Shown in pieces: positions 1 to 64,000 of a stretch of 64,000 nucleotides of DNA; position 1 is the first letter of the stretch; every line of letters begins with the position of its first letter. The DNA comes from an uncultured Acutalibacter sp. (GTDB lineage Bacteria > Bacillota > Clostridia > Oscillospirales > Acutalibacteraceae). The translations under genes and the position numbers were made by a program. A model generated the notes under the pieces. The model saw only the letters and a list, made by a program, of their open reading frames with translations, did no database searches and had not been told where the DNA came from. Location of the stretch: positions 1,465-65,464 of the forward strand of contig CAZMFF010000003.1 in NCBI GenBank assembly GCA_964565505.1, given 5' to 3'.

Positions 1-566
1 AGGGCGCGGCAAAGCGTCAGAGGATCCTCCCCTTTTCGCAGCTCCAATCGAAACACCGCCCCCATAGAAGAGCGCAGGGCCTTGGGGGAAAGGGGATCGC
101 AGCAGTCTCCCAAAAGAAAGACCTGCCCGACTCCCAGCGCCTCGGCGGTGCGCAGGACCCCTCCCAGATTTCCGGGATCCTGCACGTTTTCCAGCACCAC
201 ACAGGAGCTTTTTTGAAAGGGCTTCTCCCTTTGGGAGCCCCCCGGCATCCGGGGGCTTTCGCACAGGCAGAAAATGCCCTGATAAGTCTTTGTCGAGGAA
301 AGAAGCTGTGCCACCGGCTCTTCCACAAGATACCCTTCTTCGCAGACCCGGGCGATCTCTTCCAGATACCGGCTGTATTTTTCTTTTGCCCGCTGGGTAA
401 AAAAACAGGCCTTGATTTTCACACCGGACACGGCCGCGTCTTCACACAGCCTGGCGCCTTCGCAGAGAAAAAGGCCCTCTTTTCTGCGCTGCCCGGGAGA
501 GTCTCTGAGGGCGGCCGCATTCCGGACCCTGGGATCTCTCCGGCTGGTGATGTGAAGGATCTCCAC
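1..566 (-). CDS. TrmH/SpoU-family RNA 2'-O-methyltransferase (3' end runs off the left edge of the window)
   Basis: Own translation of the minus strand from GTG at 566, with GGAGGG 7 nt upstream. It reads VEILHITSRRDPRVRNAAALRD...SSCVVLENVQDPGNLGGVLRTAEALGVGQVFLLGDCCDPLSPKALRSSMGAVF. ENVQDPGNLGxxxRTA is the SpoU motif-1 block. It is missing from the ORF track because there is no stop inside the window. Confidence 0.8.
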   Translation of the reverse strand, partial: MEILHITSRRDPRVRNAAALRDSPGQRRKEGLFLCEGARLCEDAAVSGVKIKACFFTQRAKEKYSRYLEEIARVCEEGYLVEEPVAQLLSSTKTYQGIFCLCESPRMPGGSQREKPFQKSSCVVLENVQDPGNLGGVLRTAEALGVGQVFLLGDCCDPLSPKALRSSMGAVFRLELRKGEDPLTLCRA

Positions 567-633
567 AGTTTTCCCTCCTTCCGAAAGAAAGCGGAACGCC
601 CGAGGCAAAAACTGCCTCAGGCGTGCTCTCAGC

Positions 634-990
634 TTATGATAACGAGGCCTTTGCCTTTTCTACCAGGGCGGTAAAGGCCGCCTCGTCGGCAATGGCAATT
701 TCGGAAAGCATCTTGCGGTTCAGGGTAACGCCGGCTTTCTTCAATCCGTTCATAAAGGTGGAATAGTTGATATCGTTCATGCGGCAGGCTGCGGAAATTC
801 TCGTGATCCACAGACGGCGGAAGTCTCTTTTGCGCTGCTTGCGGCCGATGTAGGCATAATTGCCGGACTTCATCACAGCCTGTTTGGCCATTTTAAAGTG
901 ACGGCTCTTGGAGCCCCAGTACCCCTTTGCAAGCTTTAAAATCTTTTTTCTTCTCTTGCGCGTCATCATTGCGCCTTTTACTCTTGCCAT
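634..990 (-). CDS. rplT: 50S ribosomal protein L20
   Basis: 118 aa, [29 protein letters not shown]...; canonical L20 N-terminus. It lies last in the infC-rpmI-rplT gene order. Confidence 0.97.
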
Positions 991-1044
991 TTATTGTCAA
1001 TCCTTTCTCTCAATCGAATGGTGTAAAACCTTCGCGGCTCTTCC

Positions 1045-1248
1045 TTATTGATAGGGAAGCATCCGCTTGACGGCTGCGGCATTGGTCTTATCCGTCACGG
1101 TAGTGCCGCGGGCATGGCGCTTTGTTTTCGGAGTTTTGCCGTGGCCATTGGCAAGATGGCTCATATAGGCGTGGGCACGGATCACTTTCCCGTTTTTGGA
1201 AATCTTGAAGCGCTTCTTTGCGCCGCTGTGTGTTTTAAGTTTCGGCAT
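1045..1248 (-). CDS. rpmI: 50S ribosomal protein L35
   Basis: 67 aa, MPKLKTHSGAKKRFKISKNGKV...; canonical L35. GGAGGA SD upstream. Confidence 0.97.
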   Translation of the reverse strand: MPKLKTHSGAKKRFKISKNGKVIRAHAYMSHLANGHGKTPKTKRHARGTTVTDKTNAAAVKRMLPYQ

Positions 1249-1273
1249 TTTGCAGTCCTCCTTGATATTTTCG

Positions 1274-1792
1274 TTACTTCACAGGCTTGGGGGCAAGGAA
1301 CATCAGCATGGAGCGCCCCTCCAGCTTTGCGGGCTTTTCCACATTCGCCACCTCTGCCATCGCTTCGGCAAAGCGGCGCATGATCTCCAGCCCGTGCTCA
1401 GGGTGGCCCATCTCTCTTCCGCGAAACCGGATGGAAGCTTTCACCTTATTGCCCTCCTCAATGAAACGGACGGCATGATTCTTCTTCGTCTCAAAATCAT
1501 GGGTATCGATATTGAGCGAAAGGCGCACTTCCTTGATTTCAACGACCCGTTGGTTCTTCCTCGCTTCCTTCTCCCGCTTCGCCTGTTCAAAGCGGAATTT
1601 GCCGTAGTCGATGATCTTACAAACCGGCGGGGTCGCCTGCGGCGCGATCTTTACCAGATCCAGATTTTTCTGCTCAGCGAGATCCATGGCCTCCTTCAGG
1701 GGCATAATCCCCAGCTGCGAGCCGTCGGAATCGATCACGCGAAGCTCCTTATCCCGGATTTGTTCATTGATCTGCAGTTCCTTGTTGCTAAT
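1274..1792 (-). CDS. infC: translation initiation factor IF-3, probable ATT (AUU) start
   Basis: ISNKELQINEQIRDKELRVIDSDGSQLGIM... is the IF-3 N-domain. The track's ATG ATG at 1810 overlaps the SD itself (GGAGGTG). ATT at 1792 sits 6 nt after that SD, which matches the known autoregulatory AUU start of infC. Confidence 0.9.
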   Translation of the reverse strand: MSNKELQINEQIRDKELRVIDSDGSQLGIMPLKEAMDLAEQKNLDLVKIAPQATPPVCKIIDYGKFRFEQAKREKEARKNQRVVEIKEVRLSLNIDTHDFETKKNHAVRFIEEGNKVKASIRFRGREMGHPEHGLEIMRRFAEAMAEVANVEKPAKLEGRSMLMFLAPKPVK

Positions 1793-1810
1793 GGTCAGCA
1801 CCTCCATCAC

Positions 1811-1989
1811 ATCGGTTCACACATAGGATCCTGAAAGCAGACCGGCGAAACAAAAAGCGGGCAGAAAACCTGCCCGCGGATCAACCAGCGCAAAACCCAG
1901 GCAGAAAACTGCCGAAGCCTTGCCGTTATTGACCGGTGACAGACGAAACTGCACGGGTGAGAGCCGCCGGGCTCTGCTTTGTTTTGACA
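1811..1989 (-). promoter_or_regulatory. L20-leader-type attenuator upstream of infC-rpmI-rplT
   Basis: About 180 nt of leader between a consensus promoter and infC, containing an intrinsic terminator. The position and architecture match the Firmicutes L20 leader. The call is by context only; no covariance model was run. Confidence 0.55.
1852..1877 (-). terminator. leader terminator (attenuator) in front of infC
   Basis: On the minus strand GCGGGCAG-guuuu-CUGCCCGC is followed by UUUUUG. It lies 60 nt upstream of the infC start. Confidence 0.65.
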
Positions 1990-1995
1990 AAGGAC

Positions 1996-2024
1996 ATTAT
2001 AGTACACCGGAAGTCTGCTGTCAA
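1996..2024 (-). promoter_or_regulatory. sigma-A type promoter for the infC operon
   Basis: The minus strand reads TTGACA (2024-2019), a 17-nt spacer, then TATAAT (2001-1996). Both hexamers are perfect consensus. Confidence 0.65.
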
Positions 2025-2042
2025 GAGACGCTTCGGCATTTT

Positions 2043-5000
2043 TTAAAATTCTTCCCGAAGCTTCTCCCCCTCATAGCTTCTGCCGCTCTCCTCGCTCAAA
2101 TAGGTGGAGTAGAAGAACAGCTCTCCCACCTTTTGTCCGGTGACCTGCTCCATGGCGTAAGCGTAGAGGCGGATCTGTATCCCGTAGCGCTCCCACAGCT
2201 CTTCCGCGCTCTTGATCCGGTCTGTTTTAAAATCGATGATATGAAGCCCTGTCTCGTCCAAAAAGGTGCAGTCCACCGCCCCCTGCAAAATGACAGGGGC
2301 TTCGCTCTCCCTGGGTCCTCCCGCCATATAGGCCGGGATCACGGCGGTAAAACGGCGCTCCTTCTGAAGCTCTTTCGCGCACAGCGTCCGCTTCCCGAGA
2401 GGGCTTTCAAAGAACCTCTTCACCCTTTTCAAGTCCACCGCGCCGCCCTGCTCCGGGGTGAGAAACCTTTCCTTTGTCAAACGCGCAAGCTCCTTTTCCG
2501 GATCCTTTGCCGCCAAAGAGAAATCCGCATACTGCATAAAGTCGTGCAGGGCAATGCCCCGCTCTGTGGGAGTCATTCCCTGTTCCCCCAGCCAGGCGGG
2601 CCGGGACAGGCGGACCTCCTCCTTTCCTGCCGTCAGCCTGGACGCCGACACCTTGGCGGGCACGATCAGCTCCTCTTCTCCCGGATAGCGGAATTCCACC
2701 TTTTTCCGAAGCCGTTCAAGCAGCTCCTGATCCGCTTGCGCGGGGATCTCCTTCCCCACTTCTTCCCGCTCTTCCCGGCAAGCGGCGCGGACCGTTTCGA
2801 AGGAAACCTTCCAGGAGGCGCCGTCCTCTGTGCACAAAGGCAGTTCCCGCGCTCTGACCCTTTCCCGAAGCTCTTTCCCGTCCGGATGGGAAAGGGCGCA
2901 GAGCATCAGCCATTGTCCGGCGTTTTTTACGCTTCTGACCGCGTGAGGAGCCGGCCGGTCCTGTGTGATCTCACAGGAAAGCCTCAAAAGCGTCTTCTCA
3001 AGCCCCGTCCCTGAGGTGACCAGGATCAGCTTTTCCCGGGCTCTGGTCATGGCTACGTACAGCACCCTGAGCTCTTCTGCCGCCTCGCTTTTTTCCGTGG
3101 ACAGGGCAATGGCCTCCCTGGCAGCCGTAGTAGATCTCACCGGAAGCTCCTTACTGCGAAGCTTTATGCCCAGCCCCAGCTCCGGGTGCAGGAGCACATC
3201 GGAGCGCTCCTGCACGAAATTTCGCCCGCAGCCTGCCAGGATGCACACCGGGAACTCCAGCCCCTTTGATTTGTGGATGCTCATGACCTGCACCGTTTTC
3301 TCCTCTCCGACAGCCGGCTGCGCCGCCTCCAGATCGGAACGGTTCTCCCTGAGCCTGTCCAGAAACCGCACGAAGCCGGAGATCCCGTGAAACCCCGAGG
3401 CTTCAAAATCTCTCGCGTACTGCCGGAGCAAATGAAGGTTTGCAAGGCGTTCCTCTCCTGCGTCCATGGAAAGCACGATGTCAGGATACCCTGTCTGTTG
3501 ATAAAACAGCCCCAAAAAGGCGTCGCAGGACAAGGTCGAGCAGACGGCCCGGTATTTTCTCAGATCCTCCAGCACCTTCAAGCAGCGGGCATTCTCCTTC
3601 GCCGCCTCGCAGAGAGTGAGATACAGCGACCTTTCCCGGTCAGACAGCCTCAGCTCGGCGGTCTCCTGTGCCGTAAAGCCGTAGATAGGGCTCATCAGCA
3701 CCGATAAAAGGGGGATGTCCTGGTTGGGGTTGTCGATCACCCGCAAAAAGGAAAGCATCACGGCGATCTCAGCCGCCGCGAAAAATCCCCCGGAAGCGGA
3801 AGCCTTAGCCGGGATCCCCAGCTTTTGCAGAGCCCGGGCGTAGCTGTGGGCGTATTGATTGGCGCTGCGAAGCAGGATACAAAAATCCCCGTAATGCGCG
3901 GGGCGCTCTTCTCCCCCATCGGTCACAGTAAAGCCGTTTTGCAGCATTTCCCGGATCTTTCCGGCAAGATAGGCGCTTTCCGCCTCCTCCGCCGGAATTT
4001 CCCGCTCCCGCTCCAAAAACACAAGCTCCGTCTCACAGCCGTCCTTTTCTCCGTACTCCGCCCCGCACACAAGCTTTTCCTCGCCGGTGTATTCAATATC
4101 CCCCGCCTCTTTGGACATCAGGCGGGAAAACACAAAATTCACCGTGCCGGTCACAGTGCTTCGAGAGCGGAAATTCCGGTCCAGCACCAGGTAGGCGGGA
4201 TACCGGTCGAAGGTCCGGTCGTATTTTTGAAAGCTTCCCCGGCGGCCAAGGAAAATTTCCGGCATGGCCCGGCGGAAGCCATAGATGCTCTGCTTCACGT
4301 CGCCCACCATGAAAAGATTGTTTTCCTGCCGGGAAATCGCCCGAAACAGGGAATCCTGCACCTCGTTCACATCCTGATACTCGTCGATCATGATCTCCTC
4401 AAAGCGCAGAGACACCTCTTGGGCAATAGGCGTGGGCTTACCCTCTTCTGTCAAAAACAGCCGGATCGCAAGATGCTCCAGATCGCTGTAATCCAGAAAG
4501 CCCAGCTCCCGCTTTTTTGCTTCGTACCGTTGGGAAAAGGCCAGGGTAAGCTGCGAGAGCCCGGATATGAGAGGGGCGGTTTCCTGAAGCTCCCGTGTGC
4601 TCTGGGCGCTGTCGGAGGCGATCAGCTCGCAAAGATCCTGCAAAGACCCCTTGATCTCCTCCCGGAAAAGCTCCAAACGCTCCTTCTCCACATCCTCTTC
4701 ATAGCCCTTCAAGGCGCCTCTGCGCTGGAAGGAAAGGCGGGAAAGCAGTTTATATAGGCCGTCCCAGTCTCCCCCGCAGGCCAGGTCGTACACCTTCTCA
4801 CACAGATCTTTGTCCGCAAGAAACACCGGAAGAAAGGCCTTTTTGAACTCCTCGTTTTCCTCCAGCAGCTCTCTGAGGGCCCGCTCGCCCACCTGAAGGC
4901 AATATTCTGCCGTCTGGCGCACATGGTTCAAAATCACTTCGCCCCAGGGCGTTTTCTCAAAGGGGACAGACGCTTCATAGAGCTTTACCTTTTCCTCCAG

Positions 5001-5567
5001 CCAGCGCCGGGGGAAGGGGTGCGACTGCATGAATCCATAAAGCCGCAGTACGATCTCCATGAGCTTCCGGTCGCTGCGTTCTCCCGAAAAGGCGTCTGCA
5101 AGGGCCAGGAAAGATTCCTCCTCGAAGGAGCTTTCCATCACCTGGTTCAGCGCTTCCCAGGTGATATCCTCCTTCTGCTTGTCCGAGAGGATCTTAAAAT
5201 CCGCCGCGACATCCAGCTCGTGGAAAAACTCCCGCACCAGCTCGGCGCAGAAGCTGTCCACCGTGCCGATATGCGCCTGGGACAGCAGGACGCTCTGCCT
5301 TCTCAAAAGAGCGCTGCCCGGATCCTCCCTCAGCATTTCGCGAAGCCTTCGTTCCAGGCGCGCTCGCATCTCTGCCGCCGCCGCCTTGGTAAAGGTGACG
5401 ATCAAGAGCCTGTCGGCCGGCGTGGGATTCTCAGGGTCCGTCATTCGTTTCAAAGCGCGCTCTACCAAAACGGCAGTTTTCCCGGAGCCTGCCGCGGCGG
5501 CTACCAGTACGGTCCCGCGGCGGGCGTCAATGGCGTCCTGCTGATTTTCTGTCCAGATCCGTGCCAT
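2043..5567 (-). CDS. addA: ATP-dependent helicase/nuclease AddA (UvrD/Rep-like helicase with C-terminal RecB-type nuclease)
   Basis: 1174 aa. Walker A AAAGSGKT, IDEYQDV motif, and C-terminal GAVDCTFLDETGLHIIDFKTD nuclease motif. The start overlaps the addB stop (TGATG). Confidence 0.93.
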   Translation of the reverse strand: MARIWTENQQDAIDARRGTVLVAAAAGSGKTAVLVERALKRMTDPENPTPADRLLIVTFTKAAAAEMRARLERRLREMLREDPGSALLRRQSVLLSQAHIGTVDSFCAELVREFFHELDVAADFKILSDKQKEDITWEALNQVMESSFEEESFLALADAFSGERSDRKLMEIVLRLYGFMQSHPFPRRWLEEKVKLYEASVPFEKTPWGEVILNHVRQTAEYCLQVGERALRELLEENEEFKKAFLPVFLADKDLCEKVYDLACGGDWDGLYKLLSRLSFQRRGALKGYEEDVEKERLELFREEIKGSLQDLCELIASDSAQSTRELQETAPLISGLSQLTLAFSQRYEAKKRELGFLDYSDLEHLAIRLFLTEEGKPTPIAQEVSLRFEEIMIDEYQDVNEVQDSLFRAISRQENNLFMVGDVKQSIYGFRRAMPEIFLGRRGSFQKYDRTFDRYPAYLVLDRNFRSRSTVTGTVNFVFSRLMSKEAGDIEYTGEEKLVCGAEYGEKDGCETELVFLEREREIPAEEAESAYLAGKIREMLQNGFTVTDGGEERPAHYGDFCILLRSANQYAHSYARALQKLGIPAKASASGGFFAAAEIAVMLSFLRVIDNPNQDIPLLSVLMSPIYGFTAQETAELRLSDRERSLYLTLCEAAKENARCLKVLEDLRKYRAVCSTLSCDAFLGLFYQQTGYPDIVLSMDAGEERLANLHLLRQYARDFEASGFHGISGFVRFLDRLRENRSDLEAAQPAVGEEKTVQVMSIHKSKGLEFPVCILAGCGRNFVQERSDVLLHPELGLGIKLRSKELPVRSTTAAREAIALSTEKSEAAEELRVLYVAMTRAREKLILVTSGTGLEKTLLRLSCEITQDRPAPHAVRSVKNAGQWLMLCALSHPDGKELRERVRARELPLCTEDGASWKVSFETVRAACREEREEVGKEIPAQADQELLERLRKKVEFRYPGEEELIVPAKVSASRLTAGKEEVRLSRPAWLGEQGMTPTERGIALHDFMQYADFSLAAKDPEKELARLTKERFLTPEQGGAVDLKRVKRFFESPLGKRTLCAKELQKERRFTAVIPAYMAGGPRESEAPVILQGAVDCTFLDETGLHIIDFKTDRIKSAEELWERYGIQIRLYAYAMEQVTGQKVGELFFYSTYLSEESGRSYEGEKLREEF

Positions 5568-8500
5568 CAGAGAACCTCCTCTCCCATTTCCCGTGCGCAG
5601 TCCTTCCCTGCGCCCATCCTTTCAAGCGCCTCGTCTTTGGAAAGCTTTTCCTTGACGATATCCCGGTCTGTATATTCCTTTGCGCAAACCGCCTGATAGG
5701 GGCAGAATTTGCAGGCCCGCTGATTCGTTAAATTGGGAAGCGCTTCCACATTGCCCCTGTAAAGCTCCCGCACCATGGTGGCGATCAGGCGCCTGGAATG
5801 ATCGAGCACCCGAAGAAGCTCCTCTTCGGTCAGCACGCTGCTGCCCTTCGTGAACTCCCCCTTTTTGTTCAGGGCGGCCGGAATAAACCTTCCCTGGGCC
5901 CCGGCCTCCATCGCGGCTATGATCTCGGTGTTTTTCAGCACCACGCCGCTCATGCGCAGGCTTTTCCCCGCCTCCTTCTCTGCGGCGCTTTTCTCCATCC
6001 CCTTGGGCACAGAGACAGAGGGCTCTGCCGCCGGCATATAGAGCACGCCCGCGGGGATCGCCCTGCCGCTCTCGACCAGAGCCGCCAGGTACACCAGCAT
6101 CTGCATATTGAGGCCGTGGAGCACATCGGAAAGATGGAAGTCCTTCTTGCCCGTCTTATAGTCTACGACCCGGACATAGCGGTCCTTCCCCTCCCGGAAC
6201 ACATCCACCCGGTCGATCGTCCCTCCTACCAATACGCTTTCGCCCTCTCCCGTCTCCACCTTTAAGGGAGGGAAGTCTGCCCGGCTTCCCAGGTGCAGCT
6301 CAAAATATTCCGGCTCAAATTTGCTTTGCTTCAGTTCCTCCTCTACATGACGGATCAAAAGCACCGCCGAGCGCTCCAATCTTTTGAGCCGGTACTGCTC
6401 TCTGGAACCCAGCCGGGAAAAGCCGCCCAGGTTCTCCCGGGCATAGCTTACGATCAGCTCTTCCACCGTGCTCTTGAGCTCCTCTTGCGTCCAGAGAGCT
6501 CTCTGATGGGCAGGAACAGAAAAGATCTTTTCAAACAGGAAATGCATTAAGGTGCCGTACTGCATCACATCCACCTCGGCAGGCCTTCTCTCTTTGGCGT
6601 TCAGGCCATACCGGCAGAAATACCGGAATTTGCAGCTGTGGTAGGTTTCGATCTGCGTGGCGGAAAGATAGGGGGCGCGCCCGAAAAGCTCTTTGGAAAG
6701 GGTCTGGTCTTCGATCCTGTCAGAGCCGCCGTTTCCGGCCCTCTGAAGCGCCCGGATCCGCCCTTCATAAAGGGGATCCTCCCGGAAAAGGGCCCGTAAG
6801 GCGGCGGCCTGAGGCGTATTTTCCCGGAAGCGGGCGGCCATTCTGGAAAACGCGGCCTCCCGGGAATTGGCAAAGTATTCGTCCGGCAAAGCCCGCTGGA
6901 TCCGGGAATCGGGGAAAACAGCCTGCACGCAGGAAAGAAGCTCTCCCGGTTCCTTTTCCTCTCCCTCGGCCCTGCGGGGGTAGGAAAGGTAAAGCCGTTC
7001 GCTGGGAGAGCAGGCCGCCGAATAGGCCAGATACCTCTCTTCCAGGGTCCTTTGCTCCAGCGGATCTCCCAGGGGGAGGTCCAGCGCGATCAGCTCCTTT
7101 CGCTCCGTATCGGAAAACACGCCGGAAGGCCGGGGGGCAAGGGGGAACTCTCCCTGGGCCGCTCCCAGCAAAAAGGTGACTTTGGGAGAGGACTGACGCA
7201 CCTGCTCCGGTGTGCCGAAAATCACCTGGTCCACCGTCTGCGGGATCTCCGATACGTCCTGTGCGCTGATGACCTCTCTGAGCAGGTCATAGTACCGCTC
7301 TCTGGAGATCTTTCGAGAGCCCAGGATACTGTACATCTGGTCGAGGAGCTCCATGAGAAGCTCCCACACCCGAAGCTGCTTGTCGGAAAGCCCCTGCTCT
7401 CCCGCCCGGGAAAGCTCCCCGCAGTAGGAAAGAAGATTTTCCTGCACGCCATAGTCTGAAAGCAGGTCGTAGGCCGCCTGGGAGATCTCTTCTCCTGAGG
7501 CGTCTCCCGTCTTTGCCCAAAAGAGCAGAAGAGGGGAGATCAGCCGGATCCTCAATTCATTGAGCTTTAGAAGCTCCTCTTTGTCCTCCTGAAGCCAATC
7601 CCGGCCGAACCCTTTGGGATGGCGGGTAAATTCTTCTCTCCAATCCCTGCCCTTGAGCCTCCAGAGAAAGGCGTAATTTTCCAGGTCGGAGATCTCCTGA
7701 GAAGTGAACCCGGAAACCCCTGTCTTGAGCATCTCCAAAAGATCCGCGGTGGAAAAGCCGGACTGCACCGCCTGAAAAGCGCCCAGCAAGAACCGGCACA
7801 CCGGCTCCGCGTCCACCCGGTTGGGCTGTGAAAGGAAGCAGGGGATCTGACGCTTCTCAAGCTCCGCGCCCAGAATGCCGCTGTAGCGCTCCGGCAGGCG
7901 GCAGACGATCGTGAAATCTCGGTAGCGGTACCCTTCCTCTGCCACCAGATTCCGGATAGTGGCGGCGCAGTATTCCACCTCTTCGGAAGGGTCCTTCGCG
8001 CAGAACATGCGGATATGTCGGGCCTCGCCCCCGGAAAGGCTCTCCCAGGCGCAAAAAAGCTGAGCCTCCAGCAGCTTCAGCTCTTCATTCTGAAACCGGG
8101 GCGCACCCGTGAGAAAAACAGGAGGCTCCACTTTGACTCCATATTCCCGGGCGGCGGAAAGCAGCCTTTCCTTCGTGCGGTTCACCAATGCAAAGAGCCC
8201 GGTTCCCTCATCGGGAAGGTCATCCGTGCAAAGGGAAACGGACACTTCCTTCGCCCGCTGCAGGATCTCCGCCAGCACCCGCATCTCCTGGGCGGTAAAG
8301 CCTTCAAAGGAGTCTACCGCCACCACGGTGTTTTCAAAGAAATCACTGGTTTTCAGCGCTTCGGCCAAACGGGTCAGATCGTCTCTCGAATCCAGATAAG
8401 AGGCCTCTACCAAAGCGTCAAAAGCGCCGTAGATCAAAGAGAGCTCGGAAAGCTTCCTGCCAAGGCCCCTCCCCTTTAAAAGCTGCGCCGTTTGCGCAAG

Positions 8501-8908
8501 CATCTCAGGAGAGATCCCGCAAAGCTTCATCTCGTCTACCGCCGTGAGCATCAGCTCTGTGATGCGCCCGTTTTTGGCCGCCGCCGTATAGGTTTCAAAC
8601 TGATCCTCGCAGGCTTCCACGGCGCAGGACATCAGCACTCTTCTCCCTCCGTCGGTCAGCCTTCTCCCGGCAAAGCCCCCCTCCTTGCGAAACACCGCTT
8701 CCGCCAGGCGGGTAAAGCTCAGCACCCGGATCTTTCCGGCGCCCACCGGCCCTGCCAGCTGCAAAAAAGCCTTTTCCGTCTCAAAGGAGTACTGCTCCGG
8801 AACCAGCATGATCGGGCTTTTGCTTTCCGTTTTGCTCTTTTTCACCAGAAGCTCCCGAAGAAAGCGGGTCTTCCCGCTGCCTGCCCTTCCCAATACCAGC
8901 TGCAGCAT
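5567..8908 (-). CDS. addB: helicase-nuclease AddB (Fe-S cluster nuclease subunit)
   Basis: MLQLVLGRAGSGKTRF... N-terminus, with C-terminal cysteines (CKFRYFC ... CKFCPYQAVC). The start was moved to ATG 8908, which has AAGGAGGGGG 4-5 nt upstream. The track start at 8941 has no SD. Confidence 0.9.
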   Translation of the reverse strand: MLQLVLGRAGSGKTRFLRELLVKKSKTESKSPIMLVPEQYSFETEKAFLQLAGPVGAGKIRVLSFTRLAEAVFRKEGGFAGRRLTDGGRRVLMSCAVEACEDQFETYTAAAKNGRITELMLTAVDEMKLCGISPEMLAQTAQLLKGRGLGRKLSELSLIYGAFDALVEASYLDSRDDLTRLAEALKTSDFFENTVVAVDSFEGFTAQEMRVLAEILQRAKEVSVSLCTDDLPDEGTGLFALVNRTKERLLSAAREYGVKVEPPVFLTGAPRFQNEELKLLEAQLFCAWESLSGGEARHIRMFCAKDPSEEVEYCAATIRNLVAEEGYRYRDFTIVCRLPERYSGILGAELEKRQIPCFLSQPNRVDAEPVCRFLLGAFQAVQSGFSTADLLEMLKTGVSGFTSQEISDLENYAFLWRLKGRDWREEFTRHPKGFGRDWLQEDKEELLKLNELRIRLISPLLLFWAKTGDASGEEISQAAYDLLSDYGVQENLLSYCGELSRAGEQGLSDKQLRVWELLMELLDQMYSILGSRKISRERYYDLLREVISAQDVSEIPQTVDQVIFGTPEQVRQSSPKVTFLLGAAQGEFPLAPRPSGVFSDTERKELIALDLPLGDPLEQRTLEERYLAYSAACSPSERLYLSYPRRAEGEEKEPGELLSCVQAVFPDSRIQRALPDEYFANSREAAFSRMAARFRENTPQAAALRALFREDPLYEGRIRALQRAGNGGSDRIEDQTLSKELFGRAPYLSATQIETYHSCKFRYFCRYGLNAKERRPAEVDVMQYGTLMHFLFEKIFSVPAHQRALWTQEELKSTVEELIVSYARENLGGFSRLGSREQYRLKRLERSAVLLIRHVEEELKQSKFEPEYFELHLGSRADFPPLKVETGEGESVLVGGTIDRVDVFREGKDRYVRVVDYKTGKKDFHLSDVLHGLNMQMLVYLAALVESGRAIPAGVLYMPAAEPSVSVPKGMEKSAAEKEAGKSLRMSGVVLKNTEIIAAMEAGAQGRFIPAALNKKGEFTKGSSVLTEEELLRVLDHSRRLIATMVRELYRGNVEALPNLTNQRACKFCPYQAVCAKEYTDRDIVKEKLSKDEALERMGAGKDCAREMGEEVL

Positions 8909-8978
8909 ACGCTCCCCCTCCTTTATCTGCCTGCCGAACAAAGCGGCTTCTTTTTTTATAAAACCATTTTAACACAAA

Positions 8979-9022
8979 TCACCCTGAGAGGAAACCTAAA
9001 ACGACAGTTTCTCTCAGGGTGA
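8979..9022 (-). terminator. hairpin downstream of spoIIR
   Basis: TCACCCTGAGAG ... CTCTCAGGGTGA, a 12-bp stem. On the minus strand it is followed by a moderately U-rich tail. Confidence 0.45.
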
Positions 9023-9040
9023 CTCTTTTCCTTTTTTCCT

Positions 9041-9670
9041 TCACCGGTCAAAAAAGCCTTTCATGGCCTCATACCATTCCAGAAGCTTGAATTTCACCTC
9101 ATATCCCCCGCTGCTCTGGAACTCTTTTCTCTGAGCCTGCGGGATCCCGGAAAGCACGGTTTCCTCCTCCTGCCGGGCCCCCGCCCCCGGCAGGCACAAG
9201 GCGGGGAATACGATGCACCACCAGTTTCTGCCCTTGCCTTCTCCCAGCCTGACCTCCAGCGTCCGGTATTTTCCCGCGGGCAGCCGTAAATTTTCATAGC
9301 TTCTGGTGGAAAAATACCGGTCGCCCACGCAGACGGACACTTCTTCCCGGACCCCCTCCTCTCTGAGCAGATCCTCCGCCGCTTTTTCAATGGACTGCAG
9401 GTGGGTGCAGACTGCGCAATTGGCCTCCTCAAGGCTTGCCGCCCCCTCGTACCACTTCGCCGCCTCCTTGAGCACTGCGTCCCGGACCTTGAGCTTCATC
9501 TGCTGATCCTTGGGAGAGTTGGAATTTGCCAGTACATGCAGCCGCATCACCTGAGTGGAAAGCAGCCCGCTGGAGGCTGCAAAGGGGAACATGGTAAAGA
9601 GCGCTGTAATTAGAAACGCGCTGAGCAGCGCCTTTCCTGAGTTCTTTCGAAATACGCTTCTGGAATTCAT
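9041..9670 (-). CDS. spoIIR: stage II sporulation protein R
   Basis: MRLHVLANSNSPKDQQMKLKVRDAVL is the SpoIIR signature, preceded by an N-terminal TM/signal segment. The start was placed at MNSRSVFRK (9670); the upstream extension in the track looks non-coding. Confidence 0.85.
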   Translation of the reverse strand: MNSRSVFRKNSGKALLSAFLITALFTMFPFAASSGLLSTQVMRLHVLANSNSPKDQQMKLKVRDAVLKEAAKWYEGAASLEEANCAVCTHLQSIEKAAEDLLREEGVREEVSVCVGDRYFSTRSYENLRLPAGKYRTLEVRLGEGKGRNWWCIVFPALCLPGAGARQEEETVLSGIPQAQRKEFQSSGGYEVKFKLLEWYEAMKGFFDR

Positions 9671-9879
9671 GAGTATCCCGTTCCTTTCCGGCGGTAAAAA
9701 TTTCCAACGCCTCCAGTATGCGCTTTCTTTTTCTCCCTTATACAGATTGACAAAAATGATATACTGAATACCGAAACCGCCGCATATTTTTCCCTTTTTC
9801 AAAGAGGATTGATAAAAAGTTGAGATCTGAATATTATCCTGATCTATAATTTTGAGAATTCTCTGAAAGGAGCCTATAC

Positions 9880-10557
9880 ATGGCCTACCGTATTTTGATC
9901 GTGGACGATGAAGAGGACATCGTCTTTATGCTTTCCGATCTTTTTCAAATGAAGGGCTACGAGGTGCTTGCCGCCTACGGAGGGCCGGAAGCTCTGAAGC
10001 TGTGCGAAAGCTCGCCCGATCTGATCCTTTTGGATGTGAGTATGCCGGGCATGGACGGGTTTTCCCTGTGCCGGAGGATCCGGGATTTTGTGGCCTGCCC
10101 CATTCTGTTTCTCACCGCGAGGCTGGAAGACGCCGACAAGCTGCAGGGCTTTGCCGCCGGCGGGGACGACTATATCGTCAAGCCCTTTTCAAGCTCTGAG
10201 CTGCTGGCCCGGGTACAGGCTCATCTGCGCCGGGAGGAACGCCGCCAGGGCAGCGCCCGGGTAAAGTTTGACGGCGGGCTCGTGATCGACTACGGCCAGC
10301 GCCTGCTTTTTCAGGATGGGCGTACCGTGTACCTGGCAAAAAAGGAATTTGAGATCCTGGAACTGCTTTCCACCCATCCCACCCAGGTGTTCAGCAGAGA
10401 GCATATCTATGAATCCGTTTGGGGCTATGACAGTGAAGGGGACAGCGCCGTTGTGGCGGAGCATATCCGGCGCATCCGCTCAAAGCTGGGGGAAGCCGGC
10501 TGCAAGGAGCGCATCGAGACAGTCTGGGGCGTGGGATACAGGTGGAAGCACGGATAA
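9880..10557 (+). CDS. OmpR-family response regulator
   Basis: Receiver domain (ILIVDDE, LILLDVSMPGMDG) plus a winged-helix C-terminus (TVWGVGYRW). Confidence 0.93.
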   Translation: MAYRILIVDDEEDIVFMLSDLFQMKGYEVLAAYGGPEALKLCESSPDLILLDVSMPGMDGFSLCRRIRDFVACPILFLTARLEDADKLQGFAAGGDDYIVKPFSSSELLARVQAHLRREERRQGSARVKFDGGLVIDYGQRLLFQDGRTVYLAKKEFEILELLSTHPTQVFSREHIYESVWGYDSEGDSAVVAEHIRRIRSKLGEAGCKERIETVWGVGYRWKHG

Positions 10558-10591
10558 ATGGGATGCTTTACCGGCAAAAGGAGGAAACAGC

Positions 10592-11869
10592 ATGAGACAA
10601 AATCAAAAGAAGGAACAAAAGAGAAGCTCCCTGTGGCAGAGGATCTCCCTGAAAGCGGCCCTGGTGCTCACCACCATCGTCTGCGTTGGGGTGGGATTTC
10701 TTTTATGCTCCCTTGAACTTGCAGCTCTGGAGCATATTCATTCCCGGATTTATTCCTCCTATATCCAGCCCTATTTGCCGGAAGAGACAAGCGGCAATAC
10801 TGTCTTTTCCTCCTCAGACGGCGTTTATATCCGCATGGAGCAAACCATTCCTCAGGCTTACCGGGATCCGCTTACGGGAGAGCTGTATCCTTTTGAGACC
10901 ACGGACTCCTCCCAGTTCATTCCGCAGGGGGGCCTGCGCTTTTTTTATGCGAATTCCGGGCTTTTTGAACTGGGCGTCTGCTTTCTCACCGTAGGACTCC
11001 TCTTTGCACTAAATGCCGCCTGGTTCTATCGGTGGAAGCTGAAAAGGCCGCTGGCCGTTCTCTCCGAAGCTTCTCAAAAAATCGCCCGGAACGATCTTAA
11101 CTTTCACATTTCCTCTACGGGAGAGGACGAGCTGGGAAAGCTGTGCGGCTCCTTTGAGAAAATGCGCGGCTCCCTGGAGGAAAACAACAAGGCCATGTGG
11201 CGTTCGGTAGAAGAGCGCCGCCGCCTGAACGCCGCCTTTGCCCACGACCTGCGCACGCCTTTGACGGTGCTTCTGGGCTACAGCGACTGCCTTTCGGAAG
11301 GCCTTCTGAAAGAGAGCGTCTCCGCCCAAAAGGCGCGGCAAATCCTCTCCTCTATGGACCGGAACCTCAAAAGGCTTCAGGGGTATGTGGAGGGGATGAG
11401 CCATGTATCAAAGCTTTCCGACCTTCCCCTGCAAAAAGAGCCCCTGTCCCTTTCAGCGCTTTCCGCCCGTCTGGAAGAAACCGGAAAGCTTTTGCTTCCT
11501 AAGGGGCTTTCCTTCAGCTGCCGGGAAATCGGGGAGCTCAATTTGGACGAGGATCTCATCGTCGAGGTATTTGAAAACCTGATCTCCAACGCCCGCCGGT
11601 ACAGGAAGCAGGAGGTGACGGCAGAACTCTCCCAGGCTGACGGCTTTTTGCTTCTCACTGTCTGCGACGACGGGGAAGGATTTTCCGGGGAAGCTTTAAA
11701 AAAAGCGGCAGAGCCCTATTTTCGGGGAGACAAGACCAAGGCGGCGGAGCATTTCGGCCTGGGGCTTTTCATCTGCCGCCTGCTGTGTGAAAAGCACGGC
11801 GGTTTTTTAGAGCTTTCCAATCTTCCGGAGGGCGGAGCAAAGCTCACTGCCGGATTTTCCGGCACATGA
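10592..11869 (+). CDS. sensor histidine kinase (2 TM, HAMP, HisKA, HATPase_c)
   Basis: H-box AFAHDLRTPLT, with N/G boxes (ISNARRY, DDGEGF, GLGLFICR). Start at ATG 10592 after AAAGGAGGA; the 276-nt track extension overlaps the regulator gene. Confidence 0.9.
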   Translation: MRQNQKKEQKRSSLWQRISLKAALVLTTIVCVGVGFLLCSLELAALEHIHSRIYSSYIQPYLPEETSGNTVFSSSDGVYIRMEQTIPQAYRDPLTGELYPFETTDSSQFIPQGGLRFFYANSGLFELGVCFLTVGLLFALNAAWFYRWKLKRPLAVLSEASQKIARNDLNFHISSTGEDELGKLCGSFEKMRGSLEENNKAMWRSVEERRRLNAAFAHDLRTPLTVLLGYSDCLSEGLLKESVSAQKARQILSSMDRNLKRLQGYVEGMSHVSKLSDLPLQKEPLSLSALSARLEETGKLLLPKGLSFSCREIGELNLDEDLIVEVFENLISNARRYRKQEVTAELSQADGFLLLTVCDDGEGFSGEALKKAAEPYFRGDKTKAAEHFGLGLFICRLLCEKHGGFLELSNLPEGGAKLTAGFSGT

Positions 11870-11944
11870 AAGCCGCAAAGTAGTGAGAAATTTGAAATTT
11901 GTCTGTTATCCTCCTTTCAGCTTTAAGAAAAGGAAGTGCAGACA

Positions 11945-12688
11945 ATGGCGCAAAACGAAGAGATCCTTCTCTCTCATATCACCCAAAGCTACGGCAGAAA
12001 AACCGTCCTTTCCGACCTGTCCATGACGATCCCAAAGGGAATGTTCGGGCTTCTCGGAAGGAACGGAGCGGGAAAAACCACCCTGCTTCGCACCATTTCC
12101 GGCCTGATCGCGCCCAAAAAGGGAAGCATTTCGCTCTATGGGACGGACGGCTCCAACCTGCAGGCCGTGCGAAAGCTCATAGGCTATCTGCCTCAGGAGT
12201 TTTCCTTTTACCCCTCCATGACCTGCCTGGAGGCTCTGGACTATCTGGCCGTTCTCTCCGGGCTTTCAAAAAGCCAGCGGAAAGAGCGGATCCCCCTGCT
12301 GCTTTCCCAGGTTGGGCTATGGGAAAAGAAAAGCGCAAAATTCCGCACGCTTTCCGGCGGCATGAAACGCCGCCTGGGCATTGCCCAGGCCCTGCTTCAC
12401 GACCCGAAGATCGTGGTCACGGATGAGCCCACCGCCGGGCTGGACCCGGAGGAGCGGGTGAGATTTCGGAAGCTTTTTCTCTCCCTTTCCGAAAAAAAGA
12501 CTGTGATCCTCTCCACTCATATTGTGGAGGACATTGAGAAAAGCTGCGAGGATCTGGCGGTGCTCGACAAAGGGCGCCTGCTCTATGCGGGAAAAACCGA
12601 CCGGTTTTTAGAGCGGTACGGGGCAGGAAAAATGGAAAGCGCTTATCTTGCCTGTATCCACGCAAAGGAGGATGGAGGCCGTGATTAA
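11945..12688 (+). CDS. ABC transporter ATP-binding protein (ABC-2/DrrA-like)
   Basis: Walker A GRNGAGKTT, signature LSGGMKRRL, Walker B VVTDEP. ATG 11945 lies 8 nt after AAAGGAAG. Confidence 0.9.
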   Translation: MAQNEEILLSHITQSYGRKTVLSDLSMTIPKGMFGLLGRNGAGKTTLLRTISGLIAPKKGSISLYGTDGSNLQAVRKLIGYLPQEFSFYPSMTCLEALDYLAVLSGLSKSQRKERIPLLLSQVGLWEKKSAKFRTLSGGMKRRLGIAQALLHDPKIVVTDEPTAGLDPEERVRFRKLFLSLSEKKTVILSTHIVEDIEKSCEDLAVLDKGRLLYAGKTDRFLERYGAGKMESAYLACIHAKEDGGRD

Positions 12689-13949
12689 AAAAGAATGGAA
12701 AAGGCTGTTTTTCAGCGTCCCCTTTCTCCTTGCGGTGCTTTTCACTTTTCTCTTCTACGAGACGCAGCTGGAAGGCTATCTCTCCCCCGGCGAGAAAATC
12801 ACTGCGCCCCTTCCCGGAGGGTCTTATGGAACCGTACCCAGCGAGGACCCTGAGCGCATCATGCCGGCCGCCATAGCCTGCCTCCTTCAGGATTTCTCCG
12901 AAAACCGCTATCAGACCTATCCCTTTGGATTTTACCGGCAGGTGTCCCTCTCCGAGGCGGACCGGGAAAAGATGGCTGATATCCTCACAGAGCTTACCGG
13001 GATTTCCAAAGAGCAGCTATTCTCTGTGCAGGGCGAGCAGGAAAAGGGCCTTTCTCTGACGCCGGGCGCTTCCGGCACGCCCGTTCCCAAAGCTGCGCCG
13101 AGTTCTCCGTTTCCCATTAAAAAGGATCTTTCCTTTGAACGGTTTCTGTCTTTGATGGAGCAGGCGGACGCCCTGCTGGGGGGAGGCTCCTCCTATGCCC
13201 CTGGCTCTCTGAAAAACCTTGCTCCCAGGGAAAAGACATACGAGGAGGCTCTTCTGGAATACGAGCAGGCGCGGGACATCGACCGTTTCTCGGGCTCGCA
13301 CGCCAGGCTGTTCTGCGACTACATGACCGTTCTTTACGCCCTCATTCCCGCGTTTCTGGCGGTAAGCCAATGGCTTGGCGACCGCCGGGCAGGGGTCCAC
13401 GAAATTCTCTTTTCAAAGCCGGTGTCTTCCCTGCGGCTGTGCGCTTCCCGCTATTTTGCCGTGGTAAGCCTTTCTCTTTTTCCCCTGCTTCTTTTGGGAG
13501 TCATCGACAGCTTCCGGGCGGCAGACCTGTATCGGGGCGAAGCGATCGACGCCCTCGCCTATTTGAAGTACATATTCGGATGGGCCTTGCCCACCATCCT
13601 GTTTTCCGCGGCTTTCGGCCAATTCTTCACGCTGCTGACCGATACGCCTGTAGGGATCCCTGTCGCTTTGCTTTTCTGGGTCTTTGACCTCAACCGCAAT
13701 CTCTTTCAAATGGAGGGCGGCTACCGGGGCCTCCCCCTCTCTCCGAGACACAATCAGCTGATGGGGGCGCAAGTTTTCCAAAAAAACTTCTCTCAGCTGC
13801 TGTCAGGAAGGATCATTTATTCCGCTTTGAGTCTCGCGCTTTTAGGCGCCTGCGCTCTCATTCTGGAGTATAGACGAAAGGGGGTATGGCTTCGTTATGA
13901 CAGTATTCGCAAAGCTTTCGCGCGTCGCAGGGACCGTTCTCCGGCGTGA
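12681..13949 (+). CDS. ABC-2-type membrane permease with a roughly 200-aa extracytoplasmic insert after TM1
   Basis: One N-terminal TM, a long hydrophilic stretch, then about 5 C-terminal TM segments. GTG 12681 lies 9 nt after AAAGGAGG; ATG 12672 is an alternative start. It overlaps the ATPase stop by 8 nt. Confidence 0.6.
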   Translation: MIKKEWKRLFFSVPFLLAVLFTFLFYETQLEGYLSPGEKITAPLPGGSYGTVPSEDPERIMPAAIACLLQDFSENRYQTYPFGFYRQVSLSEADREKMADILTELTGISKEQLFSVQGEQEKGLSLTPGASGTPVPKAAPSSPFPIKKDLSFERFLSLMEQADALLGGGSSYAPGSLKNLAPREKTYEEALLEYEQARDIDRFSGSHARLFCDYMTVLYALIPAFLAVSQWLGDRRAGVHEILFSKPVSSLRLCASRYFAVVSLSLFPLLLLGVIDSFRAADLYRGEAIDALAYLKYIFGWALPTILFSAAFGQFFTLLTDTPVGIPVALLFWVFDLNRNLFQMEGGYRGLPLSPRHNQLMGAQVFQKNFSQLLSGRIIYSALSLALLGACALILEYRRKGVWLRYDSIRKAFARRRDRSPA

Positions 13950-14520
13950 TCTTCCCCTTCCTCTTTTTACCGCCCTTCTTCCCTTGCTGCTCGCTCCCTT
14001 TCTCTTTCCGGTCTCCTGTCTGGGGGTGAAGGATTCGGCCGCCCCTATGGAAATGCTGGTGGTCCTCACAGGTCCGGCGCTGCTCTCCCCTGCTTTTCTG
14101 CCGGAGGAAGATCAGTCTCTTCGGGATATCCTGCGCCTGAAAGGGTCCGCCCTGAGGCTTATTCTTTTTCTCAGGCTCCTGATCTCCTGTGTTTTTCTTC
14201 TGCTGTTGCCCGCCGCGTTCCTGCTTTTTCTCGCGGCAAATCACAGCGAAATTTCCCCCATGCTGTGGGGAAACACGGCGGCCTCCGCCCTGTTTTTGGG
14301 AGGCATGGGCGCTCTCAGCTACAGCGTCTGCCGGAATTTGGCCGCGGCCTATATGGTCCCGCTGCTCTATTACGCCATGAATTTCTTTGCGGGCGCCCGG
14401 CTGAAAAGCTTCTTTTTATTCTCCACTGTAAGCACTGGGACCGGCTTCAAGCTTTCCCAGCTTGTTTTGGGGCTTATGTTCCTCTTCCTCGCCGCTTTCC
14501 TGCAAATCAGAGAAAAGTAA
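13897..14520 (+). CDS. polytopic membrane protein, probable second permease component
   Basis: 207 aa and almost entirely hydrophobic (about 6 TM). It overlaps the 3' end of the preceding gene. No recognisable motif. Confidence 0.5.
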   Translation: MTVFAKLSRVAGTVLRRDLPLPLFTALLPLLLAPFLFPVSCLGVKDSAAPMEMLVVLTGPALLSPAFLPEEDQSLRDILRLKGSALRLILFLRLLISCVFLLLLPAAFLLFLAANHSEISPMLWGNTAASALFLGGMGALSYSVCRNLAAAYMVPLLYYAMNFFAGARLKSFFLFSTVSTGTGFKLSQLVLGLMFLFLAAFLQIREK

Positions 14521-14560
14521 AAAACTCCCGGAACGCTTTACCGGCGTTTCGGGAGTTTTT
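14520..14560. terminator. bidirectional intrinsic terminator
   Basis: AAAACUCCCGGAACGC ... GCGUUUCGGGAGUUUUU, with an A-tract before and a U-tract after. It lies between the convergent membrane-protein gene and nrdR. Confidence 0.7.
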
Positions 14561-14564
14561 ACCG

Positions 14565-15026
14565 TTATTCTTTTCTGCTGTTCATGATCTTGCTCAGCTC
14601 TTCCATAAAGCTGTTGATGTCCTTGAACTGGCGGTACACAGAGGCAAAGCGCACATAGGCCACCTCATCCACCGTTTTCAGCTTCTCCATGGCGTAGGTG
14701 CCGATCCGCTGAGAGGACACCTCACGATCCAGAGAATTCTGAAGCAGGTTCTCGATCTCGTCTACGATCCGCTCCAGGGTATCAATGGATACCGGCCTTT
14801 TTTCACAGGCCCTGAGAAGGCCGTTCAACAGCTTATTTCTGTCAAAGGTCTCCCTGGATTTATCCTTCTTGATTACCACGATGGGCACGTTCTCCATGAT
14901 CTCATAGGTGGTAAAGCGTTTCGCGCATTTTAAACATTCGCGCCTGCGGCGGATCCTCTCCCCCTCGTCGGTGGGGCGGGAATCGATCACGCGGCTTTCA
15001 CTGTAGCCGCAAAAGGGACATTTCAA
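14565..15026 (-). CDS. nrdR: transcriptional repressor NrdR
   Basis: [17 protein letters not shown]...[17 protein letters not shown] is the zinc ribbon, followed by an ATP-cone. TTG at 15026 gives the usual MKCPFC N-terminus, with GGAAGGTG 7 nt upstream. The track ATG is 3 codons further upstream. Confidence 0.9.
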
Positions 15027-15166
15027 GCCATTCACCTTCCTAGATATACCGTATTCTTGCCTTTAGTATACTGCATCTTGTATAGAAAAGGCAAGCAAAA
15101 GATTTACGGATTTCCCGAAAGCTTTTTCGAATATGCGCTCGCCTCTCTTTTTTAGCTTCTCACAGC

Positions 15167-15195
15167 TTGCTAAACAAAAGGAATTCCCTTATAAT
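15167..15195 (+). promoter_or_regulatory. sigma-A type promoter for the ABC-F gene
   Basis: TTGCTA (15167-15172), a 17-nt spacer, then TATAAT (15190-15195). Confidence 0.5.
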
Positions 15196-15243
15196 AGGCT
15201 GGTATACTGCGATCTATGCAATATTTTTGGAGAGGATGCCGTC

Positions 15244-17178
15244 ATGGCGATTTTAACAGTTCATCATATCTCTCAAAGCTTCGGCGAGGAGATCATCATA
15301 AAAGACGCGGATTTTGAAATGCAGAAGGGAGAACGGATCGGCCTGGTAGGCGTCAACGGAAGCGGGAAAACCACCCTTTTCAAGGTGCTTACCGGCGAGT
15401 ACACCCCGGACGGCGGCAGCGTGGTCGTCTCAAAGGATACCGTGCTGGGCTATATGGAGCAGCATGTGTGCCGAGACTTTCACAAGACGGCCTTTGAGGA
15501 GGTCATGACCGTTTTTGCCCCTTTGCTTGCTTTGGAAACGGAATTGGAAGCGCTCAGCGACCGGCTTTCCCAAAACCTTTCTCAGGAGGAAATGCTTCCC
15601 TTGATCGCGAAGCAGACAGAGCTCAACGAGCGCTTTGTAGACGGCGGAGGGCTTACCTGCCGTTCCCGGGCACGCAGCGCTTTAGAGGGGCTGGGCTTTT
15701 CCAAAGAGCAGATCGAAAACAAGGTGGGGGTATTAAGCGGCGGGCAGAAGGCCAAGCTGCAGCTTGCAAAAATGCTTTTGGGAGGAGCGAACCTGCTCTT
15801 ATTGGACGAGCCCACCAACCATCTGGACATCAACTCTGTAGAGTGGCTGGAGGATTTTCTGAAAAATTACTCCGGCGCTTATATCGTCATCTCCCACGAC
15901 CGGTATTTTCTGGACAAGGTCACCTTGCGGACGCTGGAAATGGAGGGGAAACGCCTCAGCTCTTATAAGGGAAACTACTCCACTTACCTGAAGCTCAAGG
16001 AGGAAAACAGGCTGACAAAGCAGCGCCTCTACGAGCAGACTAAGAAGGAGATCGATCGGATCGAGGGCATCATCGAGCAGCAGAGGCGATGGAATCAGGA
16101 GAGAAACTATGTGACCATCGCCAGCAAGCAGAAATCCATCGACCGGCTGGAGGCCACGCTGGAAAAGCCGGAGGCAGAACCGGACACCATCAAATTCCGG
16201 TTCAAGGCCAGCCGCCGCAGCGGAAACGACGTGCTTTGGGCAGAGGACCTCTCCCTGTCCTTCGACGGGCAGCCGCCCCTGTTCTCCCATGTAAACCTGG
16301 ACATCAAGCGGGGGGAAAAGATTTTCCTCATCGGCCCCAACGGCTGCGGGAAAACCTCTCTTTTTAAGATCCTTTTGGAGCAGTATCAGCCGGATTCCGG
16401 CCTTGTGCGCCTGGGCGCCGGGGTGGACCTGGGCTATTACGAGCAGTCTCAGTTAAGTCTTAACGACAAAAAGACCGTCATCGACGAGATCTGGGATCTG
16501 CATCCTAGGATGACTGAAACTGAGGTGCGCGGGGCACTTGCGGTATTCCTCTTTAAGGGCGAGGACGTTTTCAAGCCTGTAGGCGGCCTTTCCGGGGGCG
16601 AGCGGGCCAGGATCCTGCTTTTGAAGCTCATGCTTTCCAAGGCTAATTTTCTTCTGCTGGACGAGCCCACCAACCATCTGGATATCGGCTCCTGCGAAGC
16701 CCTGGAGGACGCCCTGTCAGGGTATGACGGCACTTTGTTCGTGGTCTCTCACGACCGGTACCTCATCAATAAGCTGGCGGACAAGGTCTACGCGCTGGGG
16801 AAAGAGGGCGCCAAGCTTTACCTGGGTAATTACGACGCGTACCTGGAAAAGCGGGAGACAGAGCAGGCCGCCTTGGAGGTCAAACAGGAGCCAAAGCTAA
16901 ATCTTTACAAGCTTCGCAAGGAACGGGAGGCACAGCTTCGGAAAAAGCGCGCTGCCTTAGGGGCGCTGGAAAAGGAGATCGAGGAAAACGACAGCGCGAT
17001 AGAGGCGCTCACCAAAAAGCTGGAAGACCCGCAGGTCGTCTCCGACTACGAGGCGGTGACAGAGGCCTCCGCCGAGCTTTCCGCTCTTCGGGAAAAGGCA
17101 GAGGAGCTTCTCTTAAGCTGGGGAGAGCTTTCCGAAGAGCTGGAAAAAGCAGAGCGGTCAAAGGAGGAAGCTCCCTGA
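15244..17178 (+). CDS. ABC-F family ATPase (two NBDs plus a C-terminal coiled coil, Uup-like)
   Basis: Two Walker A motifs (GVNGSGKTT, GPNGCGKTS), two LSGG signatures, and a long charged C-terminal helix. Start at MAILTVHHISQSFG (15244) after GGAGAGGA. Confidence 0.9.
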   Translation: MAILTVHHISQSFGEEIIIKDADFEMQKGERIGLVGVNGSGKTTLFKVLTGEYTPDGGSVVVSKDTVLGYMEQHVCRDFHKTAFEEVMTVFAPLLALETELEALSDRLSQNLSQEEMLPLIAKQTELNERFVDGGGLTCRSRARSALEGLGFSKEQIENKVGVLSGGQKAKLQLAKMLLGGANLLLLDEPTNHLDINSVEWLEDFLKNYSGAYIVISHDRYFLDKVTLRTLEMEGKRLSSYKGNYSTYLKLKEENRLTKQRLYEQTKKEIDRIEGIIEQQRRWNQERNYVTIASKQKSIDRLEATLEKPEAEPDTIKFRFKASRRSGNDVLWAEDLSLSFDGQPPLFSHVNLDIKRGEKIFLIGPNGCGKTSLFKILLEQYQPDSGLVRLGAGVDLGYYEQSQLSLNDKKTVIDEIWDLHPRMTETEVRGALAVFLFKGEDVFKPVGGLSGGERARILLLKLMLSKANFLLLDEPTNHLDIGSCEALEDALSGYDGTLFVVSHDRYLINKLADKVYALGKEGAKLYLGNYDAYLEKRETEQAALEVKQEPKLNLYKLRKEREAQLRKKRAALGALEKEIEENDSAIEALTKKLEDPQVVSDYEAVTEASAELSALREKAEELLLSWGELSEELEKAERSKEEAP

Positions 17179-17264
17179 GCTTTCAGGGAGGGCTTTCCAT
17201 TTGAAGAAAACCGGCCAAATCATTTTTTTGCAAAAGGCGCTTTGACGGCAGGAAGGAGCTGCTC

Positions 17265-18563
17265 ATGACAGTCAAATTCATCACTCTGGGCTGTAAGGTG
17301 AATCAATACGAATCAGAGGCCATGCTGGAAGCCATGGAAAACGCAGGATTCCGGCAGGCCGCGCAGCAGGAAAGCGCCGACGTGGTGGTGGTAAATTCCT
17401 GCACCGTTACCTCCACCGGAGACCAGAAGGCCCGTCAGGCTCTCAGAAGGGCCAAAAAGGAGAATCCTGAGGCTGTGACTGTGCTGACAGGCTGCTGGCC
17501 TCAGGCCTTCCCGGAAGAGGCTGGGCATTTTTCAGAGGCCGACGTGGTGCTGGGCACCAAAAACCGATCGGCCCTTCCCTCCTTTGTCCTTCAGTTCTTA
17601 TCTGACAGGCGCCGCGTGGTAAACATTGCCCCTCACGCGCCGGGTGACCCCTTTGAAAAGCTTTCGGTGTCCTCTTTTCACGGGCGCACTCGAGCTTTTT
17701 TAAAAATCGAAGACGGGTGTGACCGCTTTTGCTCCTACTGCATTATTCCCTTCGCCAGAGGCCGCGTGCGCTCCAAGCCGGTGGAGGATGTTCGCCGGGA
17801 AGTGACCGCTCTGGCGGGAAACGGCTATCAGGAGGTGGTGCTGACCGGCATCAACCTTCCCGCCTATGGGCAGGATCTGGGAAAAGAGCTTTGCGATGCG
17901 ATCGAGGCCGCCTGCTCTGTACCCGGCATCTCCCGGGTGCGTCTGGGCTCTCTGGAGCCGGAAAAGCTTTCCCCTTCGGTGATTGCCCGGATGCAGCTTG
18001 AGGAAAAGCTTTGTCCTCAATTCCACCTTTCTCTGCAAAGCGGATGCGATGCCACGCTTTCCCGGATGAACCGCCACTATACCACCGGGGAGTACCGGGA
18101 AATCGTCTCCCGGCTGCGGGAGGCCTTTCCCGGCTGCGCCGTCACCACAGATGTGATGGTAGGCTTTGCCGGGGAAACCGAAGAGGAGTTTGAAGCCTCC
18201 CTGGCATTCGTGCGGGAAATGGCTTTCGCAAGGGTCCATGTATTCGCCTATTCCCGCCGCCCCGGCACAAAGGCCTACCACGCGCCGAATCAGGTGCCGA
18301 ACCGCCTGAAGGAAGAGAGAAGCAGGCGGATGATCGCCGCTGCCCGAAAGATGCAGGCCGAGTTTTTCCGGCGGCAGGTGGGCCTTGAGGAGGAGGTGTT
18401 GTTCGAGCAGGAGAAAAAAAAGAATGTATATGAAGGATATACCCGAAATTACACTCCCGTGCTGGCGGTCTCCGCTAAGCCCTTGCAGGGGCTGCTTCTC
18501 CCGGTAAAGATCACCGAAGCGCAGGAAGAGGCCTGTGTGGGAACCATCGTAAAGGGCTTTTGA
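17265..18563 (+). CDS. mtaB: tRNA methylthiotransferase, MtaB-like radical SAM (UPF0004 + radical SAM + TRAM)
   Basis: MTVKFITLGCKVNQYESEAM N-terminus, with CDRFCSYC as the radical SAM cluster motif. Confidence 0.85.
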   Translation: MTVKFITLGCKVNQYESEAMLEAMENAGFRQAAQQESADVVVVNSCTVTSTGDQKARQALRRAKKENPEAVTVLTGCWPQAFPEEAGHFSEADVVLGTKNRSALPSFVLQFLSDRRRVVNIAPHAPGDPFEKLSVSSFHGRTRAFLKIEDGCDRFCSYCIIPFARGRVRSKPVEDVRREVTALAGNGYQEVVLTGINLPAYGQDLGKELCDAIEAACSVPGISRVRLGSLEPEKLSPSVIARMQLEEKLCPQFHLSLQSGCDATLSRMNRHYTTGEYREIVSRLREAFPGCAVTTDVMVGFAGETEEEFEASLAFVREMAFARVHVFAYSRRPGTKAYHAPNQVPNRLKEERSRRMIAAARKMQAEFFRRQVGLEEEVLFEQEKKKNVYEGYTRNYTPVLAVSAKPLQGLLLPVKITEAQEEACVGTIVKGF

Positions 18564-18628
18564 AAAAATTTTCAAAAGCCCTTGTAAATTTCTCCGATCC
18601 ATGAGATGATACCTGTAGAAGATCTTCT

Positions 18629-19948
18629 TTGGAGGGGATGATTTTTATGGAAAAAGCACAAAGCAATAGACAATCCAAGAAATTTACCAAAGCGGAAAAA
18701 AGCTGGATCCTGTACGACTGGGCAAATTCCGTCTACGCCACCAATATCTTAGCGGTGCTCTTCCCCATCTATTTTGGAGCGATCTGCGAGAAAAACGGAG
18801 CCAACAACCTTGTGCTATGGTCCTACGGCACCTCCGCCGCCACCTTCCTGGTGGCGATCCTGGCTCCGGTGCTGGGGTCGCTTGCGGACCACAAGGGCCA
18901 CAAGAAAAAGCTGTTTGCCGCCTCTCTGTTTTTGGGAGTGGCCTTCACTCTCTCCAACGCCTTCGTAGAGGATTACCGATTGCTTTTGATCGGCTATGTG
19001 CTTTCCCATATCGGCTTTTCCGGCTCCTGCCTGTTTTACGATTCCTTCCTGACGGATGTGACTTCTCCGGAGCGGATGGACCGGGTGTCCTCCTGGGGGT
19101 ATGCAATGGGATATATCGGCGGCAGCACCATCCCCTTTATTCTCTCCATCATCATTTTGTTTCAGATGGGCATGACCAATATGCTGGCCTTTAAGCTGGT
19201 GATCATCCTCACAAGCCTCTGGTGGCTGGTGTTCAGTATTCCTACCCTGATAAACGTAAAGCAGGTCTACTATGTGGAGGCCAAAAAGGGACATCTTTTC
19301 CGCTCCACCTTCTCAAACCTCTGGAAAACGGCAAAGGAAATCGGCAGGGAAAAGAAGATCCTGATGTTTATCCTCGCTTATTTTTTCTATATTGACGGAG
19401 TGAACACCATCATTTCCATCTCCACCTCTTACGGCTCCAAACTGGGCCTGGACAATATCGGGATGATTTTAGCGCTTCTGCTCACTCAAATCGTGGCGGT
19501 CCCCTTCTCCATCCTGTTTGGAAAGCTGGCGGAGAAATTCGGAGCGATTCGGGTGCTCACCGGCGCCGTCTGCATTTATTTTCTCGTGTGCGTTGTGGGC
19601 TTTTTCATGGGCTTCAATATTGAACAGCGCCCCAATAACCCTGACGCTTTACAGCTTTCCCTCGTTCTCTTCTGGTGCATGGCGTTTCTGGTAGGCACCG
19701 TTCAGGGAGGGATCCAGGCGATCTCCCGCTCCTATTTTGGAAAGCTCATCCCACCGGAGCGCTCTAACGAATATTTCGGATTTTTCGATATTTTCGGCAA
19801 GTTTGCCGCTGTGATTGGCCCTGTGCTGGTGGCCTCCTTCACCCAGCTGACCGGGAGGGATTCCATCGGCGTGATCAGCCTGGCGATTCTGTTTGCCGCC
19901 GGCGGCGCTATTCTCTTTTTGAACCGAAAGCATTTCGGCAGCGTGTAA
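18629..19948 (+). CDS. MFS transporter, UMF1/Atg22-like family
   Basis: WILYDWANSVYATNILAVLFPIYF motif and about 12 TM segments. The start may be the downstream Met at 18647. Confidence 0.8.
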   Translation: MEGMIFMEKAQSNRQSKKFTKAEKSWILYDWANSVYATNILAVLFPIYFGAICEKNGANNLVLWSYGTSAATFLVAILAPVLGSLADHKGHKKKLFAASLFLGVAFTLSNAFVEDYRLLLIGYVLSHIGFSGSCLFYDSFLTDVTSPERMDRVSSWGYAMGYIGGSTIPFILSIIILFQMGMTNMLAFKLVIILTSLWWLVFSIPTLINVKQVYYVEAKKGHLFRSTFSNLWKTAKEIGREKKILMFILAYFFYIDGVNTIISISTSYGSKLGLDNIGMILALLLTQIVAVPFSILFGKLAEKFGAIRVLTGAVCIYFLVCVVGFFMGFNIEQRPNNPDALQLSLVLFWCMAFLVGTVQGGIQAISRSYFGKLIPPERSNEYFGFFDIFGKFAAVIGPVLVASFTQLTGRDSIGVISLAILFAAGGAILFLNRKHFGSV

Positions 19949-19975
19949 ATTCCGTTTTCAGAGCCCACTATTTTC

Positions 19976-20006
19976 AAAAAGGCAGAAAGCGCAATCGCTT
20001 TCTGCC
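19976..20006. terminator. bidirectional terminator between the MFS gene and mutY
   Basis: AAAAAGGCAGAAAGCG-caat-CGCUUUCUGCC. The U-tract is on the minus-strand side, immediately after the mutY stop. Confidence 0.6.
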
Positions 20007-20007
20007 T

Positions 20008-21090
20008 TCATTCTGCCGTCTTTGAAACCTTCAGTCGGTCCTCGATTTCCGAAAAATACGCTTTAAACGCAAAAGGCAGGGCATACTCCTTTTGGAGCTC
20101 CTCCAAAGAAACCCAGATAAATCCTTCCTTATCCCCTTGCACCTGAACCCGGAACCCTGTCATTTCCCATTCCACAGGGGTAAAAATATGCTTTGCTTCG
20201 GGAAGCTTCGAAAGAGGGCCGAAGGACAGCCCCCACCCGGTCAAAGTCTGCTCCACCGCCTCTTTCTCAAGAGCTCCCGGAAGCGAGGGAAGCTCCCACA
20301 GTCCGGCCAAAAGTCCTTTGGGCGGCCTTTTTTGCAGCGCGATCCTGTACCCCTGAAAGAGCAGCAGCACCGTTTTCCGCTCTTTTTTTCGGGGCTTTTT
20401 CGGCGCTTTTACCGGAAGCTCCTTTTCCATTCCCCTCTTTCTGCCCTCACACAGCTTGGAAAGCGGACACGCCTCGCAGCGGGGCTCTCCGTTGGGAAGG
20501 CACACAGTGGCGCCCAGCTCCATCAGCGCCTGATTGAAATCCCCGGCTCTTTGGGGGATCACCGCTTCCAGCTTTTTCTGCGCCGATTTTTTGACCTGCG
20601 GCTCAGAGATATCCTGCCGGTCGCAAAGCAGGCGGGAAAGCACCCTGAGCACATTTCCGTCCACAGCGCAGACGGGCTTGTCATAGGCAATGGAGGCAAT
20701 GGCCCCCGCTGTGTAATCGCCAATACCCGGCAAAGCGCGCAGCTCCTCTACGGAGTCAGGCACCCTGCCTCCAAAGCGCTTCAGCACCTCTTTCGCACCC
20801 TTTTGCAGATTCCTGACCCGATTATAATATCCCAGCCCTTCCCAAAGCTTCAGAAGCTCCTCTTCCTGTGCCGCGCAAAGGTCCTGCAAGGTGGGAAGCG
20901 CTGAAAGAAACCGTTCAAAATACGGCTTTACCGCTTCTACACGCGTTTGCTGAAGCATGATCTCCGAAACCCAGATTCGGTAAGGGTCCCTGCTCTCCCG
21001 CCACGGCAGCACTCTGGCATGGCTGTCATACCAGGGAAGCAAAAGCCCCGGCAGTTGTTTGAGCAGGTCATATTCCGCCTTCTCCTCCAA
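20008..21090 (-). CDS. mutY: A/G-specific adenine DNA glycosylase MutY
   Basis: HhH-GPD (LPGIGDYTAGAIASIAY), Fe-S loop (CLPNGEPRCEACPLSKLC) and a NUDIX-like C-terminus. Start re-placed at TTG 21090, which has GAGAGGAG 8 nt upstream. The 47-codon track extension contains the terminator of the upstream gene. Confidence 0.85.
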   Translation of the reverse strand: MEEKAEYDLLKQLPGLLLPWYDSHARVLPWRESRDPYRIWVSEIMLQQTRVEAVKPYFERFLSALPTLQDLCAAQEEELLKLWEGLGYYNRVRNLQKGAKEVLKRFGGRVPDSVEELRALPGIGDYTAGAIASIAYDKPVCAVDGNVLRVLSRLLCDRQDISEPQVKKSAQKKLEAVIPQRAGDFNQALMELGATVCLPNGEPRCEACPLSKLCEGRKRGMEKELPVKAPKKPRKKERKTVLLLFQGYRIALQKRPPKGLLAGLWELPSLPGALEKEAVEQTLTGWGLSFGPLSKLPEAKHIFTPVEWEMTGFRVQVQGDKEGFIWVSLEELQKEYALPFAFKAYFSEIEDRLKVSKTAE

Positions 21091-21144
21091 AAAAACAGCT
21101 CCTCTCTCTTTTACGGGAAAGATTTTGTATCCTTTGGGACGTAT

Positions 21145-21179
21145 GAAAACATCCTGCCCTGAAAACACAAGGCAGGATG
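21145..21179 (-). terminator. intrinsic terminator of the lipoprotein gene
   Basis: On the minus strand CAUCCUGCC ... GGCAGGAUG is followed by UUUUC. It lies inside the over-extended mutY ORF of the track. Confidence 0.55.
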
Positions 21180-21205
21180 CGGCAGGATCGGGAAAAATCA
21201 CTTGC

Positions 21206-21727
21206 TCAGTCAGCGGTAAACTCCCGCTCACAAAGTAGATTGCCTTCCCTGTCCAGATAGCGCACTACAATTATGGGAGATTCCACGTTTACCGCCAAAG
21301 TAATCGAGTTGGCAATCATTTTAAACGTATTTTCCTGAGTGTCCAGAGCAGCATTCAACATCTCGCTGAGGCCCTCTGTCTCCACTTCCTCCAGGTACTG
21401 ATAGCTGTAAATCAGCTTATCACCCTCAACAGAGACCTCCATGTTGAGACCCTGGTCTTTCATGGTTTCCTTTAATGCCTCGATTTGTCCCTGGAAATCG
21501 CTGCTGTTGATAAAGTCGCTGATGGAATTCAATTTTCCATCTGCCGCGGGCGCAGCCTGCGAAGCGGCAGATGAGCTGTTCTCCAACGGCTCAGAAGCGC
21601 TGTTCTCTGCCTGAGAAACGGCGGAGGAACCAGGCTCTTTCCCAGAGCTGCAGGCAGCAGCGGAAAATACCATCAGACCCGCCATTGCAAGTCCTAAACA
21701 ACGAACAGACCATTTTTTCATCATCAT
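21206..21727 (-). CDS. putative lipoprotein, unknown function
   Basis: Signal peptide plus lipobox (LMVFSAAAC-SSGKE), a Ser/Ala-rich linker, then a small globular domain. Noticeably more AT-rich than its neighbours. Confidence 0.7.
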   Translation of the reverse strand: MMMKKWSVRCLGLAMAGLMVFSAAACSSGKEPGSSAVSQAENSASEPLENSSSAASQAAPAADGKLNSISDFINSSDFQGQIEALKETMKDQGLNMEVSVEGDKLIYSYQYLEEVETEGLSEMLNAALDTQENTFKMIANSITLAVNVESPIIVVRYLDREGNLLCEREFTAD

Positions 21728-21989
21728 TGCACTTTCTCCTTTTTGTCAAAAGTAAACTATACCTTTCGGCGAGAATAAGATTACTTCTTTTTTTCTTTTC
21801 TGTCAACTCTTCTTCTCTTGATACTAAAAAAAGTTTTTTCCAGAAAAGAAAAATTTTATAGCTATATTTGATAGAGAGATCTTCCTGTTTTTACCGGATA
21901 TCTAAGCTGCAAAGGCAGCCGCAAAACGCCACAAAATATTTTATGGCGGCTGCTGATTCAACACTCTTAATTCAAAGGCGGAAGACCAT

Positions 21990-22967
21990 ATGAAAAAAAT
22001 TCTCTTGATCTCTACTGGGGGCACTATCGCCTCCCGCAAAACCGAAAACGGGCTTGCTCCTGTGCTCAGCTCAAAGGAACTTCTATCCTTCCTTCCAGAT
22101 ATTTCTGCCCGCTTCTCATTGGACACTCTGTCTCTTTTCAGCGTAGACAGCACCAATATCTGCCCAGAGCACTGGCTGCTTCTGGAAAAGGCAATCGAAA
22201 GCAGATATCAGGATTATGACGGCTTCGTGATCTGTCATGGCACCGATACGCTGGCCTATACAGCATCCGCCCTTTCCTATCTCATTCAAAACACGGCAAA
22301 GCCCATTGTGCTCACCGGAGCTCAGCGCCCCATAGACGCCCAGGACACCGATGCCAAAACCAATCTGCGAGACAGCCTTTTCTATGCCTCTCAGGAGCTT
22401 TCAGGCGTGTGCATCGTATTCGGCGGCCATGTGATCTCCGGAACCCGAGCCAGAAAAATGCGCACTAAAAGCTACAACGCTTTTACAAGCCTGAATTTTC
22501 CGGAGCTTGCAGCCATCCACAGTGGGCGTATCGCCCGGTATATCCCCTTTTGGGGAACAGATTCTCCCCGGTTTTACCGCAGGCTTAACAGCCGCGTTTT
22601 CCTTTTGAAGCTCATTCCGGGAATGCCAAAAGAAGCCTTTCAGGCAGCTGGAGCGCTTTGCGACGGGCTGATCATTGAAAGCTACGGGGTGGGAGGGATC
22701 CCGGATCTGTATCTGGAAGAACTGGGAAGCTTGGTCGAAAAGGGAAAAACCGTCATTATGGCCACTCAGGTCCCGCAGGAGGGAAGCGATCTTTCCGTGT
22801 ACCGGGTAGGCCATGTGATCAAGGAAAAATACCAGCTTTTGGAAACCCTTGATATGACTCTGGAATCCACTGTGACAAAGCTGATGTGGGTTCTGGGGCA
22901 AACAGAAGACCCGGAAGAAATACGCCGGCTATTCCTGACCTCCATCAATTATGACCTGCTTTTTTAG
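21990..22967 (+). CDS. ansA: L-asparaginase, type I
   Basis: MKKILLISTGGTIAS... contains the catalytic Thr motif TGGTIA. HGTDTL is the second motif. Confidence 0.9.
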   Translation: MKKILLISTGGTIASRKTENGLAPVLSSKELLSFLPDISARFSLDTLSLFSVDSTNICPEHWLLLEKAIESRYQDYDGFVICHGTDTLAYTASALSYLIQNTAKPIVLTGAQRPIDAQDTDAKTNLRDSLFYASQELSGVCIVFGGHVISGTRARKMRTKSYNAFTSLNFPELAAIHSGRIARYIPFWGTDSPRFYRRLNSRVFLLKLIPGMPKEAFQAAGALCDGLIIESYGVGGIPDLYLEELGSLVEKGKTVIMATQVPQEGSDLSVYRVGHVIKEKYQLLETLDMTLESTVTKLMWVLGQTEDPEEIRRLFLTSINYDLLF

Positions 22968-22991
22968 AGGGCAATTTCTCTCCTTCTTTTC

Positions 22992-23020
22992 TTGTCAAAA
23001 AGGGAGAAGTATTGTATAAT
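22992..23020 (+). promoter_or_regulatory. sigma-A type promoter for the AsrC-like/ABC importer operon
   Basis: TTGTCA (22992-22997), a 17-nt spacer, then TATAAT (23015-23020). Confidence 0.5.
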
Positions 23021-23071
23021 TTTCAACAGCAAAAAAGAGGAAACCCTCTTTTAAAAAGGAGTTTAAAAGCC

Positions 23072-24004
23072 ATGGCAAATTTAACACCTGCACAGATTGC
23101 GGAAGTAAAGGCAAAAGGATTCCTGCGCAATCGCGGCACAGATCGATTTTCCGGCCGCATTGTTCCCAGAGGGACCGTATTTTCCGCTGAAGAGCTGCAA
23201 GCTGTCGCCGACCTTGCAAAAAAATATGGCAATGGAAAAATAGCATTTACCTCCCGGCTCACTGCGGAGATCATTGGGATCCCCTTTGAAAGCATCCCTG
23301 CCGCCATCTCCGAAGCACAGGCAAACGGTCTCTTTTTCGGAGGCACGGGCAGTAAGATCCGCCCCGTTACCGCCTGCAAGGGAACCACATGCGTTTTCGG
23401 AAATTTTGACACGCAGGCTCTGGCCGAAAAGATCCATGACGCCTATTATTTGGGCTGGAAGGATGTTCCTCTGCCTCACAAATTTAAAATCGCGGTGGGC
23501 GGATGTCCCAACAGCTGCATGAAACCCAGTTTGAATGATTTCGGCATAGAGGGCCGCCGTGCCCCTCGCTTTCTCTCTGACGCCTGCAAGGGCTGCAAGG
23601 TATGTCAGATTGAAAAGGTCTGTCCCCTGAAAGCCGCTTCTCTGCAGGAGGGAAAGCTCTTTATTGACGAAGAGCTTTGCAAAACCTGCGGTGTGTGTCT
23701 TGGAAAATGCCCCTTTGGAGCGGTGCCTGAGCACAATGAGACCCTCTACCAGATCTACGTGGGGGGAACCTGGGGAAAAACCACCCGCATGGGCACTCCT
23801 CTTTCCCGTCTGGTAGCAGAGGAAGAGGTGCTCCCCCTGTTGGAAAAGACCCTGCTTTGGTTTAAGGAAAACGCTTATCAGAAGGAGCGCCTGGGGAAAG
23901 CCATCGACCGTCTCGGGAAAGACGCTTTGGAAAAGGCGCTTTTCTCCGACGACCTGCTCCTGCACAAGGAAGAGATCCTCAGCAAGGAGATCCTGCAAAG
24001 ATGA
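23072..24004 (+). CDS. stand-alone AsrC-like nitrite/sulfite-reductase-domain protein with an inserted 2x[4Fe-4S] ferredoxin domain
   Basis: Siroheme/Fe-S coupling cysteines (TACKGTTC ... GGCPNSCMKP) and two CxxCxxC-type ferredoxin motifs (CKGCKVCQIEKVCP, CKTCGVCLGKCP). ATG 23072 follows AAAAGGAG. The stop overlaps the next start (ATGA). Confidence 0.75.
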   Translation: MANLTPAQIAEVKAKGFLRNRGTDRFSGRIVPRGTVFSAEELQAVADLAKKYGNGKIAFTSRLTAEIIGIPFESIPAAISEAQANGLFFGGTGSKIRPVTACKGTTCVFGNFDTQALAEKIHDAYYLGWKDVPLPHKFKIAVGGCPNSCMKPSLNDFGIEGRRAPRFLSDACKGCKVCQIEKVCPLKAASLQEGKLFIDEELCKTCGVCLGKCPFGAVPEHNETLYQIYVGGTWGKTTRMGTPLSRLVAEEEVLPLLEKTLLWFKENAYQKERLGKAIDRLGKDALEKALFSDDLLLHKEEILSKEILQR

Positions 24005-24972
24005 AGCGAATCCTTTCCTTTCTTTTCTCTCTTCTGCTTCTGAGCGGGTGCGCTTCCTCCGAGGATCCGTCCTCAAAAGCGGATAGGGAAATTTCCTCTT
24101 CAAAAGCTTCTTCAGAGAGCAAAGCCTCCGTTTCTTTTACCGATTCCACCGGCGCCGTGATTGAGGTTTCCCCCTCTCCTTGCGCCGTTTCCCTCTACAG
24201 CTCCTATGCCCAGGCCTGGCTGCTTGCCGGAGGCAAGCTTTCAGGGGTTACCGAAGACGCTGTCAAGGAACGGGATCTCTCTCTTCCTGAGGAAGCGGCT
24301 ATCATAGGCACTGTAAAGGATCCCAACGCGGAGAAAATCATCGCGCTGGAGCCGGAGCTTGCGCTATTGTCCCTGGATATCGCCTCACACAAGGAGATCG
24401 GCTCCATTTTGGAAAGTGCCGGGATCCCCTGCGCCTATTTTCGGGTGGACACCTTTGAGGATTACGCCTTTATGATGGAGCAGTTCTGCCGGATCACTGA
24501 AAATAAAAGCTGCTACGAAGAATCTGTTGTAAAGGTAAAACAGCAGATCGAGGACATCAAAGAGAAGACGTCCGCCTCCTCAGATTATCCCAGGGTCCTG
24601 CTGATGCGGGCCTTTTCCACCGGCATCAAGGCAAAGACAGACGATGAGCTTGCCGGAGCGATCTTAAAGGATCTGGGCTGTGAAAATATTGCAGACGACC
24701 ATCCCTCTATGCTGGAAGACCTCAGCCTGGAAGAGGTGATTCTGGAGGATCCGGAATTTATTTTCGTCACCACCATGGGCGATGAGGGAAAAGCTCTGGA
24801 ATACCTGGAATCCACCTCCGGACAGAATCCTGCCTGGGCCGGGCTTTCCGCAGTAAAAAACGACCGCTATATCATATTGCCGAAAGACCTTTTTCACTAT
24901 AAACCAAACGACAAATGGGGAGAAAGCTATGAGTATCTTGCGAAAATCCTCTACCCGGAGCTTTTTCCGTAA
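24001..24972 (+). CDS. ABC substrate-binding lipoprotein, FecB/BtuF (iron-chelate/corrinoid) type
   Basis: Lipobox LLLLSGC-ASS, followed by a periplasmic-binding-protein class 8-like sequence. Confidence 0.85.
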   Translation: MKRILSFLFSLLLLSGCASSEDPSSKADREISSSKASSESKASVSFTDSTGAVIEVSPSPCAVSLYSSYAQAWLLAGGKLSGVTEDAVKERDLSLPEEAAIIGTVKDPNAEKIIALEPELALLSLDIASHKEIGSILESAGIPCAYFRVDTFEDYAFMMEQFCRITENKSCYEESVVKVKQQIEDIKEKTSASSDYPRVLLMRAFSTGIKAKTDDELAGAILKDLGCENIADDHPSMLEDLSLEEVILEDPEFIFVTTMGDEGKALEYLESTSGQNPAWAGLSAVKNDRYIILPKDLFHYKPNDKWGESYEYLAKILYPELFP

Positions 24973-25972
24973 AGACCGGCAGGGCCTGAAGCTGAGCCTG
25001 TTAGTGCTCTTTCTGCTGATCTGTATTCTGCTTGGTCTTTGGGGCGGGTCCACAAGGCTTTCGCTTTTTGAGACCTGCCTTTCTGTTTTGCAGGGAGATC
25101 GGTCCTCTCCTGAATCAAAGATCCTTCTCTACGTCCGCCTGCCGAGAGTATGCGCCTCCCTGCTTTCCGGAGCGGCCTTAGCCGCAAGCGGCGTGCTGAT
25201 TCAGGCGGTGCTCCAAAATCCCATGGCCTCTCCCAATGTGATCGGAGTAAACGCGGGAGCCGGATTCTTTACCTTTTTAACTCTTGCCCTGTTTCCTTCC
25301 CATCTGGCCTTTGCCCCTGTGGGAGCTTTTCTGGGAGCTCTGCTGGCGGCGCTGCTGGTGTATGGGGCCGCCTCTATTGCCGGGGCGGGAAAGCTTACCA
25401 TCATTCTTTCCGGGGTGGCGATCAGCAGTATGTTCACCGCCGGCATCAATTTTATCAAAACCATTTCTCCGGAAAGCCTTTATAACGGCAGCTCCTTTTT
25501 GATTGGCGGGTTTTCCGGGGTCTCCTTTCGGGATCTCTCCCCCGCTTTCCTGTTGATTTTGCTGAGCATCCTTTTAGCCCTGTTCTTTTCTCCCCATGCC
25601 GACCTGTTAGCCTTAGGAGATGAAAGCGCCCAAAGTCTGGGCATAAATGTGAAGCTATCTCGCTTTACACTCATTCTTCTCGCCTGCCTTTTGGCAGGCA
25701 GCGCTGTCAGCTTTTCCGGGCTTCTGGGTTTTGTGGGGCTCATTGTGCCCCATATCGTCCGAAGGCTTTTCGGCGTTTACCACCGGATCCTTCTCCCGGC
25801 CAGCTGCCTGTTCGGGGCAGGCCTTGTCACCCTGTGCGATCTTCTCAGCCGTCTGCTGTTTTCCCCCTATGAGATCCCTGTGGGGATCCTGCTCTCCCTT
25901 TTGGGCGGGCCATTCTTCCTGTTTCTCCTTTTGAAGCGTCCAAAGAGAAGAAGGGAGGGAAATTTCCGGTGA
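24929..25972 (+). CDS. FecCD/BtuC-family ABC permease
   Basis: About 9-10 TM, with RLPRV..ALLSGAALA.SG.L.Q....NP.ASP...G motifs typical of FecCD. Confidence 0.87.
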   Translation: MSILRKSSTRSFFRKDRQGLKLSLLVLFLLICILLGLWGGSTRLSLFETCLSVLQGDRSSPESKILLYVRLPRVCASLLSGAALAASGVLIQAVLQNPMASPNVIGVNAGAGFFTFLTLALFPSHLAFAPVGAFLGALLAALLVYGAASIAGAGKLTIILSGVAISSMFTAGINFIKTISPESLYNGSSFLIGGFSGVSFRDLSPAFLLILLSILLALFFSPHADLLALGDESAQSLGINVKLSRFTLILLACLLAGSAVSFSGLLGFVGLIVPHIVRRLFGVYHRILLPASCLFGAGLVTLCDLLSRLLFSPYEIPVGILLSLLGGPFFLFLLLKRPKRRREGNFR

Positions 25973-26733
25973 TCGAGATCAGAAAGCTTTCTGCCGGATA
26001 TCGGGGCGATCCTGTTTTGAAGGATCTCACCCTATCCTTTCCCAAGGGGAAGATTTCCACTTTGATCGGGCCCAACGGCTGTGGGAAATCCACGCTTTTG
26101 AAAACCATGTGCGCCCTGCTGCCCCGGATGTCCGGGGAGCTTCTCTATGACGGAAAGCCCCTCTCTCAATTCAGCCGCCGGGAATTTTCAAAGCTTTGCG
26201 CCGTGCTTCCCCAATCGAGAAATATACCTGCCCTGAGAGCCATGGAGCTTGTAGCCCACGGCCGGTATCCCCATCTCTCCTTTTCCCGGAACCTCAGGGA
26301 AAAGGACTGGGAAAAGGTGGAGGCCGCCATGGAAAAAACCGGAACTCTCGCCTTAAAGGACAGGCTGCTCTCCTCTCTTTCCGGAGGAGAGAGGCAGCGG
26401 GTCTATCTTGCCATGACTCTTGCGCAGGACACGCCGGTCCTGTTTCTGGACGAGCCCACCACCTATCTGGACATTGGGCAGAAATATGAGATCCTGGAGC
26501 TGGTAAAAGGCATCTGCGAGGAGGGGAAAACCATTGTCATGGTGCTGCACGATTTACCTCTCGCCTTCTCCTACAGCGATGTGATCACCGTTTTGGAGCA
26601 GGGAAAGGCGCTTTGTCAGGGGCCCTGCCGGGAGGTATTCGATCAAAAAATCGCCGACCGGGTGTTTGGAGTATCCTCTGAAAAAGTCACTGTGCGGGGA
26701 CATACGGAATATCTCTTTTTTAAGGCGCCCTAG
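25969..26733 (+). CDS. ABC ATP-binding protein (FecE/BtuD type)
   Basis: Walker A GPNGCGKST, signature LSGGERQRV, Walker B LFLDEPT. Its start overlaps the permease stop. Confidence 0.9.
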   Translation: MIEIRKLSAGYRGDPVLKDLTLSFPKGKISTLIGPNGCGKSTLLKTMCALLPRMSGELLYDGKPLSQFSRREFSKLCAVLPQSRNIPALRAMELVAHGRYPHLSFSRNLREKDWEKVEAAMEKTGTLALKDRLLSSLSGGERQRVYLAMTLAQDTPVLFLDEPTTYLDIGQKYEILELVKGICEEGKTIVMVLHDLPLAFSYSDVITVLEQGKALCQGPCREVFDQKIADRVFGVSSEKVTVRGHTEYLFFKAP

Positions 26734-26741
26734 AATACGTT

Positions 26742-26780
26742 AAACCGCCGGTGGAAGCAGCTTCCACCGGCGGTTTTTTC
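26742..26780. terminator. bidirectional intrinsic terminator
   Basis: AAACCGCCGGUGGAAG-cag-CUUCCACCGGCGGUUUUUU, a 16-bp perfect stem between convergent genes. Confidence 0.85.
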
Positions 26781-26790
26781 CATCGAAAAA

Positions 26791-28653
26791 TTATTCCTTA
26801 AAGTAATTGCATTTTAAAAGGTCCCAGGAGGCGTTCATGCGCTCCTGCACCTCGCTGGTACGCTCCTGCATTTCAGAGGTGAGCGTCCCGCTCCCGGAAT
26901 AATAGGTCTTTCCGTCATACCAGCCGTAATTGGGAAAGATCACATATCCTCCCTGATCTCCGAAAATATCATCTCCCGCATAATACCGGCAATCCGCAGA
27001 AAGGCCGAACAGATTCACCAGCGTTGGCATCATGTCCATGGTGGAGGTGTATTTCTCCACCTTTTGGGGCTTGATCCCCTCGGTATAGAGGAAGAAAGGC
27101 GTGCGGTAAAGCTCCGGCGAGCCCTCTTCCACACCCTTGATCTCACAGAGAAAGCTCTTGTCTGTCATGTATTTTCCATAGTGATCTGTATAAAACAGCA
27201 GCACGGTATCCTTAAGCCTGTCCTCTTTCTGAAGCCTTTCCAGCAGCTCTCCCACAAAGGCGTCCGTCTCCATCGCGTGAGCCACCGCTCTGGTATATTC
27301 CTCCATATTTTCCCGGCTTCCGGTAACGCCGGACTTCTCTACAGCCGCCTTTGCCGCCTTCAGATGCGGGCCGGCGATATTGTCAAATTCCGAGGTGTAA
27401 GGGCCGTGGCCGGAATAAGTGATGATATAGGAATAAAAGAGCCCATTGGGAACGATCTGGTCATAGCCGTTGATCATCTGGCTGTCCAGCATGGGGTCCT
27501 CCATTCCCATGTCCTTGTAGCTGTGATAGCTTTCGAAGCCCAGATTTGTGTGAATAGAGCCCCGGCTGTAAATGGAGGGGTTGGACGAGTGAAAGGAATT
27601 GGCCGAATAGCCCTTCTCCCGAAACAGACTGGGAAGAGATAGCGGAAAGCTATTGGTGGAATAGGCACTGCTGGGGAGCCCCGCCACCGCGGGGATCTGC
27701 CCGGTCAGAGAGAGGATCTCTGTGTTGAAGGTGCCTGCGGAGAGATAGAGCGGCGTATAATGGTGGGAAAAATCAATGCTTTTTTGCTGCAAAGCATATA
27801 AGTTCGGCATATACTCTTTCGTTACCATCCAGGTATCCATGGATTCCAGCATCACCATGATAAGGTTTTTTCCCTCAAAAGCCCCAGTCATCTCATTTTC
27901 TCCGCTCAGCTGCCGCGCCTCATAGTATTCTGTGAGCCGGTCCTTGTCCCGGGTATTTTCCCCGATCCCAAACGCTTTCATAAAATTCCGGAAGGTGTAC
28001 TGGTAAATTCCGGTCAGCATCATGGAGCGATTGGTATTGGTAAATTCCGAGTAGACCACTGTCTCATCCGCAGGGTCATAGGTATTGCCCCACCACATGG
28101 AATCACCCTTGGGCTCAAGGGCCAAGTGCATGGAAAAAAGAGGGATCAGCGACACAAGGACTGCCGACAGGGCCGCAGACCTACGCAGGATCCTCTGTCT
28201 CTTTTCCGGAAACCTTTCCGGAACCAAAAAGGCGGCACAGGCCATCATCAAAATAGAGATCAGAAGAAACAGAAGGAATCCCTTTCGGAAGCTCAGGTAG
28301 CTCCAGCTGAAAAATTTCGCGCCGTCTCCGGCGAAATTCATATCCGAAAAGGTGAAGAAATTTCCGAAAATGCGGTACATGGCCCCATGCACCAGGGTCA
28401 GAATAGAAAACAGCCCATGAAGCGTTATCATGGTGATGCGCCGGGCAAGCCGCGGCAAAAGAGTCGTCAGCCCGGAAAGCAGAAGGGACCACCCCAAACT
28501 AAACAGCATCGGGCGGGAAGAACGCACCGGCGTACTCCCGGAAAACCGATAGAAATAACGAAAGGAAAGATCTAAAAGAAAAAAGCTCATGACGCACAGC
28601 GGAAAGCTCAGCGGCCAAAGCTTTTTCAGCCTCCCTAAAATTTTCTCCTTCAC
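26791..28653 (-). CDS. LTA synthase family protein (5-TM N-terminus plus extracellular sulfatase-fold domain)
   Basis: 620 aa. Hydrophobic N-terminal third, followed by MVMLESMDTW and other alkaline-phosphatase-superfamily motifs. Confidence 0.8.
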   Translation of the reverse strand: MKEKILGRLKKLWPLSFPLCVMSFFLLDLSFRYFYRFSGSTPVRSSRPMLFSLGWSLLLSGLTTLLPRLARRITMITLHGLFSILTLVHGAMYRIFGNFFTFSDMNFAGDGAKFFSWSYLSFRKGFLLFLLISILMMACAAFLVPERFPEKRQRILRRSAALSAVLVSLIPLFSMHLALEPKGDSMWWGNTYDPADETVVYSEFTNTNRSMMLTGIYQYTFRNFMKAFGIGENTRDKDRLTEYYEARQLSGENEMTGAFEGKNLIMVMLESMDTWMVTKEYMPNLYALQQKSIDFSHHYTPLYLSAGTFNTEILSLTGQIPAVAGLPSSAYSTNSFPLSLPSLFREKGYSANSFHSSNPSIYSRGSIHTNLGFESYHSYKDMGMEDPMLDSQMINGYDQIVPNGLFYSYIITYSGHGPYTSEFDNIAGPHLKAAKAAVEKSGVTGSRENMEEYTRAVAHAMETDAFVGELLERLQKEDRLKDTVLLFYTDHYGKYMTDKSFLCEIKGVEEGSPELYRTPFFLYTEGIKPQKVEKYTSTMDMMPTLVNLFGLSADCRYYAGDDIFGDQGGYVIFPNYGWYDGKTYYSGSGTLTSEMQERTSEVQERMNASWDLLKCNYFKE

Positions 28654-28683
28654 CCTTGATTCCCTCTTCCCTTTTCATCTGTC

Positions 28684-29535
28684 TCAAGCGTCCTGTACGC
28701 AAGGGGCTGTCAGAAAAAGCTGTCCCTTGCCCTCCAGAAGGGAGAGGCACTTTCTGGCAGCCCTTCCGGTATCAAAAATTCCATATACGGCAGAGCCGCT
28801 TCCCGTCATCATGGCTCCCAGCGCTCCCGCCGACAACATGATCTTCTTGATTTCCCGCACCTTGGAAAGCTTCATCACCTCGTCGAAGCGGTTTCCGAGA
28901 GTCCGGGAGATCTCCGGGAGACTTCCCCCGTTCAACGCCTCCACCATTTTAGGAGTAAAGCGGCGTCCGGAAAGGGGATACTGGTCGATCAGCGCGTAAG
29001 CCCGGGGCGTGCTCATCCCGGCCGGCGGCTTGCAGATGAGAATACTGCACCGGGGAAGAGAGGGGACAGCCGTCAGCTTTTCTCCTACGCCCCGGCACCT
29101 TTTCGCCCCTCCCATCACACAGAAGGGAACATCCGCGCCAATCTCGCCTCCCAATTCGGCAAGGCTCTCCAAAGAAAGCTTCGTGTCAAATAACAGATTC
29201 AGGCCCTTTAAAACCGCGGCGGCGTCGGCGCTTCCCCCACCCAGACCGGCCCTGCTGGGAATCCGCTTCTCAATAAAAAGAGAAACCCCTTCCTTTTCCA
29301 GACCGCAGCGTGCAAGAAAAAGCTGCGCCGCCCGGTAGGCGGTATTGCGCCTGTCTGACGGGAGATAGCTTTCGCTACATTTGAGGAGGATACCTGGCGT
29401 AGCCTTTCGGATCAGCTCTACCTGATCGAAAAGAGACACTGTGTGCATCACTGTGTCCAGCAGATGGTACCCGTCCTCCCGTTTGCCCGTCACGTCCAGG
29501 GTCAGATTAATTTTTGCGCAGGCCTTGATTTTCAT
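28684..29535 (-). CDS. ispE: 4-diphosphocytidyl-2-C-methyl-D-erythritol kinase
   Basis: MKIKACAKINLTLDVTGKREDGYHLLDTVM, with the GHMP kinase loop PSRAGLGGGSADAAA. Confidence 0.92.
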   Translation of the reverse strand: MKIKACAKINLTLDVTGKREDGYHLLDTVMHTVSLFDQVELIRKATPGILLKCSESYLPSDRRNTAYRAAQLFLARCGLEKEGVSLFIEKRIPSRAGLGGGSADAAAVLKGLNLLFDTKLSLESLAELGGEIGADVPFCVMGGAKRCRGVGEKLTAVPSLPRCSILICKPPAGMSTPRAYALIDQYPLSGRRFTPKMVEALNGGSLPEISRTLGNRFDEVMKLSKVREIKKIMLSAGALGAMMTGSGSAVYGIFDTGRAARKCLSLLEGKGQLFLTAPCVQDA

Positions 29536-29545
29536 AGCATCCCTC

Positions 29546-30679
29546 TTAAAACCGGAATAAGCTGAACCGGCGGATCTTCACTGCCTTCTGCGGACACATC
29601 TCATGACAGCAAAAGCAGCGGATACAGTTCTGATAATCGATCTTCGCCCGTTTTTCCACAAGCTCAATGGTATGCTGGGGACAGCTTTCGGCACATTTCC
29701 CGCAGCCGATACAGGCCTCTTTCTCAATTTTAGGATAAGGCGTGGCAAGCTTTTTGGCAAGCGGCCTGAAGGGCTTAGGCACCCGCATCAGGAAATCCGT
29801 GCTCTGGGAGCTTGCCCGGCGAAAATCGGGCACTGTCAGGTCTTCCAGGGGATCTCCCAAAAGCTCGACCTCCTCCGGAGCCTCGGGACCAAGCCCTCGT
29901 TCCCAGGCCCGTTTCAGCAAGGGGAGCTCCTCCCGGCTCATCCCTAAGAGCGCCGCCCCTATTACATCCAGCGCCCAAGGGCTTTTGGAGGAAAGCAGCG
30001 CTCCGACCTGCCGCCTCTCGCCTCCTGTAGGTCCGTCCCCCTCCATGGCCCACACCCCGTCGATCACGGAGAGGGCAGGAGAGAGAAATTGAGAGAGATC
30101 CAAAAGCATGTCCGCAAAGTCCTCTTTTTGGGGGAACCGGCAGTGAAGCTCCGGCTTCTGAAGCCCCGGCACCGCTCCGAAAAGATTTTTCACAGCCCCG
30201 GAAAAGCCCATCATGCAGTGGGTTTTCAGCTTGGCGATATTGATAAGATAATGGTCCTCCAAAAAAGGCTCTATCAAAGGAAGCTGCTTACAGCGCACCC
30301 CCATAGGCAGCGAGACCTCCCGACTTTTGCACTGCGTGTAAAGGGAAAAGCCGAAGCGCTTTGCTATCTCCTCATACCCGCAGGCGGAAAAAGTCCCTCT
30401 GGCGATCCCCGGAGTATAAGGGCCGCCCCCGCTTTCCGCGATCACTACCTTGGCGCCGGCCTTCTGGGCGCAAAGTCCTACAGCGGCCGTCACCATCGGG
30501 TGGGTGACCGCCGCAGCCTCCGGCTTGGAGCGCATGATCAGATTGGGCTTGAGAAGCGCCGTCATCCCGGGTTTTAACTCCTCATAGACGCCTAATGCCC
30601 GGAATTGGCCGTCCACCAAACGACAGAGCTCATCCAGATCATAGTCCGGGCATTTATTAAAACAGACCCGCTCTCTCAT
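29546..30679 (-). CDS. DUF362 domain protein with a C-terminal 2x[4Fe-4S] ferredoxin
   Basis: CIGCGKCAESCP ... CIRCFCCHEMCP at the C-terminus. Start at MRERVCFNKCPDY (30679), overlapping the aminotransferase stop (ATGA). Confidence 0.75.
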   Translation of the reverse strand: MRERVCFNKCPDYDLDELCRLVDGQFRALGVYEELKPGMTALLKPNLIMRSKPEAAAVTHPMVTAAVGLCAQKAGAKVVIAESGGGPYTPGIARGTFSACGYEEIAKRFGFSLYTQCKSREVSLPMGVRCKQLPLIEPFLEDHYLINIAKLKTHCMMGFSGAVKNLFGAVPGLQKPELHCRFPQKEDFADMLLDLSQFLSPALSVIDGVWAMEGDGPTGGERRQVGALLSSKSPWALDVIGAALLGMSREELPLLKRAWERGLGPEAPEEVELLGDPLEDLTVPDFRRASSQSTDFLMRVPKPFRPLAKKLATPYPKIEKEACIGCGKCAESCPQHTIELVEKRAKIDYQNCIRCFCCHEMCPQKAVKIRRFSLFRF

Positions 30680-31878
30680 AGCTCGGTTAAAAAGGCCTGG
30701 ATCCGTTCCAGAGCTTCCGTGATATGTTTGATGGAATAGGAGTAGGAGATGCGCACAAAGCCCTCTCCGCACTCCCCGAAGGCGTCTCCCGGCACGACGG
30801 CCACATGCTTGGAGTAGATCAGCCGCTCACAGAACTCCACGGATGTAAGGCCAGTTTCCTTTACAGACGGGAACACATAAAACGCCCCCTCCGGCTCAAA
30901 GCAGGACAGTCCGATAGAGTTGAGCCCATCCACGATTAGCCGCCTGCGCATATCGTACTGGGAGCGCATTTCCAGAATATCGTCGTCGCCGTTTTTCATG
31001 GCCTCGATCGCCGCGTACTGGCTGGTAGTGGGCGCGCTCATAATGGCAAACTGGTGCAGCTTCGTCATCTGGCCGATGATCTCCTTAGGCCCTGCGGCAT
31101 ACCCCAGCCGCCACCCTGTCATGGAGTGAGATTTTGAAAATCCGTTTACCACTACGGTGCGCTCTCTCATGCCGGGAATATGGGAAAACATGATATGGGG
31201 CTCTGCTCCGTAGGTCAGTGTGCTGTAGATCTCATCGGAAAGCACAAAGAGGTTGTGGCGGGAAACGACCTTCGCCACTGCCTCCAGATCCTCTCTGCGC
31301 ATGACGGCCCCAGTAGGATTATTGGGATAGGGCAGCACCAAAAGCTTGGTTTTTTCCGTGATTTTTTCTTCCAGCTCCTCCGCCGTCAGGCGAAACCCGT
31401 TTTCCGCCTTGGTCTCCAGAATCACCGGCACGCCTCCGGCCATCTGCGCAAGGGGCACATAGCACACAAAGCTGGGTTGGGGGATCAGCACCTCTTCTCC
31501 GGGACACAGCAGGGCTCTCATACACAGATCGATGGCTTCAGAGCCGCCCACTGTTACCAGGATCTCCGACTCCGGGAGATAGCGCTCTTCATAATGACGC
31601 TCCAGATAGTTTGAAATCTCCTCCCGCAGCTTCAGAAGGCCCCGGTTCGGAGTGTAGCGGGTGCGCCCCTTTTCCAGAGTGCGGATCGCCTCTTCCCGGA
31701 TGTGCCAGGGCGTATAAAAATCCGGCTCTCCTACAGAGAGGGAAATCACGTCCTCCATCTCGTTGGCAATGTCGAAAAATCGGCGGATCCCGGAAGGCTT
31801 GATCTCTTGGATCGTAGGATTCAGAATTTTCTTGTAATCAATCACAAAGGTTGCTTCCTCTCTCGTCGATTTCCTCAT
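30676..31878 (-). CDS. class I/II PLP-dependent aminotransferase (aspartate/aromatic type)
   Basis: IKPSGIRRFFD, PNNPTG and SKSHSMTGWRLGY (PLP lysine). The true start may be GTG 31845. Confidence 0.87.
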   Translation of the reverse strand: MRKSTREEATFVIDYKKILNPTIQEIKPSGIRRFFDIANEMEDVISLSVGEPDFYTPWHIREEAIRTLEKGRTRYTPNRGLLKLREEISNYLERHYEERYLPESEILVTVGGSEAIDLCMRALLCPGEEVLIPQPSFVCYVPLAQMAGGVPVILETKAENGFRLTAEELEEKITEKTKLLVLPYPNNPTGAVMRREDLEAVAKVVSRHNLFVLSDEIYSTLTYGAEPHIMFSHIPGMRERTVVVNGFSKSHSMTGWRLGYAAGPKEIIGQMTKLHQFAIMSAPTTSQYAAIEAMKNGDDDILEMRSQYDMRRRLIVDGLNSIGLSCFEPEGAFYVFPSVKETGLTSVEFCERLIYSKHVAVVPGDAFGECGEGFVRISYSYSIKHITEALERIQAFLTEL

Positions 31879-32326
31879 AGTCGCTGTTGAAGGTCACGCC
31901 GCCGTCCTTATACTTGGTAAGCACAAAATGGGTCGCGGTGGACAAGACCCCTCCGATGGGGGCCAGACGCCTTGCCACAAACATGGCGATATCGGACATG
32001 GTCTTCCCGGCGACCACCACGGCCAGGTCATAGCCTCCGGACATCAGATAGACGCTTTGCACCTCCGGGAAATTCATCACGCGGCCGGCGATCTCGTCAA
32101 AGCCCGTATCCTTTTGAGGCGAGACCCTCAGCTCGATCAGGGCCTGGGCCCGCTGCACCTCGGTACGCTCCCAGTTGATGAGCGCCTGATATCCCTTGAT
32201 CACGCCTTCCTTCTCAAAGCGGCGGATCTCTTTTTTGACCTCTTCCTCTGTTTTCCCAAGCAGTACAGCCAGCTGGGCGGGAGTGAGCTTCCCGTCATTC
32301 TGCAGCAATTCCAAAAGCCGCTCCAT
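31838..32326 (-). CDS. Lrp/AsnC-family transcriptional regulator
   Basis: N-terminal HTH (LTPAQLAVLLGKTEEEV) plus a RAM/AsnC_trans_reg domain. The classic pairing with a downstream aminotransferase. Confidence 0.85.
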   Translation of the reverse strand: MERLLELLQNDGKLTPAQLAVLLGKTEEEVKKEIRRFEKEGVIKGYQALINWERTEVQRAQALIELRVSPQKDTGFDEIAGRVMNFPEVQSVYLMSGGYDLAVVVAGKTMSDIAMFVARRLAPIGGVLSTATHFVLTKYKDGGVTFNSDYEEIDERGSNLCD

Positions 32327-32358
32327 ATTCCTTCATCCTTTCCATCCAAAAATATTTT

Positions 32359-33186
32359 CTATTCCAGAGGCAGCATGACCGGTTTCCGGTTTACATAAAC
32401 CGTAAATTCCCGGAATCCCGCCGCCTTCAAAAGCTCCATTCCCTCATCGATGCCCTGGGCCAGATCCTCCGTGCAGTGAGCGTCTGCGCCCAAAGTGACC
32501 AGCCTCCCGCCCAATTCCCGATAGCGGGTAAAAAGCTCGCGGTCAGGAAGATAGGGTCCGTCCGTTTTCAGCAGACGAGAGGTATTGAGCTCCAGCGCCT
32601 TTTCCTTTCGGACGGCCGTCTTAAGCACCTCGTCCACCTCCTCCTGCCGCACGAGAAACGCGCAGCGCTCCTGCCGGGGCAGATATCTTAACGGGTAGGT
32701 AAAATGGGCAAGGGAATCGAAATCTCCCGTGGAAAGCATCTCGCGGGCCTCTTCAAAATACTGGGTGAGCAGCTGCTGGGCCCTCTCTTGGGAAAGGCCT
32801 TCCTGCCCCAGATGGTAAAAGTCCTCCTCCCCCTTCACATTGTGCAGAGAGCCCAGTACAAAATCGTGATCTCTGCCTGAAAGGGCGTCTGTGGCAGCTT
32901 CAGGGTCCTCCAGGGGCTGTCCCAGCTCGATCCCCTTCAAAAGGCGAAGCTGCGGGTAGGCTTCACGGCACCGTTCCATCTGCTCCCAGGCCTTTCTCAC
33001 CACCTCGAAGTATCCGCTTTCCTGAGAGGGAACATATTGGTATTTGTTGCATTCGCAGTGGTCGCTCACTGTATAATAAAAGAGTCCTTTCTCCAACGCT
33101 TTTTCACACATGGCAGACATGGGAGAACGCCCGTCCAAAGAGCAGTCGCTGTGACTGTGGCAGTCGCTTGCAAAACGATGCTTCAT
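32359..33186 (-). CDS. PHP-domain (histidinol-phosphatase family) metallo-hydrolase
   Basis: DCHSHSDCSLDG at the N-terminus, later LGSLH and GADAH metal-ligand motifs. Confidence 0.75.
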   Translation of the reverse strand: MKHRFASDCHSHSDCSLDGRSPMSAMCEKALEKGLFYYTVSDHCECNKYQYVPSQESGYFEVVRKAWEQMERCREAYPQLRLLKGIELGQPLEDPEAATDALSGRDHDFVLGSLHNVKGEEDFYHLGQEGLSQERAQQLLTQYFEEAREMLSTGDFDSLAHFTYPLRYLPRQERCAFLVRQEEVDEVLKTAVRKEKALELNTSRLLKTDGPYLPDRELFTRYRELGGRLVTLGADAHCTEDLAQGIDEGMELLKAAGFREFTVYVNRKPVMLPLE

Positions 33187-33340
33187 CCATTTTTTCCCTC
33201 CATTTCCCCCGCGTTCTCTCCGGAAAAAGGCTGGGCCACGGCCGGGAAGCCTCTTTTTGAGAACAGCAGCTTCAAGCTTTTGTTATTTTAGCATAAACCG
33301 AATAAAAAAGGAAGCCTCTCCTGTTCTCAGCCCCTTTCCC

Positions 33341-33369
33341 TTGACAGGCGGGGCAATCTGTTTCATAAT
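33341..33369 (+). promoter_or_regulatory. sigma-A type promoter for the ACT/UPF0210 operon
   Basis: TTGACA (33341-33346), a 17-nt spacer, then CATAAT (33364-33369). Confidence 0.5.
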
Positions 33370-33434
33370 AATCTCATGTATCCTTGAGTATCAAAAATGT
33401 GTAAAAAGCGGACCGACGCAGAAAGGAAGCTTAT

Positions 33435-33716
33435 ATGCTGAAAACGGAAAAGGCCGTGATCACGGTAATCGGAAAAGATATGGTGGGGATCCTTGCCAAG
33501 GTGTCCGCCATGTGCGCCCAAAAGGGCATGAATGTTCTGGAAGTGACCCAGTCCATTTTACAGGATATGTTCGTGATGGTGATGCTGGTGGACATCACCG
33601 GCTCCTCCTCCGCCGTCTCGGAGCTGGCCGATGAGTTTGACTCTTTGGGAGAAAGCCTCCATTTGAAGATCCACATCATGCATGAGGATATCTTCAACTC
33701 CATGCACAAGATCTGA
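33435..33716 (+). CDS. ACT-domain protein (UPF0237 family)
   Basis: 93 aa, KAVITVIGKDMVGILAKVSAMCAQKGMNVLEVTQ. It is always paired with UPF0210. Confidence 0.85.
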   Translation: MLKTEKAVITVIGKDMVGILAKVSAMCAQKGMNVLEVTQSILQDMFVMVMLVDITGSSSAVSELADEFDSLGESLHLKIHIMHEDIFNSMHKI

Positions 33717-33769
33717 GGGCGCGCCATCCCGGCGCTCTCTTCATGAATGGCTTTTAAGGAGGCATTTTT

Positions 33770-35128
33770 TTGAATACCAATGAAATTTTAGAGACCATCA
33801 ATATGATCGATAATGAAGATCTGGATGTGCGCACCATCACCATGGGGATCTCCCTGCTTGACTGTATCGACCCCAGCATGGAAAAAGCCTGCCTAAAGAT
33901 CTATGACAAGATCTGCCGGTATGCTCAGAATCTGGTAAAGGTGGGAGAGGATATCACCAGACAGTATGGGATCCCCATTATCAACAAGCGCATTGCCGTC
34001 ACCCCCATCGCGATGGTGAGCGGCGCGTGTCCTTCCTCCTCCCCCGTCCACTTCGCAAGGGTCCTGGACAAAGCCGCAAGGCAGGTAGGCGTCAACTTTA
34101 TCGGCGGATATTCCGCTCTGGTGCAGAAGGGGTTCGGCCCCGGGGACTACGCCCTGCTGGAAAGCATTCCCGAGGCTCTCTCAGAAACGGAATTTGTGTG
34201 CTCCTCCGTCAATGTGGGCTCCACCAAGGCCGGGATCAATATGGACGCCGTAGAGAAGATGGGCCGTATCGTCAAAAAGACGGCAGAGCTTACGGCCGAA
34301 CAGGAATGCATCGGCGCTGCCAAGTTAGTGGTCTTCTGCAACGCTCCGGAGGATAACCCCTTTATGGCGGGAGCCTTCCACGGCCCGGGAGAACCGGACT
34401 GTGTGATCAACGTGGGCGTTTCCGGCCCCGGCGTAGTGCGGGCCGCCATCAAGAAAAACGGAGACGGCTGTACCCTGACGGAGCTTGCAGAGCTCATCAA
34501 GCGCACCGCCTTTAAGATCACCCGCATGGGACAGCTGGTGGCCAAGGAGGCCTCCCGCAGACTGTGTGTACCCTTCGGTATCGTCGACCTCTCTCTGGCC
34601 CCCACGCCGGCGGTGGGAGACAGCGTGGCCTATATTCTGGAGGGCATGGGCCTTGCCAAATGCGGGGCTCACGGTACTACTGCCGCCTTGGCGCTGCTCA
34701 ACGACGCCGTCAAGAAGGGCGGCGTGATGGCCTCTTCCAGTGTGGGGGGCCTGTCCGGCGCTTTTATCCCCGTCACCGAGGATGCGGGGATGATCGAAGC
34801 CGCCAGAAGCGGCTGTCTCACCTTAAACAAGCTGGAGGCCATGACCGCCGTGTGCTCAGTGGGCCTTGACATGATCTGTATTCCCGGCAGCGTCACCCCC
34901 GAGATCATCTCCGGGATCATTGCCGACGAGGCTGCCATCGGAATGGTGAACTCCAAAACCACTGCCGTGAGAGTGATCCCTGCCATAGGGAAAAAGGCCG
35001 GAGAAGAGCTGGATTTCGGCGGGCTTCTGGGCGGAGGTCCCGTTATGCCGGTGAACACCTTCTCTCCCGCGCAGTTCATCCACCGGGGAGGAAAGATCCC
35101 CGCTCCGCTGCAAAGTTTAAAAAACTAA
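33770..35128 (+). CDS. UPF0210/DUF711 (PFL-like) protein
   Basis: 452 aa, [27 protein letters not shown] is the family N-terminus. Confidence 0.85.
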
Positions 35129-35206
35129 CGAGAATGGTTTTTTTCCTCTGGTACATATTATAAAAGAGTCCATTTTATATCGGACAAAAGACAGGAGGAA
35201 AATATA

Positions 35207-36202
35207 ATGTGTACAGCAGTGGCCTTTCGTACCCGAGACTTCTATTTCGGCCGCACCCTTGACCTGGATCGTTCCTACGGGGAGGAAGTGGTCATTACCC
35301 CCCGCAGCTACCCCTTCCGCTTCCGCCGGATGGGACCGATGGAGCGTCATTACGCCATGATCGGCATTGCCCATGTGGAAGAAGGCTTTCCTCTTTATTA
35401 CGAGGGGATCAACGAAAAGGGCCTCGGCATGGCAGGGCTCAATTTTATCGGCAACGCCAGGTATCAGGAGTGCTCTGCCGGGTGGGACAACGTATCCCCC
35501 TTTGAATTCATCCCCTGGATCCTGTCTCAGTGCACCACGGTGCGAGAGGCAAAAAAGCTGCTGCAAAAGCTGCGGCTGGTCTCTCTTCCCTTCCGGGAAG
35601 ATATGCCCTTAAGCCAGCTTCACTGGATGATCTCCGACCGGACGGGATCCATCGTGGTGGAGTCCACCAAAGCAGGACTTTTTGTCTATGATAATCCGGC
35701 TCAGGTGCTCACCAACAACCCGCCCTTTGAACAGCAGCTTTTCCAACTCAACAACTATATGTCCCTTTCACCGGGGCCTGCTCCCAACCACTTTTCGGAA
35801 AAGCTTCCGTTAGAGTCCTACAGCTATGGAATGGGCACCATCGGGATGCCCGGCGGGCTTTCCTCTCAGGCGCGTTTTGTCAGAGCCGCTTTTGTGTGTC
35901 TCAATTCTCTGTGCGGAAGCCACGAGGCAGAAAGCGTCAGCCAGTTCTTCCATATTCTGGGCTCTGTGGAACAGCAAAAGGGCTGCTGCCGGCTGGAAAA
36001 CGGCAGATGTCAGTACACCCTATATACCTGCTGCTGCAACGCGGACAAAGGGATCTTTTACTACACCTCTTACGAAAACCATCAAATCACCGCTGTCGAT
36101 ATGAATCGGGAGGACCTGAACGGCTCCGCCCCGATCCGCTACCCCATGATACAGGGAGAACAGATCTACCTGCAAAACGCCGGCCGGGAGAAGGGCGCTT
36201 AA
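35207..36202 (+). CDS. bsh: choloylglycine hydrolase family (bile salt hydrolase / penicillin V acylase), Ntn-hydrolase
   Basis: MCTAVAF places Cys2 as the nucleophile. GRTLD, NNPPF and SSQARFVR conserved positions are present. Confidence 0.87.
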   Translation: MCTAVAFRTRDFYFGRTLDLDRSYGEEVVITPRSYPFRFRRMGPMERHYAMIGIAHVEEGFPLYYEGINEKGLGMAGLNFIGNARYQECSAGWDNVSPFEFIPWILSQCTTVREAKKLLQKLRLVSLPFREDMPLSQLHWMISDRTGSIVVESTKAGLFVYDNPAQVLTNNPPFEQQLFQLNNYMSLSPGPAPNHFSEKLPLESYSYGMGTIGMPGGLSSQARFVRAAFVCLNSLCGSHEAESVSQFFHILGSVEQQKGCCRLENGRCQYTLYTCCCNADKGIFYYTSYENHQITAVDMNREDLNGSAPIRYPMIQGEQIYLQNAGREKGA

Positions 36203-36262
36203 AGCCTTCTTCCGGAAATTCCGCAAAGGCAAAAGGCGGGCTTCGGTCCGGGTCTCTCTTCT

Positions 36263-37231
36263 ATGAAACGGGGCGGCTCAAAAAAGGAGGAATGGGCTTT
36301 GAGCTCGCAGAAAAAACGGAAGCTGACGAAAGAAGAGAAAAAAGCAAAAAGAGGGGAGCTTTTCTCCCGGGCGAAAAACGATATCCGCACCCACCCCTTT
36401 CTGTTCTCCACTTATGTCGTGCTGCGCGTACTGGTGATCGCGGTGATGATCTTACAGATCTTCAACCGGGATTACTATGATGTGTTCCTTTGCGCGCTGA
36501 CGCTGATCCTGTTTATGATTCCCAGCTTTGTAGAGCGGCGGCTTCATATTGACGTCCCCAACACGCTGGAAGTGATCATTCTGCTGTTTATCTTTTCGGC
36601 GGAGATCCTGGGAGAGATCCAGGAATACTATCTGACCTACCCCTTCTGGGACACCATGCTGCACACGATCAACGGGTTTCTGATGGCGGCCATCGGTTTA
36701 GCCATGGTGGATATTCTCAACCGTTCCAAAAAATTTAAGGTACGCCTTTCCCCCGTGTTTGTGGCTGTGGTGGCTTTCTGCTTTTCCATGACCATCGGCG
36801 TGCTTTGGGAATTTTTTGAATACGGAATGGACTGCTTTTTTCACACCGATATGCAGAAGGATACCTGGGTAAACGCCATTTCCACCGTGACGCTGAACCC
36901 AGAGGGGAAAAACGCGGCTGTGCATCTGCCCATCGAAAGCGTGGTGGTAAACGGAGAGGAATGGCCCGGATATCTGGATATCGGCCTGCACGACACCATG
37001 AAGGACCTGTTGGTAAACTTTATCGGCGCGATCATCTTTTCCGTCATCGGCATGTTTTACATTATGGGCAGGGGAAAGGGCTGGTTTGCACCCCGCTTTA
37101 TTCCCCGGCTCAAGGAAAACGAGCTGCCGCAGAAGGAAGAGGATACGGCAAGCCTGCTGCTTCCCATTGCCTTAGATAAGGAAGAGCAGGATACATCCCG
37201 AAAAAACAAAAAAGGAGGAAAATCATCGTGA
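36263..37231 (+). CDS. polytopic membrane protein, unknown function (Lys-rich cytosolic N- and C-tails)
   Basis: About 6-7 TM segments. An alternative TTG start at 36299 lies 8 nt after AAGGAGG. Its stop overlaps the esterase start (GTGA). Confidence 0.6.
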   Translation: MKRGGSKKEEWALSSQKKRKLTKEEKKAKRGELFSRAKNDIRTHPFLFSTYVVLRVLVIAVMILQIFNRDYYDVFLCALTLILFMIPSFVERRLHIDVPNTLEVIILLFIFSAEILGEIQEYYLTYPFWDTMLHTINGFLMAAIGLAMVDILNRSKKFKVRLSPVFVAVVAFCFSMTIGVLWEFFEYGMDCFFHTDMQKDTWVNAISTVTLNPEGKNAAVHLPIESVVVNGEEWPGYLDIGLHDTMKDLLVNFIGAIIFSVIGMFYIMGRGKGWFAPRFIPRLKENELPQKEEDTASLLLPIALDKEEQDTSRKNKKGGKSS

Positions 37232-38538
37232 AACCCATTGTAAAAACAGAGCAGGGCCTGCTGCAGGGGATTCTGAGCCAGGACGAAAGGACCGCCGTTT
37301 TCCGGGGCGTACCCTATGCCCAGCCCCCGGTTGGAGAGCTGCGCTTTCGCCGCCCTCAGAAAAAGGAGCCCTGGGAAGGCGTTCTTCCCTGCGAGGAATT
37401 CAAAGCCCGCTGCTATCAGGCGGACCTTGCCTCCATGGATTTCTACGGTAAGGAGTTCTATGACGAAATGGTGCCTCCCTGCAGTGAAGACTGCCTGTAC
37501 TTAAATATCTGGGCTCCGGCAGACGCGAAAAAGGGAGATCGGCTTCCGGTGCTGTTCTGGATCCACGGCGGCGCGTTCCTTCACGGCTGTGGAACGGAAA
37601 AGGAATTTGACGGCGAGGGCTTTGCCAAAAAGGGCGTGATCCTGGTCACCATCAATTACCGGGTCAATGTGTTCGGCTTCTTCGCTCATCCGGAGCTGGA
37701 CCGGGAAAACGAGGAGGGCATCTCCGGCAATTACGGCATCTTTGACCAGCTGTTTGCCCTTTCCTGGGTCAGGGAGAATATCAGTGCCTTCGGGGGAGAT
37801 CCGGAGAAGATCACCATTGCGGGCCAGTCTGCCGGTTGTATGAGCGTGCAGACCATCATTTCCTCTCCCCTCTCCAAAGGGCTGCTGCGCGGCGCCATCC
37901 TGCAAAGCGGAGGAGGCTATCCCTCTCTGCGCCCCACCGCCGGGAAAGAAAACGCCGTTTCCATCTCGGAAGAGCTGATGAAGGCGCTTTCCGTTTCCAC
38001 GGTGGAGGAGCTGCGGAAAATCCCCGCCGGGAAGCTTTGCGAGGCGGCCTACGCCGTGCTGGGATCCGGGGCTTCGGGGTGGGGCCCCCATGTAGACGGC
38101 TTCCTGCTGCCGGACATTACGGACCGTCAGGCGGAAACCGGCGCGATCCGGAATATCAAATACATGATCGGCTCTACCGGAAACGATATCGGCGACGGCG
38201 CCTTTTTGCAGAATTCCGAACGGGGCTTTTGCGAGAACCTGTTGAAGCTGGGATTTTCTCCCGCCTATTTCTACTATTTTGACCGCAAGCTTCCCGGAGA
38301 CGACGCTGGCGCTTTTCACTCCTGCGAGCTGTGGTATGAATTCGAGACCTATCCCCGCTGCTGGCGGCCCTGGGAGGACTGTGACCGGGAGCTTTCCCGC
38401 ATTCTCTCCTCTTACTGGGCCAATTTCGTGAAAACCGGCGACCCCAACGGCCCCGGGCTGCCCCTCTGGAAAGCCTACACAGCGGAAAACCACTCCCCCA
38501 TTTTATTGGCGGACAAGGTGGAAATGATGGGCTCCTGA
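37228..38538 (+). CDS. type-B carboxylesterase (para-nitrobenzyl esterase-like), no signal peptide
   Basis: FRGVPYAQPPVGELRF, the oxyanion HGGAF, and the nucleophile elbow GQSAG. Confidence 0.87.
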   Translation: MKPIVKTEQGLLQGILSQDERTAVFRGVPYAQPPVGELRFRRPQKKEPWEGVLPCEEFKARCYQADLASMDFYGKEFYDEMVPPCSEDCLYLNIWAPADAKKGDRLPVLFWIHGGAFLHGCGTEKEFDGEGFAKKGVILVTINYRVNVFGFFAHPELDRENEEGISGNYGIFDQLFALSWVRENISAFGGDPEKITIAGQSAGCMSVQTIISSPLSKGLLRGAILQSGGGYPSLRPTAGKENAVSISEELMKALSVSTVEELRKIPAGKLCEAAYAVLGSGASGWGPHVDGFLLPDITDRQAETGAIRNIKYMIGSTGNDIGDGAFLQNSERGFCENLLKLGFSPAYFYYFDRKLPGDDAGAFHSCELWYEFETYPRCWRPWEDCDRELSRILSSYWANFVKTGDPNGPGLPLWKAYTAENHSPILLADKVEMMGS

Positions 38539-38555
38539 TAAAAAGCTTTTTTGAC

Positions 38556-38594
38556 AACGCGATCCCTCTGATAAGCGGAGGGATCGCGTTTTTT
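38556..38594 (+). terminator. intrinsic terminator after the esterase gene
   Basis: AACGCGAUCCCUC ... GAGGGAUCGCGUUUUUUG. Confidence 0.8.
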
Positions 38595-38636
38595 GTATGC
38601 CGAAGCCGCGCTTTTAGAGAGTGACTTCCGGGATAC

Positions 38637-38685
38637 AAAAAGGCCTTCCCGCATTTTCCTTTTCGGAAATCGGGAAGGCCTTTTT
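38637..38685 (-). terminator. intrinsic terminator after the 97-aa gene (bidirectional shape)
   Basis: AAAAAGGCCUUCCCG ... CGGGAAGGCCUUUUU. Confidence 0.7.
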
Positions 38686-38692
38686 CAGTTTT

Positions 38693-38986
38693 TCATTCTG
38701 CCAGAGCACGCTCCAGCCAGGCGTCTGCAATGTCCAGCGCTAAGTACAAGCCGTTTTTCTCGCTGGTCTTCACGATCTGCTTTCTGGTGCGGATCTCCGG
38801 GTCCGTATACATCAGCTGCACCGTCACCTTATCGGCCACATCCAGATCGCCCACCTTTTTCTTGGACTTGATGTCGATCTTGATGACATATTTATCCTTC
38901 ATGCTGCCGTAATAGATGGTGTCGCCGCTTCGCACCAGAGGCTTTCCCTTATAAGTGGGAAAGGATACCTTTTTCTCTTCGCTCAA
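38693..38986 (-). CDS. small conserved-looking hypothetical protein (97 aa)
   Basis: MSEEKKVSFPTYKGKPLVRSGDTIYYGSMKDKYVIKIDIKSKKK... Good codon-like composition, its own terminator, and a position directly downstream of ireB. No motif recognised. Confidence 0.6.
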   Translation of the reverse strand: MSEEKKVSFPTYKGKPLVRSGDTIYYGSMKDKYVIKIDIKSKKKVGDLDVADKVTVQLMYTDPEIRTRKQIVKTSEKNGLYLALDIADAWLERALAE

Positions 38987-39013
38987 AGAATCACCGCGCT
39001 TTCTAAAAAATGA

Positions 39014-39280
39014 TCACTCGCCCAAATAAGAACGCACCATAGCCTTCAGAAGCTCGTCGCGGTCGATCTTACGCACCAGGCTTCTGGCGTTATTGTGGGT
39101 GGTAATATAGGTAGGATCTTCCGAAAGGATGTATCCCACAATTTGGCTGATGGGATTATATCCCTTTTCTTTCAGCGCGTCGTACACCGTAAGCAGATTC
39201 CGCTTCAGCTCTTCCTCCTTGATCTCCTCCAGGGAAAAGGTCAGCGTGTGGTCGGAAGGAATTTCCGGCATGTGGAACAC
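39014..39280 (-). CDS. ireB: IreB-family regulatory phosphoprotein (UPF0297)
   Basis: [50 protein letters not shown] is the family core. Confidence 0.87.
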
Positions 39281-39392
39281 CTCCTGTTTCTTTTTTGGAC
39301 TTTCCGCGGCGGCAAAAAGGGCCGCCGGTCCCCTGCCTATTCATAATACATGATATCCGCCCGGAATTCAAGCGGTTTCCAAAAGAATTTCC

Positions 39393-41759
39393 TCAGATTC
39401 TCAGGGAAACGCCCTGCGCTCCCAGCGCCTCTACGATCTGATCGATAACCGGCTGGACCTCTTCCTTCGACAGGGTCTTTTCTCTGGAGGAAAAGGCAAA
39501 GCGCAGGGTTAGGCTCCTGTTCTCTCCCAGCTGGAAGGCGTCGATGAGCGTCACGGAGCTTAACAGCTCCTTGGAAAGCCCGTCCCAGGCAGGCGTCAGC
39601 TCCGCATAGAGCTTCCCTTCCGGCAGGACGAAGGAAAGGTCGATATCGATACCGGGGAAGCGGGAGGGCTCGCGATATTCCAGATCCGCCGCGGGCACCC
39701 CGGCAAAGGTATCCATATAGAGCTGGGCGCAGACCACCGCCGCTTTTCTGTCCAGATTGGAAAGCACAGCAGGGTGCACGGTGCAAAGCCAGCCAAGCTT
39801 TTCTTCCCCGCAGGAAATTTCCGCTGTGTTTCTGGGGTGCTGCCAGGCATGGACAGGCTCCCGATTTCTCAGAGAAAGCTCTGCCCTTTTCACTTCCTGG
39901 CCCAAGGTCTTTACCATCTCCAAAAGCCGGAAATACAGCTCCTTTTCCCCCTGGGTCCTGCTGTAAAGAGCGATCCCCAGCACCTTTCGTTCCCTGCACT
40001 CTCCGTTCTCCTTGGTTCCCTCGCAGACTCTGCCGATCTCGAAAAGGCCAAAGTCTGCCCCAAAGGACCGGTTTTCCTGTACAAAGGAAAGGAGCGTGGG
40101 CCCCATATTGGTGCGTAAGGTCTCGTGGTCGGGAGACTGAGGGCTTAAAAGCTTTACATTCTCCTCCACCTCGATCCCCAATTCCCGGCACTTTTTGGCG
40201 TCAAACCAGATATAGGAATGGACCTCGTTGAGACCGTACCGTTCTACCAGAATATCCTTTGCAAAATTGTCTGATTTATTTGCCGCGCTCCGTTTTCTGG
40301 GATACAGCGGGCTCAAAGTGGTGGAGATCTCAAAATTGTCATAGCCATAGATCCTGGTGATCTCCTCGATGATGTCCGCCTTGATGGTCACATCCTTCGT
40401 GGCCCGCCAGGAGGGCACCGCCACCCTGAATTCCTTTCCGTCATATTCCGCCCCGAAGCCCAGAGCGCGCAGGGTGGAAAGGATCTGCTCGTCGGAAATT
40501 TCGATGCCGGTGTAGCGGTCCACATAGCGCTTGTCAAAGCGCAGCGTGATCTGGGGATAGCGCCTGACATAGACATCGGTCAGCTGGGAAATGACCTGGG
40601 CCTGCGGGTCGATCTCCAATAGCAGCTTCAAAAACCGGGCAATGGCCGGCACAGTCATTTCAGGGTCCAGTGTTTTCTCATAGCGCATGGAAGCGTCTGT
40701 GCGAAGCCCCAGCCGGGTAGAGGCTCTGCGCACGCTGACAGCGTCAAAGTTGGCGGACTCCAGCAGCAGGCTGTCGGTATCGTCCTCGATCTCGGAGTCA
40801 AGGCCGCCCATAACGCCGGCCACCGCCACCGGCTTGCCTTTCGAGCAGATCATCAGTGTATTTTCGTCGATCGTGCGCTTCGCGCCGTCCAGAGTCTGAA
40901 ACTCGAAGGGCTCAGAGAAGCGCTTCACCTCAATGCTGTCCACCTTTTTGCAGTCAAAGGCGTGCATGGGCTGGCCCATTTCCAGCATCAGGTAATTCGT
41001 GAGATCCGCCAGAAGGTTGATGGCCCGGCTGCCGCAGTAAAACAGACGGATACGCATGTTCACCGGGCTTACCTTCTTTTTGATATTGCGCACCTTCAGG
41101 CAGGAATAGCGAAAGCAGAGCTCTTCGTCCTGCACATTGACAGAAACGGGGTCAAGGCCGTCAAATTGAGAAAGCTCCACCGTTTCCAGGGGCTTTAATT
41201 CCCTGCCGGTCAGCGCCGCAAATTCCCGGGCAATGCCGTAATGGCCCCACAGATCGGGGCGGTTCGTCAGGGATTTGTTATCCACCTCAAACACGATGTC
41301 TCGAATATCGTAAAGCTCCGTCATATCCGCTCCCACAGGGGTATCCTCCGGCAGCTCCCACAGGCCGGAGTGGTCATCGGAAACGCCCAGCTCCTTTTCA
41401 GAGCAGCACATGCCGTGGGATTCGACCCCGGCAATCTTCGCACAGCCGATCTCCGCTCCGCCTACCATGCCGCCCTCCTTCACAAAGGGGACGATCATGC
41501 CCTTTCGCACATTGGGCGCGCCGCAAACCACACTGTATACCTGGTCGCCGCCGTCCACCGTAAGCAGGTGGAGCTTTTCGGAGCTCGGGTGGTTCTCCAC
41601 CGTCAGGATCTTTCCCGCCACCACATCCCGCAGGTTTTCTCCCATGCGGTACACCTCCTCCACCTCAGCGGTGGAAAGGGTAAAACGATGGATCAGGGCC
41701 TCCAGGTCCAGGCCTTTAAGATCCACAAAATCTCCGATCCAATTCATTGAAATAAGCAT
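39393..41759 (-). CDS. pheT: phenylalanine--tRNA ligase beta subunit
   Basis: 788 aa, MLISMNWIGDFVDL..., with tRNA-binding, B3/4, B5 and FDX-ACB domain order. Confidence 0.96.
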   Translation of the reverse strand: MLISMNWIGDFVDLKGLDLEALIHRFTLSTAEVEEVYRMGENLRDVVAGKILTVENHPSSEKLHLLTVDGGDQVYSVVCGAPNVRKGMIVPFVKEGGMVGGAEIGCAKIAGVESHGMCCSEKELGVSDDHSGLWELPEDTPVGADMTELYDIRDIVFEVDNKSLTNRPDLWGHYGIAREFAALTGRELKPLETVELSQFDGLDPVSVNVQDEELCFRYSCLKVRNIKKKVSPVNMRIRLFYCGSRAINLLADLTNYLMLEMGQPMHAFDCKKVDSIEVKRFSEPFEFQTLDGAKRTIDENTLMICSKGKPVAVAGVMGGLDSEIEDDTDSLLLESANFDAVSVRRASTRLGLRTDASMRYEKTLDPEMTVPAIARFLKLLLEIDPQAQVISQLTDVYVRRYPQITLRFDKRYVDRYTGIEISDEQILSTLRALGFGAEYDGKEFRVAVPSWRATKDVTIKADIIEEITRIYGYDNFEISTTLSPLYPRKRSAANKSDNFAKDILVERYGLNEVHSYIWFDAKKCRELGIEVEENVKLLSPQSPDHETLRTNMGPTLLSFVQENRSFGADFGLFEIGRVCEGTKENGECRERKVLGIALYSRTQGEKELYFRLLEMVKTLGQEVKRAELSLRNREPVHAWQHPRNTAEISCGEEKLGWLCTVHPAVLSNLDRKAAVVCAQLYMDTFAGVPAADLEYREPSRFPGIDIDLSFVLPEGKLYAELTPAWDGLSKELLSSVTLIDAFQLGENRSLTLRFAFSSREKTLSKEEVQPVIDQIVEALGAQGVSLRI

Positions 41760-41811
41760 ATGATTACCTCTTGTTCCTTCCAGTTTCTTGATAAACTTAT
41801 CCCTTCAGGCC

Positions 41812-42840
41812 TTATTCATGCCTAAACTGAGACAGCGCCTTGAGATTCCCGCTGTTGAGATCCCGGATATCCTTCACGCCGTACTTCATCATCACCAGGC
41901 GCGTGAGCCCCAGGCCAAAGGCAAAGCCGGTGTATTCCTCCGGGTCGATCCCGCCCTCTTTCAGCACATTGGGGTGGATCATTCCGCAGGGGCAAAGCTC
42001 TACCCAGCCGGAATGGTGGCAGGTAGAACAGCCCTCCCCGCCGCAGATCAGGCAGTTGATGTCCAGCTCAAAGCCGGGCTCCACAAAGGGGAAAAACCCG
42101 GGGCGCAGGCGCACTTTCACATCCCGCTCGAACACCTCGGAAAGCATGGTTTTCATAAAGTAGATCAAATTGGAGACGGAAATATTTTTGTCTACCATGA
42201 TCCCCTCCATCTGGAAGAAGGTGGTTTCATGGCTGGCGTCAGTGGCCTCGTTTCTAAAGCACCGCCCCGGGAAAATAGCCCGCACCGGCGCGCCGTATTT
42301 TCGCAGAATGAAATTCTGGGCGGCGGAGGTATGAGTTTTCAAAAGCTGGCCGTTATCGAGATAATAGGTGTCCTGCATATCTCTGGCAGGGTGATCCTTG
42401 GGGATGTTCACCGCCTCGAAGCACTCGTAGTCGGTGACGATCTCCTTAAAATCCTCCACCACAAAGCCCATAGAGGCAAAGATCTCCTCCAGCTGCCGCT
42501 GAATGATGGTGACCGGATGATAGGAGCCGCCCTGCGCCGCCCCGGGCAGGGTCACATCATACTGCTCTGCGGAATCGATCAGCGCCTGCTCTTCCATTGT
42601 CTTGATCTGGGAGAGCTTTTGAGACAAACTCTCTTCCACCTGTCTCTTCAGCTGGTTGATATGCTGGCCCAGCTCTTTTTTCTGCTCACCGCTCACTTCC
42701 TTGAGTCCCTTGAGCAGCTCTGTGACGGCGCCCTTTTTTCCCAGGTACGCCACCCGCAGCTTTTCCACAGCCTCGCTGTTCTTGGCGTTTTCCAGCTCGC
42801 CGGAAAAGCGCTGCCGCAGGGATTCCATCTTCTCCTTCAT
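41812..42840 (-). CDS. pheS: phenylalanine--tRNA ligase alpha subunit
   Basis: 342 aa, with class II motifs (HPARDMQDTYY, FPGRCFRNE, GFAFGLGLTRL). Confidence 0.96.
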   Translation of the reverse strand: MKEKMESLRQRFSGELENAKNSEAVEKLRVAYLGKKGAVTELLKGLKEVSGEQKKELGQHINQLKRQVEESLSQKLSQIKTMEEQALIDSAEQYDVTLPGAAQGGSYHPVTIIQRQLEEIFASMGFVVEDFKEIVTDYECFEAVNIPKDHPARDMQDTYYLDNGQLLKTHTSAAQNFILRKYGAPVRAIFPGRCFRNEATDASHETTFFQMEGIMVDKNISVSNLIYFMKTMLSEVFERDVKVRLRPGFFPFVEPGFELDINCLICGGEGCSTCHHSGWVELCPCGMIHPNVLKEGGIDPEEYTGFAFGLGLTRLVMMKYGVKDIRDLNSGNLKALSQFRHE

Positions 42841-42867
42841 TTCTCTTCCATCCTTTCTTAAATCCTT

Positions 42868-43190
42868 TCAGGGCAAAAAGAAGCTTCGCCCCCTATTGGG
42901 GCGAAGCGAATTGTCCGCTGCGCGGTACCACCCAATTTCAATGAAGCCCTTTTGGAAAGGCTTCACTCTTTTCCAGCCTGTAACGAAGCTGACTCGTCAG
43001 AGCCTACTTTTCGGGGAACTTCTCCCTGACTGAGGGGATCCCTCAACCAAGGCCCGCAGCTGTTCAGCCCTGCCGCTCCAAAGGGAACTTCAGCCCTGCC
43101 TCTGCCGTACAGGCGCTTTCAGCCAATGGCGCCCGCTCTCTGCCCGGGAGAACAACCCTACTTTCCTTTTTCACAGCGTTTTTCTCGCAA
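42868..43190 (-). promoter_or_regulatory. T-box leader (Phe) with terminator/antiterminator upstream of pheS
   Basis: The minus strand carries the T-box sequence AAUUGGGUGGUACCGCG (about 42935-42919). It is followed by the terminator GCUUCGCCCC-aaua-GGGGCGAAGC UUCUUUUU (about 42907-42872). Upstream are stem-I-like AGAGAG and GAAAGUAG elements. A UUC triplet at 43087-43085 is a tentative specifier. Confidence 0.8.
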
Positions 43191-43277
43191 ATGACCTGAC
43201 AGAAAGGACCCCACTACTTTCAAGGAAAGCACTTCAGGGCCTCTTTCTCAGGGCAATAGCCTTGCTACTGCCTTTTT

Positions 43278-43306
43278 ATCATAGCACAACGAAAACGGTT
43301 TTTCAA
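43278..43306 (-). promoter_or_regulatory. candidate sigma-A promoter for the pheST leader
   Basis: The minus strand reads TTGAAA, a 17-nt spacer, then (TGC)TATGAT. Confidence 0.4.
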
Positions 43307-43367
43307 GAGAGAGACGCTTCTTGGGACCGTTTTTCCCCGGATTTTGGCAGCATTCATAAAAGATTCA

Positions 43368-43396
43368 TTGAATTTCTCCCGTTTCCATGCTATACT
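43368..43396 (+). promoter_or_regulatory. candidate sigma-A promoter for the 179-aa membrane protein gene
   Basis: TTGAAT (43368-43373), a 17-nt spacer, then (TGC)TATACT (43391-43396). Confidence 0.4.
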
Positions 43397-43469
43397 TTGA
43401 CTGAGCGGGATTTTCAAAAGGCTTCTGCTTTTTCAGAAAATCCGGAAACACCGGAAAGGGGAAACAAAA

Positions 43470-44009
43470 ATGGGCGACGTGTTTATCGAGCGCATGGTAA
43501 AGAAAAAAATTCAGGGAACAGACCTTCTCATCATCATCGGCCTGATCCTGGCGGCCGTCGTGCTTTGCCCGGTGCTGATCTTGGTCAGTTTGAGCTTTCG
43601 CCTTTCCATGATCGGGGTTTTAGCCTGCTGCGGCGTGGTGTTCGGCGCCTACAAGCTTTTGTGCATGCGGCTTTTGGAATATGAATACAGCCTGACAAAC
43701 GGGTATGTGACCGTGGATAAGATCATGAATAAGGCTTCCCGCAAGCGCATGACCTCCTTTGAGTGCAGCAGCGCAGAGGAGATCGGAGAATATCCAAAAA
43801 ATGCGGAACGCCTGAAAAACCGTTCCTTTGACGCCAGGATCTTTGCCTCGGCCACCGCCTCCTATGAAAACGCCTGGTATATGATCGTACAAAGCGGGAA
43901 AACAGGAAAGACCCTGGTGGTGTTCGACCCGGACGAGGATTTTTTAGAGGCCATTAAAAAGTTTATCCCCCGCCCCCTGAAATTTGAGGTGTTCGGAAGG
44001 AACGCCTGA
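43470..44009 (+). CDS. hypothetical membrane protein (2 TM plus a soluble C-terminal domain)
   Basis: 179 aa, with two adjacent TM helices (LLIIIGLILAAVVLCPVLILV, MIGVLACCGVVFGAY). GGGGAAACAAAAATG RBS context. No catalytic motif. Confidence 0.65.
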   Translation: MGDVFIERMVKKKIQGTDLLIIIGLILAAVVLCPVLILVSLSFRLSMIGVLACCGVVFGAYKLLCMRLLEYEYSLTNGYVTVDKIMNKASRKRMTSFECSSAEEIGEYPKNAERLKNRSFDARIFASATASYENAWYMIVQSGKTGKTLVVFDPDEDFLEAIKKFIPRPLKFEVFGRNA

Positions 44010-44028
44010 TTTTTGACAGAGTAAAAAC

Positions 44029-44067
44029 AAAGGGCCGCCGCTTCTTTTAGAAGCGGCGGCCCTTTTT
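44029..44067. terminator. bidirectional intrinsic terminator
   Basis: AAAGGGCCGCCGCUUC-uuuua-GAAGCGGCGGCCCUUUUU, a 16-bp perfect stem between convergent genes. Confidence 0.87.
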
Positions 44068-44096
44068 CAGCTGTCTTTTGAAAGAAGCTTCCAGCT

Positions 44097-45563
44097 TTAC
44101 TCGTTGGGGTACATCTCCCGCAGGGCGGGGATCTGAGCGGCTCTGGGGGTGCCCTCCAGACGCTTGATATAGCTTTCCAGCATCCCTCTGCAATGCTCCG
44201 GGCCGCCCTCGCGCATCACGGTCCACAGCGGGTCTACATCAAACTGAGACTTCTTCATCATCTCGTCCGTCCAGTCCAGGATCAGCTTCGCGCCCTTCGC
44301 GCACAGCTCCGGATGCTCTTTGGAAAGGTCTCGCTGCTCGTGAGGATCCTTTCTCACATCGAAAAGCATCTCCCGGGAGAACAGGTGATAGCCGCCGTGC
44401 ACCGTGCGCACATAGAGATAATCTCCGAACCTTACAGAGCGCTGGCATACATGGCAGCACTGGGTAAGCACCGCGCTTTCCCGGGAGCAGTCCGCACCCT
44501 CTAAAAGCGTCTTCGCATAGGAGACCCCGTCCCAGTCATAATCTCCCTGGATCCCGGTTCCCAGAAGCTCTGCCACGGTGGGGAGAAGATCCACATTGTC
44601 ATGGAGACCCTTCGCCACAAAATTCTTTTTTCCGTGAGGCCACTTGATGATCATGGGGATATGGCAGGTGGGCTCGTCCGCCGTGGCGTGCTCGCCGTAG
44701 ATTCCCAATTCCCCCAGGTTTTCCCCATGATCCGAGGTGATGATCACGGCCAGGTCCTCATCGTAAAGGCCCTTTTCCTTCAGAAGGTCCAGGATCATCC
44801 CGATATTGTCGTCCGTATAGCGCACGCCGCAGTCGTACTGATCCAGCATATTTTTCATGTCGGCCCGGTCCTTGAGCCTTCCCGGATGCCGGGGATATTG
44901 AGGAGAGGTGGAGTCGTTCCACATGGCGATCTCGTTGGCGCCGTGAGGTCCTACATGAAGCAGGTGCTGGGCGAACACCTCCTCGGTGATCCAGTCGTCG
45001 GGAAGAGGCTCGTTTTCAAAGGGATTTCCGAAAGAGGCAGGCGCCCGGTAAGGCGTATGAGGATCCCAGAAATGCACATGCAAAAACCAGTTGTCCTCCT
45101 GGCCGTTGCGCTCGATCCAGTCCAGCACATGGGGCGTTACCGCTTCCGCGGATTCTCCGCCTCTTCCTCCCACGTTGCAGCACTCGTTAAAGCCCGCGTT
45201 GAACCACCAGGCAGAGTGGCGCTCTGCAAAGGTAGAAAAGGACACCGTGTGCATTCCCGCCCTGCGAAACTGCATGAAAAGCCCGTTTTCACTGCAATCG
45301 TCCGTAAAGTGGCGGCTCTCCCCCTGCAGGCGCAGATCGGCCGCCGTGCCGCCGTGGCCCACTACCCCGTTTCTGATGCCGTACCGGCCGGTGATCAGCG
45401 AGGCTCTTGAGGGCAGGCAGGGCGCGTTGGGACAGTAATAATCGTCAAAGCGCACGCCGTCTCTGGCCACAGAGTCGATGACGGGAGAGGTGTTCCTCCC
45501 ATAGCCGTAGCAGCCCAAATGGTCGCTTCTCAGGGTGTCGATGTCGAACATGATCACTCGCAT
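44097..45563 (-). CDS. Cys-type sulfatase (formylglycine-dependent), no signal peptide
   Basis: MRVIMFDIDTLRSDHLGCYG, with the C-x-P-x-R maturation motif in APCLPSRASLITGR. Start at 45563 after AGGAGG; the 24-codon track extension overlaps the upstream sulfatase. Confidence 0.87.
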   Translation of the reverse strand: MRVIMFDIDTLRSDHLGCYGYGRNTSPVIDSVARDGVRFDDYYCPNAPCLPSRASLITGRYGIRNGVVGHGGTAADLRLQGESRHFTDDCSENGLFMQFRRAGMHTVSFSTFAERHSAWWFNAGFNECCNVGGRGGESAEAVTPHVLDWIERNGQEDNWFLHVHFWDPHTPYRAPASFGNPFENEPLPDDWITEEVFAQHLLHVGPHGANEIAMWNDSTSPQYPRHPGRLKDRADMKNMLDQYDCGVRYTDDNIGMILDLLKEKGLYDEDLAVIITSDHGENLGELGIYGEHATADEPTCHIPMIIKWPHGKKNFVAKGLHDNVDLLPTVAELLGTGIQGDYDWDGVSYAKTLLEGADCSRESAVLTQCCHVCQRSVRFGDYLYVRTVHGGYHLFSREMLFDVRKDPHEQRDLSKEHPELCAKGAKLILDWTDEMMKKSQFDVDPLWTVMREGGPEHCRGMLESYIKRLEGTPRAAQIPALREMYPNE

Positions 45564-45612
45564 AGATAAACCTCCTGCTTTTTCGTTTGTAAATATTTTT
45601 ATGTAAGGGGCC

Positions 45613-46965
45613 TCAGCCGGCCTCTGACTTGTCATAAAGGGCCACGATGTAGGGGTGGTTCTCGTCGTACTCGGTCAAGGGCTTTGGAGAATCCACGCAC
45701 AGACACGGGCGCACCTGGGAGCCTGTCACTCCCGCGGCCTCGTCTCCTAGCTCCTCTGCAAGCTCCTTGGCCCTTAACCGGATCCGCTCGGCGACCTCCG
45801 GCTTCTCCAAAAGCAGATCCCGCTGCTCGGAAAGATCCTCCTCCAGATCGTAGAGCCCCGGGTTGGGCTCGCCCTTGGAGGTGAAGTGCAGCTTGTACCT
45901 GCCCACTCGGATGGCCGCCAGATTCTTATCCTGATAATAGCACATCTCCTGCCGGATAGGCTGATCCTCTCCCAGCAGCATGGGAAGGATATTCACCCCG
46001 TCAATGGGGTTTTCTCTCGGCAGCTCACGGTGAAGCATCGCCGCGAAGGTGGGGAGAAGATCCATATTGGAGGCCATATTGCGGACGGTGACCCCTTCCT
46101 TCACATGGCCCTTCCAGTGAACGATGAAGGGCACGCGCATCCCGCCCTCCCAGGCGGTGTGCTTGGTGCCCCGCAAAGGGGCGTTGCTGGCCCCGTTGGC
46201 GGCCAGGGAGCCGTTGTCCGAGGTGAAGATCAAAAGGGTGTTCTCATAAATCCCCAGGCGCTTGAGCTCTGAAACCAGAGCGCGGACCGACCAGTCCACC
46301 TCAGCCATGCAGGCGCCGAAATCCCCGTTTTCCGAAGCCGCCGCAAAATGGTGAGCGGCGTAAAGGGGAAGGTGTACATGCATTTGAGCAAAGTAGAGGA
46401 AGAAGGGATGCTCCCGGTTTTCCCGCATAAATCGGATACACTGCTCCACATACCGCTCTGTCAGCCCCGCCTGATCCGGCTGCTCTTCGATCACCTCATC
46501 CCCGGATATCAAGGGCAGAGGCGGCGTCAGAAAATCGAGAGGCGCCTTTCTTCTCTGCATCCCCATATCGTTGCTGTAGGGCAGACCGTAATAATCGTTG
46601 AACCCGAACCGTTTGGGAAGGCTCTCCGCCTGGTCTCCGCAGTGCCATTTCCCCACGATCATGGTGGAGTAGCCCGCCTGGGAAAAGAGCTTGGGCATGG
46701 TGTATTCCTTCGGGTCCAGGCCGTAGGGCTCTGCGGGAAACAGGACCCGGGTGATCCCCACCCGAGGCGGGTAACACCCCGTCATCAGCGCCGCCCGGGA
46801 AGGGGAGCATACGGGAGAGGCGGCATAAAAGGAGGTAAAGCGCGCCCCCTCTTCTGCCAGCGAATCGATGAAGGGCGTGTGATTCACCTTCGAGCCGTAG
46901 CAGCCCAGGTCTCCATAGCCCATATCGTCGCAGTTGATCAAAATCACATTTGGCTTCTGTTCCAT
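45613..46965 (-). CDS. Cys-type arylsulfatase, no signal peptide
   Basis: NVILINCDDMGYGDLGCYG, with SPVCSPSRAALMTGCYP (CxPxR) and GKWHCG. Confidence 0.9.
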   Translation of the reverse strand: MEQKPNVILINCDDMGYGDLGCYGSKVNHTPFIDSLAEEGARFTSFYAASPVCSPSRAALMTGCYPPRVGITRVLFPAEPYGLDPKEYTMPKLFSQAGYSTMIVGKWHCGDQAESLPKRFGFNDYYGLPYSNDMGMQRRKAPLDFLTPPLPLISGDEVIEEQPDQAGLTERYVEQCIRFMRENREHPFFLYFAQMHVHLPLYAAHHFAAASENGDFGACMAEVDWSVRALVSELKRLGIYENTLLIFTSDNGSLAANGASNAPLRGTKHTAWEGGMRVPFIVHWKGHVKEGVTVRNMASNMDLLPTFAAMLHRELPRENPIDGVNILPMLLGEDQPIRQEMCYYQDKNLAAIRVGRYKLHFTSKGEPNPGLYDLEEDLSEQRDLLLEKPEVAERIRLRAKELAEELGDEAAGVTGSQVRPCLCVDSPKPLTEYDENHPYIVALYDKSEAG

Positions 46966-47005
46966 TTTCTGCTCCTTTCTGAAACTGTTTTACAAGTACG
47001 GCGCA

Positions 47006-47584
47006 TCACGGGAAAAAACGATCCTTGAAAAGATAAGCTCCTCCGCCCAGCAGTCCGCTTGCCGCCATGACAAGGATCGGGCTGAGCTTCAGCCGCCTGA
47101 GAACAAAAAAGCCCAGGAAGATCAAAAAAAGAGAGATCAGGTCGATCTGGAAAAAGGAAGCTTTCCCCTTTTCTCCCCACAGGGCAAGCGTCAGCATCCG
47201 AACGCCCGCACAGGCGATCAGGCCCACCACCGCGGGGCGAAGCCCCTGCAGGACTCCGGAAAACAGAGGGTTTTCCCGGTATCTCTCATAGACTTTTGCC
47301 AGAGCCAGCACGATCAGAAAGGAAGGGAGCACACATCCCAGGGTCGCTGTCAGCGCTCCGGGGATCCCCGCGATCCGGATGCCCACAAAGGTGGCCGCGT
47401 TGACGGCGATGGGGCCGGGAGTCATTTCAGCAATGGTGACCAGATCCGCAAATTCCGTCAGGGAAAGCCAGCCATGCAGGTCTACCACCTGAGCCTGGAT
47501 CAGCGGCATGGCGGCCATTCCCCCTCCGAAGCTCAAAAGCCCGATCTGAAGGAAGCTGAGGAATAAAAGAAAAACTACTTTCAT
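47006..47584 (-). CDS. short-chain CHR (chromate ion transporter family) half-protein
   Basis: MKVVFLLFLSFLQIGLLSFGGGMAAMPLIQ is the CHR signature FGGG..A.P. The start overlaps the stop of its partner. Confidence 0.8.
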   Translation of the reverse strand: MKVVFLLFLSFLQIGLLSFGGGMAAMPLIQAQVVDLHGWLSLTEFADLVTIAEMTPGPIAVNAATFVGIRIAGIPGALTATLGCVLPSFLIVLALAKVYERYRENPLFSGVLQGLRPAVVGLIACAGVRMLTLALWGEKGKASFFQIDLISLFLIFLGFFVLRRLKLSPILVMAASGLLGGGAYLFKDRFFP

Positions 47585-48153
47585 CTCTCTCCCTCCTGTG
47601 TCCGCCGCCGCAAAAGCGTCCAAAGGGCTCCCGCCGCTCCGCTTGCCAAAATGACCAGCGCTGCGTTGATCTCAAAAAGCCAGACAGCTAAAAAGGCTAG
47701 CGTCATCAGCACACAGGAGAAAAGCTTTCCCTCCCGCTGCACCGTTTTCCCCATAGAGAATACCACATCGGCGATCACGGCCACCACGCCGGAGCGCATC
47801 CCGCGCAGCACGGCCGCCACCAGACGGCTGCTCTGAAAGGCCGTGTAGAACAGGGATAACAGGGAAAGCACCAGCATAGGCGGCAGCACTGTACCCAGCA
47901 CCGAAAGCAAAGCGCCGGGAAGCTTCCCAACACGGTATCCCACCAAAATGGAAGCGTTCACCGCCACCGCCCCGGGAGAGGACTGAGCGATGGCCGTAAA
48001 ATTCAGCATTTCTTCCTCTGTGAGCCAGTTTAGCTCCTCCACAAACTTTTTCCGCATCAGGGAGACGATCACATACCCGCCCCCAAAGGTAAAGGCGCTG
48101 AGGACAAAGGTGGTGCGAAACAGCGTCCAGTACAGTTTCAGCGAGCTCTTCAC
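47581..48153 (-). CDS. short-chain CHR family half-protein (partner subunit)
   Basis: FVLSAFTFGGGYVIVSLMRKKF. GTG 48153 lies 7 nt after GGGGGAG; the track's upstream ATG has no SD. Confidence 0.75.
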   Translation of the reverse strand: MKSSLKLYWTLFRTTFVLSAFTFGGGYVIVSLMRKKFVEELNWLTEEEMLNFTAIAQSSPGAVAVNASILVGYRVGKLPGALLSVLGTVLPPMLVLSLLSLFYTAFQSSRLVAAVLRGMRSGVVAVIADVVFSMGKTVQREGKLFSCVLMTLAFLAVWLFEINAALVILASGAAGALWTLLRRRTQEGER

Positions 48154-48288
48154 CCGAATTCTCCCCCTTGCCGCGATCCGACCGCAGAGTAATTGACAAG
48201 ATAAGGATACCTCTTGCAGGCACATATGTAAAATAGTATAATTTAAATTAGTTTATAAGTAATTTGATATGACTTAAGGGAGGAAGCT

Positions 48289-49179
48289 ATGACACTGCGC
48301 CATATGAAGATCTTTGTAGCGGTATGCCATACCGGAAGCATCACCAAGGCGGGAAAAGAGCTGTTTTTATCCCAGCCCTCCGTAAGCCTGGCCATTTCCG
48401 AATTAGAGCAGAATTACGGGGTAAAGCTGTTCGACAGGATCTCTCAAAGGCTGTATATCACGGAGGCAGGCAAAGAGCTTCTGCAATACGCGGAGCATAT
48501 CGTGGGGCTTTTCGAGGAGATGGAGCAGGGCATCAAAAACTGGGACTCCTTAGGAAAGCTGCGCCTTGGGGGCAGCATCACTGTGGGGTGCCGCTACCTG
48601 CCTGAGGCGGTGAAGCTGCTGAGTAAAAAGTACCCCTCTCTGCAGATCGAGGTGACCGTGGACAATTCAGACGCCATCGAGCGGGGCGTTACGGAAAACC
48701 GCCTGGATGTGGCGGTCATTGAGGGGACGGTGCATAACCCTTATCTCGTCTCAAAGCCCCTTTTAGACGACCGGCTGGTTTTTCTGTGCCCGAAAGATCA
48801 CAGCTTTGCCGAACGGGAAGATGTGGACCCCGTCCTTTTGCAAAGGGAAAATTTCCTCCTGCGGGAAAAGGGCAGCGCCGGGCGGGAGCGGGTGGAGGAG
48901 CTGGCCGCCGCCCAGGGGCTTCAGCTTCGCTCCTGTTGGGAAAGCATCAGCACCCACGCCCTGCTGCAGGCGGTGAAGGCGGGATTGGGGATCTCCGTGC
49001 TTCCCTTCCTGCTCGCCAAGGATTCGCTGGACCGGGGAGAGATCTCCCTGTTTTCCGTGAAGGGCGTCTCTCTTTGGAGAAAGCTCAGCGCCATCTATCA
49101 CAAAAACAAATACCTCACCCAAAGCGCAATGGATTTCCTCGCCCTTTGGAAGCGGCTGGCGCCGGAGGGCGGTTTTTAG
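48289..49179 (+). CDS. LysR-family transcriptional regulator
   Basis: MTLRHMKIFVAVCHTGSITKAGKELFLSQPSVSLAISELE is the HTH, followed by a LysR substrate domain. It is divergent from the CHR pair. Its stop codon is the first UAG of the heptad array. Confidence 0.9.
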   Translation: MTLRHMKIFVAVCHTGSITKAGKELFLSQPSVSLAISELEQNYGVKLFDRISQRLYITEAGKELLQYAEHIVGLFEEMEQGIKNWDSLGKLRLGGSITVGCRYLPEAVKLLSKKYPSLQIEVTVDNSDAIERGVTENRLDVAVIEGTVHNPYLVSKPLLDDRLVFLCPKDHSFAEREDVDPVLLQRENFLLREKGSAGRERVEELAAAQGLQLRSCWESISTHALLQAVKAGLGISVLPFLLAKDSLDRGEISLFSVKGVSLWRKLSAIYHKNKYLTQSAMDFLALWKRLAPEGGF

Positions 49180-49214
49180 TTTTTAGTCGTTAGTTTTTAG
49201 TAGTTAGTTGTTAG
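49173..49214 (+). repeat. heptad array L: 6 x (NNNNTAG) on the + strand
   Basis: TAG at 49177, 49184, 49191, 49198, 49205 and 49212 (strict 7-nt period), plus an extra TAG at 49201. The reverse complement reads CTAANNN. Confidence 0.9.
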
Positions 49215-49222
49215 AGAAAAGC

Positions 49223-49288
49223 AAGGGAAGGGCACGCCCTTTCCCTTGACCTTGTCTAATAACTAATATCTAACATCTAACAACTATC
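49223..49288 (+). repeat. repeat module B1+A1: GC hairpin (49223-49247) followed by a 5 x CTAAYAW heptad array (49254-49288)
   Basis: AAGGGAAGGG-cacg-CCCUUUCCCUU hairpin. CTA at 49256, 49263, 49270, 49277 and 49284. Confidence 0.9.
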
Positions 49289-49505
49289 AAGAGGGAGCCA
49301 AGGAATGCCCTCTCAGTCTCGCTGCGCTCGACAGCTCCCCCAAGGGGGGAGCCAAGGAGTGACTGCAAATTTCTGTTCGGTTTGCTTGAGGAAAATTAAG
49401 CTGCGAGCCGCAAAAACTCCTTGCCTCTCCCTTTGGGGTGAGCCAAGTGAGGGGCTGCAAAGCCGCAAACCGCAGAAACCCCCTGCCTCTCGTCAGAGGG
49501 GCCAA
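49289..49505. repeat. hairpin-rich core with four GCCAAG-tailed mini-hairpins
   Basis: Hairpins are AGAGGG..CCCUCU (49290-49313), GCUCCCCC-aag-GGGGGAGC (49334-49352), CUCUCCC..GGGUGAG (49425-49442) and CCUCU-cguc-AGAGG (49486-49499). Each 3' arm runs into (G)CCAAG. Confidence 0.75.
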
Positions 49506-49619
49506 GTCTAACAACTAATATCTAACATCTAACAACTACCACGGGGAGAGCCAGGGGAAAGGGCACGCCCTTTCCCTTGACCTTGTCTAACAACTAATAT
49601 CTAATATCTAACAACTACC
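49506..49619 (+). repeat. repeat module A2 + B2 + A3: heptad array (49506-49540), GC hairpin (49553-49578), heptad array (49585-49619)
   Basis: CTA at 49508, 15, 22, 29, 36 and at 49587, 94, 601, 608, 615. 49561-49619 matches 49230-49288 with 3 mismatches in 59 nt. The anSME stop codon is the array UAG at 49603-49601. Confidence 0.9.
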
Positions 49620-50707
49620 TCTGCCACCCGCTCTAAGGGCTCCCGGCACTGGGTCAAAAATTCCCGGTAGCCGCAGAAGCCCGTGCGATTATCAAACAGG
49701 CTTTCATACATTCTTGCACAGCCTCCGTGACAGAAATTCTCATAGGGGCAACCCTCGCAGGCGCTTCTGTCCCCCTTTTCCCGGGAGATGAATTCCCGGG
49801 CCTTTTGGGATCCCTTCAACTCCTTCACAGAGTTCTCCAGAAAGCTTCCCAGCTTCCACCGGTCCAGCACAAAAAAGTCGCAGGGATAAACGCTGCCGTC
49901 CGCTTCCACAACAAATTGGTTCTGACAGTTTCCCGTCAGACCGCAGGCAGTCACCCGCCGGTAAGCAAGGAGGCCCAGCACATCGTCAAAAAACTTGACG
50001 CTCACATAATTTCCCTTGAGAAAGGCCTCGCTCCAAAGGCGGAACAGCCGGGTATAAAAAGAGGCGAAACGCTTGGGGCTTAAGGCCCAGGGCTCAGGCG
50101 CTTCCTCCCCCAGCTCCTTGAGGCAGGGAATGAACTGCACGAAGGAGATCTTCTCCGAAAGGAGGAATTTCCACACCTGCTCCGGATGGCGCGCGGTGCT
50201 TTCCGTCAGCACCCACAAAATATTATAGGGGACCTGTGCCTTTTCCAAAAGGGCTTTGGCGTTTATCACCCTTTTCCAGGTTCCCTTACCCTCGGCATCC
50301 ACCCGGTTCTCATCGTGGAACTGCGCGGCTCCGTCCAGAGAAAGCCCTACGAGGAAATGATTTTCCCGAAGAAAGGCGCACCATTTCTCATCCAGCAGGA
50401 TCCCGTTGGTCTGAAGGCCGTAATGGACCTGCACCTTCTTTTCCTGCTTTTTGACCTGCGCCGCGAAGTCTTCAAAATAGGAAAGCCCCGCCACGGTGGG
50501 CTCGCCGCCCTGAAACAGGAAGGAGACCTCGTCTCCGTCTTTCAGCTCTTCGTAAACCCGCTGCACGAGCCGCTCGGTCACATCCTTCTTCATTACTCCG
50601 TAGGAGGGGATCTCCCGGCGGCGGCTGACATCGGCGTAAAAGCAGTATCGACAGCGCAGATTGCAAAGAGAGGACGCAGGTTTGATCAAAAATGAATAGC
50701 GGGCCAT
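49601..50707 (-). CDS. anaerobic sulfatase-maturating enzyme (radical SAM/SPASM)
   Basis: MARYSFLIKPASSLCNLRCRYCFY carries the CxxxCxxC motif. FLFQGGEPT, VVEADGSVYPCDF and C-terminal SPASM cysteines are collinear with clostridial anSME as I recall it. Start at 50707; the 111-codon upstream extension in the track is non-coding-looking. Confidence 0.9.
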   Translation of the reverse strand: MARYSFLIKPASSLCNLRCRYCFYADVSRRREIPSYGVMKKDVTERLVQRVYEELKDGDEVSFLFQGGEPTVAGLSYFEDFAAQVKKQEKKVQVHYGLQTNGILLDEKWCAFLRENHFLVGLSLDGAAQFHDENRVDAEGKGTWKRVINAKALLEKAQVPYNILWVLTESTARHPEQVWKFLLSEKISFVQFIPCLKELGEEAPEPWALSPKRFASFYTRLFRLWSEAFLKGNYVSVKFFDDVLGLLAYRRVTACGLTGNCQNQFVVEADGSVYPCDFFVLDRWKLGSFLENSVKELKGSQKAREFISREKGDRSACEGCPYENFCHGGCARMYESLFDNRTGFCGYREFLTQCREPLERVAEVVVRY

Positions 50708-50864
50708 TTTCCTCCCCTTCCCTTTCTCCCGGCACATTCGCCGGCTCTTTTCCTCTATTCTATTCCATTTTTGCCTGAAACACAAGGGAACCTTTTCCTT
50801 GTGCTTTTTCCCTTTTTCTGATAAAATTTTGAAAAGAGAGTTTCCATATGTGGGAGGAAAGCCT

Positions 50865-51923
50865 ATGCCGGTCAAAATCATCAAAGAGTCCCTTGCCGGG
50901 AGACGGATCCTGTTAGTCAGCGATATCCACGGGAACCTTCCCCTGTTTCGGGAGCTGCTTGAAAAGATGGAATATGAGGCGGGGCAGGACGCGCTGGTGA
51001 TCTTGGGCGATCTGATCGAAAAGGGCAGAGAAAACCTCAAAACTCTGCGCTTTGTGATGGAGCTTCAAAAAAAGCCCTTTGTCTATGTGCTTCGGGGCAA
51101 CTGCGACCAGCCCGGAGAGGATGAGGACCGCCTGCTGCAATACCTCGCCTGGTTTCAAGAGCGCACTCTGTTCGGGGAGATGGCAAAAGAGCTGGGGATC
51201 TCCCTGCCCCAGAAAAAAGAGGAGCTTGCCGCTTTTCAGGCAAAGCTCTGGGACGCCTTTCCAAAGGAGCTTTCTTTTCTTCAAGCCCTTCCCCATATTC
51301 TGGAAACGCCTGATTATCTCTTCGCACACGCGGGCCTTTCGGGAGAAACACTTTCGGAGGAATCACCCGATTTTGTACTGTCCACTCCCCTTTTCGGCAA
51401 GCTGCCGGGAAAAGCCTTCCCAAAGCTTCTGGTGGTGGGCCATTATCCCACGGCCAACTACCGGGAAAACTGCCTGGATAACTCCCCCTACTATAACGAG
51501 CAGCGCAATGTGCTGTCCATCGACGGGGGCAATGTGGTAAAAACAGCCGGAGAATTAAACGGCGTGATCCTGGAAAACGGCCGGGAAGGGTTTTCGTGGA
51601 CCTATACCGACCCGTATCAAAAGATCGCAGCTCCCTGCGCGGGGGAGGCTGCTCCCGGCATTGCCGTCATGTGGCCGAACCACCAGGTAGAGCTTATCTC
51701 CCGAGGGGAGGAGTTCTCCCAGTGCCGCGTTGCCGCCACAGGAACTTCTATAGAGGTTCCAAACGACCTGCTTTTTAGGCGGGAGGAGAAATGGTTCTGC
51801 CGAGATATGACAAACTGCCGTCTCGCTGTCGAAAAGGGAGAAACGGTAAGCCTTATCAAGGAGTACAGCGACCGGCTGATGATCCTGAAGGGCGGAAAGG
51901 TGGGCTTTCTCTTTAAGGCTTGA
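50865..51923 (+). CDS. metallophosphoesterase (calcineurin-like) with an extra C-terminal domain
   Basis: ILLVSDIHGN, LGDLIEKG, RGNCD and GHYP motifs. ATG 50865 follows GGGAGGAAA. Confidence 0.8.
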   Translation: MPVKIIKESLAGRRILLVSDIHGNLPLFRELLEKMEYEAGQDALVILGDLIEKGRENLKTLRFVMELQKKPFVYVLRGNCDQPGEDEDRLLQYLAWFQERTLFGEMAKELGISLPQKKEELAAFQAKLWDAFPKELSFLQALPHILETPDYLFAHAGLSGETLSEESPDFVLSTPLFGKLPGKAFPKLLVVGHYPTANYRENCLDNSPYYNEQRNVLSIDGGNVVKTAGELNGVILENGREGFSWTYTDPYQKIAAPCAGEAAPGIAVMWPNHQVELISRGEEFSQCRVAATGTSIEVPNDLLFRREEKWFCRDMTNCRLAVEKGETVSLIKEYSDRLMILKGGKVGFLFKA

Positions 51924-51982
51924 CCCACCGTGAGCCTTGGGGGAGAGCCTGACAGAATTTTTTATAAAAACAGGAATTCTTC

Positions 51983-52011
51983 TTGATTTTTCTTTCAGAG
52001 AGTGCTAAGAT
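51983..52011 (+). promoter_or_regulatory. candidate sigma-A promoter of the hyd maturase operon leader
   Basis: TTGATT (51983-51988), a 17-nt spacer, then TAAGAT (52006-52011). Confidence 0.45.
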
Positions 52012-52092
52012 AAGAGCGTATCCTGACGCCAAAAACCATGTTTGAGGGGAAAGGTTCGGCAAAAGCGCTCTTCTTTTTCAAAAGAGTTTGTT

Positions 52093-52123
52093 CCGCCGTG
52101 CCTTTTCGGGCACGGCGGTTTTT
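52093..52123 (+). terminator. intrinsic terminator inside the hyd operon leader (attenuator candidate)
   Basis: CCGCCGUGCC-uuuucg-GGCACGGCGG followed by UUUUUGUUU. It ends 36 nt before the ATG at 52160. Confidence 0.7.
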
Positions 52124-52159
52124 GTTTCGGCGGGAAATCCTCTCAAAAGGAGACAGAAG

Positions 52160-52411
52160 ATGGACACACGCATCGCCGTCATCGGCATTGTAGTGGAACA
52201 GGCGGATTCCGTGGAGGCCTTAAACGAGATCCTTCACGAGTACCGGGACTATATCATCGGCCGGATGGGGATCCCCTACCGTCAGAAAAACCTGAGCATT
52301 ATCAGCATCGCAGTGGACGCTCCACAGGATGTGATCTCCGCCCTTTCCGGGAAGGTGGGAAAGCTGCCCGGCGTGTCCTCCAAAACGGCTTACTCGGCGG
52401 TGAAGCCATGA
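52160..52411 (+). CDS. TM1266-type ACT-like protein (putative iron-only hydrogenase system regulator)
   Basis: 83 aa, MDTRIAVIGIVVEQADSVEALNEILHEYRDYIIGRMGIPYRQKNLSIISIAVDAP. AAAAGGAGA SD. The stop overlaps the hydE start (ATGA). Confidence 0.8.
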   Translation: MDTRIAVIGIVVEQADSVEALNEILHEYRDYIIGRMGIPYRQKNLSIISIAVDAPQDVISALSGKVGKLPGVSSKTAYSAVKP

Positions 52412-53460
52412 AACGGCAGTGGGAGCTGTGTGAAAAGCTTTCGGAAACTCACGATCTGAGCGCGGAAGAGCTTTTGTCTCTGCTGACCGGGCGCACTCCG
52501 GAAACAGACCGGTATTTGCAGGAAAGGGCTTGTGAGGAATGTCTTTCTCACTATGGAGACCGGGTGTTTCTCCGGGGGCTCATCGAATTTACCAATTTCT
52601 GCAAAAACGATTGCTTTTACTGCGGGATCCGAAAGGGAAATCCATCTGTAAAGCGATACCGCCTTACAGAGGAGGAGATCCTTTCCTGCGGGGAGTACGG
52701 CTATGAGCTGGGCTTTCGCACCTTTGTCCTGCAAGGCGGCGAGGACCTCTATTTTTCGGACGACCGCCTGTGTCAGATCGTATCCGCCCTGAAAAGACGG
52801 TTTCCGGAATGCGCCGTCACCCTCTCTGTGGGAGAGCGCACAAAAGAGAGTTATCAGAAGCTTTTTCAGGCGGGGGCTGACCGGTATCTATTGCGTCACG
52901 AGACGGCAGACTGCGCCCATTACCGAAGACTGCATCCCCCTGAAATGAGCTATGAAAACAGGATGCAGTGCCTGAGGGACCTTAAGGAGATCGGGTTTCA
53001 AACCGGCTGCGGCTTCATGGTGGGCTCTCCCTTCCAAACGCCGGAGACTCTTGGAAAGGATCTGCGGTTTATAAAAGATTTCCAGCCTCATATGGTGGGC
53101 ATCGGCCCTTTTCTCCCCCAAAAGGATACCCCCTTCCGGGATTTTCCCAAGGGTTCAGGGGAATTGACGCTCTTTTTGCTTTCGGTGATCCGCCTGCTTT
53201 TGCCGAAAGTGCTGCTGCCCGCTACAACGGCTCTCGCCACCCTGCTTCCAAAAGGGAGGGAGCTTGGGATCTTGCACGGCGCCAATGTGGTGATGCCCAA
53301 TCTCTCCCCTTATAAGGCAAAGGAAAATTATACCCTGTATGACAATAAGCTGTCTTCCGGGCAGGAGGCGGCGCAGGGGCTCATACAGCTGAAAGAGAGC
53401 CTGCAAAAAATCGGCAGAACCGCCACGGGCATGAGGGGCGACAGCCTCATGGACCCGTGA
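52408..53460 (+). CDS. hydE: [FeFe]-hydrogenase H-cluster radical SAM maturase HydE
   Basis: FLRGLIEFTNFCKNDCFYCGIR carries the CxxxCxxC motif in a BioB-like fold. Start at 52408; the track ORF is over-extended by 122 codons. Confidence 0.9.
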   Translation: MKRQWELCEKLSETHDLSAEELLSLLTGRTPETDRYLQERACEECLSHYGDRVFLRGLIEFTNFCKNDCFYCGIRKGNPSVKRYRLTEEEILSCGEYGYELGFRTFVLQGGEDLYFSDDRLCQIVSALKRRFPECAVTLSVGERTKESYQKLFQAGADRYLLRHETADCAHYRRLHPPEMSYENRMQCLRDLKEIGFQTGCGFMVGSPFQTPETLGKDLRFIKDFQPHMVGIGPFLPQKDTPFRDFPKGSGELTLFLLSVIRLLLPKVLLPATTALATLLPKGRELGILHGANVVMPNLSPYKAKENYTLYDNKLSSGQEAAQGLIQLKESLQKIGRTATGMRGDSLMDP

Positions 53461-53533
53461 GCGCTTCAAAATATGAAACCGCCTGTGCTTTCACAGGCCT
53501 GACGGGAAAGAAGCTTCTGACCCAAAAGAAAGG

Positions 53534-54961
53534 ATGAGAAAAATGTACGATCCCAAATCTATGAAAGCGGAGGAATTCATCTCTCACGAGGAGATCCTCG
53601 ACACTCTGCACTACGCCGAGGAAAACAAAAACAACTTGGCCCTGGTGGACGAGATCCTCCAAAAGGCCGAAAAGAGAAAGGGCTTATCCCATCGGGAGGC
53701 CTCCGTCCTGCTTGCCTGCGAGGACCCGGAAAGGCTTCAAAGGCTTTACGCCCTGGCCCGGCAGATCAAAGAGGATTTCTACGGCAACCGCATCGTCATG
53801 TTTGCCCCCCTCTATCTTTCCAACTACTGCGTCAACGGCTGCGTGTACTGTCCGTATCATTTGAAAAACAAGCATATCGCAAGGAAGAAGCTGACACAGG
53901 AGGAGATCGTCCGGGAGGTCACCGCCCTGCAGGATATGGGACACAAGCGCCTGGCCATTGAAGCGGGGGAAGACCCCGTCAATAACCCCATCGAGTATAT
54001 TCTGGAATGTATCAACACCATCTACTCCATCAAGCACAAAAACGGGGCCATCCGCCGGGTGAATGTAAATATCGCGGCCACCACTGTGGAAAATTACCGG
54101 AAGCTCAAAGAGGCGGGCATCGGCACCTATATCCTCTTCCAGGAGACCTACCACAAGGAAAGCTATGAAAGCCTGCACCCCACCGGCCCCAAGCACAATT
54201 ACGCCTACCACACTGAGGCGATGGACCGGGCCATGGAGGGCGGCATCGACGATGTGGGCCTGGGGGTGCTGTTCGGGCTGGAGCTTTACAAATACGAGTT
54301 TGCAGGGCTTTTGATGCACGCGGAGCATCTGGAGGCCGTCCACGGCGTAGGCCCCCACACCATCAGCGTGCCCCGCTTGAAGAGGGCGGACGATATCGAC
54401 CCCGATACCTTTGACAACGGCATCGACGATGAGATCTTTGCGAAGATCTGCGCCTGTATCCGGGTCTCGGTACCCTATACCGGGATGATCATCTCCACCA
54501 GAGAGAGCAAGGCTGTCCGGGAGAAGGTGCTGCCCTTGGGCGTCTCTCAAATCAGCGGCGCTTCCCGCACCAGCGTAGGCGGCTACTGCGAGCCGGAGCC
54601 GGAGGAGGAAAACTCAGAGCAGTTCGACGTCAGCGACAAGCGCACGCTGGACGAGGTGGTGCGCTGGCTCATGGAGCTTCACTATATCCCCAGCTTCTGC
54701 ACGGCCTGCTACCGGGAAGGGCGCACCGGAGACCGGTTCATGACCCTTCTGAAAAACGGCCAGATCTTAAACTGCTGCCACCCCAACGCCCTGATGACCT
54801 TGAAGGAATTCCTGATGGATTACGCCTCTCCGGAAACAAAAAAGCTGGGGGAGGAGATGATCGCCCGGGAAGTGGAAAAGATCCCCGGGGAAAAGGTGAG
54901 GCAGATCGCCAAGGAGCGGCTGGAAAAAATCGAAAACGGGATCCGGGATTTCCGGTTCTGA
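53534..54961 (+). CDS. hydG: [FeFe]-hydrogenase H-cluster radical SAM maturase HydG
   Basis: ThiH-like, with LYLSNYCVNGCVYCPYH as the radical SAM motif. The C-terminal auxiliary-cluster motif is CEPEPEE...SFCTACYR. The start could be the Met at 53543. Confidence 0.92.
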   Translation: MRKMYDPKSMKAEEFISHEEILDTLHYAEENKNNLALVDEILQKAEKRKGLSHREASVLLACEDPERLQRLYALARQIKEDFYGNRIVMFAPLYLSNYCVNGCVYCPYHLKNKHIARKKLTQEEIVREVTALQDMGHKRLAIEAGEDPVNNPIEYILECINTIYSIKHKNGAIRRVNVNIAATTVENYRKLKEAGIGTYILFQETYHKESYESLHPTGPKHNYAYHTEAMDRAMEGGIDDVGLGVLFGLELYKYEFAGLLMHAEHLEAVHGVGPHTISVPRLKRADDIDPDTFDNGIDDEIFAKICACIRVSVPYTGMIISTRESKAVREKVLPLGVSQISGASRTSVGGYCEPEPEEENSEQFDVSDKRTLDEVVRWLMELHYIPSFCTACYREGRTGDRFMTLLKNGQILNCCHPNALMTLKEFLMDYASPETKKLGEEMIAREVEKIPGEKVRQIAKERLEKIENGIRDFRF

Positions 54962-54986
54962 GCATCCGAAAAGGAGGAATTTTCAA

Positions 54987-56186
54987 ATGGGACTTCTGGA
55001 GACTCCCAGCGGGGAACGGGTGCATATCGCCTTTTTCGGCAGGCGCAACGCAGGAAAATCCAGCCTGGTAAACGCTGTGACCGGTCAGGCCCTTTCCGTG
55101 GTGTCCGATATCAAGGGCACCACCACGGACCCGGTGTACAAGGCCATGGAGCTATTGCCCTTAGGGCCTGTGGTCATCATCGATACTCCCGGCTTTGACG
55201 ATGAGGGGAAGCTGGGCGCTTTGCGGGTGCAAAAGGCAAAGGAGGCCCTCAGCAGGACCGACTGCGCCGTGCTGGTCATCGATGCCAAAGAGGGGAAAAA
55301 GCCCGCAGACGAAGCGATTCTCGCCCTTTTTCAGGAGAGAGGGATCCCCTACCTGATCGCTTACAATAAAAGCGATCTGGTTTCTAAAGAGAGCTGCGGG
55401 GAAAACGAGATCGCCGTCAGCGCGTTAAGGGGCGACCATATTTTTGAGCTCAAGGAGCGCATTGCAGGGCTTACGGGAGAAAAGAAAGACCCCAGAAGAC
55501 TTTTGGGAGACCTTTTGAGCCCGGGAGACACGGTAGTGCTGGTGACCCCCATCGACAGCGCCGCCCCCAAGGGCAGGCTGATCCTGCCCCAGCAGCAGGC
55601 GATCCGGGATATTCTGGATTCGGACTGCACCGCCTTTGTCACCAAGGAGAACGGTCTCAAAGAGACCCTTTTAAAGCTTTCCTCTCCGCCGCGCATGGTG
55701 GTGACGGACAGCCAGGCCTTCGCAAAGGTAAACGCAGACACCCCGAAGGAGATCCCTCTGACCTCCTTCTCCATCCTCATGGCCCGCTACAAGGGCTTTT
55801 TGGAAGGGGCCGTCAAGGGGGCAGCCGCCTTAAACACCCTCTCAGACGGCGACCGCGTCCTGATCGCGGAGGGCTGCACACACCACCGGCAATGCGGGGA
55901 TATCGGCACGGTAAAGCTTCCGAACTGGCTTTCACAGTACACCGGAAAAGCGCTTTCCCTCACCCATGTTTCCGGCCGGGAGTTTCCGGAAGACCTCTCC
56001 CCCTTCCGGCTGGTGATCCACTGCGGCGGCTGTATGCTTACCGAGCAGGAAATGAAGTTCCGGGAAAGCTGTGGGAAAAGGGCGGGGGTCCCCTTTACCA
56101 ATTACGGGGTGGCCATCGCTCAGATGAAGGGGATCCTGAAGCGAAGCCTTTCCCTTTTCCCGAAGCTTGCCGGGATGCTCCCGTAA
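54987..56186 (+). CDS. hydF: [FeFe]-hydrogenase H-cluster maturation GTPase HydF
   Basis: G1 motif GRRNAGKSS, DTPG and NKSD. C-terminal cluster ligands are EGCTHH ... HCGGC. Confidence 0.92.
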   Translation: MGLLETPSGERVHIAFFGRRNAGKSSLVNAVTGQALSVVSDIKGTTTDPVYKAMELLPLGPVVIIDTPGFDDEGKLGALRVQKAKEALSRTDCAVLVIDAKEGKKPADEAILALFQERGIPYLIAYNKSDLVSKESCGENEIAVSALRGDHIFELKERIAGLTGEKKDPRRLLGDLLSPGDTVVLVTPIDSAAPKGRLILPQQQAIRDILDSDCTAFVTKENGLKETLLKLSSPPRMVVTDSQAFAKVNADTPKEIPLTSFSILMARYKGFLEGAVKGAAALNTLSDGDRVLIAEGCTHHRQCGDIGTVKLPNWLSQYTGKALSLTHVSGREFPEDLSPFRLVIHCGGCMLTEQEMKFRESCGKRAGVPFTNYGVAIAQMKGILKRSLSLFPKLAGMLP

Positions 56187-56201
56187 TAATCGGAGGCTTA
56201 C

Positions 56202-56258
56202 AAAAGCGCCCGCCCTGCAATGGGTAACCCATTGCAGGGCGGGCGCTTTTCCTCTTTT
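56202..56258 (+). terminator. very strong intrinsic terminator after hydF
   Basis: AAAAGCGCCCGCCCUGCAAUGGGU / ACCCAUUGCAGGGCGGGCGCUUUU, an arm of about 23 bp followed by a U-rich tail. Confidence 0.87.
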
Positions 56259-56444
56259 GGCAGTCTTGTTCTCAGAAGGAACTAAGGCCAAAAAAGATTG
56301 GACGGCATTCAGTTTTCATCAGATTTTGTTTTGAAATTGGAAAAGCCTCAATTTGCTGACGCAAACCATAAAATTCCGAAAGGGAGAAGCAAGAACTCTC
56401 TCCCTCAGTCACGGCTTTCTGCTTCAGAGGAAGCCAAGCCTTTA

Positions 56445-56525
56445 TCTAACGACTAACATCTCAAATCTAACAACTACCAAAGGGAGGCAAGTCTAATAAC
56501 TAATATCTAACATCTAATAACTACC
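56445..56525 (+). repeat. second locus of the heptad-array family: degenerate array A5 (56445-56478) and array A4 (56491-56525)
   Basis: CTA at 56446, 56453, (CTC at 56460), 56467 and 56474, then at 56493, 56500, 56507, 56514 and 56521. A4 is near-identical to A1/A2/A3. Both arrays are preceded by ...G(C)CAAG, as at the first locus. Confidence 0.88.
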
Positions 56526-56591
56526 AAGGCGGGAGCCGTTTCACGGCTCAGGGGTTCTTCTTAACAACAAGGGCTTCTTCCACTTCTATTC

Positions 56592-56651
56592 GAAGAATCT
56601 TGTCTTTTGCGAAAGCAAAAGGAAACTGCTTCGCAGTTTAAAAGATTCTTC
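56592..56651. other. nested palindrome able to fold as a three-stem junction (candidate structured RNA)
   Basis: The outer stem GAAGAAUCUU (56592-56601) / AAGAUUCUUC (56642-56651) encloses two hairpins: CUUUUGC-gaaa-GCAAAAG (56604-56621) and AAACUGC-uuc-GCAGUUU (56623-56639). Confidence 0.5.
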
Positions 56652-56654
56652 CTA

Positions 56655-56685
56655 AGGACAAAGGCTGCGCCTTTGTCCTTTTTAC
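56655..56685 (+). terminator. intrinsic terminator oriented for a + strand transcript (also directly abuts the stop of the minus-strand SDR-like gene)
   Basis: AGGACAAAGG-cugcg-CCUUUGUCCU followed by UUUU on the + strand. On the minus strand there is an A-tract before the hairpin but no U-tract after it. Confidence 0.6.
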
Positions 56686-57365
56686 CAACTCAGCTCCCGG
56701 AACAGGCCGTCCCTTCTCACCAGGCGGTTTTCATCCGAGTGGATATAGTCGTCCTCCGGAAGATAGGAGAAGTCCTGCAAAATATAATCCGCGGCGCTCA
56801 TTCCGCCTTTGGGGCCGTCGGTCACAAAGTTCCGGAAGGTAAAGCCCTCGGGGCGCAGCTCATTGAAGGAAACCTTCAGCATATTATGTATTGCCGCCTG
56901 GGCCATATGCCAGGCAAAGTCATCTTTGTCCTCGCAAAAGCCAATGCCTGCATTTGTTTTGGAGAGCAAAGCGATCCGCTTGCCCTCTCCCTTTTTCAAA
57001 AGGGGCAGGAAAGCGGTGAGGATCCTCTCTATTCCCGCTGCTCCCCGATCCAAAGCCTCTGCCAGCTCCTCATAATCGCGGCCGCTGCCCACCGGCTTAT
57101 CCTCTTTCAGATGATAGGCGCTTTCCAGCACCAGAAGGTCCAGCGCGCCCTCCTTCTCCTCTACCGCCTTCGCGGCGCTCTGGGCGCCGGCGCGATCCGC
57201 AAGGTCAATGCTCAAAAGGCTGATTCCCTCTTTTTCTCCTGCTTCGTGAGATGCGCCGTCCGTATAAGCTCCGTACACCTGATAGCCCGACTTATTTAGC
57301 TGCTGTGCAGTCTCCCAGGCGTCCTGCTCCTGAATGGACGCAATAAACGCAACCTTTTTACTCAT
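56682..57365 (-). CDS. SDR-fold paralog lacking the cofactor-binding and catalytic motifs (probable pseudoenzyme)
   Basis: 227 aa and alignable by eye to the adjacent SDR (AAKAV.EK, AFLPLL..GE.R, FNELRP.G..FR). However, TGxxxGxG becomes ASIQEQDA, and YxxxK becomes W-HMA-Q. Confidence 0.7.
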   Translation of the reverse strand: MSKKVAFIASIQEQDAWETAQQLNKSGYQVYGAYTDGASHEAGEKEGISLLSIDLADRAGAQSAAKAVEEKEGALDLLVLESAYHLKEDKPVGSGRDYEELAEALDRGAAGIERILTAFLPLLKKGEGKRIALLSKTNAGIGFCEDKDDFAWHMAQAAIHNMLKVSFNELRPEGFTFRNFVTDGPKGGMSAADYILQDFSYLPEDDYIHSDENRLVRRDGLFRELSW

Positions 57366-57413
57366 GATGATCTCCTTTCACAGCTATCTGCTGAATGAAT
57401 CGTTTTTCATGGC

Positions 57414-58106
57414 TTAGAAGGGCCAGGCCTGGTTTTCCACATCGGTCATCACCAGGGCGTCTTCCCAGTCTCTGTGTTCCGTAAACTGCTTAAAAGCGGG
57501 CATGGCCGCCTGCTCGGGCTCATATTTTCCTTTGGTGCTTTTCACATCGCCGCCCATATAGGAATTCACCCATCCCGGGTGATACAGCCGGAAGCTGTAG
57601 CCCTTGGGGCGAAGCTCGTTGAACATCAGCTTGACCGCCATATTCAAAGCGGATTTGGACATGGGATAATAGGGAACTCCTCCCTTGCGGTGGGCCACCG
57701 TGATGCTGCCCGCCTCAGAGGAAACAAAGCACAGCCGCTTCTCCCCCGTCTGCATCAGGGGCAAAAAGGCCTCTACCATACGCATGGCGCCCAAAGCGTT
57801 CACATTGACGATCTGCCGGAAAGCGTCCTCTCCCTCTGCGTGGGAGATCCCCGCGCAGTTGACCAGCACGTCCACTACCTCCGTCTTTTCCGAAACGGCC
57901 TTTGCCGCCTCCTGTACAGACTGCGTGGACCCCACATTCAGGGAGACCAGCTCCACCGTATCGGGAAACTGAGCCTTGAGCTCGTCCAGCTCCTTCCAAT
58001 ACTCTAGGAATCTTCCGGCAAATACCCGCCAGCCGTTCTGCGCGAAAATGCGGCTCAGGGCAAAGCCCACGCCTCTGTCAGCTCCTGTGATAAACACTGT
58101 TTTCAT
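57414..58106 (-). CDS. short-chain dehydrogenase/reductase (classical SDR)
   Basis: VFITGADRGVG (TGxxxGxG), NCAG, a catalytic Ser region and YPMSK (YxxxK). Confidence 0.88.
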   Translation of the reverse strand: MKTVFITGADRGVGFALSRIFAQNGWRVFAGRFLEYWKELDELKAQFPDTVELVSLNVGSTQSVQEAAKAVSEKTEVVDVLVNCAGISHAEGEDAFRQIVNVNALGAMRMVEAFLPLMQTGEKRLCFVSSEAGSITVAHRKGGVPYYPMSKSALNMAVKLMFNELRPKGYSFRLYHPGWVNSYMGGDVKSTKGKYEPEQAAMPAFKQFTEHRDWEDALVMTDVENQAWPF

Positions 58107-59153
58107 TTAGTATGCTCCATCCTTTCTCTCATTTAAGGCCTGCTCCAGCTTCTCTGCCAAAGCCCGGAACGACAGGCCGTTTACTGTTTGGATACGCTCT
58201 ATTTCCTCGCTGGGAAAGCTATCCGGACCGGAAACCGCGCCGCAGATCCCGCAGGCGATGGCGCCGATGGTATCCGTATCGCCTCCCACATTGGCGCACA
58301 GCCGCCCGCAGCGTACCGGGTCTCCCTGAGAAAAGCAGGCCAGAGCCATGGCGGCCGCCGCCGTTTCCGAGCTGGAAAGCCCGGTGCCCAGGTCATAAAA
58401 CACATAGTCGAGCACCCGGTCTTCCGAATAGTCCTTCGCCTCGGCCTCCTCGATATAGGTCCGCGCCCGAATGAGGGCGTGCTCCACATTCGCCCCCGCC
58501 ACATAATAGCCCATACCGTCCCCCAGCCGGGCCGCCGAAAGCGCCAGCTCCCACATCCGGGGCCAGCAGGCATTTTCATAGACGGCCCCGGAAACCGCCG
58601 CTGCCAAAGAAGCCGCGGCGGAGATCGCCAGGTTGGTATTGTGGGTAGGCAGACACAAAAGCCGTACCTGCTCTACCAGCGCCTCTAAGGGAGAAGGGGG
58701 ATTCACCAGCCCGATGGGCAGGATCTTCATGGCCGCGCCATTGGTGGAACCGGCCTTTCCCGTCTCTGTCACCGAAACGCCCTGTTTTATCAGCTCCAGC
58801 GCTTTGCGGGTGCTGGGGCCGATCACGGAGGCCGTCTTTTCTTCCCCTGCCCAGGCCCTTAAAAGCCGGACAAAGGCGTCCACCTCCACCTTCCCGCCGT
58901 GCTTCCACAGAAGCTCTACCACCAGCTGGGTGTTTTCCGTGTCATCCGTGACCTCTCCGGCCTTTAAAGAGCGCTTGATCTCTCCTTTTTCACTGGAGAG
59001 AAGCCCTTCGATCACGCCGAAGGATTTTTTGATGCTTTCACGGCGCATCATTTCCGAGGGCATTTCCATGGCGTCTCCATAGGCGATGCCCATCAGGGCC
59101 CCCAGCCTTCTTCCCGCCGGGCAAAGCGCCGGATCCTCCTGTTTCATGCTCAC
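58107..59153 (-). CDS. ADP-ribosylglycohydrolase-family (ARH/DraG fold) hydrolase
   Basis: GALMGIAYGDAMEMP, VTDDTENT and GGDTDTIGAIACGICGA; the metal-binding motifs are intact. The stop abuts the SDR start. Confidence 0.88.
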   Translation of the reverse strand: MSMKQEDPALCPAGRRLGALMGIAYGDAMEMPSEMMRRESIKKSFGVIEGLLSSEKGEIKRSLKAGEVTDDTENTQLVVELLWKHGGKVEVDAFVRLLRAWAGEEKTASVIGPSTRKALELIKQGVSVTETGKAGSTNGAAMKILPIGLVNPPSPLEALVEQVRLLCLPTHNTNLAISAAASLAAAVSGAVYENACWPRMWELALSAARLGDGMGYYVAGANVEHALIRARTYIEEAEAKDYSEDRVLDYVFYDLGTGLSSSETAAAAMALACFSQGDPVRCGRLCANVGGDTDTIGAIACGICGAVSGPDSFPSEEIERIQTVNGLSFRALAEKLEQALNERKDGAY

Positions 59154-59181
59154 GGTCTCCTCCCATCCTTCCCGGTCTGTT

Positions 59182-59487
59182 TTACTTTTCGATCTCCATT
59201 TCCAGAAGGGCGAACCCCAGCGTCTTTCCGTGCATATCCACCGCTAAAGACCTGGTCACCCCGCCCCCCAGGGCGTTCTCCATCACAAAGTTGAACGCGT
59301 GCAGCTTCGGCAGCTCATAGCGGGTCACCTTCCCCCTGACGATCCCGGAGAAATGCTCCTTCACCCGCTGGGCCGTCACCTGCTCCTTTAAAAGCTCATA
59401 GTCCTTTTCCTCAAAGGGGATCAGAGAGATAACGGAGATATTTCCCTTGTCTCCTGTGCGGGAATGTGCAAGCTCATATAATTTCAT
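59182..59487 (-). CDS. DUF4387-like small partner of AtuA-family proteins
   Basis: 101 aa, MKLYELAHSRTGDKGNISVISLIP...; it lies 14 nt downstream of the DUF1446 gene. Confidence 0.78.
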   Translation of the reverse strand: MKLYELAHSRTGDKGNISVISLIPFEEKDYELLKEQVTAQRVKEHFSGIVRGKVTRYELPKLHAFNFVMENALGGGVTRSLAVDMHGKTLGFALLEMEIEK

Positions 59488-59501
59488 GGGTTTTCCCTCC
59501 T

Positions 59502-60836
59502 TTAAAGCATGGTCACCTCAGGGCTTACCAGGTCGTTCGGCAGCAGTACGGAAGCCACAGAAACGATCCTGCGCACCGATTTCGTCACGCCTCCGCCTCC
59601 TGCGGGGCCGTTGGTGTAGAGGGCCTCCACCTCGTTGCCGATGACCTGGGCCGCCTCTTCTGTTTTTGTCCTGGCGGCCACCCGCAGACGCACCTCCACA
59701 GGCGCCGCCCCCTGAGGCAGGGCCTCTCTGTAAAGAGAGTCTACCCCCATGCAGTCCACCCGAAGCTCGCTGACAGGGCAGGCGCAAAGCTCCAAGCGCT
59801 TTCGGATGATCTCCCCCGCAAGGCGCGCCCTCTCAAGGGCGTTGTGTCCGCCGTAGCTGATCTGCCCCTCGCCGATAAAGCAGTCCTGATAGCCTACACT
59901 CACCTTCAGCTTCCCATTGTTGGGCTTTCCGGAGGCGCCTGAGACCTTTACCTTGTCCTTTCCCACCTGCCGGACCTCCGCCATTTGGAAATCCGCCGTA
60001 CAGTCCGGCGTAAAGTAATTGGCAGGGTCCTGAAGCTCATAGATGATCTGCTCCTTGCAGGTCCTTTCGCTGACTAAGCCCCCGGTACCCGGAAGCTTGG
60101 TGATTTCCAGACTGCCGTCCTCCCCAATCTCGGCAATGGGGAAGCCCAGGTTCCAAAGGTCCTTCACATCTTTTTTCCCGGGGTCGCAGAAATAGCCCCC
60201 CGTCACCTGCCCGGCACATTCCAGCAGATGCCCGGCAATGGTGCCCTTGCCCAGCAGGGCATAGTCGTCCATCTTCCAGCCGAATTCGTATACCAGAGGG
60301 CCCAGCACCAAAGCGGGATCCGCCACTCTCCCGGTGATCACCAGGTCCGCCCCCTGCCTCAACGCCTCCACGATACCGGAGCAGCCCAGGTAGGCGTTGG
60401 CGGAAACAATGTCCTCCTTCAGCTCTTTCAGGGGCTTCCCTGTCTCCATGGTGGGCAGGTCCCAGAATTCCGGAAGCCGGGAAAGCACGTCGTCGCCGGT
60501 GACGGCGGCGATCTTCAAGGAGGAAAGGCCCTTTTCCTGTGCCATTTCCCTGGCCTTTTTCGCCGCCGCTATGGGGTTTGCCGCCCCCATATTGGTGATC
60601 ACCTTTACGGGGCGCTCCTTTAAGGCGTCCAGGATACGCTCCATCCGGTAAGAAAACAGGGGGTTATATCCCTTTTCCGGATGCTCCAGCCGCTCCAGCT
60701 GAGCGAGAGCGATGGTGCGCTCCGCCAGACATTCAAAGATGATGTAATCCAGGTTCCCTCGTTTCATCAAATCGACGGCGGGCTCGATCCGATCTCCTCC
60801 ATAGCCCGCCCCGGAGCCAATGCGCACGGTTTTCAT
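59502..60836 (-). CDS. AtuA-like (DUF1446) protein
   Basis: 444 aa, with MKTVRIGSGAGYGGDRIEPAVDLMKRGNLDYIIFECLAERTIALAQ and GRVADPALVLGP. Confidence 0.85.
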   Translation of the reverse strand: MKTVRIGSGAGYGGDRIEPAVDLMKRGNLDYIIFECLAERTIALAQLERLEHPEKGYNPLFSYRMERILDALKERPVKVITNMGAANPIAAAKKAREMAQEKGLSSLKIAAVTGDDVLSRLPEFWDLPTMETGKPLKELKEDIVSANAYLGCSGIVEALRQGADLVITGRVADPALVLGPLVYEFGWKMDDYALLGKGTIAGHLLECAGQVTGGYFCDPGKKDVKDLWNLGFPIAEIGEDGSLEITKLPGTGGLVSERTCKEQIIYELQDPANYFTPDCTADFQMAEVRQVGKDKVKVSGASGKPNNGKLKVSVGYQDCFIGEGQISYGGHNALERARLAGEIIRKRLELCACPVSELRVDCMGVDSLYREALPQGAAPVEVRLRVAARTKTEEAAQVIGNEVEALYTNGPAGGGGVTKSVRRIVSVASVLLPNDLVSPEVTML

Positions 60837-61037
60837 CTCGTTACCCTCTTTCTCATCAAAGCAGCGCCGCTTCTCTCAGGGAAGCCCTGCCTTTTCTGCC
60901 TTTCAGTATACTACAAGCCGCGAAAAAAGGCCAGGGATAAAGCGGGATTTTCTTCCCCGCCGCTTCCCCTCCTTTTCAAAAAATGCTATAATGGAAGAAA
61001 AGCCGGGAGTCCGGCGGCTTAAAAGGAGGAGTATTTT

Positions 61038-61820
61038 ATGGAAAAACAGATCGTGGTCACCCCTATTTCCGATCATATCTGGCAATTTAACGAAAGCAAC
61101 GCGGACGGCCCTTATGTGGACGCCTATCTGATCTGCGGAAAAGAGCGGGCTTTGCTCATCGATTCCCTGCAAAATCTTCCCGGACTTTATGAAGAGGTGA
61201 GAAAGCTCACAAGTCTTCCCGTGGATGTGGCCCTCACCCACGGGCACGGCGACCATGCCGGCGTTTCCCTGAAGGAATTTGAGGAGGCGGGCTGCAAGAT
61301 CTACCTCGCCCCTGCCGATTTCTTTTTTCTCAAGGACCGGAAAAACGCCCCGGTAAGCGCCGGCGCGCTCTCTCCCCTCTCTTCCGGGCAGGTCTTCGAT
61401 CTGGGCGGCAGAAAGCTTACGGTGCTGGACGTGGCCGGACACAGCCCCGGAAGCGTCGCGTTCCTGGATGAGGAAAATCAACTGTTGTTTTCTGGGGACA
61501 GCATCGGCTCCGGAAATTTCTGGATGCAGCTTTCCTCCTGCCTTCCTCTGGGCGAATTCCTTGTAAAATTGGAGGAGCTTGCCAAACGGGTAGAACCTCT
61601 TTCCGGGTTAAAGGTATACCCGGGCCACCGAAACCAGTCTCCCGTACAACTGACGCTTCAGTATGTGAAGGACGTGCTGGGCCTTACCAGAGACATTCTT
61701 GCCGGAAAGGAAGCCGGAGAAGAGTATCCCATGAACCTGCACGGGACCATGATCTCCGCCCGCGAGGTCAAGCGCGGGCAGATGAGAAGCTATCTCTACG
61801 ACCCGAAGCATCTGCACTGA
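61038..61820 (+). CDS. MBL-fold metallo-hydrolase
   Basis: ALTHGHGDHAG (HxHxDH), with later GHSPGS and PGH. TGcTATAAT extended -10 about 50 nt upstream. Confidence 0.85.
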   Translation: MEKQIVVTPISDHIWQFNESNADGPYVDAYLICGKERALLIDSLQNLPGLYEEVRKLTSLPVDVALTHGHGDHAGVSLKEFEEAGCKIYLAPADFFFLKDRKNAPVSAGALSPLSSGQVFDLGGRKLTVLDVAGHSPGSVAFLDEENQLLFSGDSIGSGNFWMQLSSCLPLGEFLVKLEELAKRVEPLSGLKVYPGHRNQSPVQLTLQYVKDVLGLTRDILAGKEAGEEYPMNLHGTMISAREVKRGQMRSYLYDPKHLH

Positions 61821-61847
61821 GCCTTTCAAAAGATTCCCCGGATGCAC

Positions 61848-61881
61848 AAACGGCCCCCCGATCGTCAGGGGGCCGTTTTTT
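61848..61881. terminator. terminator between the MBL gene and recG
   Basis: AAACGGCCCC ... GGGGCCGUUUUUU. Confidence 0.8.
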
Positions 61882-61883
61882 CA

Positions 61884-63926
61884 TTACAGCACGGGCGTGC
61901 CGCCGTTTCCCGCCTTTTCAAAAAGGCGCTTCACCTCTGCCCGAAGCTCCCGGTACTCTTCTCCCATCAGCCTGTTTTCCCCGAGCAGCTCCTTTGCGCA
62001 TTGCTGGGCCTTTTTCAGCACCTCCAGGTCGTTTGTCATGTCGGCGATCTTCAGCTTGGGCAGGCCGTGCTGGCGGCTGCCGAAAAAGTCGCCGGGGCCG
62101 CGAAGCTTCAGGTCTGCATCCGCAATCTGGAAGCCGTCGCTTGTGTCCCGAAACAGCTTCAGGCGCTTGACGGTATCCTCGTTCCTGGCGTCTGTGATGA
62201 GGATACAGGTGGACTTAAACTTTCCTCTTCCAATCCTGCCCCGCAGCTGATGGAGCTGGGAAAGGCCGTAGCGCTCCGCGTTTTCGATGAGCATGATCAC
62301 CGCGTTGGGAACGTCCACTCCCACCTCCACTACCGTGGTGGAAACCAACAGTTGAAGCCGCCCGGAGGAAAAGCTGTTCATGACCGCCTCCTTTTCCCCG
62401 GCCTTCATCCTGCCGTGAAGCAGCCCGATCGCGGCTTTTGGGAAGCATTTTTGCACCAGCTTCCCGTATTCCTGCACGCTCATCATCCCGGTTTCATCTT
62501 CCTCGATCAAAGGGCAGATCAGATACCCCTGCCGCCCCTCGTCCAGATGCTTCTGCACAAAGCGAAAGGCCCGAAGCCGCTTGGGGGAATCGATCAAATA
62601 GGTCTCGATCTTCTGCCTGCCGGGGGGCAGCTCGTCTAAAACGGAAATGTCCAGGTCTCCGTACATCATCAGTGCCAAAGTGCGGGGAATGGGGGTGGCG
62701 CTCATGACCAGCAGGTGGGGAGAGCTGCCCTTTTGGGCCAGCCGGGAGCGCTGCTCTACCCCGAAGCGGTGCTGCTCGTCGGTAATGACAAGCCCCAGAT
62801 CCTGAAAAGCGACCCCTTCGCTCAAAAGCGCGTGGGTGCCGATCGCCAGCCGGATCTCGCCCCTTTGAAGCCCCTCATAGACTTCCTTCTTTTCCTTCGG
62901 CCTCATGGAACCGGTAAGCAGCGCGGCTTTGATCCCCGCAGGCTCCAGCAAAGCCGAGAGAGAGGCGTAATGCTGGCTTGCCAGGATCTCGGTAGGGGCC
63001 ATCATGGCGGCCTGCATCCCGCTTTGGATCACGCTGAAGCACAGGGCCGCCGCAACTGCGGTCTTCCCGCTTCCCACATCCCCCTGCACAAGCCGGTTCA
63101 TGGGAGAAGCGCCCGCCATATCCTCCACCGCCTCCCGGACAGCTCGTTCCTGAGCGCCTGTGAGAGAAAAGGGAAGCAGCTTTGTAAACTCTGTAGGAAA
63201 TTCGTTTTTGACCGGATGCAGGTTCTTTTCCCTTCTCCGGTTCTTAAGGCTCAAAAGCCCCAGCTGAAGCAGCAGGAACTCTTCAAAGATCAACCGGGTC
63301 CTGGCGATCTCCAGCTCCTTTCCCGAATTCGGAAAATGGATCTGCTCTAGGGCAAAGCCCAGATGGCACAGGCGGTATTTCTCCCGGATCTCCAAGGGAA
63401 GCGGGTCCCTGAGCTGAGGGGGCAAAAGCTTCAAAGCGTTTCCCACGGCGGAAGAGATCATCCGGGAGGAAAGGCCCTGGGTGGCGGGATAGACAGGGAC
63501 CACCCCGTGGGCCTTGTCTTCAGGAAGGAATTGGGGCGATACCATTTCCTTTCGCAGAAAGCCCCCTGTCACCTTTCCCCGAAACAGATAGCTCTCTCCG
63601 CTTTTGAGCAGGGTGGGGATGTACCGGTTATTAAAGAAGGTGAGGGTCATATCGCTTTCCTCATCGGAGACCGTCACCTTATAGAGAAGCTTTCCCCCCT
63701 TGACACGGTGCTCCTCCGGCTTTTTTACCACCGTGGCCCGCACGACGTTTACATCGCCCAGGACCACTGCGGAAATGGGGACCGGGCGGCTCCAATCCTC
63801 ATAGGCCCTGGGATACAGGCGCAAGAGGCCGCCTACCGTGGACGCACCCAGCTTTTCATAAAGAGGCGCGCGTTTTTTCCCCACACCCTTCAATTCGGTG
63901 ATATCCATTTCAAACAGAGAGGGCAT
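61884..63926 (-). CDS. recG: ATP-dependent DNA helicase RecG
   Basis: 680 aa. Wedge domain, helicase motifs GDVGSGKT and DEQHRFG, and C-terminal QLRGRIGRG. Confidence 0.96.
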   Translation of the reverse strand: MPSLFEMDITELKGVGKKRAPLYEKLGASTVGGLLRLYPRAYEDWSRPVPISAVVLGDVNVVRATVVKKPEEHRVKGGKLLYKVTVSDEESDMTLTFFNNRYIPTLLKSGESYLFRGKVTGGFLRKEMVSPQFLPEDKAHGVVPVYPATQGLSSRMISSAVGNALKLLPPQLRDPLPLEIREKYRLCHLGFALEQIHFPNSGKELEIARTRLIFEEFLLLQLGLLSLKNRRREKNLHPVKNEFPTEFTKLLPFSLTGAQERAVREAVEDMAGASPMNRLVQGDVGSGKTAVAAALCFSVIQSGMQAAMMAPTEILASQHYASLSALLEPAGIKAALLTGSMRPKEKKEVYEGLQRGEIRLAIGTHALLSEGVAFQDLGLVITDEQHRFGVEQRSRLAQKGSSPHLLVMSATPIPRTLALMMYGDLDISVLDELPPGRQKIETYLIDSPKRLRAFRFVQKHLDEGRQGYLICPLIEEDETGMMSVQEYGKLVQKCFPKAAIGLLHGRMKAGEKEAVMNSFSSGRLQLLVSTTVVEVGVDVPNAVIMLIENAERYGLSQLHQLRGRIGRGKFKSTCILITDARNEDTVKRLKLFRDTSDGFQIADADLKLRGPGDFFGSRQHGLPKLKIADMTNDLEVLKKAQQCAKELLGENRLMGEEYRELRAEVKRLFEKAGNGGTPVL

Positions 63927-64000
63927 CGATCGACCGCTCCTTTCTCCCCGCGGCGCTTGAGCGCAAAAGGAATCTTAGAAAAAGAAACCTTTCCCGAAAG

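Follow-up and report, generated by a model that had tools for sequence, protein, structure and literature searches.

Inverted seven-nucleotide stop-codon arrays of a dispersed intergenic repeat family between convergent LysR-family and radical SAM genes of an uncultured Acutalibacter

Over-representation of heptamers in prokaryotic intergenic DNA has been known since the 1990s-2000s, without an established function; the STRR heptamers of cyanobacteria were reportedly described by Mazel et al. in 1990. TAACTGA heptamers form intergenic direct repeats in Beggiatoaceae, Cyanobacteria and Bacteroidetes (MacGregor 2015, PMC4679880), and other over-represented heptameric SSRs include GGGAATC of Xanthomonas and GGGGAYT of Nostoc (PMC4692102). 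Dispersed palindromes tagged with GTAG/CGTC, the REP/BIME elements, are found in enterobacteria and pseudomonads (PMC3733652). Here we analysed a 64,000-nt stretch of a contig from an uncultured Acutalibacter sp. (the window), in which the spacer between converging LysR-family and radical SAM/SPASM (anSME-like) genes is filled by copies of one dispersed mosaic repeat family, a fresh variant of this already described kind of intergenic heptamer repeat. The first-pass annotation of the locus did not recognise it as a described repeat, which holds for the family and its architecture, found neither in Rfam nor in the literature searched, but not for the class of intergenic heptamers as such (PMC4679880, PMC4692102).

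The basic module of the family is about 110 nt long and consists of an (NNNTTAG)x5-6 array, a GC stem-loop and a (CTAANNN)x5 array. Compared with it, the window locus (Table 1) has two more array copies, a second copy of the hairpin and the X block, 220 nt of short repeats of other kinds. The four arrays with an exact 7-nt period that had been pointed out in this spacer were found in place, with plus-strand TAG of the beta array at 49177/84/91/98/205/212 and plus-strand CTA runs at 49256-84, 49508-36 and 49587-615. One conserved 31-nt sequence, CTAAYAACTAATATCTAAYATCTAAYAACTA, recurs in all three CTA arrays. Such periodicity is far beyond chance: the pattern (CTAANNN)x3CTAA, allowing up to 2 mismatches, has 14 matches in the window and none in 100 dinucleotide shuffles. 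Across the family, CTAA (heptad positions 1-4) is invariant in 68 of 68 heptads and positions 5-7 vary, the units having the form CTAA + YRW. The X block holds four GAGCCAAG-type units and a 23-nt inverted repeat (49338-60 / 49416-38); its unrelated GC-rich motif at 49304-49356 is widespread among human-gut contigs and was the sole match in a search of a phage collection. No promoter-like sites were detected in either array-bearing spacer of the window.

Table 1. Coordinates of genes, arrays and hairpins in the two array-bearing convergent spacers of the window
Feature	Position	Strand	Description
LysR-family regulator gene	48289..49179	+	From the ORF list; Pfam HTH_1 + LysR_substrate
Beta array	49173..49214	-	Six heptads: NNNTTAG on +, CTAANNN on -
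GC-rich stem-loop H1	~49222..49248	.	About 11 bp
Alpha array, copy 1	49256..49286	+	CTAATAA CTAATAT CTAACAT CTAACAA CTA
X block	49287..49507	.	Mosaic of other short GC-rich repeats, ~220 nt; no counterpart in the MAG orthologue
Alpha array, copy 2	49508..49538	+	
GC-rich stem-loop H2	~49552..49579	.	13-nt arms, 92% complementary
Alpha array, copy 3	49587..49617	+	Covers last 5 codons and stop of the radical SAM gene
Radical SAM/SPASM (anSME-like) gene	49601..50737	-	378 aa
Degenerate alpha-type array	56446..56477	+	Second convergent spacer (HydF / short-chain dehydrogenase)
Intact alpha array	56493..56523	+	Second convergent spacer

As had been proposed from the letters alone, every intact array carries at least one stop codon in each of the six frames, which is TAG where the strand reads TTAG and TAA where it reads CTAA; the beta array, for example, has TAG in all three plus-strand frames and TAA in all three minus-strand frames. 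Since 7 = 1 mod 3, a stop occurs in every frame within 21 nt from either side. Both flanking genes indeed end on array triplets. The LysR ORF closes with TAG at 49177-49179, the first such triplet of the TTAG array, and the radical SAM stop (49601-49603, minus strand) is the third TAG of alpha copy 3, which also encodes the C-terminal residues VVVRY. Each of the two mRNAs carries five to six UAG-N4 units, again as annotated. Though ending on array TAGs, both genes are otherwise full length (the LysR protein has 296 aa vs 299 aa in a homologue). An exact look-up of the window's radical SAM protein returned no record.

Both GC hairpins reported for the spacer are present, and H1 together with its flanking arrays forms an extended hairpin. 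The segment 49165-49295 folds with −46.7 kcal/mol as plus-strand RNA and −41.9 as minus-strand RNA (z −5.3 and −5.7), and inverted modules of the family reach −42 to −67 kcal/mol in RNA of either strand (z −5 to −11). The inverted arms found in the window, 49 nt long, are 76-78% complementary. In the window copy, pairing past the two innermost heptads is limited to TTAG/CTAA tetramers, and the outer arrays are therefore predicted to be largely single-stranded. H2 sits between alpha arrays that point the same way, so that only its GC stem pairs; z-scores for 49500-49625 are −1.65 and −0.88. The hairpin recurs twice in the window, at the family loci L121 and L124/L128 and three times at L125, mosaicked with other motifs. 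At gathering thresholds, Rfam gave no match over the whole window, and in E-value mode 49100-49700 returned microRNA noise alone (E ≥ 0.075). Unlike canonical terminators elsewhere in the genome (e.g. 56203-56249), the module GC hairpins have no U-tract, which makes intrinsic termination at them only putative. Moreover, the arms are U-rich on the 5′ side and A-rich on the 3′ side, the opposite of a bidirectional terminator. A canonical intrinsic (bidirectional) terminator was rejected: the stem is present, the tails read CCTTGACCTTGTCT and CCCTTGCTTTTCTC, and there was one borderline match, on the minus strand only.

Comparison with relatives indicates that the arrays are constrained in sequence. 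In an uncultured Neglectibacter MAG, the same LysR/radical SAM junction contains one module of ~112 nt overlapping both stop codons. Its counterparts of the beta array and of alpha copy 3 are identical to those of the window at 46/47 and 31/31 nt, respectively; in total the arrays agree at 77/78 positions across the two species, N3 included, against 88-90% for the flanking CDSs and 74% for LysR third codon positions. In a third lineage (L127), the same gene end has five TTAG and five CTAA units in which N3 and the centre differ; core, period and unit number are kept despite the changed N3. Unit number is constant at 5-6, with no length polymorphism between species. Conservation does not extend far: the element is found in the sister species and is missing in more distant relatives. 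A scan of JGI metagenomes for the hairpin-array junction gave 0 matches, which suggests that the family is rare outside its clade, and a plasmid collection contained no match to it.

The family is also gained and lost. One relative has an array-less allele (L126), in which homology and synteny end exactly at the array edge; five Logan contigs (short-read assemblies) terminate inside an array, and gene order near the radical SAM gene varies among relatives. Presence/absence polymorphism at orthologous sites is seen in the L126 allele and again at the second window locus, where a ~280-nt block with both 56.4-kb arrays is missing from the orthologous 132-nt spacer of the MAG; the left side of the filled and empty spacers is too diverged for boundary placement. 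The degenerate array of this locus has lost the stops from two frames. Both 56.4-kb arrays are over 250 nt away from the end of either gene, with a canonical terminator on each side, and are thus not needed as stops. Further family copies occur at the MAG loci L121 and L125, the latter including three tandem hairpin-plus-array units, which lack unique spacers and do not constitute a CRISPR. The L121 array ends 24 nt before an ATG, and the array at L125 347-377 is likewise directly upstream of an SD/ATG, both being in forward orientation. Gain, loss and rearrangement at the edges suggest a dispersed or mobile repeat; a target-site duplication, which had been named as a sign of a plain MITE, is not seen at the LysR/anSME junction. 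No transposase was found, and no recombinase gene adjoins any copy examined.

The copies are intergenic and arranged non-randomly rather than scattered over coding sequences or in random orientation. Control heptads with the cores CATA, TACA and CAAT each gave at least 120 matches, like CTAA, so counts do not separate CTAA from them; differences are confined to array heterogeneity, inverted pairing and orientation. Among the matches listed, inverted pairs run TTAG then CTAA in 20 clusters and in the reverse order in 2. This order is not shared by control heptads and is explained neither by the stops nor by the hairpin. Related arrays elsewhere adjoin start codons on the CUAA strand in 42 cases vs 17, again among the matches listed.

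Considered against the described systems, the window arrays resemble TAACTGA repeats in being intergenic sets of tandem 7-nt units (2-6 per set in the latter) with stops in all forward frames. The motifs are one base apart, TAACTGA vs TAACTAA (CTAATAA rotated), the L121 and L125 347-377 arrays are placed as in Beggiatoa, and no function is established in either case. However, the window units are heterogeneous, with only the 4-nt core invariant, and have stops on both strands, whereas TAACTGA leaves the reverse strand open. In addition, the arrays are paired in inverted orientation around a GC hairpin within a larger mosaic and occur in a Firmicute, the LysR/radical SAM locus is a convergent 3′-3′ spacer, and no array of either window locus lies in forward orientation only a few nt from a start codon. 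Heptameric SSRs are likewise intergenic with a 7-nt period, typically ~4 units and 4-5 conserved positions per unit, some form inverted pairs, and their position is conserved between related species with variation. Those, however, are G-rich, length-variable and proposed to form G-quadruplexes, whereas the window arrays have a G-free strand opposite a stop-rich one, do not vary in length and appear to be copied and pasted as part of a 31-nt unit.

The mosaic as a whole recalls REP/BIME elements, dispersed GC-rich imperfect palindromes of 20-40 bp that are mosaicked with short motifs where genes end or converge; they are transcribed and not translated, and have been suggested to stabilise mRNAs and to act in termination. 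The signature of the window family is nevertheless the heptad array, the palindrome being optional (L127). REP in the strict sense was rejected: the GTAG/CGTC tag is absent beside the palindrome, which is flanked by AGAGAAGG/TTGACCTT, and the nearest CTAC/GTAG is ~40 nt off, at the outer end of an array. No RAYT gene was seen in the sequence examined (the 64-kb window and a few loci). With MITEs the elements share a size of 110-450 nt, imperfect terminal inverted repeats, foldability, intergenic location and presence/absence between close relatives, but no parent transposon was found and their inverted repeats are internally periodic. Integron attC sites are imperfect palindromes that begin with an RYYYAAC inverse core and finish with a GTTRRRY core; the motifs ATCTAAC and GTTAGAT are present here in reversed order, the GTTAG arm preceding the CTAAC arm, and attC was dismissed.

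The explanation that we tentatively favour, while giving it somewhat less than an even chance, is that of a lineage-specific dispersed intergenic repeat which serves as a gene-boundary module, passive and symmetric with respect to the strands. The CTAA/TTAG core would provide both strands with a stop, TAA or TAG depending on the strand, and the 7-nt phase would rotate it through the frames, ending translation from either side after at most 21 nt. Inverted arms together with the GC stem would form a long stable hairpin in either transcript, most likely marking or protecting its 3′ end. As for its origin, the module may have come to lie at a rearrangement junction that left both genes without a stop codon and 3′ UTR of their own, both now ending on array stops; all-frame stops could render such insertion or recombination harmless. 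The suggestion of the first-pass annotation that the element is a translation/transcription insulator at convergent gene ends comes close to this explanation. Several observations speak against it: three heptads suffice for all-frame stops and the arrays hold 5-6, interspecies N3 identity is not accounted for by stops alone, the hairpins lack a U-tract, and the 56.4-kb arrays are dispensable as stops. A selfish or neutral repeat, MITE/REP-like or born by slippage and spread or homogenised by transposition, recombination or gene conversion, might be considered instead; stops and hairpin would then be incidental, and the repeat would build up where it is tolerated, e.g. in convergent spacers. 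Gain, loss and rearrangement between genomes ~10% diverged, assembly breaks within arrays and modules common to other loci fit such a repeat, and so does the position of both window loci in convergent spacers, where nothing is required. Heptamer SSRs are, moreover, common generally, as the control heptads illustrate, and their over-representation has been reported (PMC4692102). We consider it rather unlikely, since no target-site duplication is seen at the LysR/anSME junction, no transposase was found, unit number is constant, the core is invariant, array identity far exceeds that of third codon positions, the third lineage retains core, period and unit number with new N3, and the orientation rule is not common to control heptads.

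Whole-array conservation including N3, together with the exact period and the constant unit number, would also be expected of a platform for an oligomeric single-strand RNA-binding protein (HutP-like, cold-shock-domain, S1 or another ring protein) that takes one subunit per heptad and governs hairpin formation, termination or translation. Direct modules leave arrays single-stranded beside the hairpin, the start-codon bias of the CUAA strand points the same way, and cold-shock proteins, which bind ~7 nt per domain, have been suggested for TAACTGA repeats (PMC4679880). Against it, every transcript carries arrays in both RNA polarities, and the differing N3 of L127 at the same gene end means that recognition would rest on UUAG/CUAA alone. 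The first-pass annotation had proposed a HutP/TRAP-like ring protein in particular. The HutP site of the B. subtilis hut operon consists of UAG triplets with 4-nt spacers beside a hairpin, and the window matches this spacing with at least three UAG triplets on each flanking mRNA. Unlike that site, the window element lies between converging genes with no downstream operon to antiterminate or otherwise regulate and no U-tract terminator, its invariant core is 4 nt (UUAG/CUAA) rather than UAG alone and is mirrored on the other strand, and it is multi-copy and dispersed, with related copies found in different surroundings, some of them immediately before start codons. HutP is, to our knowledge, a Bacillus-type protein not known in Oscillospiraceae. 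TRAP binds 9-11 (G/U)AG repeats with 2-3-nt spacers, and a TRAP site is ruled out by a spacer of exactly 4 nt and by 5-6 units. Taken together, these points make a protein platform clearly unlikely and argue against its HutP/TRAP form. An element operating at the DNA level, with subterminal recombinase or transposase sites or with inverted arrays extruding as a recombination-promoting cruciform, would account for the position at rearrangement junctions, for synteny ending exactly at the array edge, for the differing gene order around the radical SAM gene and for a fixed arm orientation like that of terminal inverted repeats. It appears improbable: no recombinase gene neighbours any copy examined, no target-site duplication is seen at the LysR/anSME junction, leader/trailer placement relative to ORFs elsewhere suggests RNA-level logic, and repeated binding to one face of duplex DNA would require a spacing longer than 7 bp.

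Beyond this family, TTAG-then-CTAA inverted pairs occur in Firmicutes, in cyanobacteria-like and phage contigs and in diverse metagenomes. That they represent a widespread, undescribed class of portable gene-boundary elements is a doubtful proposition, yet one that can be formulated: the UUAG arm would close upstream frames, the G-free, start-codon-free CUAA arm would offer the following gene a leader or standby site, and the paired arms might form a hairpin that couples or insulates neighbouring cistrons, possibly read by a protein binding one subunit per heptad. The repeat family of the window (Neglectibacter family) would then be one lineage-specific, mobile incarnation.

The window family offers a compact testable case of intergenic heptamers, combining a both-strand stop core, frame rotation, fixed unit number, constrained arm order and gain/loss. 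If the gene-boundary explanation is true, it would account for arrays at gene ends and starts alike and would provide a naturally occurring cassette of translation stops and a hairpin that works in either orientation; if it is false, the locus is an ordinary lineage-specific repeat. Whichever holds, short-read assemblies are interrupted at these repeats, rearrangement junctions coincide with them, and neighbouring genes take their final codons from them.

The spacer between the convergent genes for a LysR-family regulator and an anSME-like radical-SAM/SPASM protein carries a real, non-random and conserved feature. Direct reading of the sequence and Tandem Repeats Finder, which assigned period 7 to all four arrays, bore out the 7-nt-periodic TAG/CTA arrays of the first-pass annotation, and the GC hairpins that it placed between them (H1 and H2) were likewise recovered. 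Matches to (CTAANNN)x3CTAA with <=2 mismatches number 14 in the window versus 0 in 100 dinucleotide-preserving shuffles. Each of the three CTA arrays is a copy of the 31-nt sequence CTAAYAACTAATATCTAAYATCTAAYAACTA (alpha), which in two of them forms, together with the 3′ half of the hairpin, a 62-nt unit (units 95% identical). The TAG array is of a second subtype, beta, with the reverse complement CTAACAA CTAACTA CTAAAAA CTAACGA CTAAAAA CTA; read as TTAG on the + strand it is denoted beta′. The + strand order is beta′ - H1 - alpha1 - X - alpha2 - H2 - alpha3, where X is a 220-nt repeat block. Two further arrays are placed at 56.4 kb, between the canonical terminators of the convergent genes for HydF and a short-chain dehydrogenase. 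Across 68 family heptads the core CTAA (positions 1-4) is invariant, position 5 is C, T or A, position 6 mostly A and position 7 A or T; G content of the CTAA strand is 1%.

Features of the two convergent spacers and predicted folding of array modules (energies and z as + / - strand)
Feature	Position	Strand	Energy (kcal/mol)	z	Remark
LysR-family regulator ORF	48289-49179	+			left flank of spacer
TTAG (beta′) array	TAG at 49177, 84, 91, 98, 205, 212	+			direct reading of 48900-49900
H1, H2 (GC hairpins)	about 49222-49248, about 49552-49579
CTA arrays, 7-nt steps	49256-49284, 49508-49536, 49587-49615	+			direct reading of 48900-49900
X	49287-49507				mosaic of other short GC-rich repeats
Radical-SAM/SPASM anSME-like ORF	49601-50737	-			right flank of spacer
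Alpha-type array, degenerate	56446-56477				second convergent spacer
Alpha-type array	56493-56523				second convergent spacer
Window left module	49165-49295	+ / -	-46.7 / -41.9	-5.3 / -5.7
Direct alpha-H2-alpha unit	49500-49625	+ / -	not significant	-1.65 / -0.88
Whole spacer	49165-49625	+ / -	-185 / -189	about -8 / -7
MAG module (L124)		+ / -	-66.7 / -64.6	-9.4 / -11.0
L127 module		+ / -	-43.7 / -40.5	-6.4 / -8.1

A GC-rich motif within X (gccctctcagtc...gacagctcccccaaggggggagcc, 49304-49356) recurs, several times per record, in 21 unannotated human-faecal records labelled 'Bacteriophage sp.'. Its variants adjoin arrays in L121 and L125 (contigs of an uncultured Neglectibacter MAG) and L127 (another relative), and also occur around window position 56400; the motif looks like a widespread intergenic repeat of gut Clostridia.

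The four bases of CTAA contain both TAA and CTA, the latter read as TAG on the opposite strand, and at 7-nt phase the core blocks all six frames. As the first-pass annotation had proposed, no frame of either strand is free of stops in any intact array, the TTAG strand supplying TAG and the CTAA strand TAA. The flanking genes do take their stop codons from the arrays: the LysR gene, full-length relative to a homologue, ends at the first TAG of its array, and the radical-SAM gene at the third, so that its last residues, VVVRY, are array-encoded.

According to predicted folding, a long hairpin is possible in either transcript; in the direct alpha-H2-alpha unit the GC stem alone is predicted to pair, leaving the arrays single-stranded. 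Module hairpins have no U-tract, which is present at ordinary terminators of this genome (e.g. 56203-56249). Strong canonical terminators, including a 20-bp stem with T-tract, follow the HydF (56203-56249) and dehydrogenase (56655-56690) genes, so the organism does use ordinary terminators with a U-tract, from which the module hairpins differ. The 5′ arm of the module is, furthermore, rich in U and G and the 3′ arm in A and C, opposite to the pattern of a bidirectional terminator.

Scanning one genome per species for the alpha 31-mer retrieved three contigs of the Neglectibacter MAG (Oscillospiraceae) and single copies in two unrelated AT-rich MAGs (34-40% GC) of Ignavibacteriaceae and Bacteroidales (L122, 4659-4689; L123, 5566-5596). 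The latter two probably originated independently from the small unit alphabet (CTAA-Y-A-W), transfer being a possible alternative. The L122 copy is identical to alpha1 of the window and has an ATG 5 nt downstream. At the LysR/radical-SAM junction of the Neglectibacter MAG (L124/L128) there is a single module of about 112 nt, beta′ - GC hairpin - alpha, overlapping both stop codons; the window thus carries this module enlarged by ~330 nt. In L127 (radical-SAM protein 92% identical) five TTAG and five CTAA units remain at the corresponding gene end, with different N3 (heptad positions 5-7) and without the GC hairpin. The search of relatives proposed in the first-pass annotation therefore yields copies in the MAG and L127; no array is present in L126 (93% identical), where an ordinary terminator and another downstream gene are found, nor in more distant relatives (65% and 58% identical; six contigs, 75.7 kb, partly redundant). 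The edge of the array is precisely where homology of L126 to the window breaks off; its upstream gene is orthologous.

The MAG spacer orthologous to the 56.4-kb locus is 132 nt long and has no array. In the same MAG, L125 carries three tandem hairpin-plus-alpha units with a 67-nt period, and arrays in L121 and L125 (347-377) lie directly upstream of SD + ATG. Beyond the radical-SAM gene, five Logan contigs (L129-L133, from five samples) all stop at one point within the array, which is what a multi-copy repeat would cause; such heptad-array repeats break short-read assemblies. Taken against its relatives, the window shows a module that has been gained, lost and is present at rearrangement junctions, and the spacer is one of the sites of a dispersed repeat family specific to the lineage.

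Gene order in the radical-SAM/sulfatase cluster varies among relatives (window 47000-51900 versus L126, L128, L134 and L137): the radical-SAM gene is found in an operon with two sulfatases, downstream of chrA-chrA or, in the window, convergent with LysR. The derived junction is the site of the array module. Near the second locus, direct 6-nt repeats TTCTTC (56555-56560, 56646-56651) flank a 91-nt segment (56561-56651) that the MAG orthologue, with the sequence caggggttcttc|ctaaggac, does not have. Given the direct repeats, the indel is either a small insertion that duplicated its target site or a deletion by slippage.

Comparison of the window with the MAG gives an identity of 88.0% for the LysR coding sequence, 90.0% for that of the radical-SAM gene and 74.3% for LysR third codon positions, whereas the beta array is identical at 46/47 and the alpha array at 31/31 positions; the arrays thus change far more slowly than synonymous sites. 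Identity of N3 in these two closest genomes may reflect homogenisation among copies. Array length is invariant at 5-6 units, and since L127 has altered N3 while retaining core, period and unit number, what is more deeply constrained is the CTAA core, the 7-nt phase and a number of about five units.

Outside this lineage, (CTAANNN)x4CTA had at least 120 matches in viral and at least 120 in metagenome collections; the control cores CATA, TACA and CAAT also had at least 120 matches each. Hence, heptad arrays are generally common, in agreement with the literature (PMC4692102), and counts cannot mark CTAA as special. Among the matches listed, however, heterogeneous arrays made up 107/149 for CTAA versus 58/133 for CATA, 37/123 for TACA and 95/151 for CAAT, and an inverted partner array was present within 150 nt in 22/149 versus 0, 1 and 4 for the controls. 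Also among the matches listed (viral and metagenome loci L001-L120 and L475-L594), TTAG precedes CTAA in 32 pairs (20 sequence clusters) versus 2 pairs (2 clusters) in reverse order (binomial p = 1.2e-4), and all five inverted modules of the Neglectibacter family have the same order. Typically, one ORF ends in or near the TTAG arm, and the CTAA arm is closely followed by the start of the next. Starts of ORFs >=100 aa that lie <=35 nt downstream number 42 on the CTAA strand versus 17 on the TTAG strand, both observations being approximate, as made with no gene caller. The arm order may have to do with start codons: the CUAA arm, being G-free, unable to hold a start codon and unstructured, would suit a position just upstream of a true start, while UUG, AUG and GUG abound in the UUAG arm. 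In L541 (around 1839, - strand) an apparent 5′ end of a tRNA gene (gggctcatagctcaggcggttagagcg) comes directly after a CTAA heptad array.

The reading we prefer, tentatively and with somewhat less than even confidence, is that the module is a portable, strand-symmetric boundary. Array stops would terminate translation entering in any frame, a stable stem-loop would cap the transcript end, and all-frame stops would let the module land or recombine at gene ends without long fusion tails. The weak points of this boundary role are the missing U-tract, more units than three frames need, the distance of the 56-kb arrays from gene ends, and the arm-order rule, for which it does not account. A neutral or selfish repeat appears less likely. 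What occupies the LysR/radical-SAM locus itself is probably either a passive boundary or a repeat.

Less probable still is a platform for an oligomeric single-strand RNA-binding protein. HutP sites have UAG-N4 spacing and TRAP sites a different one. The window arrays share the HutP spacing but do not display context features of HutP sites, and TRAP was rejected by spacing, so the HutP/TRAP-type riboregulator envisaged in the first-pass annotation did not hold up. A DNA-level recombination site, with the module present at rearrangement junctions, seems the most doubtful; attC was rejected by the order of motifs.

Rfam contains no such family, and the literature searched has no description of the window repeat family or of the TTAG-then-CTAA rule. 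The earlier view that this is not a described repeat therefore stands for the family itself, although intergenic heptamer repeats as such were already known. TAACTGA heptamers of Beggiatoaceae, Cyanobacteria and Bacteroidetes, one base apart from the window unit CTAATAA, precede start codons in forward orientation, and no function is known for them (PMC4679880); others include Xanthomonas GGGAATC and Nostoc GGGGAYT (PMC4692102), and heptamers located 5′ of Nostoc recF/recO affected reporters modestly (bioRxiv 10.1101/2022.06.06.494920). REP/BIME elements similarly combine palindromes and short motifs as a mosaic at gene 3′ ends, but their GTAG/CGTC tag is missing in the window family (PMC3733652). 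The family is thus one more form of the known, themselves unexplained, intergenic heptamer repeats and mosaic intergenic repeats; with a core that is a stop on both strands and with the TTAG-then-CTAA rule, the long-standing heptamer repeat question becomes easier to test.
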